A DNA stretch of 24,000 bases, taken from the NCBI RefSeq assembly GCF_001563475.1, contig NZ_LPUT01000003.1, forward strand, positions 19,632 to 43,631. Direction: 5' to 3'. The position numbers were made by a program, and so were the translations under genes. Below the pieces are notes generated by a model that was given only the letters and a program-made list of their open reading frames with translations, searched no databases and had not been told where the DNA came from. Shown one piece after another: positions 1 through 24,000 of the stretch. Every line of letters starts with the position of its first letter. Positions within the stretch are counted from its first letter, which is position 1. The DNA comes from Sporosarcina sp. HYO08. Its GTDB lineage: Bacteria > Bacillota > Bacilli > Bacillales_A > Planococcaceae.

Positions 1-136
1 GATCTGGCATAGAGAAGTTAATATTCGTACGAATCGTTTTGAATTGTTCCGAAACGACTGATCGCGGATTCGTAAACGTCACGATTTTCCGTGCCGCCGC
101 TTGAATAATCTTCGGTTTCTTTTTAAACACGAACAC
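1..136 (-). CDS. BY-type tyrosine-protein kinase (CapB/YwqD/EpsB-like), first 45 codons only; gene runs off the left edge
   Basis: Truncated, so absent from the ORF track. The minus-strand frame from GTG 136..134 reads VFVFKKKPKIIQAAARKIVTFTNPRSVVSEQFKTIRTNINFSMPD. The P.S..SEQF.TIRTNI.F block is the conserved N-terminus of Firmicute capsule/EPS tyrosine kinases. The start overlaps the stop of the upstream Wzz-like gene, as in the usual modulator-kinase pair. Confidence 0.55.
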   Translation of the reverse strand, partial: MFVFKKKPKIIQAAARKIVTFTNPRSVVSEQFKTIRTNINFSMPD

Positions 137-866
137 TGCCTCCTCTTCTGCTTCGGCTGCGCGCTGATTTTCTTTCCGTCGCTGGATCTTTTTCAACAAT
201 TGGACTAACGATACCTAAGATTGGCAAATTGATCAATTCCTCGATGTCTTGCTCTGTTTTCACTGTCGTATCTAAGTATTCGAGTAAAAAGGCGATGCCA
301 ACGCCGAGCATTAATCCAATCACTGCGGCAATCGCCATATTCAAATACGGATCTGGCTTGATCGGTTTTGGATCGGCCGCTAAAACCGCTGGGGAAAGAA
401 TGTTGACGTTGTCGACATTCATAAGCGTTTGGATTTTTTCTTGGAATACTTCTGCTGTTGTATTGGCGATATCAGCTGCTACATAAGGGTTTGGATCTTG
501 CACACTCAAATTCACGACTTGGGAGTTTTGCGCACTATTGACCGTAATTTGGGATTTCAATCCATTCGGTGAACGATCCAGGTCCAATCGTTCAATGACT
601 TCGGTTAAAATGGCTGGACTTGTAATGATCACGTTATATGTATTGATCAACTGCAAATTCGTTTGAATTTCTTGAGCATTAAATTGGTTCGGGTCATTTT
701 GTGTTTTATTGACCAAAATTTGCGTTGACGCTTGGTGAATCGGTGTCATCAAAAAAAAGCTAACGCCTGCCGCAACTCCTACGGCAAGAATGACTGCGCT
801 GATGATTAACACTAAACGTTTTTTCAACGTTTTCAATAAGTCTTGTAAACTAATCGTCTCTTCCAT
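123..866 (-). CDS. Polysaccharide chain-length determinant / BY-kinase transmembrane modulator (Wzz family, CapA/YwqC-like)
   Basis: ORF 123..944. I prefer ATG 866 (MEETISLQDLL...), which follows a GGAGAA RBS. There is one N-terminal and one C-terminal TM helix around a periplasmic-type domain, and a basic C-terminal tail. The kinase gene lies immediately downstream. Confidence 0.8.
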   Translation of the reverse strand: MEETISLQDLLKTLKKRLVLIISAVILAVGVAAGVSFFLMTPIHQASTQILVNKTQNDPNQFNAQEIQTNLQLINTYNVIITSPAILTEVIERLDLDRSPNGLKSQITVNSAQNSQVVNLSVQDPNPYVAADIANTTAEVFQEKIQTLMNVDNVNILSPAVLAADPKPIKPDPYLNMAIAAVIGLMLGVGIAFLLEYLDTTVKTEQDIEELINLPILGIVSPIVEKDPATERKSARSRSRRGGSVRV

Positions 867-983
867 TTTGTGGTTCTCCTTTACTACGACTAAATTCGTG
901 TACAAGTATAGCATACAAAATTTTGTTTGGGGTCGTTCTTTCAAAACTGTTCCGTATTCGTAGAATTATGATACAATCGCTTT

Positions 984-1454
984 ATGAAAAAACTACTTAT
1001 CTTTGCTATTCTAATTGGCGCTTTGTTTGTATCTTCTGGCCAAACGTATGAGCAGCAATCTCTTATTCCGACGTTGCAGAAACTATTTCCAGATAAACCG
1101 ATGGAAGATCAGTTATCGACGTTGGAAGTTCCGTATTGGGGAAAGAAGATTTCCGTTGAGGAACGGGGCTATTATTATTTTGTAGAGTTCCTGGTGCGGA
1201 AAAGTGCGCATTTTTTCATTTTCGGATTGCTTGCGACGGTCATTTATTTATTGTTACCGAAGCGCAGTTTCCGAATGCTCGGTGCGTTATTTTTCACATT
1301 GCTTTTTGCGATTGGTGATGAATACCATCAATCCCTTACAGGTGGACGCACAGCATCTTTTCAAGATGTGCTCCTCGACATGTCGGGCGCAGTTACTTTT
1401 TTAATCGTTATTCGGCTATTGACGGCTATAAAAAGACTATTAAAAATCCGCTAG
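984..1454 (+). CDS. VanZ-family membrane protein
   Basis: 156 aa with several TM helices. Has the VanZ-like motif GDEYHQSLTGGRTASFQDVLLDMSGA. Confidence 0.7.
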   Translation: MKKLLIFAILIGALFVSSGQTYEQQSLIPTLQKLFPDKPMEDQLSTLEVPYWGKKISVEERGYYYFVEFLVRKSAHFFIFGLLATVIYLLLPKRSFRMLGALFFTLLFAIGDEYHQSLTGGRTASFQDVLLDMSGAVTFLIVIRLLTAIKRLLKIR

Positions 1455-1482
1455 GACGCTAGTTTCGTCCAGCGGATTTTTG
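1443..1482. terminator. Bidirectional intrinsic terminator shared by the convergent VanZ gene and the 1535..2266 gene
   Basis: Stem AAATCCGCT(A)GGACG / CGTCCAGCGGATTT (~13 bp, 7-nt loop). T-run follows on the plus strand and an A-run precedes it. Confidence 0.7.
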
Positions 1483-1534
1483 AGTTCCTTCTATTATATA
1501 GTGGTTTTTCGACACTATTCGACAGGTGGTAGTT

Positions 1535-2266
1535 TTATAGACCCGTCACTTTGTCTAGTATGCCATCACGTCGTGCTTTTTTCGTTGCTTCGTATTCGCT
1601 TTTGAAACTTTGAGCGTAGGACTTGTCATAACCATGTTTGACCAGATCGTTTTCGACAGCGTTTAAGACGGTGTGGAATGCTGCGTCTGTATTCGCTTCT
1701 AATGCGTTAGCCGCTCCGGCATATTTATTGTAAAAGTAGCCATAATCAACGCTTTCGCCATTCGCCTTTTTGGCATTGTATTCGCCCTGGGCACGACCGA
1801 TGAGCGCGCCGAGTTTTTGGTCAGCTTGTGCTTCTAAGTTCGAGAATGTTGGTGCATATTTTTGCTTGATGGCCGCGACAGTTGGTTTGCTTGCCGGTTG
1901 TGCTGGACTTGTAGTTGGTTGACGCGTTGACGAATTATTTGTCGTTGTCGTTGTTGTTGTTGTTGTTTGACTTTTACCTGTTTGTGTTGGATTTTGCGAT
2001 TGATTTCCAGCAGTGGATGATTCGTCGGATGTTGTTTGCTCTCCGTTAGTTGTTCCGTTTGATGCATCCCCTTCAGCGACTTCCTGATCTTCTAACGAAA
2101 ACTCATCGCCCGGTAATTCGATCGTGTACGGTTCTTCGACAATCGTATCGACCTCTTCATCCGCCACATCGTATTGTTTGAATTTTAGTATGTACAGTAG
2201 GTAACCACCGATTGCCAGCGCAAGAACTGCAAAGATCGTTAATGAAATTTTTAAAAACTTTTTCAT
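1535..2266 (-). CDS. Membrane-anchored protein with a Thr/Ser/Gln-rich low-complexity linker; function unknown
   Basis: 243-aa ORF with AAAGGAG RBS. N-terminal TM anchor (ISLTIFAVLALAIGGYLLYIL), a TTTTTTTTT run, and a C-terminal ~110-aa helical domain I do not recognise. Confidence 0.6.
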   Translation of the reverse strand: MKKFLKISLTIFAVLALAIGGYLLYILKFKQYDVADEEVDTIVEEPYTIELPGDEFSLEDQEVAEGDASNGTTNGEQTTSDESSTAGNQSQNPTQTGKSQTTTTTTTTTNNSSTRQPTTSPAQPASKPTVAAIKQKYAPTFSNLEAQADQKLGALIGRAQGEYNAKKANGESVDYGYFYNKYAGAANALEANTDAAFHTVLNAVENDLVKHGYDKSYAQSFKSEYEATKKARRDGILDKVTGL

Positions 2267-2308
2267 TGAATCGTAACTCCTTTTCTTCCAATTTCACACT
2301 AGTTTACC

Positions 2309-2404
2309 AAAAAACGAAGTGCCTGGCACCATTGAACACTAAATATCGTATCAAAATGGATGATGATACGATATTTTAACAGTGTGTGGTGGTGCCAGGC
2401 ACTT
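2309..2404 (-). terminator. 88-bp near-perfect palindrome plus T-run; terminator of the SLH-protein gene
   Basis: Outer arms AAGTGCCTGGCACCA (2317-2331) / TGGTGCCAGGCACTT (2390-2404). Inner arms AAATATCGTATCA (2341-2353) / TGATACGATATTT (2364-2376). On the minus strand it is followed by CGTTTTTTGG. Confidence 0.65.
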
Positions 2405-2411
2405 TTAGAGA

Positions 2412-4316
2412 TTAGTTGATGTATTTGACGGATGCTAGGAAGTTATAAAGGATTTTCGACATTTGGGCACGGTCCGCATCGGCTGATGGACGGAACGTGT
2501 TGTCTGTATAGCCGTCTAAGAATCCTGCCTGATAGACACGTTCCACATGATCGCGGGATGCTGGACCAATGGACTTATAGTCTTTGAATGCTGTTGATTT
2601 CTTCTCTGCATCGAATGTCACTTTTTCTTTTCCGACATAATCGATCGCGCGGCTGATCATGATCGCAGCCTGATCGCGTGTGATTTTTTGATTTGGACGG
2701 AATGTGCCGTCTTCGTAGCCTGCCACAATGCCTGCTTCGACGACTGCAGCGATTTCTCCGTTTTTATTGACCGCTTGGCTTGTCGATACGTCTTTGAATT
2801 TTTTAGCATCTTTATCCGCAGGGACAATGCCGAGACCGCGGGAAAGAATCGCCGCAAACTCACCGCGTGTAATCGTTGCCGTCGGTTGGAAGTTCGTTTC
2901 TGTCTTTCCGTTTACGACCATACGGGAAGCTAACTTTTCAATGTACTCTTCCGCAAAGCTTACGCCGTTGTCAACGTCTATGAACGTTTTGGAGTTTTCA
3001 ATGAGCGTATAGACGGAGTTGCCGGAACGGTACAAGTCAGCTGTTTTGTTATCTGCGCCAACATATGTCGGAACCGCGGTTACGTTGCCGTTCGCGTCAA
3101 CTGTAACGCCTACAGTCGTCTGTGGGTTTACAGGATTTGTTGCTGTCACTGTTCGTTTAACCGGCATCGGAAACACGCTGATTTGAACAGACTTGCCGTT
3201 TGGTGCAACAAGCGCGACTTCGAAGTTAACTGCGTCAGAAAGCGTCTTATAGTTGGCGTTGCCATCTAATGGGTTGTCCACTTTTTCTGCAGTGATGTTT
3301 AATTTTAATTCAGCCGCTTCAACGCCCAGTTCTTTTGCGACTGCGCCTACGTCGATTGACGTGACAGGCAATTCATAGGATGTGTCGCCAAAGTTTACGG
3401 CAATGACTGCATTTGCATTTTTGTTTTCAACTGCCGTGAGTACTGGTAGCGGAATGCTGATGTTTGTTGCGTTTTCAGGTGTCGTGATCGTTAGTTTGTC
3501 TAGTGATGGTGCTTTTGTGATTGCGTCAATGACTGCTTCTGGATTGCTTTCGATTGCGTCTGTGTCGGTTTCGACAGATGTTTCTTTGTCACCTGGCTCT
3601 TCTCCGCCCGGTTCACCGTCGCCTGGTTCTTCTCCTGGTTCTTCATCGACAGGCGGAGGGGTGATTGGGCCGCCGCCACTGCTAGGAGGATTTAGGTAGG
3701 TATTGAATGCTGTTTGAATACCATTAATGATTGAAGTGTCAGGTACTTTAATAACAGGTTTTAGGCTATCTGGAACATTACTACCAAGATAAACTTGGAA
3801 AAGGTCATTATATAAACCAGAGCCTAGAAGATCGCTGTATTGACTTGTTGTTAAATCATTAACAGCCTTCGTTAAAGCATTTACAACGCTAGTAAAATAT
3901 GTAACTAGCTCTTCGGATGTAACGTCTTCTTTTTTAGATGCAACAGCTTCTTTAAACTCACTGTACTTAGATTGAAGATTTGGTTCTGTTACATCACTAA
4001 GAAGTTTGAATGTTAATAAATTTTTATATTCCAAACCGATATAGTTTGGGGAGTTTGGATTCGCATAGCTTTCTTCAAGGGACTTCGACGGATCTTTACC
4101 TAATTCTTGCATGACAATGCGAATTAAATGTTTTTTCGTCGTGTCAAGTTTATTAAACTCCGTGATGAAGTCCTTAATCGCCTTTTTTTCCCCTTCTGTA
4201 AGATTTGTAGGAGCCGCCGCACTTGCTTCAACATCAACCGCCAACACCGGCGTCAACGCCACTGCCCCCACCATTGCCATTTTTAATACTTTTGCTCGAT
4301 CCTTCTTTCTCGTCAT
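2412..4316 (-). CDS. Secreted cell-wall-anchored protein with three C-terminal SLH (S-layer homology) domains
   Basis: 634 aa. Signal peptide (KVLKMAMVGAVALTPVLAVDVEASA), a P/G/E-rich linker (PPPVDEEPGEEPGDGEPGGEEPGD), and three SLH repeats (FIDV...TRGEFAAIL, FKDV...TRDQAAIMI, FKDY...DRAQMSKIL). Confidence 0.85.
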   Translation of the reverse strand: MTRKKDRAKVLKMAMVGAVALTPVLAVDVEASAAAPTNLTEGEKKAIKDFITEFNKLDTTKKHLIRIVMQELGKDPSKSLEESYANPNSPNYIGLEYKNLLTFKLLSDVTEPNLQSKYSEFKEAVASKKEDVTSEELVTYFTSVVNALTKAVNDLTTSQYSDLLGSGLYNDLFQVYLGSNVPDSLKPVIKVPDTSIINGIQTAFNTYLNPPSSGGGPITPPPVDEEPGEEPGDGEPGGEEPGDKETSVETDTDAIESNPEAVIDAITKAPSLDKLTITTPENATNISIPLPVLTAVENKNANAVIAVNFGDTSYELPVTSIDVGAVAKELGVEAAELKLNITAEKVDNPLDGNANYKTLSDAVNFEVALVAPNGKSVQISVFPMPVKRTVTATNPVNPQTTVGVTVDANGNVTAVPTYVGADNKTADLYRSGNSVYTLIENSKTFIDVDNGVSFAEEYIEKLASRMVVNGKTETNFQPTATITRGEFAAILSRGLGIVPADKDAKKFKDVSTSQAVNKNGEIAAVVEAGIVAGYEDGTFRPNQKITRDQAAIMISRAIDYVGKEKVTFDAEKKSTAFKDYKSIGPASRDHVERVYQAGFLDGYTDNTFRPSADADRAQMSKILYNFLASVKYIN

Positions 4317-4495
4317 TTCCTCACCTCATGGTATGATTTTTATCAATCAAAATTCTCTATTCTTCTACTACCCTACTATAAATAACATATTTTTCAATAT
4401 TTCACTCCAACATTTCTACTAATTTTTATTTTTTCACTGTCAGACGTTGCTACTAAACTACTAAAATGTCCCACAATTCTTGCTTTCACAGTACC

Positions 4496-4524
4496 TTGCA
4501 TTGATTAATACCAAATGATAAACT
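4496..4524 (+). promoter_or_regulatory. Candidate sigma-A promoter of the PadR operon
   Basis: TTGCAT (4496-4501), 17-nt spacer, TAAACT (4519-4524), preceded by TGa (extended -10). Confidence 0.4.
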
Positions 4525-4535
4525 GAACATATCAT

Positions 4536-4545
4536 ATAGTACTAT
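4536..4545. promoter_or_regulatory. Perfect 10-bp palindrome; candidate operator for PadR autoregulation
   Basis: ATAGTACTAT lies between the candidate -10 and the RBS of the PadR gene. Confidence 0.3.
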
Positions 4546-4579
4546 TCATTAAACAATAGTGAAAGGAGTGTTTCCCCTG

Positions 4580-4903
4580 ATGAATGTGCAGTTCAAAAAA
4601 GGTGTGCTGAATCTTTGTGTGTTGGCATTGCTTGAGCAAGAAGATCGTTATGGGTATGAACTCGTGCAGAAGATTTCCGGTCAGATTGCGATTTCGGAAG
4701 GATCGGTGTATCCCCTGCTGCGGCGTTTGACGAAGGAAGGGTATTTTACGACGTATTTGAAGGAGTCGACGGAGGGGCCGCCGCGGAAATATTATCAGTT
4801 GACGGAAGAGGGCCGGGCGTATTTGCAAGAGCAGCTAAGTGAGTGGCGGAAGTTTACGGATGGGGTTAATGCTTTACTAAAGGAGAGTGTGCGAAATGAC
4901 TGA
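4580..4903 (+). CDS. PadR-family transcriptional regulator
   Basis: ATG 4580 lies 11 nt after AAAGGAG. Winged-helix signature GVLNLCVLALLEQEDRYGYELVQKI...EGSVYPLLRRLTKEGYF...YYQLTEEG. Confidence 0.85.
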   Translation: MNVQFKKGVLNLCVLALLEQEDRYGYELVQKISGQIAISEGSVYPLLRRLTKEGYFTTYLKESTEGPPRKYYQLTEEGRAYLQEQLSEWRKFTDGVNALLKESVRND

Positions 4904-5915
4904 ACAGCAATTTCTTATGGAACTGGAGAATGCGTTGAAGCGGCTGCCATCTGATGAGCGGAATGATATACTCCAGGACATTCGCGAATATTTTATGGAT
5001 GGTCGGGAAGATGGAAAAACGGACGCGGAAATTGCGGCTTCGCTTGGTTCGCCGATTGGCATTGCAGAAGAGCTGCTTGCTGCTTATGATTTTTCGGAAG
5101 CTGAAGTGAATACTCCTTCTGCGAATGAATTGATGACAATTGAAAAGCTTTATAAAAATATTAATATTGACGTACAGCACGGTGCATTAACGATTATGCC
5201 TTCATTGGGTGATGTGACGACGATAGAGTTGGTCGGACGACAAGATAAAATGCAGCTGACGGCGGATGTCATTGCGGATACGCTACATGTAAACTTGCAT
5301 GGATCATGGCTTTGGTCTTTCATGTTCGGCCTTCGTTCCGTAACCGTCAATGTATTGATGCCAAAGAAACTGTATGAAACGGTGACGGTCAAATCGGATA
5401 ATGGAAAAATCGCAGCTGAAAAATTGCTTGGGCAAAGAATCAACATTCGATCCAAGAATGGGCGCATCTCGTTAACCGAAATGGCCGCATCTTCGCTCAG
5501 TGCTGAGACGAACAATGGACGAATTGATATTGCAAAAGTGCAAACTGACAGGCTGCAAGCGAAGACGGATAATGGACGGATTGAGCTTCGGGCAATTGAA
5601 GCCGAGCATATCGCGGTGGAGTCTGATAACGGGCGCATCCAAATGGTTCAAGTGTCCGGCGACATAACCGGCACGACGGATAACGGACGGATTTCGCTTC
5701 AGACGGATCATCTGGATCGAAATATCGATTTGCAGACGGACAATGGCAGCATTGAACTCCAATCGGATATGAAGCCGACGAATGTGGACATTCGGGCAAA
5801 GACGAATCATGGCCGAGTGGATGTCTTTGGCGGGCGCAATTCACGCACGGTCATTGGTGCTGGGGAAAATGTGATTCGACTGAAGTCTGCGAATGGGCGG
5901 ATTACGGTGGGTTGA
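4896..5915 (+). CDS. DUF1700 (HAAS-type, PadR-associated) N-terminal domain fused to a DUF4097 beta-helix repeat domain
   Basis: ATG 4896 overlaps the PadR stop and follows AAGGAGAG. N-terminus is MTEQQFLMELENALKRLPSDERNDILQDIREYF. The C-terminal half carries about 10 repeats of the [DN]NG[RK]I motif typical of DUF4097. Confidence 0.75.
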   Translation: MTEQQFLMELENALKRLPSDERNDILQDIREYFMDGREDGKTDAEIAASLGSPIGIAEELLAAYDFSEAEVNTPSANELMTIEKLYKNINIDVQHGALTIMPSLGDVTTIELVGRQDKMQLTADVIADTLHVNLHGSWLWSFMFGLRSVTVNVLMPKKLYETVTVKSDNGKIAAEKLLGQRINIRSKNGRISLTEMAASSLSAETNNGRIDIAKVQTDRLQAKTDNGRIELRAIEAEHIAVESDNGRIQMVQVSGDITGTTDNGRISLQTDHLDRNIDLQTDNGSIELQSDMKPTNVDIRAKTNHGRVDVFGGRNSRTVIGAGENVIRLKSANGRITVG

Positions 5916-6104
5916 GGGGAACTCGGCTGGCGTTGCGGGAAACTCAGGCGCTGTTGAGGGGAACTCGACTGGCGTTGCGGGTAACTCGGGCGCTGTTGGG
6001 GGGAACTCGGCTGGCGTTGCGGGGAACTCGACTGGCGTTGCGGGGAACTCAAGCGCTATTGAGGGGAACTCGACCACCTTTGCGGGAAACTCGCTCCAAA
6101 CTGG
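5916..6104. repeat. Tandem array of 9 x 21 bp (consensus GGGGAACTCGRCTGGCGTTGC alternating with GGGRAACTCRGGCGCTGTTGR)
   Basis: Units start at 5916, 5937, 5958, 5979, 6000, 6021, 6042, 6063 and 6084. Units 1 and 5 are identical, and units 3 and 6 are identical. The array starts one base after the stop codon of the DUF4097 gene and ends before the terminator at 6127. Confidence 0.9.
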
Positions 6105-6126
6105 CTGCATAAGTTACACATAGCAC

Positions 6127-6165
6127 AAGCAGTGTCTCCCCTAACATGGAACACTGCTTTTGTTT
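6127..6165 (+). terminator. Intrinsic terminator after the PadR operon and repeat array
   Basis: Stem AAGCAGTGT (6127-6135) / ACACTGCTT (6151-6159), then TTTTGTTT. Confidence 0.6.
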
Positions 6166-6231
6166 ATTCCTAAAATTATCACACTAGTCTGTCAAAACGT
6201 GGTAGTATAGATAAAAGGGGGATGGACGACC

Positions 6232-6825
6232 ATGGACTTATCGCAAATGAGGAAAAATCTATCGATCAAAAGTAAAAACGGCATTTCCTTTTTGATGGCG
6301 GGATCAGTGATCTGGGGGTTAATCACCGTCATCTATTTGCTGCCATTGGACATCCGGGAACAGAATCTTTTGATGTTATTTTCAACGGGGTTAATGTTTC
6401 CGCTTTCAATTGTGTTCTCCAAACTGTTGCACATCGATTGGAAATCGAAAGACAATCCATTAGGGGAATTGGGTTTGTATTTGAATTTGGCGCAATTGGT
6501 CTATTTTCCAATGTTGTTTTGGATGTTCGTTTCTAGTCCGTATGAAATGAACCTATTTTTTGCGATGATTACAGCCGCGCATTTCTTTCCTTTTGGCTGG
6601 CTTTACCGGACAAAGCTGTATACGACTTTTTCGCCGATCATCGTCTTGCTCGTTTTTTTCATTGGCACGAATTTGAATGGTGAAAATTTGTGGATGATCC
6701 CTTGCACAATGCTCGTTTCGCTCACTTTCTTAAACGTTTTCCTTTTTGTGGATTATCGAAAAAAGGCGGAGCATATGTCTAAACAGATGAAGGGGTTACA
6801 GTTTACGGTGAAAGGTGAAATTTGA
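6232..6825 (+). CDS. Polytopic integral membrane protein, function unknown
   Basis: 197 aa with about 6 predicted TM helices. AAAGGGGGA RBS lies upstream of ATG 6232. I recognise no family motif. Confidence 0.6.
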   Translation: MDLSQMRKNLSIKSKNGISFLMAGSVIWGLITVIYLLPLDIREQNLLMLFSTGLMFPLSIVFSKLLHIDWKSKDNPLGELGLYLNLAQLVYFPMLFWMFVSSPYEMNLFFAMITAAHFFPFGWLYRTKLYTTFSPIIVLLVFFIGTNLNGENLWMIPCTMLVSLTFLNVFLFVDYRKKAEHMSKQMKGLQFTVKGEI

Positions 6826-6831
6826 ACATTG

Positions 6832-6866
6832 AAAAACGCTTGGGTGAATTTTTTCCAAGCGTTTTT
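6832..6866. terminator. Bidirectional intrinsic terminator
   Basis: AAAAACGCTTGG (6832-6843) / CCAAGCGTTTTT (6855-6866), with A/T runs on both sides, between convergent genes. Confidence 0.75.
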
Positions 6867-6876
6867 GTTTTGCCTA

Positions 6877-7110
6877 TTAACTGTTGATGGAATTCATGAT
6901 ATCTGATTCTACATTTTTAACGTTTTGTTCGCCGACGCGTTTTTTAATTTCCTCTTCGGAAAGCGGCGGTGGAATTTCATCGAATGACATGGCGATTTCT
7001 TCTTTTGGAATTTCTACGTTTTCATACTGGGCGCTTCTGGCATTAATTTCACGGCCATATCTTTCCGCTTCTTCGACTGTCATACGGTTGTTTTCGGGTT
7101 TTTTAAACAA
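6877..7110 (-). CDS. Small acidic hypothetical protein (77 aa)
   Basis: ORF sits between a terminator and a plausible upstream region. Sequence is Glu-rich and not recognised. Confidence 0.5.
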   Translation of the reverse strand: MFKKPENNRMTVEEAERYGREINARSAQYENVEIPKEEIAMSFDEIPPPLSEEEIKKRVGEQNVKNVESDIMNSINS

Positions 7111-7308
7111 ACGAATGCACCTCGCTTTAGTTTACACATACTTTACCCATTATTTGACGAAACAAACGGGTGAATTTGCTATAGTAGAATAAGGGAAAGA
7201 ATTTAGGAATTTTTATGACAAGCATACATATAGTAGATATACTATTTAGGTTTTTAATGAAGAAAGTGGGTAGATGCTTGATCTAGACGAGTGAAAGGAT
7301 GGTTGCGA

Positions 7309-7761
7309 ATGGCGACAATTCTCATTGATGCGGATGGATGTCCGGTTGTGAATGAAACAATTCGCATTGCCCGGCAATTTGGTTTACGCTGCATACTGAT
7401 TTGTGATACGGCACATGAGTTTCATCGCGATGGGGCGGAAACAATTATTGTGTCCAAAGGTGCGGATGCAGTGGATTTTGTGCTTGTGAATCGCGTGCAA
7501 AAGGATGACATTGTCGTGACGCAAGATTATGGGCTAGCGGCGATGGTCCTTGCGAAGAAAGGTCATCCGATCGATCAAAATGGACGACTCTATACGGAGG
7601 AAAATATCGATCAATTATTATTTGCACGGCATGCGGCACAAAAAGTGAGAATGGCAGGCGGACGGTTAAAAGGTCCGAAAAAACGCTCGAAGGAGAGCAA
7701 TATACGGTTTGAAGAAAACTTAACACAATTATGTACACGCCTTGCGCGTCGTGATGAATGA
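7309..7761 (+). CDS. yqxD: YaiI/YqxD family protein (UPF0178 / DUF188)
   Basis: ATG 7309 follows AAAGGATGG. MATILIDADGCPV...VTQDYGLAAM... matches the conserved N-terminus and core of the YaiI/YqxD family. Confidence 0.8.
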   Translation: MATILIDADGCPVVNETIRIARQFGLRCILICDTAHEFHRDGAETIIVSKGADAVDFVLVNRVQKDDIVVTQDYGLAAMVLAKKGHPIDQNGRLYTEENIDQLLFARHAAQKVRMAGGRLKGPKKRSKESNIRFEENLTQLCTRLARRDE

Positions 7762-7767
7762 TAGAAC

Positions 7768-7812
7768 CAGTCCCGGTGGTCGGTTGATCTGACCTGCCGG
7801 GACTATTTTTTT
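7768..7812 (+). terminator. Intrinsic terminator of yqxD
   Basis: AGTCCCGG (7769-7776) / CCGGGACT (7797-7804) with inner GGTC/GACC pairing, followed by ATTTTTTT. Confidence 0.75.
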
Positions 7813-7987
7813 GCTGTGTGTTTTGCGATTGGTTGGTGACTAGGGCGCTTTGGTTGGACACTTAGCGCTCCCCATCATTTTTCCCTCTAGTCATCTTTTG
7901 TACAAGTCTCACGTACTGTGTGTAAAGCATTTCTTTCGTAAAACGATAATTACGCGGATGCCCCATCATAATTTTGGAGGTAAGCCT

Positions 7988-9067
7988 ATGCCTAAAATTG
8001 TATCGGTCCGTTCGTTCAAGCCGCCGTATGAAGTAAAGCAAGAAGAGGCCACCGAGTTGACGCGCTCCTTATTCAGCGAAAAATATAAAGACATCGAACG
8101 GCTGTTGACCGTTTTTCAAAATGGCGACATCGAAACGCGCCATGTTTGTATGCCGATTGAGTGGTATGCCAAAGATCATGATTTTGAAGAGCGTAATGAT
8201 TTGTATATTGAACATGCGGTCGATTATGGGATTCAAGCGGTTTTGTCTTGTTTGGAAGGAAGTGGAACACTGGAAACATCAGTGGACCCTTCACTCATTG
8301 ACGCCATTTTCTTCATCTCCAGCAGCGGACTTGCGACACCAAGCATTGATGCGCGCATTATGAACCGGATTCTGTTTCGGGATGATGTGAAGCGGATTCC
8401 GATTTGGGGACTTGGTTGTGCGGGCGGGGCTGCGGGGTTGAGTCGGGCGTATGAATATTGCCTCGCATTTCCGAAGGCGAATGTGCTTGTGCTGTCTGTG
8501 GAATTATGCAGTTTGACGTTTCAAAAAGATGATTATTCCAAAAGTAATTTAGTCGGCGTGTCATTGTTTTCAGACGGGGTTGCTTGTGCGCTTGTCGTTG
8601 GCGATCAATCTCCGATTCAAGCGAATCAAGCGGTTCCTTCGATCATCGCGACAACTTCCAAACTTATGCCGGAGTCAGAAAACGTCATGGGGTGGGATGT
8701 GAAAAACAATGGATTATACGTCGTTTTCTCAAAAAGCATCCCCGCCATTATTACAAATTGGCTTGGTCCATTTGTGCATACTTTTTTGAATGAACATGGT
8801 TTATCCAAAGACGATATCACCCATTTCGTCGCACATCCAGGCGGCAAAAAAATATTGACGGCCTACGAAGAAGCGCTTGGATTTAATGAAAATATGACAG
8901 AAATTTCTCGGGAAATATTACGAGAAAATGGCAACATGTCTTCCCCGACCGTTTTATATGTACTGGAAAAGTTTATGCAAAGTGAAGCGACTGCAGGTGA
9001 TTTTGGATTAATGGCAGCACTTGGCCCCGGTTTTTGCGGCGAGTTGCTGTTGCTAAAGTGGGAGTGA
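7988..9067 (+). CDS. bpsA: Type III polyketide synthase (chalcone-synthase superfamily, BpsA-like)
   Basis: ATG 7988 follows GGAGG. Cys-His-Asn triad contexts are present: WGLGCAGGAAGL, FVAHPGGKKIL and ENGNMSSPTVL. The ICMT-type methyltransferase gene follows, as in B. subtilis bpsA-bpsB(ypbQ). Confidence 0.85.
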   Translation: MPKIVSVRSFKPPYEVKQEEATELTRSLFSEKYKDIERLLTVFQNGDIETRHVCMPIEWYAKDHDFEERNDLYIEHAVDYGIQAVLSCLEGSGTLETSVDPSLIDAIFFISSSGLATPSIDARIMNRILFRDDVKRIPIWGLGCAGGAAGLSRAYEYCLAFPKANVLVLSVELCSLTFQKDDYSKSNLVGVSLFSDGVACALVVGDQSPIQANQAVPSIIATTSKLMPESENVMGWDVKNNGLYVVFSKSIPAIITNWLGPFVHTFLNEHGLSKDDITHFVAHPGGKKILTAYEEALGFNENMTEISREILRENGNMSSPTVLYVLEKFMQSEATAGDFGLMAALGPGFCGELLLLKWE

Positions 9068-9077
9068 GGAAGCGCCT

Positions 9078-9620
9078 ATGATCTTTGCATCCGTCATGAT
9101 ATTCGTCATTTTACAGCGGCTTGTGGAATTGTTCATCGCCAAACGAAACGAGAAATGGATGTTAAACCAAGGCGCTTTCGAAGTAGGTGCCGCCCATTAT
9201 CCGGCCATGGTCGTCATGCATATTTCATTTTTTGCCACGCTCATCATTGAAGTGACGTTGTTCGATCGAGCCTTATCCCCGCTTTTAGATTACTTATTTG
9301 GCGCTTTTTTATTATTACAGACCGCAAGAATTTGGTGTCTCACTTCTTTAGGTCGATTTTGGAACACGAAAATCATCATTTTACCTGGTGCTGAAGTTGT
9401 TCGAAAAGGGCCGTATCGCTTTATGCGGCACCCGAATTATACGATCGTTACACTTGAATTACTTATCCTTCCCCTACTATTCAGCGCGTATCTCACCACG
9501 ATTATTTTCGCGGTGCTTAACGCCTGGATGCTGTCGATTCGGATACCGGCGGAGGAAAAGGCGCTACGGGAAGCGACGGATTATGGACAGACCATGTTAC
9601 GTGCCACTTCGAAGGAGTAA
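9078..9620 (+). CDS. bpsB: Isoprenylcysteine carboxyl methyltransferase-family membrane methyltransferase (BpsB/YpbQ-like)
   Basis: 180 aa, multi-TM. Has the motif GPYRFMRHPNY...E..ILP and starts 10 nt after the bpsA stop. Confidence 0.8.
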   Translation: MIFASVMIFVILQRLVELFIAKRNEKWMLNQGAFEVGAAHYPAMVVMHISFFATLIIEVTLFDRALSPLLDYLFGAFLLLQTARIWCLTSLGRFWNTKIIILPGAEVVRKGPYRFMRHPNYTIVTLELLILPLLFSAYLTTIIFAVLNAWMLSIRIPAEEKALREATDYGQTMLRATSKE

Positions 9621-9656
9621 GTGCAACTTTGCCATTGTAAGTGCAACTCTCTTCAT
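9617..9656. repeat. 2 x 20 bp tandem repeat GTAAGTGCAACT-N8
   Basis: GTAAGTGCAACTTTGCCATT / GTAAGTGCAACTCTCTTCAT. The TAA of the first unit is the bpsB stop codon (9618-9620). Confidence 0.75.
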
Positions 9657-9663
9657 TCACCCA

Positions 9664-9711
9664 TAAAAAATAACCCATCTTGATTGAGTAACTCGATGGG
9701 TTATCCCTATC
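9664..9711. terminator. Terminator-like hairpin, left copy of a duplicated element
   Basis: 10-bp stem ATAACCCATC-type (9670-9679 / 9695-9704). An A-run lies directly upstream, so it is a good minus-strand terminator. On the plus strand the T-run (9711-9717) is 7 nt from the stem. Confidence 0.6.
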
Positions 9712-9770
9712 TTTTTTCTTTTTAAAAGCTATATACTGTCATTGTTCAATGAGTCAAAATAGCAAACCCC

Positions 9771-9779
9771 TGTTATAAT
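9771..9779 (+). promoter_or_regulatory. Candidate extended -10 promoter for the orphan ORF
   Basis: TGtTATAAT at 9771-9779. I found no convincing -35. Confidence 0.35.
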
Positions 9780-9850
9780 TAAAACCTCATATTCTTTTAG
9801 ATACATTTGTTATATACTAGGACTAGTATCCTAAAAAGGTTGTAAGATAT

Positions 9851-10270
9851 ATGACAATAAGTATAAATATAAGTGCTACCAAAACCCAGTTAGTTGGAAT
9901 TATTCCAAAGTGTATTATCGATTATTATTCTATTCAATGTTCTAATTTTGAAGTTTATATGCCGCCCGGCGTTTTAAAACATTTAAAAAAACGAGGTCAC
10001 TGGGGCGACTTTGAAAGGTATTATCATGAAATACCTCGTATGATTGCCGAACCTGATTATGCTGGTCAAAATCCAAAAGAGCCAAATTCAGTGGAATTGT
10101 ACAAAATTCTAAGCGATCATGTGATCCTGCCAATAAAATTAAATATAGAAACTGGTTTATTTTTGAGCTCTTTTTATACCTTAGATAACGGGGTTGAGAA
10201 AATTCAAAAGCGATTAAGAACCGGACGTATTTACCCTTTTTCATTCTTTACAAACCAAGCAAAATCATAA
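9851..10270 (+). CDS. Orphan 139-aa protein, possible BECR-fold (PBECR-like) nuclease/toxin domain
   Basis: About 30% GC. The pattern VYMPPGVLKHLKKRGHW..F..YYHEIPRMIAEPDYAGQNPKEPNSVELYK....HVILPIKLN...GLFLSSFYTL......IQKRLRTGRIYPF resembles, from memory, phage/ICE-associated PBECR nuclease domains (H-x-H-type block, PDY.G.NP block, C-terminal GR[IL]). Confidence 0.5.
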   Translation: MTISINISATKTQLVGIIPKCIIDYYSIQCSNFEVYMPPGVLKHLKKRGHWGDFERYYHEIPRMIAEPDYAGQNPKEPNSVELYKILSDHVILPIKLNIETGLFLSSFYTLDNGVEKIQKRLRTGRIYPFSFFTNQAKS

Positions 10271-10367
10271 CAATTGTTTACAAATAACGCATGCTAGTGT
10301 ATTATAATAAGTGAGAAGAATTGTTATTTAGTTGGTTATTTAGACAAAATCATGAATATATTAAATA

Positions 10368-10462
10368 CATAAAGGTTATTTGAGGTGGGAAAGGTTCCCC
10401 ACGCGCTATCTTATTGATAGTTACCAGAGATCAGGATTGCCGCCCTGCTTATAACCTTTATG
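10368..10462 (+). ncRNA. Candidate structured RNA: 12-bp closing stem enclosing three hairpins (cloverleaf-like); class unknown
   Basis: P1 is 10368-10379 / 10451-10462, 12 perfect bp. Hairpins: GTGGGAA-AGG-TTC(C)CCAC (10385-10402), CTATC-TTATT-GATAG (10406-10420), CAGG-N8-CCTG (10432-10447). It lies upstream of the plus-strand-only terminator at 10471. Confidence 0.35.
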
Positions 10463-10470
10463 ACTGAGAT

Positions 10471-10500
10471 ACCCTCTTCATTCATGAAGAGGGTTCTTTT
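10471..10500 (+). terminator. Strong plus-strand intrinsic terminator
   Basis: ACCCTCTTCA (10471-10480) / TGAAGAGGGT (10485-10494), followed by TCTTTTT. There is no T-run in the opposite orientation. Confidence 0.8.
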
Positions 10501-10560
10501 TATCCTAAATAAGGATACTTTATTTGAATAGATCCCAATCTTGATTCTATCCTTTATCCG

Positions 10561-10605
10561 TAAAAAATAACCCATCTGCTCAAATTCAGATGGGCTATCC
10601 CTATC
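10561..10605 (-). terminator. Terminator of the NhaC-family gene; right copy of the duplicated hairpin
   Basis: Same arms as 9664-9711: TAAAAAATAACCCATCT is 17/17 identical and GATGGGCTATCCCTATC is 16/17. On the minus strand the stem is followed by TTTTTTAC. Confidence 0.75.
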
Positions 10606-10647
10606 AAATGTCGATCCCATTACGTGTACAGCGATTTAAAATCCCTA

Positions 10648-12027
10648 TCACTTCTCATACGTCAACGTCTTCCCAGCCATTCCAAACAACACAGTTAACA
10701 CTGGTGACAACAGGCAAAAGAATGCAAATGGCAAGTATGCGAGCGTCGGGACATCGAGCACGTTCGTAATGAAAATACCACACACACTCCATGGGACGAG
10801 CGGGTTGACGACGGTTCCGGCGTCTTCCATCACACGGCTCAAGTTTTTGCCAGCTAAGCCGAGTTTTTCATATTGCGCTTGAAACGCTTGGCCGGTTAAT
10901 AAAATCGATAAGTATTGCTCACCGATCAAAACGTTGATGCCGATCGCGGTGAGCGCTGATGCAAAGATGACAGATGCTGCTTTTTTCAGCATGCTCTCGA
11001 TTTTGCCAAGGAGGCACTGGACGATGCCGAGCGTGAACAATAGTCCGCCCATGCTTAGCGCAAGCAACACGAGCCCGACGGTGAACATCATGCTGTTCAT
11101 GCCGCCCCGCGTTAACAATGCGTCAATTTCATCCATTCCGATATTTGACACATAGCCGTTGAATAGAATGCTCAACACTTCCGTCGCGCTAAACGTGTGA
11201 TGGAAGTATGAAATGACAACGGCACTCGCGGAACTGACTGCCAACGTCATCATTGCCGGCACTTTCTTGATCGATAAAATGACTAACACGATGATCGGCA
11301 ATACGGTGTACCAATGGATCATCCCCGTTTGCAAAAGTCCATCTTGGAACGCTTGAATTTTCGCTGTATCTTCAAACTGGACTTTCGGTGATAAAATCCC
11401 AAATAGGACGGCGGAAATAAGAAATGCTGGAACTGTTGTCCACGCCATATTTTTAATATGTGCGAATAAATCGACGCGAACAATGGATGATGCAAGGTTT
11501 GTTGTGTCCGAAAGCGGCGACATTTTATCCCCAAAAAAGGCACCGGAAACAATTGCGCCTGCTGTCATCGCAAGCGATACGTCGAGTACGCTCGCCATGC
11601 CAATAAACGCAACCCCTACTGTCGCGACGGTTGTCAATGAACTGCCGATCGACACACCAACAATCGATGCGACGACAAAGACGATCGCCAAGAAAAATTG
11701 CGGTGTCACTAAGTGAAAGCCTGCATAAATGAGTGTTGGAATCGTCCCGCCCATCATCCAGCTGCTAATTAAAATGCCGATGAAAAAGAATAAAAACACG
11801 GCGCTCATGCCAGCGCCCGCCCCATCGACTAACCCTTTCTCTAGCCTCTTGTATGACACTTTTTTCAACAAGCCGTAACCGATCAGCAGTAAGATGGACA
11901 GTAAAATCGGCACATGCGGCACCGCGTCAAAGAAAATAATGCTCGCGCTGATCATTGCAACGATCATCACGATTAAGGCGACAGCCTCTGAAAATTTAGG
12001 TTGAATCACTGCTTTTATTTGAAACAC
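10648..12027 (-). CDS. NhaC-family membrane transporter (annotated type: Na+/H+ antiporter; probably an amino-acid transporter given the T-box leader)
   Basis: 459 aa with about 11-12 TM helices. GTG start follows AGGAGG. I recognise it as NhaC-family by overall sequence character. A T-box leader lies directly upstream. Confidence 0.8.
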   Translation of the reverse strand: MFQIKAVIQPKFSEAVALIVMIVAMISASIIFFDAVPHVPILLSILLLIGYGLLKKVSYKRLEKGLVDGAGAGMSAVFLFFFIGILISSWMMGGTIPTLIYAGFHLVTPQFFLAIVFVVASIVGVSIGSSLTTVATVGVAFIGMASVLDVSLAMTAGAIVSGAFFGDKMSPLSDTTNLASSIVRVDLFAHIKNMAWTTVPAFLISAVLFGILSPKVQFEDTAKIQAFQDGLLQTGMIHWYTVLPIIVLVILSIKKVPAMMTLAVSSASAVVISYFHHTFSATEVLSILFNGYVSNIGMDEIDALLTRGGMNSMMFTVGLVLLALSMGGLLFTLGIVQCLLGKIESMLKKAASVIFASALTAIGINVLIGEQYLSILLTGQAFQAQYEKLGLAGKNLSRVMEDAGTVVNPLVPWSVCGIFITNVLDVPTLAYLPFAFFCLLSPVLTVLFGMAGKTLTYEK

Positions 12028-12081
12028 AATATTTTCCTCCTAATAATATTAAAGTTGTTGTACAGATCACTCGAGCTAAAC

Positions 12082-12300
12082 AAAAACAAAAAACCCCTTC
12101 CATCCCTTAAAAAGGGACGAAGGAGTTCTCCGCGCTACCACCCTAGTTGACGGCTCTATTTCACCGTCCACTTCATATCCAAATAGAGAAAAACGAATGG
12201 CGTAATTCATCGTCATTGCTGCCTAGGCTTTCACCAACCACCTAGTCTCTTCTTGCTGCCCACAATACGACTACTCTACCATCTCTCTAGCTTATTTACT
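12082..12300 (-). promoter_or_regulatory. T-box riboswitch leader (tRNA-sensing antiterminator)
   Basis: Minus strand has stem I with AGAGA/AGAGUA elements, distal loop UGGUUGGUGAAAG and an AG bulge. The T-box sequence AGGGUGGUAGCGCG (plus 12131-12144) matches the consensus at 13/14. It is followed by a long terminator (plus 12094-12130) and U-run. Confidence 0.8.
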
Positions 12301-12314
12301 TTTAAGATATAGTG

Positions 12315-12342
12315 ATAATATCATGTTTGGCGGAGATGTCAA
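12315..12342 (-). promoter_or_regulatory. Sigma-A promoter driving the T-box leader
   Basis: Minus strand: TTGACA (12342-12337), 16-nt spacer, TATTAT (12320-12315), preceded by TGa (extended -10). Confidence 0.55.
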
Positions 12343-12343
12343 G

Positions 12344-13069
12344 CTATCTTTCACACGCAAATCCATCTTTGTCGCCGTCCATCTTCTCAGAATAAGCCGG
12401 ATGTCCTTTTTCCACGCCATTCGGATATTTTTTTCGGAGTTCTGTGCAGTTTTGAAAAACCTCCGTTGGTTCCGCTGCAGACTTCTGTTCCTTCTTCTTA
12501 GCTGGATAGGCATTGCTATCAAACCCATACTCTGTCGCATAATCTTCCAACGTCCAAATGCCGACGCCTGCTTTTTTTGCACGGGCTTGCGCTTTTTCGA
12601 ACTCATCGAGATAGCGCGTGTTCGGCGGGTACACATAGGCAACCCGCGCGAGCCCTTCTTCAATCAGCTTTTCTTGAACGCTTTCCCCATCTACGTAAAT
12701 GTACGCAAGCAATCGGCCATATTTATCGATGCGTTCGCCGATGTCAAATTCAATTTCAAGTTTGCCGCTATTTAAGATTTCACTGTTCCGTTTTTTCGCT
12801 TCTTCGCCGAAAGGCTGTTTGCCGAGCCGTGGATGACTCGTTTCCGGCGTGTCGATTAATAAATAACGAACATTTTGTTCTTTGCCTTCATATTTAATTT
12901 TAATCGTATCGCCGTCAATTGTTTTCACAAGTTCAACGGGAATTAACCCTTCCCGGCTCGGTTCGTCCACATCTGCTCCGAAAATCGTATAAAATAACGC
13001 TGCCACTAAGGCGACAAGAATGCCGCCAATGCTGAGCGATGTTTTCTTTTTCACTTTCAACTTTCTCAT
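12344..13069 (-). CDS. Secreted/membrane-anchored staphylococcal-nuclease-like thermonuclease with C-terminal Excalibur Ca-binding domain
   Basis: N-terminal TM anchor. SNase motifs DGDTI, RYLLIDTPE and YGRLLAYIY, then the Excalibur motif DGDKDGFACE. The start is uncertain: ATG 13069 abuts the SD, and TTG 13060 or GTG 13054 are alternatives. Confidence 0.8.
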   Translation of the reverse strand: MRKLKVKKKTSLSIGGILVALVAALFYTIFGADVDEPSREGLIPVELVKTIDGDTIKIKYEGKEQNVRYLLIDTPETSHPRLGKQPFGEEAKKRNSEILNSGKLEIEFDIGERIDKYGRLLAYIYVDGESVQEKLIEEGLARVAYVYPPNTRYLDEFEKAQARAKKAGVGIWTLEDYATEYGFDSNAYPAKKKEQKSAAEPTEVFQNCTELRKKYPNGVEKGHPAYSEKMDGDKDGFACER

Positions 13070-13084
13070 TCCTTTTCTACTGCC

Positions 13085-13432
13085 CTAGATGACCGTTCCT
13101 ATTGCATATCCAATAGCTGTCAACAGAAGTCCTCCGCCATATGTCGCGATCAAATAAACGGTCATTTTTTTTATTTTTTTCTCTTCCCATAGTAGAATCA
13201 ATTCTTTTTTCATCGTCGAAAAAGTCGTCAATGCACCCGTGAAGCCGGATGCGAGGAAGTACTGCCAAGTCAGTGATAGTTCTAGTCCAAATACGATGCC
13301 AATGCCAAACGCACCGGCCCAATTCACAAGCAGCGTGCCAAATGGCATTTTACATTTACTTGAAATAGCCGCCCGCAAAATCGCCCCTACAAAACCACCC
13401 ATTGCAATAACGAGCACCTCTAGCATCGTCAT
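13085..13432 (-). CDS. crcB: Fluoride channel subunit CrcB/FluC (second paralog)
   Basis: 115 aa, 4 TM, with motif GFTGALTTFST. ATGA overlap with the upstream crcB. Confidence 0.85.
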   Translation of the reverse strand: MTMLEVLVIAMGGFVGAILRAAISSKCKMPFGTLLVNWAGAFGIGIVFGLELSLTWQYFLASGFTGALTTFSTMKKELILLWEEKKIKKMTVYLIATYGGGLLLTAIGYAIGTVI

Positions 13433-13809
13433 ATCCTTACCTGCTTTCCGCCGAGCCGAAAACCAATGGCGCCGGCGGCAAGTCCACCGAAAATACTTAG
13501 CAGGACATAACTTGTTGCCAAAACTAGTTGTTCATTTTGAATGAGCGTAACTGTTTCCCAGCTCAATGTAGAAAAAGTCGTAAACGCACCAAGGAAACCT
13601 GTTGTCACAGCTTCATAATAGGGATTGTCCGGCTTCAATGTACGAATTGCCCCCGCAACGATCAAGCATAAGACAAATGCCCCGACGATATTTATCGCCA
13701 GCGTTGCGGCTGGAAATCCCGAATGACTTGGAAATGCCTGTCCAATCATCGTTCTACAGACAGCGCCAAGTGCACCTGCACTACCGATCACGAAGTACTT
13801 TTTCATCAT
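13429..13809 (-). CDS. crcB: Fluoride channel subunit CrcB/FluC (first paralog)
   Basis: I prefer ATG 13809 (MMKKYFVIGSAGALGA...), which lies 10 nt after the helicase stop with an AAGGA RBS. Motif GFLGAFTTFST. Confidence 0.85.
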   Translation of the reverse strand: MMKKYFVIGSAGALGAVCRTMIGQAFPSHSGFPAATLAINIVGAFVLCLIVAGAIRTLKPDNPYYEAVTTGFLGAFTTFSTLSWETVTLIQNEQLVLATSYVLLSIFGGLAAGAIGFRLGGKQVRI

Positions 13810-13819
13810 TCTCGCATCC

Positions 13820-15982
13820 TTATGTGGCGGTTTTTTCAAGTAATCTCAGCGATAAAATTGTATCTACATCGAGCCGCTTTTCAGTCTTGCCGAATTGAAT
13901 CGTCAGTTCGTTGCCCTCTTGTTTCGTAATTTCTCCGTTGCCAAACACGCGATGTTTTACTGCCATTCCAACGACTAGATCCTTTTTATGTTGAATGCCA
14001 TTTGGATTAAGCGGCACTTCCGCTTGCCCGACACGCACTTTTTTCGGCATATCCTCTTTTTGTTTCGGGTTTTTATTCAACAGCAACCCTCGCACTTCAT
14101 TGACGAACCGAGAGTTTTCTTTCGTCTTGCCGTCATCTTGGCGGTAAGACAGCAGCTCTAGCTTCTCTTTCGCGCGCGTCATGCCCACATAAAATAATCG
14201 CCGCGCTTCTTCGAGCAAGTCATTGTCCTGTTCGTCTTCTTCGGATGGAATCATCCCTTTGATCAGATCAATCATAAACACCCTGCGGAATTCCAAGCCT
14301 TTTGAACTGTGGAATGTCGATAGCGTGACCGCGTTTTCCGGCGGATTAAACTTTGCCGTCTGCACCGCTTGTTCGAGTTCTTTCAATCGATTCGCAAATT
14401 CAACCATCGTTCGCAGCTGGGATGCAATGCCTTCCAACGTATCGAGGATGCCGAGCAAATGATCAAAACGGTAACCAAATTTTTCAGCCCGGCTTTTTAA
14501 TGCCGCCTCGTACCCAAGATCATTCCGAATGAGCTTAATGACGTATTCGGGGCGCATGTCTGGAATGACTGCATAGCCTTCTTTATACGTCCGCAGTTTT
14601 TCTTTCTGGCTGTCTTTCAACTGCACAGTCCCCATAAATGCATCAAACACATTGCCCGTCGTCTGGGTGTTTTCAAATTGCGTCACCATGCTCCGGGAAA
14701 TGTACGCATTCATTTTCATAATGATTTTCACAAAAATATCTTTACGCTCTACATTAAAGCTCAGCCGCATGAAATTCAAAATGTCTTCCACAATCCAATG
14801 GGAGAAAAATTTGTCGTCCGCGTCTTTCATATAAAACGGAATGCCGCGGCGATGCAGTTCATTAACATACATCGTGGACGACGAATTGTTGCGGAACAAA
14901 ATGGCCACATCGCTCAAATCATCTTCCGCCAGCAATTCATACGTGACATAGTCAAGCTGACGTTTCGGGTCATCAAGTTGCTTAATGACAATCGGATGCT
15001 TTTTTTCATTTTCCGTCTGCATCTTTTTCGGATAACGCTTTTGGTTGCGTGTGATGAATTTCGCAGCTGTGTCCACGATGTTTTTCGTTGAACGGTAGTT
15101 CCGTTCCATCATAAGTACTTTCGCGTCAGGATAAACCTTTTTGAAGTCGAGTAAATAATCCGGATTCGCGCCGCGCCATGTGTAAATGGACTGATCATCG
15201 TCCGCAACGACGCAAAGGTTGCCGTGGTACGCGACCAAATGCTCCACAATTTTATGCTGCACAAGCGACGTATCTTGGCTTTCGTCGGTTAATAAATAAT
15301 CATAGCGTTCACGAAATTGATCCGCCAACGCATCATCTTCCCGCAGCGCTTTTTCCGCAATCGTCAGCATATCATCAAAATCGAGCAGCAAGTGACCCGG
15401 CGTACGCGTTTTATACTCTTCATATTGCCGCGCAATCGTCCCCGCTTTCTTCACGGGACCTTTTAGATTTTCCCACGTATCCATCGGCGTCATGTGGTTT
15501 TTAATCGAGCTGATGAACGTAGAAAGTGCCGCCAATTCATCGTCCGTACCCTCTTCTTTAATGACTTTTTTATAAAGATCTTTTAATAGAAATGCTTTTT
15601 GAATCGGCTGTCTTCCCGATCCGCCGCCTTCAATTAATGCATACGTTGTACCATTTTTCTCCAAATACGTACGTGCAATCGAAAATGCCAAGCTATGGAT
15701 CGTCGAAAAATCAACAGATGCGCTCTGCGGGAAAAAGCGTTGAAATCGCTCCGCCATATCCCGCGCCGATGCCCGGCTAAATGTAATTGCTTTAATGCGC
15801 TTCGGGTTCACTTGCTTTTCTTCGATCAAATACCCAATCCGCATGATCATCGTCGTCGTTTTTCCTGATCCTGGGCACGCCAAAAGAAGCAGCGGCCCTT
15901 CCGTTTCCAACACCGCCTGCTTTTGCACGTCATTCAATACAATATTAAGCTCATTTTTCTTTCGTTCAAAAAAATCATTCAT
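13820..15982 (-). CDS. UvrD/Rep/PcrA-family (SF1A) ATP-dependent DNA helicase
   Basis: ATG 15982 follows GGAG (MNDFFERKK...). Has Walker A CPGSGKTTT, motif II TDESQDT, TFHSSKGLEF and YVGMTRAKEKL. Confidence 0.85.
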   Translation of the reverse strand: MNDFFERKKNELNIVLNDVQKQAVLETEGPLLLLACPGSGKTTTMIMRIGYLIEEKQVNPKRIKAITFSRASARDMAERFQRFFPQSASVDFSTIHSLAFSIARTYLEKNGTTYALIEGGGSGRQPIQKAFLLKDLYKKVIKEEGTDDELAALSTFISSIKNHMTPMDTWENLKGPVKKAGTIARQYEEYKTRTPGHLLLDFDDMLTIAEKALREDDALADQFRERYDYLLTDESQDTSLVQHKIVEHLVAYHGNLCVVADDDQSIYTWRGANPDYLLDFKKVYPDAKVLMMERNYRSTKNIVDTAAKFITRNQKRYPKKMQTENEKKHPIVIKQLDDPKRQLDYVTYELLAEDDLSDVAILFRNNSSSTMYVNELHRRGIPFYMKDADDKFFSHWIVEDILNFMRLSFNVERKDIFVKIIMKMNAYISRSMVTQFENTQTTGNVFDAFMGTVQLKDSQKEKLRTYKEGYAVIPDMRPEYVIKLIRNDLGYEAALKSRAEKFGYRFDHLLGILDTLEGIASQLRTMVEFANRLKELEQAVQTAKFNPPENAVTLSTFHSSKGLEFRRVFMIDLIKGMIPSEEDEQDNDLLEEARRLFYVGMTRAKEKLELLSYRQDDGKTKENSRFVNEVRGLLLNKNPKQKEDMPKKVRVGQAEVPLNPNGIQHKKDLVVGMAVKHRVFGNGEITKQEGNELTIQFGKTEKRLDVDTILSLRLLEKTAT

Positions 15983-16030
15983 CTTACAAGAACTCCAATT
16001 CAATCAATTACGCCTCGGCGTAATTGCGTC

Positions 16031-16128
16031 CAGATTTTGAATTGAGGCCTACAGGATGTAGGTCATGCAGTCATTGCGACAGGACGTCGCGTACTTAGAC
16101 TGCCTTCCTTAACTCCTTTCAAAATCTG
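16031..16128 (-). ncRNA. Bacillaceae-1-like RNA motif (two hairpins with RUCCU loops)
   Basis: Minus strand carries GCGAC-GUCCU-GUCGC (16090-16076) and CCUAC-AUCCU-GUAGG (16062-16048). These are enclosed by an 11-bp outer stem (16031-16041 / 16118-16128). As I recall it, the published Bacillaceae-1 motif is two stem-loops with RUCCU terminal loops. Confidence 0.5.
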
Positions 16129-16146
16129 TGACATCCGCCGAAGGCT

Positions 16147-16249
16147 TTATCTTTATTCAGCGGGCATTTGAATATCCACTGAATAGTAGACAAGACTGCA
16201 TTCATCATGCCACCTCTAAAAGTCGGGGTCTTCCGCTGAATAAAGATAA
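16147..16249. repeat. Perfect 17-bp inverted repeat separated by 69 nt
   Basis: TTATCTTTATTCAGCGG (16147-16163) is the exact reverse complement of CCGCTGAATAAAGATAA (16233-16249). Confidence 0.85.
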
Positions 16250-16325
16250 CGCTTTATTTAATTTAACATAAGACACCAAGCTCAGTGAAGTGGCGTTGTA
16301 CTTAATTTTAGGATAGGCGCACGTG

Positions 16326-16370
16326 AAAAAACCGCTTTTCAGTTAGAATTCCTAACTAAAAAGCGGTTTT
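16326..16370 (-). terminator. Intrinsic terminator of the signal peptidase gene
   Basis: AAAAACCGCTTTT(C)AGTTAG / CTAACT(A)AAAAGCGGTTTT long stem. On the minus strand it is followed by TTTTTTCAC. Confidence 0.8.
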
Positions 16371-16374
16371 CACC

Positions 16375-16902
16375 TTACTTCGGCACACCGATCTCTTTCA
16401 ATGGATAAAATCTAAATTTCACTGTTCCGACGACGGATTTTTCGTCGATACAGCCGAGTACGCGGCTGTCGGTGCTATTTCTTCGGTTGTCACCGAGTAC
16501 ATACAAACACCCTTCCGGCACTTCGACGGTGAAATCTTGTGTGTACTTTTGGCCTTTGAAGGTCCGATCTTTATTCGGCTGAATATAGTCTTCTCGGTAC
16601 TCTTTTCCATTGATTGTCAAATGGTCGTTTTTCATGATGATTTTGTCGCCTGGCAAACCGATGACGCGCTTGATGAAATCATTATCCGAATTCGGTGCGT
16701 GGAAGACGATTAAATCGAAACGTTCGATTTTGTGGATTTTAGAAATGATGATTTTGTTGGCATCTTCAAAAGTGGGCTCCATGGACTGGCCCGAGACGAT
16801 GACAGGTGTGAATAAAAATTGGCGGATGACAATGGCGAGTATACAGGCAATCGCTATCGATCGGATCCATGACATGAGTTCTTTTCGACTGTTTTTCGAC
16901 AT
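16375..16902 (-). CDS. lepB: Signal peptidase I (SipS/LepB type)
   Basis: N-terminal TM. Catalytic boxes SGQSMEPT, IKRVIGLPGD and GDNRRNSTDSR. Confidence 0.85.
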   Translation of the reverse strand: MSKNSRKELMSWIRSIAIACILAIVIRQFLFTPVIVSGQSMEPTFEDANKIIISKIHKIERFDLIVFHAPNSDNDFIKRVIGLPGDKIIMKNDHLTINGKEYREDYIQPNKDRTFKGQKYTQDFTVEVPEGCLYVLGDNRRNSTDSRVLGCIDEKSVVGTVKFRFYPLKEIGVPK

Positions 16903-17007
16903 GCGCTAACCTCCATCCGGTCAGAATAATGCATATGCCTACTATTCTATTTCTATTGCATGAGTCCTCTAAAAATTGCAGGATTATTTTATTTTATTCA
17001 CAAAAAA

Positions 17008-17802
17008 TTAAACAATATATCCTAACGAGCGTAGCACATTGTCCATAAACGCCTCCGTATACTTGTACACTTCTTCCCGTTCAGGCTCTTGGAATATATC
17101 ATGATAAAGCCGCTTCCAATTTTTATATTGAAATTCGGACAGCTGTTGATTCATAAGCCATTTTTTTGCGATGGCAGTATCAGTCACTCGATCATGTCCG
17201 GCACTATGCAGTAAAATCGGGCGATCGGAAATGGACACTTGTGCTTGCGCTACTGATTTCAAAAACAGCTGCAGCTCTTTATACCATCTTGCTGTCACAA
17301 CTGAGCTGTAATCAGGGTCTTGACCCGCCTCGAGGCGCCATTCGTAGTTTCGGGTTAACAATTCGCTATCCATTTCATGGTTAATTTTCATACCGGAAGA
17401 AAGCTTTGATAATACATTCGAAAACTTACTCGGCATATGTACGAGTGATAACCAAGGGGAACTTAGGATGATTCCCGCACATTCCAGCTGTTCTTTTCTT
17501 AATAAATGCATAACGAGCGTTGCGCCGAGTCCATGTCCAATGACGAAGAGCGGCAAATTGTCGCCAATGCCAATCATTAGTAATTTCTTCACATATGCGA
17601 TGTAATCTTCAAACGCTTCATCATGCACTTTACGGCCAACCTCTTCCCCATGCCCCGGCAAATCGCCCGTTACGACATGAAATCCACTGCCGCGCAGTTT
17701 TTGTATGAGCCATGCGTACTTGCTATGATGCTCGTATGCATTATGGACAATCGCGACAACCGCTTTCGGCTGCCCTTCTGCTTCCCATTTCCACATGCTC
17801 AT
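17008..17802 (-). CDS. Alpha/beta-hydrolase, YtpA/lysophospholipase (monoglyceride lipase)-like, with the nucleophile position substituted
   Basis: 264 aa, with the same neighbours as B. subtilis ytpA (ytoA, metK, pckA). The nucleophile elbow reads GHGLG instead of GHSMG, and the oxyanion HG reads HN. The Asp (GHDRVTD) and His (LYHDIF) contexts are retained. Confidence 0.75.
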   Translation of the reverse strand: MSMWKWEAEGQPKAVVAIVHNAYEHHSKYAWLIQKLRGSGFHVVTGDLPGHGEEVGRKVHDEAFEDYIAYVKKLLMIGIGDNLPLFVIGHGLGATLVMHLLRKEQLECAGIILSSPWLSLVHMPSKFSNVLSKLSSGMKINHEMDSELLTRNYEWRLEAGQDPDYSSVVTARWYKELQLFLKSVAQAQVSISDRPILLHSAGHDRVTDTAIAKKWLMNQQLSEFQYKNWKRLYHDIFQEPEREEVYKYTEAFMDNVLRSLGYIV

Positions 17803-17860
17803 CAGCCCCCATTAGTATGATAAGATAATTATACAATATTGAGGAAATGGGGAAAGTGAA

Positions 17861-18373
17861 ATGATTTATCCTTACAACGGCAAAACGCCGAAAATTGATC
17901 CTTCTGTCTTTCTAGCGGATTACGTCACGATCACAGGTGACGTTGAAATTGGCGCGGAATCGACCATTTGGTTTAACACCGTCATCCGCGGTGACGTATC
18001 GCCAACCATTATCGGGAAGAAAGTAAACATCCAAGACCTTTGCTGCCTCCATCAAAGTCCTCGTTTCCCGCTCATTTTAGAAGATGAAGTAACCATCGGA
18101 CACCAAGTGACCTTACACAGCTGCACCATTAAAAAAGGCGCGCTCGTCGGCATGGGGGCCATCGTACTGGACGGCGCGGAAGTCGGAGAAGGCGCATTTA
18201 TCGGCGCAGGCAGCCTCGTACCCCCAGGGATGAAAATCCCACCGAACATGCTTGCACTCGGTTCACCTGCAAAAGTAGTCCGTGAACTGACAGAAGAAGA
18301 CCGCATCGACATGCGCCGAATCGTCCGCGAGTATGCAGAAAAAGGGCAGTACTATAAGTCGCTGCAAAATTGA
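17861..18373 (+). CDS. Gamma-carbonic-anhydrase-like / hexapeptide-repeat (LbH) protein, YtoA-like
   Basis: 170 aa. Left-handed beta-helix hexapeptide repeats (IGAESTIWFNTVIRGDV..., VTIGHQVTLHSCTI, GMGAIVLDGAEVGEGAFIGAGSLV). Confidence 0.8.
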   Translation: MIYPYNGKTPKIDPSVFLADYVTITGDVEIGAESTIWFNTVIRGDVSPTIIGKKVNIQDLCCLHQSPRFPLILEDEVTIGHQVTLHSCTIKKGALVGMGAIVLDGAEVGEGAFIGAGSLVPPGMKIPPNMLALGSPAKVVRELTEEDRIDMRRIVREYAEKGQYYKSLQN

Positions 18374-18383
18374 ACAGGTGCCT

Positions 18384-18410
18384 TGAACAGGTTTGAACGG
18401 GTGCCACAGA
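18384..18410 (+). terminator. Hairpin after ytoA-like gene (no clear U-tract)
   Basis: TGAACGGGTG (18384-18393) / CACCCGTTCA (18401-18410), then AATTCAC. Confidence 0.4.
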
Positions 18411-18518
18411 CACCCGTTCAATTCACGATATTGGCAATAGCACAATTACTCGTCTAACGCCTGGTATCACTGTGCTTCACGGAATTCCCTAAACCGATAT
18501 ATTCCCAATTGGTGCCAG

Positions 18519-18533
18519 GCACCCACACAATTT
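18519..18533. repeat. 15-bp direct repeat, left copy (GCACCCACACAATTT)
   Basis: Identical 15-mer occurs at 19183-19197. It is embedded in a GGTGCCAGGCACC palindrome (18511-18523). Confidence 0.9.
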
Positions 18534-18536
18534 GAT

Positions 18537-19040
18537 CTAGATGACTGTTTTTCTACCTGTCATGTTATGTCGATAATTTCTCAAATGCAATTCAATTTCA
18601 ATGATCATTTGATTGAATAACACAATTAATTCTTTTTCCCTATCTGGCAAAAGTTCTTCATAAAAAATCGATTCGGCAATGATGTAATCCATAAGCCGAA
18701 TTTTATCGGCAACTTCCTGATCAATTAAATAAAATCTTGAAAAGAACACCGGTCTAAACTTTTCACTAAATGCCTGTAAATTGAAGTTAATAGTACTTCC
18801 ATCGATATGTTCTTGCATTAAATTTTCGCCGTCTAACTTGATAATATCGCTGTAAATGGACAGACGCTCGATATTTCGTTCATCTTTCTCCTTTTCGATC
18901 TCCCGCTTAATTTGTTTTTTGAGCTTATGCGATTGCGTAATGAATGTTGCTGCACTACCAATAATGACGCCGATCAGCGGCAATACGCCAATCAACAATT
19001 GTGACCAATCCACTTCAATTCCCCTTCCCTTTATCTTCAT
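18537..19040 (-). CDS. Orphan AT-rich gene: single-pass membrane protein with coiled-coil and helical cytoplasmic domain, function unknown
   Basis: 167-aa ORF. GTG 19013 has the better RBS (AAGGGGAA plus 6 nt) and would give 158 aa. TM segment LLIGVLPLIGVIIGSAATFI followed by KKQIKREIEKEKDERNIERL. About 28% GC by hand count at 18601-18660. Confidence 0.5.
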   Translation of the reverse strand: MKIKGRGIEVDWSQLLIGVLPLIGVIIGSAATFITQSHKLKKQIKREIEKEKDERNIERLSIYSDIIKLDGENLMQEHIDGSTINFNLQAFSEKFRPVFFSRFYLIDQEVADKIRLMDYIIAESIFYEELLPDREKELIVLFNQMIIEIELHLRNYRHNMTGRKTVI

Positions 19041-19182
19041 CGTAAGGAAGACTTCTCTTCATTGGATTTTAGATTGGAAAAGAACTCTCCAACTAGACTT
19101 TCTATTCCTCTGTCAGCATCTTATTATATGCAGCTAGCAACTAATGGTTTTCTTCGTGACACGCCAGGCAAAATGAGCGCGT

Positions 19183-19197
19183 GCACCCACACAATTT
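19183..19197. repeat. 15-bp direct repeat, right copy (GCACCCACACAATTT)
   Basis: Identical to 18519-18533. GCCAGGCA also recurs just upstream (19162-19169 versus 18514-18521). Confidence 0.9.
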
Positions 19198-19201
19198 CAG
19201 C

Positions 19202-19291
19202 TTATTTTTTGATAAATAGCATGATCACCATGCCAATAAGCAAAATGAGTCCAATGACACCGAACAATAAAATGAATAAAATCATACTCAT
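19202..19291 (-). CDS. Possible small hydrophobic peptide (29 aa; 32 aa if started at 19300)
   Basis: Below the ORF-track cutoff. AAAGGGGGA RBS, then ATG. Sequence MSMILFILLFGVIGLILLIGMVIMLFIKK is one TM helix plus a KK tail. No dedicated promoter is visible: it starts about 10 nt after the metK terminator. Confidence 0.3.
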   Translation of the reverse strand: MSMILFILLFGVIGLILLIGMVIMLFIKK

Positions 19292-19313
19292 GATGGACAT
19301 CCCCCTTTAAAAG

Positions 19314-19356
19314 AAAAAGCCGAAAGAAAGCGTATCGCACTTCCTCTCGGCTTTTC
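19314..19356. terminator. Intrinsic terminator downstream of metK
   Basis: AAAAGCCGAAAG / CTCTCGGCTTTT stem (one mismatch). T-run on the minus strand (CGGCTTTTTCTTTT). Confidence 0.75.
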
Positions 19357-19362
19357 TTATTA

Positions 19363-20574
19363 TTATTTTACAGGCGTTAATTTTGAAGCGCGTGCTTTCA
19401 ATTCATCTGCTTTGTCTGTTTGCTCCCAAGGCAATTCAACATCTGTACGGCCGAAGTGACCGTATGCTGCGGTTTGTTTGTAAATTGGACGGCGCAGGTC
19501 AAGCATTTTAATGATGCCTGCTGGGCGCAGGTCGAATAGTTCGCGAACGAGTGTCACCAGTTCGCTTTCTGCAACTTTTCCTGTTCCAAATGTATCGACG
19601 GAAATCGAAACTGGCTGTGCAACACCGATTGCGTAAGCCAGCTGTACTTCACAGCGATCCGCAAGGCCTGCCGCCACAAGATTTTTCGCTACATAACGTG
19701 CGGCATAAGAAGCGGAACGGTCCACTTTTGTTGCGTCTTTTCCAGAAAATGCACCGCCGCCATGACGCGCATAGCCACCGTATGTGTCGACGATAATTTT
19801 ACGACCTGTTAAACCAGCGTCTCCTTGTGGTCCACCGATGACAAAACGGCCTGTCGGGTTAATGAAGAATTTCGTTTCCTCATCCATTAAATCAGCCGGT
19901 ACGACCGCGTTAATAACCGATTCTTTAATGTCATGCTGAATTTGCTCAAGTGTGATTTCTGGATGGTGCTGTGTTGAAATGACGATTGTATCGATGCGAA
20001 CTGGGTTGTTGTCTTCATCATATTCGATCGTGACTTGTGTTTTTCCATCCGGGCGAAGATAAGGAATAATTTCTTCTTTTCGTACTTGTGCCAGACGGCG
20101 GGATAATTTATGCGATAAGCTGATTGGAAGCGGCATAAGTTCAGGTGTTTCGTTGCACGCGTAACCGAACATCAGTCCTTGGTCTCCTGCACCGATTGCT
20201 TCTAATTCTTCATCAGTCATAGAACCTTCACGGGCTTCCAATGCTTGGTCAACACCCGCTGCAATATCTGGTGATTGCTCGTCAATCGCAGTAAGCACTG
20301 CCGATGTTTCGTAGTCAAAGCCATATTTCGCTCGTGTATAGCCGATTTCCTTCACCGTATCACGAACAACTTTCGGAATGTCTACATATGTTGTAGTCGT
20401 GATTTCTCCTGAGATCAAGACGAGGCCTGTTGTAATTGTCGTTTCACACGCAACACGCGCATTTGGATCTTCCGTTAAAATAGCATCCAAAATGGCATCC
20501 GAAATTTGGTCACACATTTTATCTGGATGGCCTTCTGTTACTGATTCTGAAGTAAATAGTCGACGGTTTGTCAT
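19363..20574 (-). CDS. metK: S-adenosylmethionine synthetase
   Basis: 403 aa. [26 protein letters not shown]..., GAGDQG and GGGAFSGKD motifs. AAGGAGG RBS, with an S-box leader upstream. Confidence 0.95.
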
Positions 20575-20632
20575 TGAGATTTCCTCCTTATGTCCTGCGA
20601 GATTGATACGGTACTCATTTGTCCCATGTATA

Positions 20633-20657
20633 AAGTTCTTCCCATATGGAAGAACTT
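20633..20657 (-). other. Perfect 10-bp stem / 5-nt loop hairpin inside the metK 5' UTR
   Basis: AAGTTCTTCC (20633-20642) / GGAAGAACTT (20648-20657), between the S-box terminator and the metK RBS. Confidence 0.6.
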
Positions 20658-20701
20658 CAAGCCATTTCGAGCTTTAGTACACGAGGAATAAGGGCATAAT
20701 T

Positions 20702-20883
20702 AGAAAAAGCCTTTGCTCACGTAAAAATACATGAGGAAAGGCATAATTTTACAAGCACCTTTCACTCTTATCGTCCAAGGAACTATGCCTTGCATCAGGT
20801 TCGGCACCTTCGCGTTAGACTTTCGTCTTTGCAGGTTGCCGGGCTTCATAGGGCCTGATCCCTCCACCAGCTCGGGATAAGAG
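20702..20883 (-). promoter_or_regulatory. SAM-I (S-box) riboswitch with terminator
   Basis: Minus strand: CUCUUAUCccGAGcuGGuGGAGGGAucaGGCCCuaUGAAgCCCGGCAACC...GGUGCCgAAccuGA...GAUAAGAG (aptamer 20883-20765). A terminator stem follows (plus 20709-20721 / 20730-20742) with a U-run. Confidence 0.85.
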
Positions 20884-20998
20884 TATCCGTTTCAATTAAA
20901 TATCCTACGTAAAAAATCATTATCTGTCAAGTTTTTTCATTTAGAGCAAACATTTTCCGACCAACAATGTCAATTCTTAATCTTTTTCCAAGTACGAC

Positions 20999-21044
20999 TT
21001 GAATTTTGAAATAGTATAGACTATTATTCTAAATGTGTTATACT
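20999..21044 (+). promoter_or_regulatory. pckA promoter region (two overlapping candidates) with a CcpN-operator-like motif
   Basis: TTGAAT (20999-21004), 17-nt spacer, TATTAT (21022-21027). A second extended -10, TGtTATACT, lies at 21036-21044. TGTGTTATACT (21034-21044) fits the CcpN consensus as I recall it (TRTGHYATAYW). Confidence 0.45.
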
Positions 21045-21117
21045 AATCACATATTCGTTAGATTTGATAATTAAAAGGTATTTTCTTCCATATACTACAA
21101 TGAAAAGGATGATAGTG

Positions 21118-22704
21118 ATGATCTCTGCAAAGATTGGTGATGAGCTAAATATGCTTCTTTCTGGTAAAAACGTACAGGTACAATTATCTGTACCGCAATT
21201 AGTTGAAAAGGCCGTTAGCCGCGGGGAAGCGAAGTTAACAGCAGACGGTGCGATTGTATCAGAAACAGGTAAATACACAGGTCGTTCCCCTAAAGATCGA
21301 TTCATCGTTGAAGATGCGTCTACAAAAGACAAAATCGACTGGGGCAAAGTAAACGTTCCGATTTCTTCTGATGTATTTGAACGACTTTACGCGAAAGTTC
21401 TTACACATTTACATGGGAAAGATGAACTGTTCGTATTTAAAGGCTTCGCGGGTGCAGATCCTGCTTCCAGACTTTCACTTCAAGTGATTAATGAATTTGC
21501 GTGGCATAACTTGTTCGTCCACCAATTGTTCATTCGCCCAACTGAAGAAGAATTGCTTGCACATGAATCTCAATTTACAATCGTTTCTGCGCCGACTTTT
21601 AAAGCAGATCCAAAAGTAGATGGAACGAATTCAGAAGCATTTATCATTGTCTCTCTTGAAAAACGCGTCGTTCTGATCGGTGGAACGGAATACGCAGGTG
21701 AAATGAAGAAATCGATCTTCTCGATTATGAACTTCTTGCTTCCTGAAAAAGGCATTTTGCCAATGCACTGTTCAGCAAACGTTGGTGATGAGGGTGACGT
21801 GGCATTGTTCTTCGGACTTTCCGGAACAGGTAAAACGACATTATCGGCGGATGCAAATCGCAAGCTGATCGGTGACGACGAGCACGGCTGGTCCGACAAT
21901 GGCGTCTTCAACATCGAAGGCGGATGCTATGCGAAATGTATCAATCTGTCTGCTGAAAAAGAGCCTGAAATCCACGGTGCGATTCGCTTTGGATCTGTCC
22001 TTGAAAACGTTGTCGTCGATCCGGAAACACGTGTGCCAGATTATGACAATAATTCATTAACAGAAAATACGCGCGCTGCGTATCCGATCCATCATATCGA
22101 CAACATTGTCACACCGTCGATAGCGGGTCACCCGAAAACAATCGTATTCCTGACGGCTGATGCATTTGGCGTATTGCCACCAATTTCAAAATTAACAAAA
22201 GAGCAAGCGATGTACCACTTCTTAAGTGGCTTCACATCGAAACTTGCAGGCACGGAGCGCGGCATTACATCGCCAACAGCAACGTTCTCTACTTGCTTCG
22301 GTTCACCTTTCTTACCGCTTCATGCAACGGTTTACGCAGAAATGTTAGGAAAGAAAATCGACGAGCACGGTGCACAAGTATTCCTTGTGAACACTGGCTG
22401 GACTGGCGGCGAATACGGCGTCGGAAAGCGTATGGATCTTAAATACACACGCGCAATGGTACGCGCTGCACTTGCAGGCAAATTGAACGATGTCGAAACA
22501 GAAGTGAACGAAGTATTCGGTCTTCAAATGCCAACAGCGATCGAAGGCGTTCCTTCCGAAGTATTGAATCCACGTAATGCATGGACTGACGTCGATGCAT
22601 ACGACAAAAAAGCAAACGAACTAGCAGATCTTTTCCGTGAAAACTTCAAGAAATTCGGTACGGTTTCTGAAGAGATTTCTCTTAAAGGCGGACCGACTGC
22701 ATAA
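21118..22704 (+). CDS. pckA: Phosphoenolpyruvate carboxykinase (ATP)
   Basis: ATG 21118 lies 8 nt after AAGGA, giving 528 aa, which I recall as close to the length of B. subtilis PckA. Motifs [12 protein letters not shown] and [11 protein letters not shown]. Confidence 0.9.
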
Positions 22705-22715
22705 TTTGCAATAGT

Positions 22716-22751
22716 AAACCCGACGAACAACGGCGTTCGTCGGGTTTTTTT
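22716..22751 (+). terminator. Intrinsic terminator of pckA
   Basis: AAACCCGACGAAC (22716-22728) / GTTCGTCGGGTTT (22735-22747), then TTTTTTT. Confidence 0.85.
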
Positions 22752-22777
22752 GATTGGTGGAAGCCTCTTCGTACGTG

Positions 22778-22817
22778 TAAGTGCAACTTCGGAATGCTAA
22801 GTGCACTTCCGCATCCA
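22778..22817. repeat. 2 x 20 bp tandem repeat of the TAAGTGCAACT family
   Basis: TAAGTGCAACTTCGGAATGC / TAAGTGCACTTCCGCATCCA. The second unit (reverse complement) encodes the last codons and the TAG stop of the ytmA-like gene. Confidence 0.7.
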
Positions 22818-23585
22818 CTCACACAACTCTCGTACAAGTCGTGCATTTTCCACCGGGGGAATAAAGTGCGTATACGCCGGAAAATACCAAGTTTCATACG
22901 GTCGATCATGCTCGCGCAATGCATTTTCCAGTAGCACCGCTTGCTGATAGGACACATTGACATCGCGCATACCATGGATAATGAGCACAGGTGCATCAAT
23001 TTCATTCACACGAAAAAGTGCCGTGCGATCGCGGTATTCTTCCGGCATACTATTCGGTGTGCCACCGATAACCCGCTTCATCATCCGCCGCATATCTTTT
23101 CGTTCATTGTATGTAAACACGACATCCGACACACCCGCCCATGTGACAACAGATGTAATGTCGTCGCGTAAAATGGCCGTCCACAGTGCCATAATGCCGC
23201 CCCGCGAAAAAGCAAATAAGTGAATACGCTCTTTATCCACCATTGGATGTTGTTTTAGCACTTCTACACCATTTACCGCATCTTGACGGTCATCGCCGGC
23301 GAATTCATCGCGCCCTTCCCCGCCGCGATTCCCTCGGTAATAAGGGGCAAACACAATAAATCCGTGGGAGGCGAACTGTGCAACACGTGCTGGACGCACC
23401 ATGCCCACATGTTGAATGCCGCCCCGTAAGTAGAGAAGCCCTTCATACTGCCCTTCTGCAATCGGCGCAGCCAATAACCCCTTCACCTTTAAGCCATCCG
23501 AATAATATGTAATTTCCTCCAACTGCACATGTGGATTTGGGGATGGATACGGCCTACGCTGAACAATCGAACCATTATGATGCAT
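22797..23585 (-). CDS. Alpha/beta-hydrolase of the prolyl-oligopeptidase/dienelactone-hydrolase type (YtmA-like)
   Basis: 262 aa. Nucleophile elbow FAFSRGG, later IIHGMRD and YTHF. Same position as B. subtilis ytmA next to pckA. Confidence 0.7.
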   Translation of the reverse strand: MHHNGSIVQRRPYPSPNPHVQLEEITYYSDGLKVKGLLAAPIAEGQYEGLLYLRGGIQHVGMVRPARVAQFASHGFIVFAPYYRGNRGGEGRDEFAGDDRQDAVNGVEVLKQHPMVDKERIHLFAFSRGGIMALWTAILRDDITSVVTWAGVSDVVFTYNERKDMRRMMKRVIGGTPNSMPEEYRDRTALFRVNEIDAPVLIIHGMRDVNVSYQQAVLLENALREHDRPYETWYFPAYTHFIPPVENARLVRELCEWMRKCT

Positions 23586-24000
23586 GTTCTACCACCCACT
23601 TTCTTAACAATTCCATGCCGGTGCCTTTCATATGAAAGCTTAACTCCTGACAGGCATCCAGCTCTTCATCCGTTAACCAAACGGCGCCGCTCGTTTCAAA
23701 AAGCGTTGGGTTTTCTTCGATCCGCACGACCGTCCCTGTGAATACAGCTTTACAAAAAGTGATATTACTGTCGACGATATACTCGGCAAATTTACCTACA
23801 TTCGTCAGCTCAACACCCGTCTCCTCCATCGTTTCGCGAATCGCCGCTGCTTCAACTAGTTCGCCGGGTTCTGCTTTGCCGCCTGGAAATTCAATGCCAC
23901 GCACCTCATGCCGCGTTAACAACCATCGATTTTCATGCTTCAACACAACGAGAACATGCCGTGCTTCCATCCCAAAGCGATTGTCGCCGAATGTCAGCTC
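23575..24000 (-). CDS. ytkD: Nudix hydrolase (YtkD-like nucleoside triphosphatase), 5' end beyond the window
   Basis: Nudix box GGKAEPGELVEAAAIRETMEETGV. The frame stays open upstream of ATG 23970 to the window edge (ELTFGDNRFG...), so the true start probably lies outside. The stop overlaps the downstream gene start by 11 nt. Confidence 0.7.
   Translation of the reverse strand, partial: ELTFGDNRFGMEARHVLVVLKHENRWLLTRHEVRGIEFPGGKAEPGELVEAAAIRETMEETGVELTNVGKFAEYIVDSNITFCKAVFTGTVVRIEENPTLFETSGAVWLTDEELDACQELSFHMKGTGMELLRKWVVEHAS

Follow-up and report, generated by a model that had tools for sequence, protein, structure and literature searches.

A PBECR3-domain gene paired with a skipping-rope RNA lies between two copies of a terminator hairpin in Sporosarcina sp. 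HYO08

The stretch of 24,000 nucleotides of Sporosarcina sp. HYO08 DNA analyzed here (24 kb; hereafter the window) contains a low-GC insert of approximately 850 bp in the gap between two convergent genes. The left flank is a bpsB-like gene of the ICMT methyltransferase family (positions 9078-9620, plus strand; Pfam ICMT, E = 3e-28), preceded by a type III polyketide synthase gene with chalcone/stilbene synthase domains (7850-9067), and the right flank is a NhaC-family Na+/H+ antiporter gene on the minus strand (10648-12027; Pfam Na_H_antiporter, E = 8.8e-54). The product of the bpsB-like gene shows 100% identity to a protein of Sporosarcina sp. HYO08. The insert (9712-10560) has a GC content of 0.32, and its ORF (9851-10270; 0.329 GC, 0.257 GC3) is a compositional outlier by more than three standard deviations with respect to the remaining 23 ORFs in this stretch (0.450 +/- 0.033 GC, 0.464 +/- 0.061 GC3). 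The original prediction had set this low GC content against flanking genes of about 50% GC; the low value of the insert holds, the flanks being nearer 45%. Another low-GC gene, flanked by repeats, lies at 18537-19040.

The core of the insert is a conserved two-part module (9806-10503, plus strand) made up of a promoter region, a PBECR3 gene, a second promoter, a skipping-rope RNA and a terminator; thus each of the elements expected in the insert, namely a promoter-like element, an ORF, a structured RNA and a terminator, was located there. The module is bordered by an AT-rich left filler (9712-9805), carrying an extended -10-like TGTTATAAT at 9771-9779, and by a right filler (10504-10549), both of which are absent from other copies of the module. 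By blastn, the module DNA is 74% identical over 9806-10495 to three other loci (L084, L085 and L086) and 73% identical over 9806-10498 to a fourth (L081); weaker matches to other module loci reach 10503, and homology ends before 10504. A Pfam scan of the entire window identified no integrase or transposase, in agreement with the original prediction, and the window contains no tRNA or tRNA-like genes.

The ORF at 9851-10270 (plus strand), previously regarded as an orphan, encodes a solo PBECR3-domain protein of 139 residues (Pfam PF18812; E = 1.1e-12, 48.3 bits, the cut-off being 30, profile positions 10-109 of 115) that is predicted to be a metal-independent endoRNase with the BECR fold, and the neighboring structured RNA likewise belongs to a known family, Rfam skipping-rope. 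In all, 99 homologs were found, at 53-76% identity except for a partial protein of the same genome that is 100% identical. Among 37 sequences, H44 is invariant and falls within a predicted helix (residues 39-47), and S107 is conserved in at least 90%; these two residues would be equivalent to the published catalytic positions. Searching the Protein Data Bank (PDB) by Foldseek with an AF2 model of the protein (pLDDT 88) returned no significant match, the weak neighbors being colicin E5 and RelE. No NCBIfam model exists for the protein, PADLOC and PHROGs gave no defense or phage assignment, and no phage records matched it. Solo PBECR3 versions are on record from phages and plasmids (Iyer et al. 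2017, PMC5512222). The protein resembles the PBECR3 family in that a His of its N-terminal helix region and a C-terminal Ser are conserved and in its solo form, and is not fused to a polyvalent, MuF or portal protein.

The skipping-rope sRNA lies at 10368-10462 (plus strand). Its Rfam core (10375-10455) matches the full length of model RF02924 (positions 1-80 of 80) with a score of 57.2 bits, above the gathering score of 36.7 (E = 1.8e-11), and its closing stem (10368-10379 with 10451-10462) is a 12-bp perfect inverted repeat (I4). A sigma-70-like promoter of the sRNA (TTTACA, 17 nt, TATTAT) is found at 10277-10305 on the plus strand, and in other loci an equivalent TTTACAAA...TATAAT-like element follows the ORF stop. 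An intrinsic terminator on the plus strand (10471-10501), composed of a 10-bp stem (hairpin 10471-10494; -18.2 kcal/mol, z = -4.5) and a T-run, ends both the sRNA and the module. The discoverers of the skipping-rope motif described a 3' intrinsic terminator and a nearby conserved protein gene, whose product is unnamed in the main text of their paper, and suggested that the RNA may perform 'a biochemically challenging task' (Weinberg et al. 2017, PMC5737381). The RNA of the present insert agrees with this class in its full-model match, in the Rho-independent terminator immediately 3' of the motif and in the adjoining conserved gene, a single specific protein family being represented by the PBECR3-like gene directly upstream; it shows no structural difference from the class.

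The same association recurs elsewhere. In 57 of 62 loci encoding PBECR3 relatives, a set extending to proteins of 25-35% identity, the RNA is located approximately 50-200 nt downstream of the gene on the same strand, and the remaining five loci are cut off by contig ends. Every complete locus examined has the PBECR3 gene upstream and both elements on one strand. The PBECR3 gene and the skipping-rope RNA are therefore a conserved module, and this module is mobile cargo. The two families were already known; here they are partners in all complete loci examined. The pairing is obligatory here, and it is absent from the passages on PBECR domains in Iyer et al. (PMC5512222). The module is carried by a 12-kb MOBQ plasmid, by 34-kb and 266-kb plasmids and by a MOBV plasmid, and its neighbors in other loci include CBASS, type I restriction-modification, AAA ATPase and integrase genes, as well as IS elements; in one setting it has rRNA operons on either side and is accompanied by a tyrosine recombinase. 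Dozens of unrelated contexts hold the same cargo. In the L131 group, a sub-threshold MazE/AbrB-like gene lies directly upstream of the PBECR3 gene. A dedicated recombinase family traveling with the module was considered and rejected: L082 and L131 have tyrosine recombinases that are mutually unrelated, and the recombinases found beside the module in general are either unrelated to each other or serine recombinases.

In type III toxin-antitoxin (TA) systems, a tandem-repeat antitoxin RNA is encoded upstream of the toxin gene with a terminator between the two, and the toxin processes the RNA and is inhibited by it. The PBECR3/skipping-rope pair resembles the systems of this type (ToxIN, CptIN, TenpIN) in combining a compact endoRNase-type protein with a non-coding RNA and a terminator, on plasmids and in defense islands. 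It differs from them in that its RNA is a single unit with no tandem-repeat array, located downstream with its own promoter, and in that its protein has the BECR fold and is not ToxN-like; the role of the RNA as a partner is a prediction. On sequence grounds, the most likely function is that of an RNase toxin partnered by an RNA and serving addiction or defense. PBECR3 would be a toxin-like endoRNase whose activity is checked or directed by the abundant structured RNA, and the pair would form an addiction or defense module of plasmids and genomic islands, similar to type III TA systems though built otherwise. A toxin role is supported by the fact that BECR-fold RNases are common toxins (PMC5512222), by the MazE/AbrB-like gene of the L131 group and by the weak structural neighbors colicin E5 and RelE; against it stand the single-copy RNA downstream of the gene, which differs from known type III antitoxins, the lack of a PADLOC or PHROGs assignment and the Foldseek search with no significant match.

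A competing reading, possible although clearly less probable, is that the pair is not TA-like at all, the RNA serving as cofactor, guide or scaffold in a ribonucleoprotein (RNP) of another activity, or PBECR3 being dedicated to the processing or binding of a small RNA that regulates genes of the host or of a plasmid. The riboswitch-grade conservation and complexity of the RNA, in line with the challenging task envisaged in PMC5737381, are consistent with such a role, as is a layout with the gene first, a single-copy RNA second and separate promoters, unlike type III systems; some PBECR domains are moreover thought to be inactive RNA binders (PMC5512222). Against it stand the conserved catalytic-type His and Ser, the plasmid and defense-island context and the MazE-like neighbor in one clade, none of them decisive. 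The literature search found no experiments on the PBECR3/skipping-rope family. Since 2017 the skipping-rope RNAs have been an orphan class of riboswitch-grade conservation, and the pairing provides a testable hypothesis for them, namely that a structured RNA controls a BECR-fold RNase or acts together with it; if true, it would represent a new architecture of RNA-partnered toxin or defense module.

An nhaC ortholog convergent to bpsB was found in 22 related loci. In 11 of these 22 species the gap measures just 32-99 nt and contains one bidirectional hairpin, and the module is missing from 80 of 80 related bpsB loci. Because none of the 80 carries the module and 11 species show this empty-site architecture, the cassette is an insertion of foreign DNA. 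The comparison is across species only, the nearest bpsB homolog beyond the source genome being at most 72% identical in a search of 5.8 billion proteins (at most 70% in a genome scan), so the expected empty site with a single hairpin exists in 11 related species and this same hairpin is not among them. The insertion foreseen by the original prediction is thereby upheld as a discrete, foreign segment located at a terminator and equipped with its own promoters and terminator; its description as autonomous, and its supposed mobilization through the hairpin, are not.

The insert is bordered by two near-identical hairpin elements, as had been noted before. The left copy (9653-9711) has a stem at 9670-9679/9695-9704 and a 15-nt loop, with an A-run before and a T-run after it, and the right copy (10550-10605) has a stem at 10567-10578/10587-10598 and an 8-nt loop. 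Both copies fold; TAAAAAATAACCCATCT is identical at 17 of 17 positions between 9664-9680 and 10561-10577, and GATGGGYTATCCCTATC at 16 of 17 between 9695-9711 and 10589-10605. In a gapped alignment of the two hairpins, the duplication spans 9653-9711 and 10550-10605; the alignment score was matched by none of 2000 shuffles, and identity runs on into the flanks outside the stems. No further copy of either repeat half occurs in the 24-kb window. On the minus strand, the right hairpin (-23.3 kcal/mol, z = -5.0) is followed by a U-run and is a working, strong and correctly oriented terminator of the NhaC-family gene. The left hairpin reaches -16.0 kcal/mol on the same strand and had been supposed to have nothing to terminate, but it lies 43 nt past the end of bpsB, and TTTTTTCTTTTT comes after it on the plus strand; positions 9695-9711 and the T-run form a terminator-like site on that strand, and the hairpin of the relatives is bidirectional.

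The stems of the two copies are identical and their loops are quite different, as predicted. The further suggestion that the left loop resembles the reverse complement of the right one finds only a weak likeness (TGA..TTGAG with gaps; global score of 1 versus 0 for the direct comparison), and a derivation of both copies by deletion from one longer palindrome is only suggestive. Identical stems with different loops are not predicted by a simple recent fill-in duplication, and a later deletion or inversion of the loop has to be invoked.

The hairpin occurs nowhere else among the 142 fetched loci or in the plasmid and phage collections, and the 37 matches to an 18-base gapped hairpin pattern in viral contigs are about the estimated chance number. 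When the two flanks of 15 other module loci were compared with each other, none had flanking hairpins and one (L092) had a repeat, of 19 nt; flanking repeats as a general property of the module are thus rejected, being absent from 14 of the 15. At the same bpsB/nhaC site in two other Sporosarcina species (L009 and L010), a citrate synthase gene lies between duplicated terminator hairpins. This duplication comprises approximately 55 nt of their own, different terminator, including the nhaC stop codon; the hairpins of the two events have no common sequence, and the L009/L010 duplication is independent of the one around the PBECR3 cassette. In 1.05 Mb of related loci, the two bpsB/nhaC events are the only hairpin-forming direct repeats 250-4000 nt apart. 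Because the citrate synthase insert is flanked by a duplication of those species' own terminator, the duplication looks like a target-duplication footprint, and the hairpin is best read as a resident chromosomal terminator that was duplicated and is no part of a mobile element. The expectation that such hairpins enclose different cargo is thus borne out at this very site by the citrate synthase gene, with a hairpin that differs in sequence. Mobilization through the hairpin finds no such backing: homology between module copies ends at 9806 and 10503, 95 and 47 nt inward of the repeats, other copies lack the hairpins, the hairpin is found nowhere else and no recombinase consistently accompanies the module.

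Taken as a whole, the locus probably represents a captured PBECR3/skipping-rope module with a duplicated resident terminator, which entered in a non-site-specific manner and encodes a toxin-like RNase and its RNA. A horizontally acquired fragment of approximately 850 bp, consisting of the module and of approximately 94 and 46 nt of unrelated filler, would have entered the small gap that separates the convergent bpsB-like gene from the NhaC-family gene, and the resident bidirectional terminator, of approximately 56-59 nt, would have been duplicated during capture, therefore leaving a terminator to both flanking genes. Entry was most likely not site-specific; the mending of a staggered or hairpin-associated break and a replication template switch at the stalling hairpin are candidate routes, and events preserving a terminator on each side would be those that survive. 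The duplicated terminator is a natural example of a small cassette placed between convergent genes with neither losing its terminator, and its independent recurrence at this site suggests that gene gain by such a route may be repeatable.

This recurrence could go further than two accidents, and a broader, rather unlikely reading holds that the terminator hairpins of convergent genes are recurrent landing pads, at which a hairpin- or cruciform-dependent capture of foreign or paralogous DNA duplicates the whole terminator, either with no dedicated transposase or with an unrecognized structure-specific enzyme. Such a route would have been used at least twice at the bpsB/nhaC site, and may also explain the gene at 18537-19040.

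We regard it as unlikely that the hairpins are themselves recombination sites, at which cassettes are inserted and excised, with duplication of the hairpin, by a structure-specific enzyme from another part of the genome; candidates would be tyrosine or HUH recombinases, integron-like integrases that act on folded DNA and Cas1/casposase-like integrases. Such an enzyme would fit the two duplications of approximately 55-59 nt, each centered on a whole hairpin, that arose independently and with unrelated cargo at the bpsB/nhaC terminator; it would also fit the singularity of these repeats in the related loci and the recombinase genes adjoining the module in several other loci. However, the window has neither a recombinase nor a transposase, the recombinases near other copies are unrelated or of the serine type, those copies have no flanking hairpins, no sequence is common to the hairpins of both events, the filler within the repeats points to arbitrary fragment ends, and the loops, which would be the crossover region, are precisely what differs.

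CRISPR repeat duplication by Cas1-Cas2 and casposon integration (PMC5137440) likewise place an insert between direct copies of a partly palindromic target, whereas here there is no Cas1 or casposase in the window, the duplication is approximately 56-59 nt long, the ends are undefined and the loops differ. Integron attC cassettes, Acinetobacter pdif modules and the PATEs derived from IS200/IS605 are alike in being small gene cassettes bounded by imperfect palindromes. An integron cassette, which would be a promoterless ORF with an attC site and with an IntI integrase and attI close by, is rejected, as the 24-kb window has no integrase, the insert has two promoters and a reading of the hairpin reveals no GTTRRRY/RYYYAAC cores. 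The dif and pdif sites are 28 bp long, with two 11-bp arms around a 6-bp spacer and alternating orientation; the present arms are approximately 10 bp long, 8-15 nt apart and in the same orientation, with no 11-6-11 site, and a Xer dif/pdif module is rejected. IS200/IS605 elements and PATEs have subterminal hairpins, no target duplication, multiple genomic copies and a TnpA; here direct-orientation repeats extend beyond the stems, there are two copies and no TnpA is found in the 24 kb. [quoted passage not shown]

The opposite arrangement, in which the hairpin arrived with the insert as part of a terminally redundant fragment of a circular or concatemeric donor, such as a small plasmid, and replaced the native terminator, is improbable. 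Its main support is a match at 13 of 14 positions between 9646-9659 and 10471-10484, the 5' arm of the terminator that belongs to the module (reached in 16 of 3000 shuffles), a post hoc match among many repeat comparisons; this allows the left copy to be seen as a collapsed 3' end of the cassette (10471-10605), which could have come in with the insert, and the module is common on small plasmids. The hairpin is, however, in no plasmid, phage or other module locus, the right copy is strong and correctly oriented for nhaC, and deletion of 9646-10605 would leave the convergent genes without a terminator, unlike 11 of 11 empty sites. That no insertion took place, the arrangement being an old vertical one with two independent terminators alike by chance, is highly improbable even with the nearest bpsB homolog at no more than 72% identity and a comparison confined to that across species, given the alignment score unmatched in 2000 shuffles, the identity extending past the stems, the ORF composition beyond three standard deviations and a module found in none of 80 related loci, half of the syntenic ones being empty sites. 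The right filler contains ATCTTGATT at 10538-10546, and the same letters occur in the left hairpin at 9677-9685.

The spacer between the convergent genes for a bpsB-like ICMT-family methyltransferase (9078-9620, plus strand) and an NhaC-family antiporter (nhaC; 10648-12027, minus strand) measures 1,027 bp from stop to stop and contains two copies of one hairpin segment. Both flanking genes were assigned by Pfam, as was the type III polyketide synthase gene (7850-9067) located just upstream of the methyltransferase gene. Gapped alignment places the duplicated segment at 9653-9711 and 10550-10605, with a score reached in none of 2,000 shuffles, and neither hairpin half has another copy within the 24-kb window. 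The exact blocks listed in the original prediction (17/17 and 16/17) were recovered, confirming the two hairpins; the proposed likeness of the loops as reverse complements is weak. Both copies fold. In minus-strand orientation, the right copy folds at -23.3 kcal/mol (z -5), is followed by a U-run and is a strong intrinsic terminator of the NhaC-family gene. With -16.0 kcal/mol and a larger loop, the left copy is the weaker of the two. It had been described as having nothing to terminate, but it lies 43 nt past the bpsB stop codon and is followed by a T-run on the plus strand, which gives it a likely job there. The stems of the two copies are identical but their loops differ, which requires at least one loop to have changed afterwards; a derivation of both copies from a longer palindrome through different deletions is only suggestive. 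A short part of the left hairpin, ATCTTGATT, recurs at 10538-10546, and ATCCCTATC recurs at the nhaC stop codon (10641-10649).

The ~850 bp between the hairpin copies (9712-10560) is foreign in composition, with a GC content of 0.32. Its ORF has 0.329 GC and 0.257 GC3, versus 0.450 +/- 0.033 and 0.464 +/- 0.061 for the other 23 ORFs of the window. This ORF (9851-10270), previously regarded as an orphan, encodes a PBECR3-domain protein of the solo type, 139 aa long (PF18812 in Pfam, E 1.1e-12, above the cut-off), with 99 homologues of ~135 aa across Bacillales (53-76% identity, besides a partial protein of the same genome that is 100% identical). The homologues are named 'plasmid-related protein' by NCBI. 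PBECR stands for phage-Barnase-EndoU-ColicinE5/D-RelE-like nuclease, a group of predicted metal-independent endoRNases in the definition given by Iyer et al. 2017 (PMC5512222). An alignment of 37 sequences supports the start at 9851 and shows an invariant H44 (within GVLKHLKK) and a nearly invariant S107, consistent with the active site of His plus Ser/Thr reported for the PBECR family. The AlphaFold model is confident (pLDDT 88), and a Foldseek search of it against the PDB returned non-significant neighbours only, colicin E5 and RelE among them. Judged by sequence, the protein has every testable defining feature of PF18812 and is a predicted nuclease.

Downstream of the ORF, the promoter-like element, structured RNA and terminator of the original prediction were all found. 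The RNA (10375-10455) matches the skipping-rope sRNA of Rfam over its full length (RF02924; 57.2 bits versus a gathering score of 36.7), and every testable defining feature of that family is present in its sequence. A sigma-70-like promoter (10277-10305) lies ahead of it, its outer stem has a 12-bp closing extension, and its own terminator follows at 10471-10494. Weinberg et al. 2017 (PMC5737381), in their description of the motif, note a 3' terminator, a 'compelling association' with a nearby protein gene and properties hinting at a sophisticated biochemical function, and self-cleavage is there reported as not found. A literature search found no later functional study of this RNA.

Loci with PBECR3 relatives came from scans of viral contigs and of metagenomes, from look-ups of exact proteins and from a plasmid collection. 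In 57 of 62 loci a skipping-rope RNA lies on the same strand ~50-200 nt 3' of the gene, and the five loci without it are all cut by a contig end. The pairing persists where protein identity is only 25-35%, and a promoter-like TTTACAAA-N17-TATAAT occurs between ORF stop and RNA throughout. DNA homology among the copies is limited to the segment corresponding to 9806-10503. The PBECR3 gene and the skipping-rope RNA are one module of conserved architecture. Variants were seen in single loci: two tandem skipping-rope RNAs (1447-1518 and 1567-1645) follow one PBECR3-like gene in L120, and an abiF RNA motif (1112-1148) lies ~660 nt downstream of the RNA in L111. In L087 a group II intron domain (4766-4850) is found ~140 nt past the RNA, immediately outside its terminator; group II introns that seek out terminators are known.

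The module is carried by 12-kb MOBQ and 34-kb plasmids of Priestia flexa, a 266-kb plasmid of Sporosarcina psychrophila, a Bacillus mycoides MOBV plasmid and Macrococcus plasmids. A search of the phage collection gave no match. Elsewhere its neighbours include CBASS genes, a type I restriction enzyme, AAA ATPases, integrases and IS elements, and one copy lies between two rRNA operons, adjoining a tyrosine recombinase. In one clade (L131-L133 and L135-L140), PBECR3 is preceded at ~50 nt by a 93-aa gene (for example, L131 3670-3951) whose MazE/AbrB-like matches stay below threshold (Pfam, E 1e-4; AbrB domain of NCBIfam, E 1.7e-4); it may be the gene of a protein antitoxin or regulator.

PBECR3 would be a toxin-like RNase, with the skipping-rope RNA as its inhibitor, decoy substrate or specificity partner, and the pair would make an addiction or defence module. 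This reading is favored because catalytic-type residues are conserved, because the contexts include plasmids and defence islands, because gene and RNA strictly co-occur over deep divergence, and because of the MazE/AbrB-like gene directly upstream in one clade. Against it, the protein was not recognised by defence and phage databases, and no known type III system has this layout. In type III toxin-antitoxin systems a repeat array lies upstream of the gene, whereas here a single structured RNA with its own promoter lies downstream; the module perhaps works alike but is not a member. The module is of a known kind yet functionally unsolved, and the link between PBECR3 and the skipping-rope RNA turns an open question into a testable one.

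The footprint of the insertion is unusual. A genome-collection scan with the bpsB-like protein yielded 80 loci from related Planococcaceae and Bacillaceae (identity up to 70%), and both gene and RNA are absent from all 80; none of the databases searched yielded a close relative of the source genome, the protein search giving only Sporosarcina sp. HYO08 itself and then matches of at most 72%. The convergent arrangement is kept in 22 loci. Eleven of these have a spacer of 32-99 nt with a single hairpin between an A-run and a T-run, a bidirectional terminator. The predicted empty site with one hairpin exists as an architecture in 11 species; the hairpin sequences differ from species to species, and an empty site with this very hairpin was not among them. 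The other 11 species have 230-2142 nt of unrelated content, making the spacer a hot spot for DNA gain. Tandem-repeat arrays (unit ~20-30 nt) fill it in L002 (...AACTGTAAGAGTAA...), L004, L012 (...CGAAACGTAG...), L023 and L040.

Cassettes with other cargo between duplicated hairpins had also been anticipated, and one occurs at this very site. In Sporosarcina sp. ACRSM (L009) and S. soli (L010), a citrate synthase gene (Pfam) between bpsB and nhaC is flanked by two copies of the species' own terminator hairpin. The duplication spans ~55 nt (4534-4587 and 5900-5953 in L009; 4534-4586 and 5892-5945 in L010), has a score that no shuffle reached (0/2000 and 0/500), and reaches into the nhaC stop codon; its right copy is orthologous to the lone hairpin of the empty site in L006. 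A self-comparison of 146 loci and the window (1.05 Mb) found hairpin-forming direct repeats 250-4000 nt apart only in these two cases. Cargo and hairpin sequences are unrelated between the two cases; therefore, duplication of a whole terminator around an insert arose at least twice at the bpsB/nhaC site. From its sequence, the duplicated resident terminator looks like a target duplication. Since each flanking gene keeps a terminator, such events may just be survivors of selection. The recurrence is a small but real oddity.

The evidence speaks against the hairpin being part of a mobile element. Module homology ends short of the hairpins, by 95 nt on the left and 47 nt on the right, and both cassette ends carry unique filler; flanking hairpins were found in none of 15 other module loci compared flank against flank; a search of 142 collected loci and of the plasmid and phage collections turned up no further copy of this hairpin; and recombinases adjoining the module elsewhere are unrelated to one another. 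The 24-kb window encodes no integrase or transposase, as originally noted. What had been predicted as a small autonomous cassette is a real inserted accessory cassette, but not an unknown autonomous element, and its mobility probably does not depend on the hairpin. Integron cassettes, pdif modules, IS200/IS605 derivatives and Cas1-type repeat duplication have a similar hairpin-bracketed layout. What could be tested of the features that define integron cassettes, pdif modules and MITEs or transposons is not found here; the comparison with IS200/IS605 derivatives covered the 24-kb window. A flanking repeat occurs in one of the 15 loci, L092, where a 19-nt direct repeat (3749-3767 and 4596-4614) brackets an 828-bp insert with the module and is a duplicate of the beginning of the neighbouring minus-strand gene, start codon and first codons included.

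It is improbable that the left hairpin copy came in with the insert. The main support for such an origin is a 13/14 match between 9646-9659, just left of the left hairpin, and 10471-10484, the 5' arm of the module's own terminator (16 of 3,000 shuffles). Under target duplication, an ~850 bp fragment of a plasmid-like donor would have been captured at or beside the hairpin by a process lacking site specificity, with duplication of ~56-59 nt. Two routes are plausible: either a staggered or cruciform-associated break was filled in before its ends were joined, or replication switched template, leaving the chromosome and returning to it around the stalling hairpin.

Elsewhere in the window, a low-GC single-gene insert (18519-19202) may be another repeat-flanked insertion. 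Its ORF (18537-19040, minus strand; 167 aa, 0.353 GC) has an apparent hydrophobic N-terminus, no Pfam match and no significant NCBIfam or PADLOC match. A 20-nt direct repeat (18/20) surrounds it (GCACCCACACAATTTGATCT at 18519-18538 and GCACCCACACAATTTCAGCT at 19183-19202), and a small palindrome adjoins each copy. An unannotated ORF for a 29-aa hydrophobic peptide, MSMILFILLFGVIGLILLIGMVIMLFIKK (19205-19290, minus strand), lies between the metK terminator and the right repeat copy. A SAM riboswitch (20765-20883, minus strand) is located upstream of metK (19363-20574), and a Bacillaceae-1 sRNA (16048-16114, minus strand; 76.2 bits) downstream of a UvrD-like helicase gene.

Follow-up and report, generated by a model that had tools for sequence, protein, structure and literature searches.

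We identified a skipping-rope RNA (Rfam RF02924), with near certainty, at bases 10368-10462 (+) of the window, by which we mean the whole 24,000-nt stretch of Sporosarcina sp. HYO08 DNA that was analysed. The usual neighbour of this RNA in bacteria is a small predicted RNase of the BECR fold that belongs to the PBECR3 family, and the PBECR3 gene and the RNA form a minimal, mobile two-gene module without a conserved protein partner. It is very probable that the RNA is functionally linked to PBECR3 in a direct way. The best overall explanation of our data, which we put forward tentatively and rate just short of evenly probable, is that the RNA acts as the dedicated partner of the RNase, most likely as a type III-like inhibitor.

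The skipping-rope motif was reported by Weinberg et al. in 2017 and, where that survey describes it, is given no known function (PMC5737381); our literature search found no later paper that assigns one. Within this family the window instance is ordinary, one of many, and the wider value of the analysis lies in the naming of PBECR3 as a partner. Set against the description of the motif in the 2017 survey, the additions are PBECR3 as the partner, a conserved promoter, covariation between two loops and the pattern of gene decay (PMC5737381). The features discussed are as follows, with coordinates in the window.

9653-9711, unstranded: left flanking hairpin repeat of ~60 nt, AAAAAATAACCCATC...GATGGGTTATCCCTATC, at the left edge of the islet
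9851-10270, + strand: gene for a 139-aa stand-alone PBECR3 (BECR-fold) predicted RNase, Pfam PF18812
10277-10305, + strand: sigma-A-type promoter of the RNA gene, agreeing with the consensus at 10 of 12 positions
10321-10343, + strand: direct repeats TTGTTATTTAG and TTGGTTATTTAG in the predicted 5' leader
10354-10367, + strand: AT-rich box GAATATATTAAATA directly 5' of P1, from upstream sequences set in register
10368-10462, + strand: skipping-rope RNA, a four-way junction, from the RF02924 match, fold and covariation
10368-10382 with 10448-10462, + strand: P1, 12 perfect pairs, two U.U mismatches and one G-C pair
10385-10389 with 10398-10402, + strand: P2, helix of the Rfam model, hairpin 10385-10402
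10404 with 10427, and 10405-10410 with 10416-10421, + strand: P3, helix of the Rfam model
10432-10435 with 10444-10447, + strand: P4, helix of the Rfam model, hairpin 10432-10447
10393-10441, + strand: candidate tertiary contact of the P2 loop with the P4 loop, 3 pairs, pattern GGY:RYC
10471-10500, + strand: intrinsic terminator of the RNA gene, with a 10-bp stem, a 4-nt loop and a U-run
10550-10605, unstranded: right flanking hairpin repeat, from pairwise alignment with the left copy

Identity, fold and transcription of the RNA

The RF02924 model matched in an Rfam 15 scan of the window with 57.2 bits (gathering score, 36.7; E 1.8e-11), and the match spans model positions 1-80 of 80, that is, the whole model, with the Rfam core at 10375-10455 (+). 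A permissive Rfam scan of 9640-10640 returned it as the sole credible family. An earlier note on this DNA, made from the sequence alone, had assigned the element to no RNA family; the Rfam scan that it proposed has overturned this point. The note had added that a known family accounting for the fold would tell against its reading. RF02924 is such a family, although the skipping-rope RNAs themselves have no known function.

Both the MFE and the centroid fold of 10360-10505 contain the closing stem, three hairpins and a separate terminator hairpin, at an energy of -50.2 kcal/mol (z = -5.5) that none of 200 shuffles equalled. The outer strands of P1, 10368-10379 and 10451-10462, are 100% complementary over 12 nt, and P3 spans 10404-10427 with its core at 10406-10420. 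The perfect 12-bp closing stem and the three hairpins of a four-way junction which the earlier note had drawn are therefore real features of the predicted fold, and the hairpins correspond to P2-P4 of Rfam. The window RNA shares the four helices, the junction nucleotides and the 3' terminator with the skipping-rope family and differs from it in nothing structural; like the family, it stands beside one protein family and in a lineage of Bacillota, where the motif occurs as it does in phages. Every defining feature that we tested was present, and the window RNA is a skipping-rope member. P3 differs in length between members of the family, and the Clostridia variants have almost none of it. The conserved junction nucleotides GAGG, GGAAAGG and GAGAU are common to the window RNA and RF02924.

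Covariation was assessed with a covariance model, R1, which was built from 25 Bacilli copies with the window helices as structure and to which 28 hits were aligned. A plain MAFFT alignment shifted the Clostridia rows by one column and made the RNAalifold consensus drawn from it meaningless, and the model-based alignment was used for this reason. Among the 28 aligned homologues, 92% of cells are standard pairs and 25/31 pairs show compensatory changes on both sides. The covariation score of 0.518 compares with a shuffled mean of 0.150 and was reached by none of 500 column shuffles. Fitting the alignment to the model favours this structure, but the margin is wide; when the 3' partners were slid by 1-3 columns as a control, the score fell to 0.05-0.10. 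All four helices, P1-P4, strongly covary, with P1 covarying over about 12 pairs, which is the covariation of stems in homologues that the earlier note had named as a test of its structure. R1 is a narrow model that recovered 1/7 Clostridia variants, and the viral matches described below were therefore checked with a Python helix descriptor and with Rfam instead.

A tertiary contact between the loops of P2 and P4 is likely, judging from the sequences of the two loops. In the window the loop pairs are G10393-C10441, G10394-C10440 and U10395-G10439, and the contact can form in 106 of 107 distinct skipping-rope RNAs. Wherever the P4 loop contributes an A to the contact, the P2 loop contributes a U (17 vs 0, Fisher p = 1.4e-7, uncorrected for phylogeny).

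The four helices, together with loops of hairpins 1 and 3 that can pair through GG as the D and T loops of the tRNA elbow do, recall a cloverleaf, and the tRNA-like shape claimed in the earlier note is right to this extent. As an account of what the RNA is, however, a degraded tRNA, a tRNA-like element, an attachment site, a riboswitch or a self-cleaving ribozyme is very improbable. ARAGORN found 0 tRNA genes in the window, and neither a tRNA nor a riboswitch model matched at E <= 10 in the Rfam scan of 9640-10640. Helix lengths are also unlike those of tRNA, with 12-15 bp in P1 here compared to 7 bp in tRNA; there is no T-loop or anticodon-loop signature, and the middle hairpin is variable in skipping-rope RNAs. 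One related locus (L022) adjoins a tRNA gene, which would favour a reading of this kind. For a riboswitch, there is no gene on the + strand downstream of the RNA to regulate. The discoverers, in their account of the motif, describe 3' terminators as a feature, place it only rarely in 5' UTRs and report that no self-cleavage was detected (PMC5737381). The window RNA is thus not a tRNA, the likeness being only topological, and it agrees with the earlier view of a structured, non-coding RNA that is not a cis-regulatory leader.

The promoter of the RNA consists of a -35 box TTTACA (10277-10282), a 17-nt spacer and a -10 box TATTAT (10300-10305). When the 130 nt upstream of P1 were lined up in 33 loci, a promoter was found at the equivalent position in 33/33 of those inspected: in Bacilli it reads TTTACA-N17-TAttAT, often with TG ahead of it, and the Clostridia loci have TTGACx-N17-TATAAT, which is close to the consensus and can extend into the last part of the protein gene. 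The spacing had earlier been judged poor, which is not the case once TATTAT is taken as the -10 box, since this pairing agrees with the consensus at 10/12 positions and its arrangement recurs in related loci. From this promoter the transcript would start near 10312, and the predicted primary transcript would be about 190 nt long. The terminator scan and the fold both gave the terminator that had been proposed on the + strand, as a hairpin at 10471-10494 followed by TCTTTTT, and a hairpin with a U-run comes just after P1 in nearly every locus, the U-run abutting P1 in three Clostridia loci. Since its own promoter and terminator are conserved across loci, the skipping-rope RNA is a separate gene. 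The terminator scan found none between the ORF at 9851-10270 and the RNA, and read-through from the protein gene is therefore likely.

Upstream of P1, the two direct repeats reported at 10321-10343 are indeed present, but TTGTTATTTAG and TTGGTTATTTAG are specific to the lineage and lack conservation across the homologous loci, several of which have leaders of only 21-26 nt. The AT-rich box recurs as (G)AATAtATTAA in Bacilli homologues.

The PBECR3 gene and its linkage to the RNA

The ORF upstream of the RNA had been taken for a toxin-like protein of the BECR type, and this assignment stands, with a match to Pfam PBECR3 (PF18812; E 1.1e-12, 48.3 bits vs a cut-off of 30) that is shared by 30/31 aligned homologues. 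We collected 99 homologues of about 135 aa, many of them named 'plasmid-related protein' and several of them plasmid-borne. The record from Sporosarcina sp. HYO08 itself (P0005) is 100% identical to the ORF product and is annotated from an internal Met, so that 36 conserved N-terminal residues are missing from it. Only 245 clusters, almost all of them short stand-alone proteins, emerged when 1.84 billion representative proteins were searched with a profile, and tblastn with the PBECR3 protein found two Streptococcus prophages. Neither PADLOC defence models nor NCBIfam matched the protein, and PHROG gave no informative match.

Residues P39, G40, K43, H44, W51, P68, D69, G72, N74, Y84, K96, F104 and F108 are invariant among the homologues and S107 is nearly so. 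In the AlphaFold (AF2) model, which has a pLDDT of 93.6, the helix 39-47 carries H44 and precedes a four-strand sheet (70-72, 80-86, 90-98 and 102-105). The model matches nuclease domains of phage MuF-C and polyvalent proteins (E 8e-6 to 7e-4, TM 0.55-0.66), and it matches solved RelE-like toxins only weakly (E 0.2-0.5). The PBECR/BECR pattern has been described as a His in an N-terminal helix, then a sheet of 4-5 strands with a conserved Ser/Thr (PMC5512222), and the family follows this active-site pattern with the invariant H44 in a helix, the sheet after it and the nearly invariant S107. His44 is the predicted catalytic residue of what would be a metal-independent RNase. The Pfam family, the His helix and the predicted fold agree with the PBECR domains of phage polyvalent and MuF proteins; those domains are parts of multidomain proteins packaged in the virion, in contrast to the stand-alone 139-aa protein with an RNA found here. 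The account of PBECR in that paper mentions no RNA partner (PMC5512222).

For the linkage of gene and RNA we started from the protein and scanned one genome per species, which gave 34 loci with relatives of 75% to 25% identity. The surveyed taxa were Bacillaceae, Paenibacillus, Brevibacillus, Laceyella, Lachnospiraceae and Oscillospiraceae. One locus (L016) ends at a contig edge and was left out of the testable loci, and in 32 of the remaining 33 the RNA adjoins the gene, which supports the earlier suggestion of a functional tie between the RNA and the toxin-like BECR ORF. An RNA at or above the gathering score follows the gene on the same strand in 31/34 loci, and where the locus is intact it begins 46-194 nt past the stop codon. 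No intact gene lacked the RNA among the close relatives. The one testable locus in which none was found, even at E <= 1, is L029, whose protein (25% identity) is among the most distant relatives. Nine representatives more remote than these were also considered; one of these (L162) was too short, and the RNA was present in 5 of the 8 that were testable, in divergent orientation in L167, and was not found near the gene in L161, L165/L166 and L170. Neither the order nor the orientation of the two genes is fixed (L008, L066, L147 and L167), and L008, with the RNA and its terminator ahead of the gene, is the sole locus with the order RNA, terminator, gene.

When all ORFs within 2.5 kb of the loci were clustered, no third conserved gene was found, and the loci have no conserved gene nearby for a protein antitoxin or an immunity factor. 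An apparent third family turned out to consist of spurious ORFs reading through the RNA gene. Recombinases were the only other recurrent genes near the loci.

The gene has decayed in several loci in which the RNA is intact. In L019 the PBECR3 gene is frameshifted and a high-scoring RNA is kept; L020 and L021 have lost the gene's 3' half together with the promoter of the RNA, so that a still high-scoring RNA is fused to the remnant; and in L022 the 5' half of the gene, including the His helix, is gone beside a high-scoring RNA. These are three independent decays (L019; L020/L021; L022) that leave the RNA intact.

Genomic settings of the module include plasmids, namely a 12-kb MobQ plasmid of Priestia flexa, B. 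mycoides p20 and a Macrococcoides plasmid, as well as the Streptococcus prophage phiJH1301-1, in which it lies at the end, between the lysin gene and att, with the protein annotated as 'spbA'. In the window the module occupies a GC-poor islet of some 0.85 kb (28-36% GC, with about 47% on either side), which has an ICMT-like gene as one neighbour and an NhaC-like gene (10648-12027, - strand) as the other. The two flanking hairpin copies are about 75% identical. A terminator-like call at 9695-9711 falls within the left copy, which looks like a bidirectional terminator, and the right copy reads on the - strand as the terminator of the NhaC-like gene. We sought an empty insertion site through the ICMT-like neighbour, for which no identical protein is on record.

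The close association of gene and RNA could also reflect an action in cis on the PBECR3 transcript, in which the RNA would stabilise it as a 3' UTR or the 3' strand of P1 would be antisense to the ribosome-binding site. Read-through transcripts should carry both genes, as no terminator separates them, and the P1 3' strand at 10448-10459 complements 9835-9846, a stretch spanning the Shine-Dalgarno region, over 12 nt with one G.U pair; moreover, the ribosome-binding site AAAAGGTTG and the P1 sequence AAAGGTTAT recur in many Bacilli loci. However, the ribosome-binding site stays as it is where the P1 sequence has changed, and complementarity within a locus is hardly above that between loci (mean run 7.4 vs 7.2, permutation p = 0.18). 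The RNA has its own promoter, and in some loci it precedes the gene, is encoded on the other strand or stands without any gene. An explanation by cis action is thus improbable, and a purely cis antisense role is unlikely.

Copies of the RNA in viral contigs

A pattern scan of viral contigs found at least 120 stretches, and 95 of the matches listed pass the helix check. Rfam confirmed 15/15 of the viral copies tested among these listed matches, at 57-76 bits. Again among the matches listed, 65 distinct viral contexts extended for at least 600 nt to either side of the RNA. In 22 of these a PBECR3-family gene was present; it nearly always preceded the RNA on the same strand, and in two cases it came after the RNA and was encoded on the opposite strand. 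No PBECR3-family gene was present in the retrieved locus in the remaining 43/65, about two thirds of the viral contexts among the matches listed, and a broader HMM built from 114 distant representatives revealed no hidden PBECR3 genes beside the viral RNAs listed. Outside the viral contigs, a 212-kb plasmid of B. licheniformis carries a skipping-rope RNA alone. A blastn search with the RNA against GenBank phages found nothing.

The upstream neighbours of the 43 lone viral RNAs among the matches listed are diverse and include Fic/Doc, PemK-like, Abi_2 and tail-fibre-like ORFs, and the viral regions listed also hold drum, FuFi-1, 6A and gut-2 RNAs. This raises the question of whether the skipping-rope RNA has any direct link to PBECR3 or is a phage and plasmid RNA with an unrelated role that sits in shared spots for accessory genes. 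The diverse neighbours of two thirds of the viral copies listed, and the company of other RNAs of unknown function, would fit the latter. Against it are the adjacency in 32/33 loci, at a fixed short distance, which holds down to 25% identity and across plasmid, prophage and chromosome settings, and the fact that PBECR3 is the only conserved neighbour, which chance co-location would not give. We therefore regard the absence of a direct link as highly improbable.

Possible roles of the RNA and comparison with known systems

BECR RNases that stand alone normally require an immunity factor, and this is one reason to favour inhibition by the RNA; others are that its promoter is strong, that it is kept when the gene decays, and that the phage RNAs without a PBECR3 neighbour fit trans-acting protection in the manner of pseudo-ToxI. 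An RNA that outlives the protein gene, in a module without an immunity gene, also makes the idea of RNA control directly testable. As a specific role, inhibitor (antitoxin) of PBECR3 is a tentative assignment, which we hold a little less firmly than the explanation as a whole. That PBECR3 is an active RNase, that it is toxic, that it binds the RNA and that the effect is one of inhibition are all presumed here. The earlier note, which had considered an RNA antitoxin or decoy of this kind, is partly supported in its overall interpretation.

In such a mechanism the RNA would fold into a rigid four-way junction whose shape is held by the contact between the P2 and P4 loops. PBECR3 would bind the folded RNA and be held inactive, as a type III toxin is by its antitoxin or an enzyme by a pseudo-substrate. 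A fall in RNA supply, for example through plasmid loss or phage-induced shut-off of transcription, would release the RNase activity, and phage copies of the RNA without a PBECR3 neighbour might neutralise such RNases in trans. If the RNA is an inhibitor, it would represent a new architecture of RNA antitoxin and would account for the phage copies without a PBECR3 neighbour.

A precedent for such a role comes from the abiF motif (RF03085), which was found in the same 2017 survey and later shown to be the RNA antitoxin of AbiF (bioRxiv 10.1101/2025.04.15.648962). We compared the module with the type III systems ToxIN, CptIN, TenpIN, AbiF-RCd22/abiF motif and AvcID. As in these, there is a protein effector, here a predicted endoRNase, with a non-coding RNA gene and no protein antitoxin, the RNA has a strong promoter and a terminator, and the pair is found on plasmids and prophages; in addition, the phage RNA copies without a PBECR3 neighbour resemble pseudo-ToxI. 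In contrast to the tandem repeats of 34-50 nt in type III systems, which the toxin processes, the RNA here is a single-copy, 95-nt four-way junction, and Tandem Repeats Finder detected no tandem repeats at 9600-10700 and a single RNA copy was seen per locus. Type III systems place the RNA gene first, with a terminator between it and the toxin gene and one promoter for both, whereas here the RNA is mostly found behind the toxin gene, as in the window and 31 related loci, and is transcribed from a promoter of its own. The effector has a BECR fold rather than the ToxN/AbiQ or HEPN fold of type III, and inhibition is a presumption in the present case. By analogy, the PBECR3/skipping-rope pair may work like a type III system; it is not a member of type III, as tandem repeats and the RNA-first order are absent.

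Several observations count against the RNA being an inhibitor. It is single-copy and usually comes after the gene, unlike in the characterised type III systems, and two thirds of the viral copies among the matches listed have no PBECR3 nearby. Conversely, the genes of L029, L161, L165/L166 and L170 have no RNA nearby, and the PBECR3 protein does not match a PADLOC defence model. Finally, the unpaired nucleotides of the RNA hardly change even among loci whose proteins share as little as 25% identity, so the RNA may contact something more conserved than its own protein. Such invariance would be unusual for an antitoxin that fits only its own toxin.

The main rival to inhibition is that the RNA is a substrate or cofactor of PBECR3, which would either cleave it to an active product or need it as a scaffold or activator in an RNA-protein effector. 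It draws on the same tight linkage of gene and RNA, and the highly conserved junction and loop nucleotides, in a rigid fold with a tertiary contact, suit a biochemical role. The discoverers, in discussing the motif, saw properties suggestive of a 'sophisticated biochemical function' and singled it out among complex RNAs that were likely to have an unusual biochemical role (PMC5737381), and the abiF RNA is related to crRNA-like partners of Cas13. However, the variable parts of the skipping-rope RNA are its paired stems, and it has no variable single-stranded segment that could serve as a guide; an RNA that outlasts gene decay and the many lone phage RNAs are also harder to explain in this way. 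We consider a substrate or cofactor role unlikely, if clearly less so than an action in cis.

Returning to inhibition, a bolder form of it is that the module represents a new class of RNA-controlled toxin or defence system, in which a tRNA-like, single-copy four-way-junction RNA, its shape fixed by the loop contact, inhibits a BECR RNase as a pseudo-substrate and phages carry RNA copies without a PBECR3 neighbour as decoys against such enzymes. We think this rather unlikely, only slightly less so than the substrate or cofactor role. If it were true, a function would be given to an RNA class that has been without one since 2017, and RNA antitoxins would be extended to the BECR toxin superfamily.

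Similar pairs of RNA and protein have been described in the same survey for the DUF3800-I and drum RNAs, which are, in the sections on them, likewise complex, terminator-ended RNAs of unknown function tied to one protein family, on either side of it and in either orientation (PMC5737381). Their folds and partner proteins differ from skipping-rope and PBECR3, and no sequence relation was found between the PBECR3 family and DUF3800. In one viral locus (L140) a drum RNA and a skipping-rope RNA occur together.

Extent of the PBECR3 gene and ORFs overlapping the RNA

A protein identical to the PBECR3 product is on public record for Sporosarcina sp. HYO08 (P0005), but its 103-aa annotation begins at an internal methionine. 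The 36 residues ahead of this annotated start, which form the N-terminus of the ORF (window 9851-9958), are kept in homologues, and because of this conservation the true start is likely to be 9851, giving a predicted protein of 139 aa.

An ORF of 69 aa on the minus strand (10411-10620) runs across the 3' half of the skipping-rope RNA, its terminator and the right-hand copy of the flanking repeat, and is most likely spurious. In related loci, clustering also returned an apparent neighbouring 'protein family', which proved to be false and consisted of same-strand ORFs reading through the conserved RNA sequence.

The 3' strand of helix P1 (10448-10459) is complementary to the PBECR3 ribosome-binding region (9835-9846) over 12 nt, including one G.U pair. 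In addition, the plus strand carries three copies of the heptamer AAAGGTT within 560 nt:

9835, +, ribosome-binding site
10371, +, 5' strand of P1
10390, +, loop of P2

Across the whole window this heptamer was not found above chance (6 copies against 4.5 expected), and no covariation of the ribosome-binding site with P1 was seen across loci (p = 0.18).

Other proteins and RNAs near skipping-rope or PBECR3 relatives

Six viral loci (L089, L100, L110, L112, L115 and L148) carry a protein family of 154-194 aa in place of PBECR3, directly upstream of the skipping-rope RNA; the end of its ORF falls at the RNA or immediately ahead of it. This family has no Pfam match, and its L089 member gave a weak match to AbiQ in PADLOC (E 1e-3). 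It may represent an alternative protein partner of the RNA. Within L161 (324-1675), a gene encoding a 299-aa protein with a faint match to Abi_C begins 44 nt downstream of P0115, a PBECR3 relative, and the skipping-rope RNA is absent from the whole 2.2-kb locus. This gene pair is possibly a variant of the module in which both partners are proteins.

Viral loci with skipping-rope also hold other RNAs of the 2017 survey, namely drum, 6A, FuFi-1 and gut-2:

L140, 5703-5981 and 6313-6915, two drum RNAs followed by a PemK-like ORF and then skipping-rope
L069, 5550-6327, two 6A RNAs in tandem followed by an ORF of 140 aa and then skipping-rope
L100, 8078-8308, FuFi-1 RNA
L083, 5033-5080, gut-2 RNA

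The 140-aa ORF of L069 had no match in Pfam or PADLOC; on reading its sequence, the N-terminus looks similar to ToxN/AbiQ. It may be that these RNAs and toxin genes tend to lie together in the accessory regions of prophages.

The low-GC islet and its surroundings

PBECR3 and the RNA lie together in a low-GC islet (approximately 9712-10549; 28-36% GC versus about 47%), bordered by two copies of a hairpin element of about 60 nt that are about 75% identical:

9653-9711, left copy
10550-10605, right copy

The two copies differ in their loops and conserve their stems, and the element resembles a bidirectional terminator. The repeats may represent a target duplication or a site of recombination; a search for an empty counterpart of the site, made through the ICMT-like neighbour, found none.

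Other features of the window are as follows:

7850-9067, +, ORF resembling, by eye, a type III polyketide (chalcone) synthase
9078-9620, +, putative ICMT-like membrane methyltransferase ORF (by eye), after the synthase-like ORF
16048-16114, -, Bacillaceae-1 RNA (RF01690), 76.2 bits
20765-20883, -, SAM-I riboswitch (RF00162), 67.4 bits

Three more copies of the Bacillaceae-1 RNA were found in the related locus L006.
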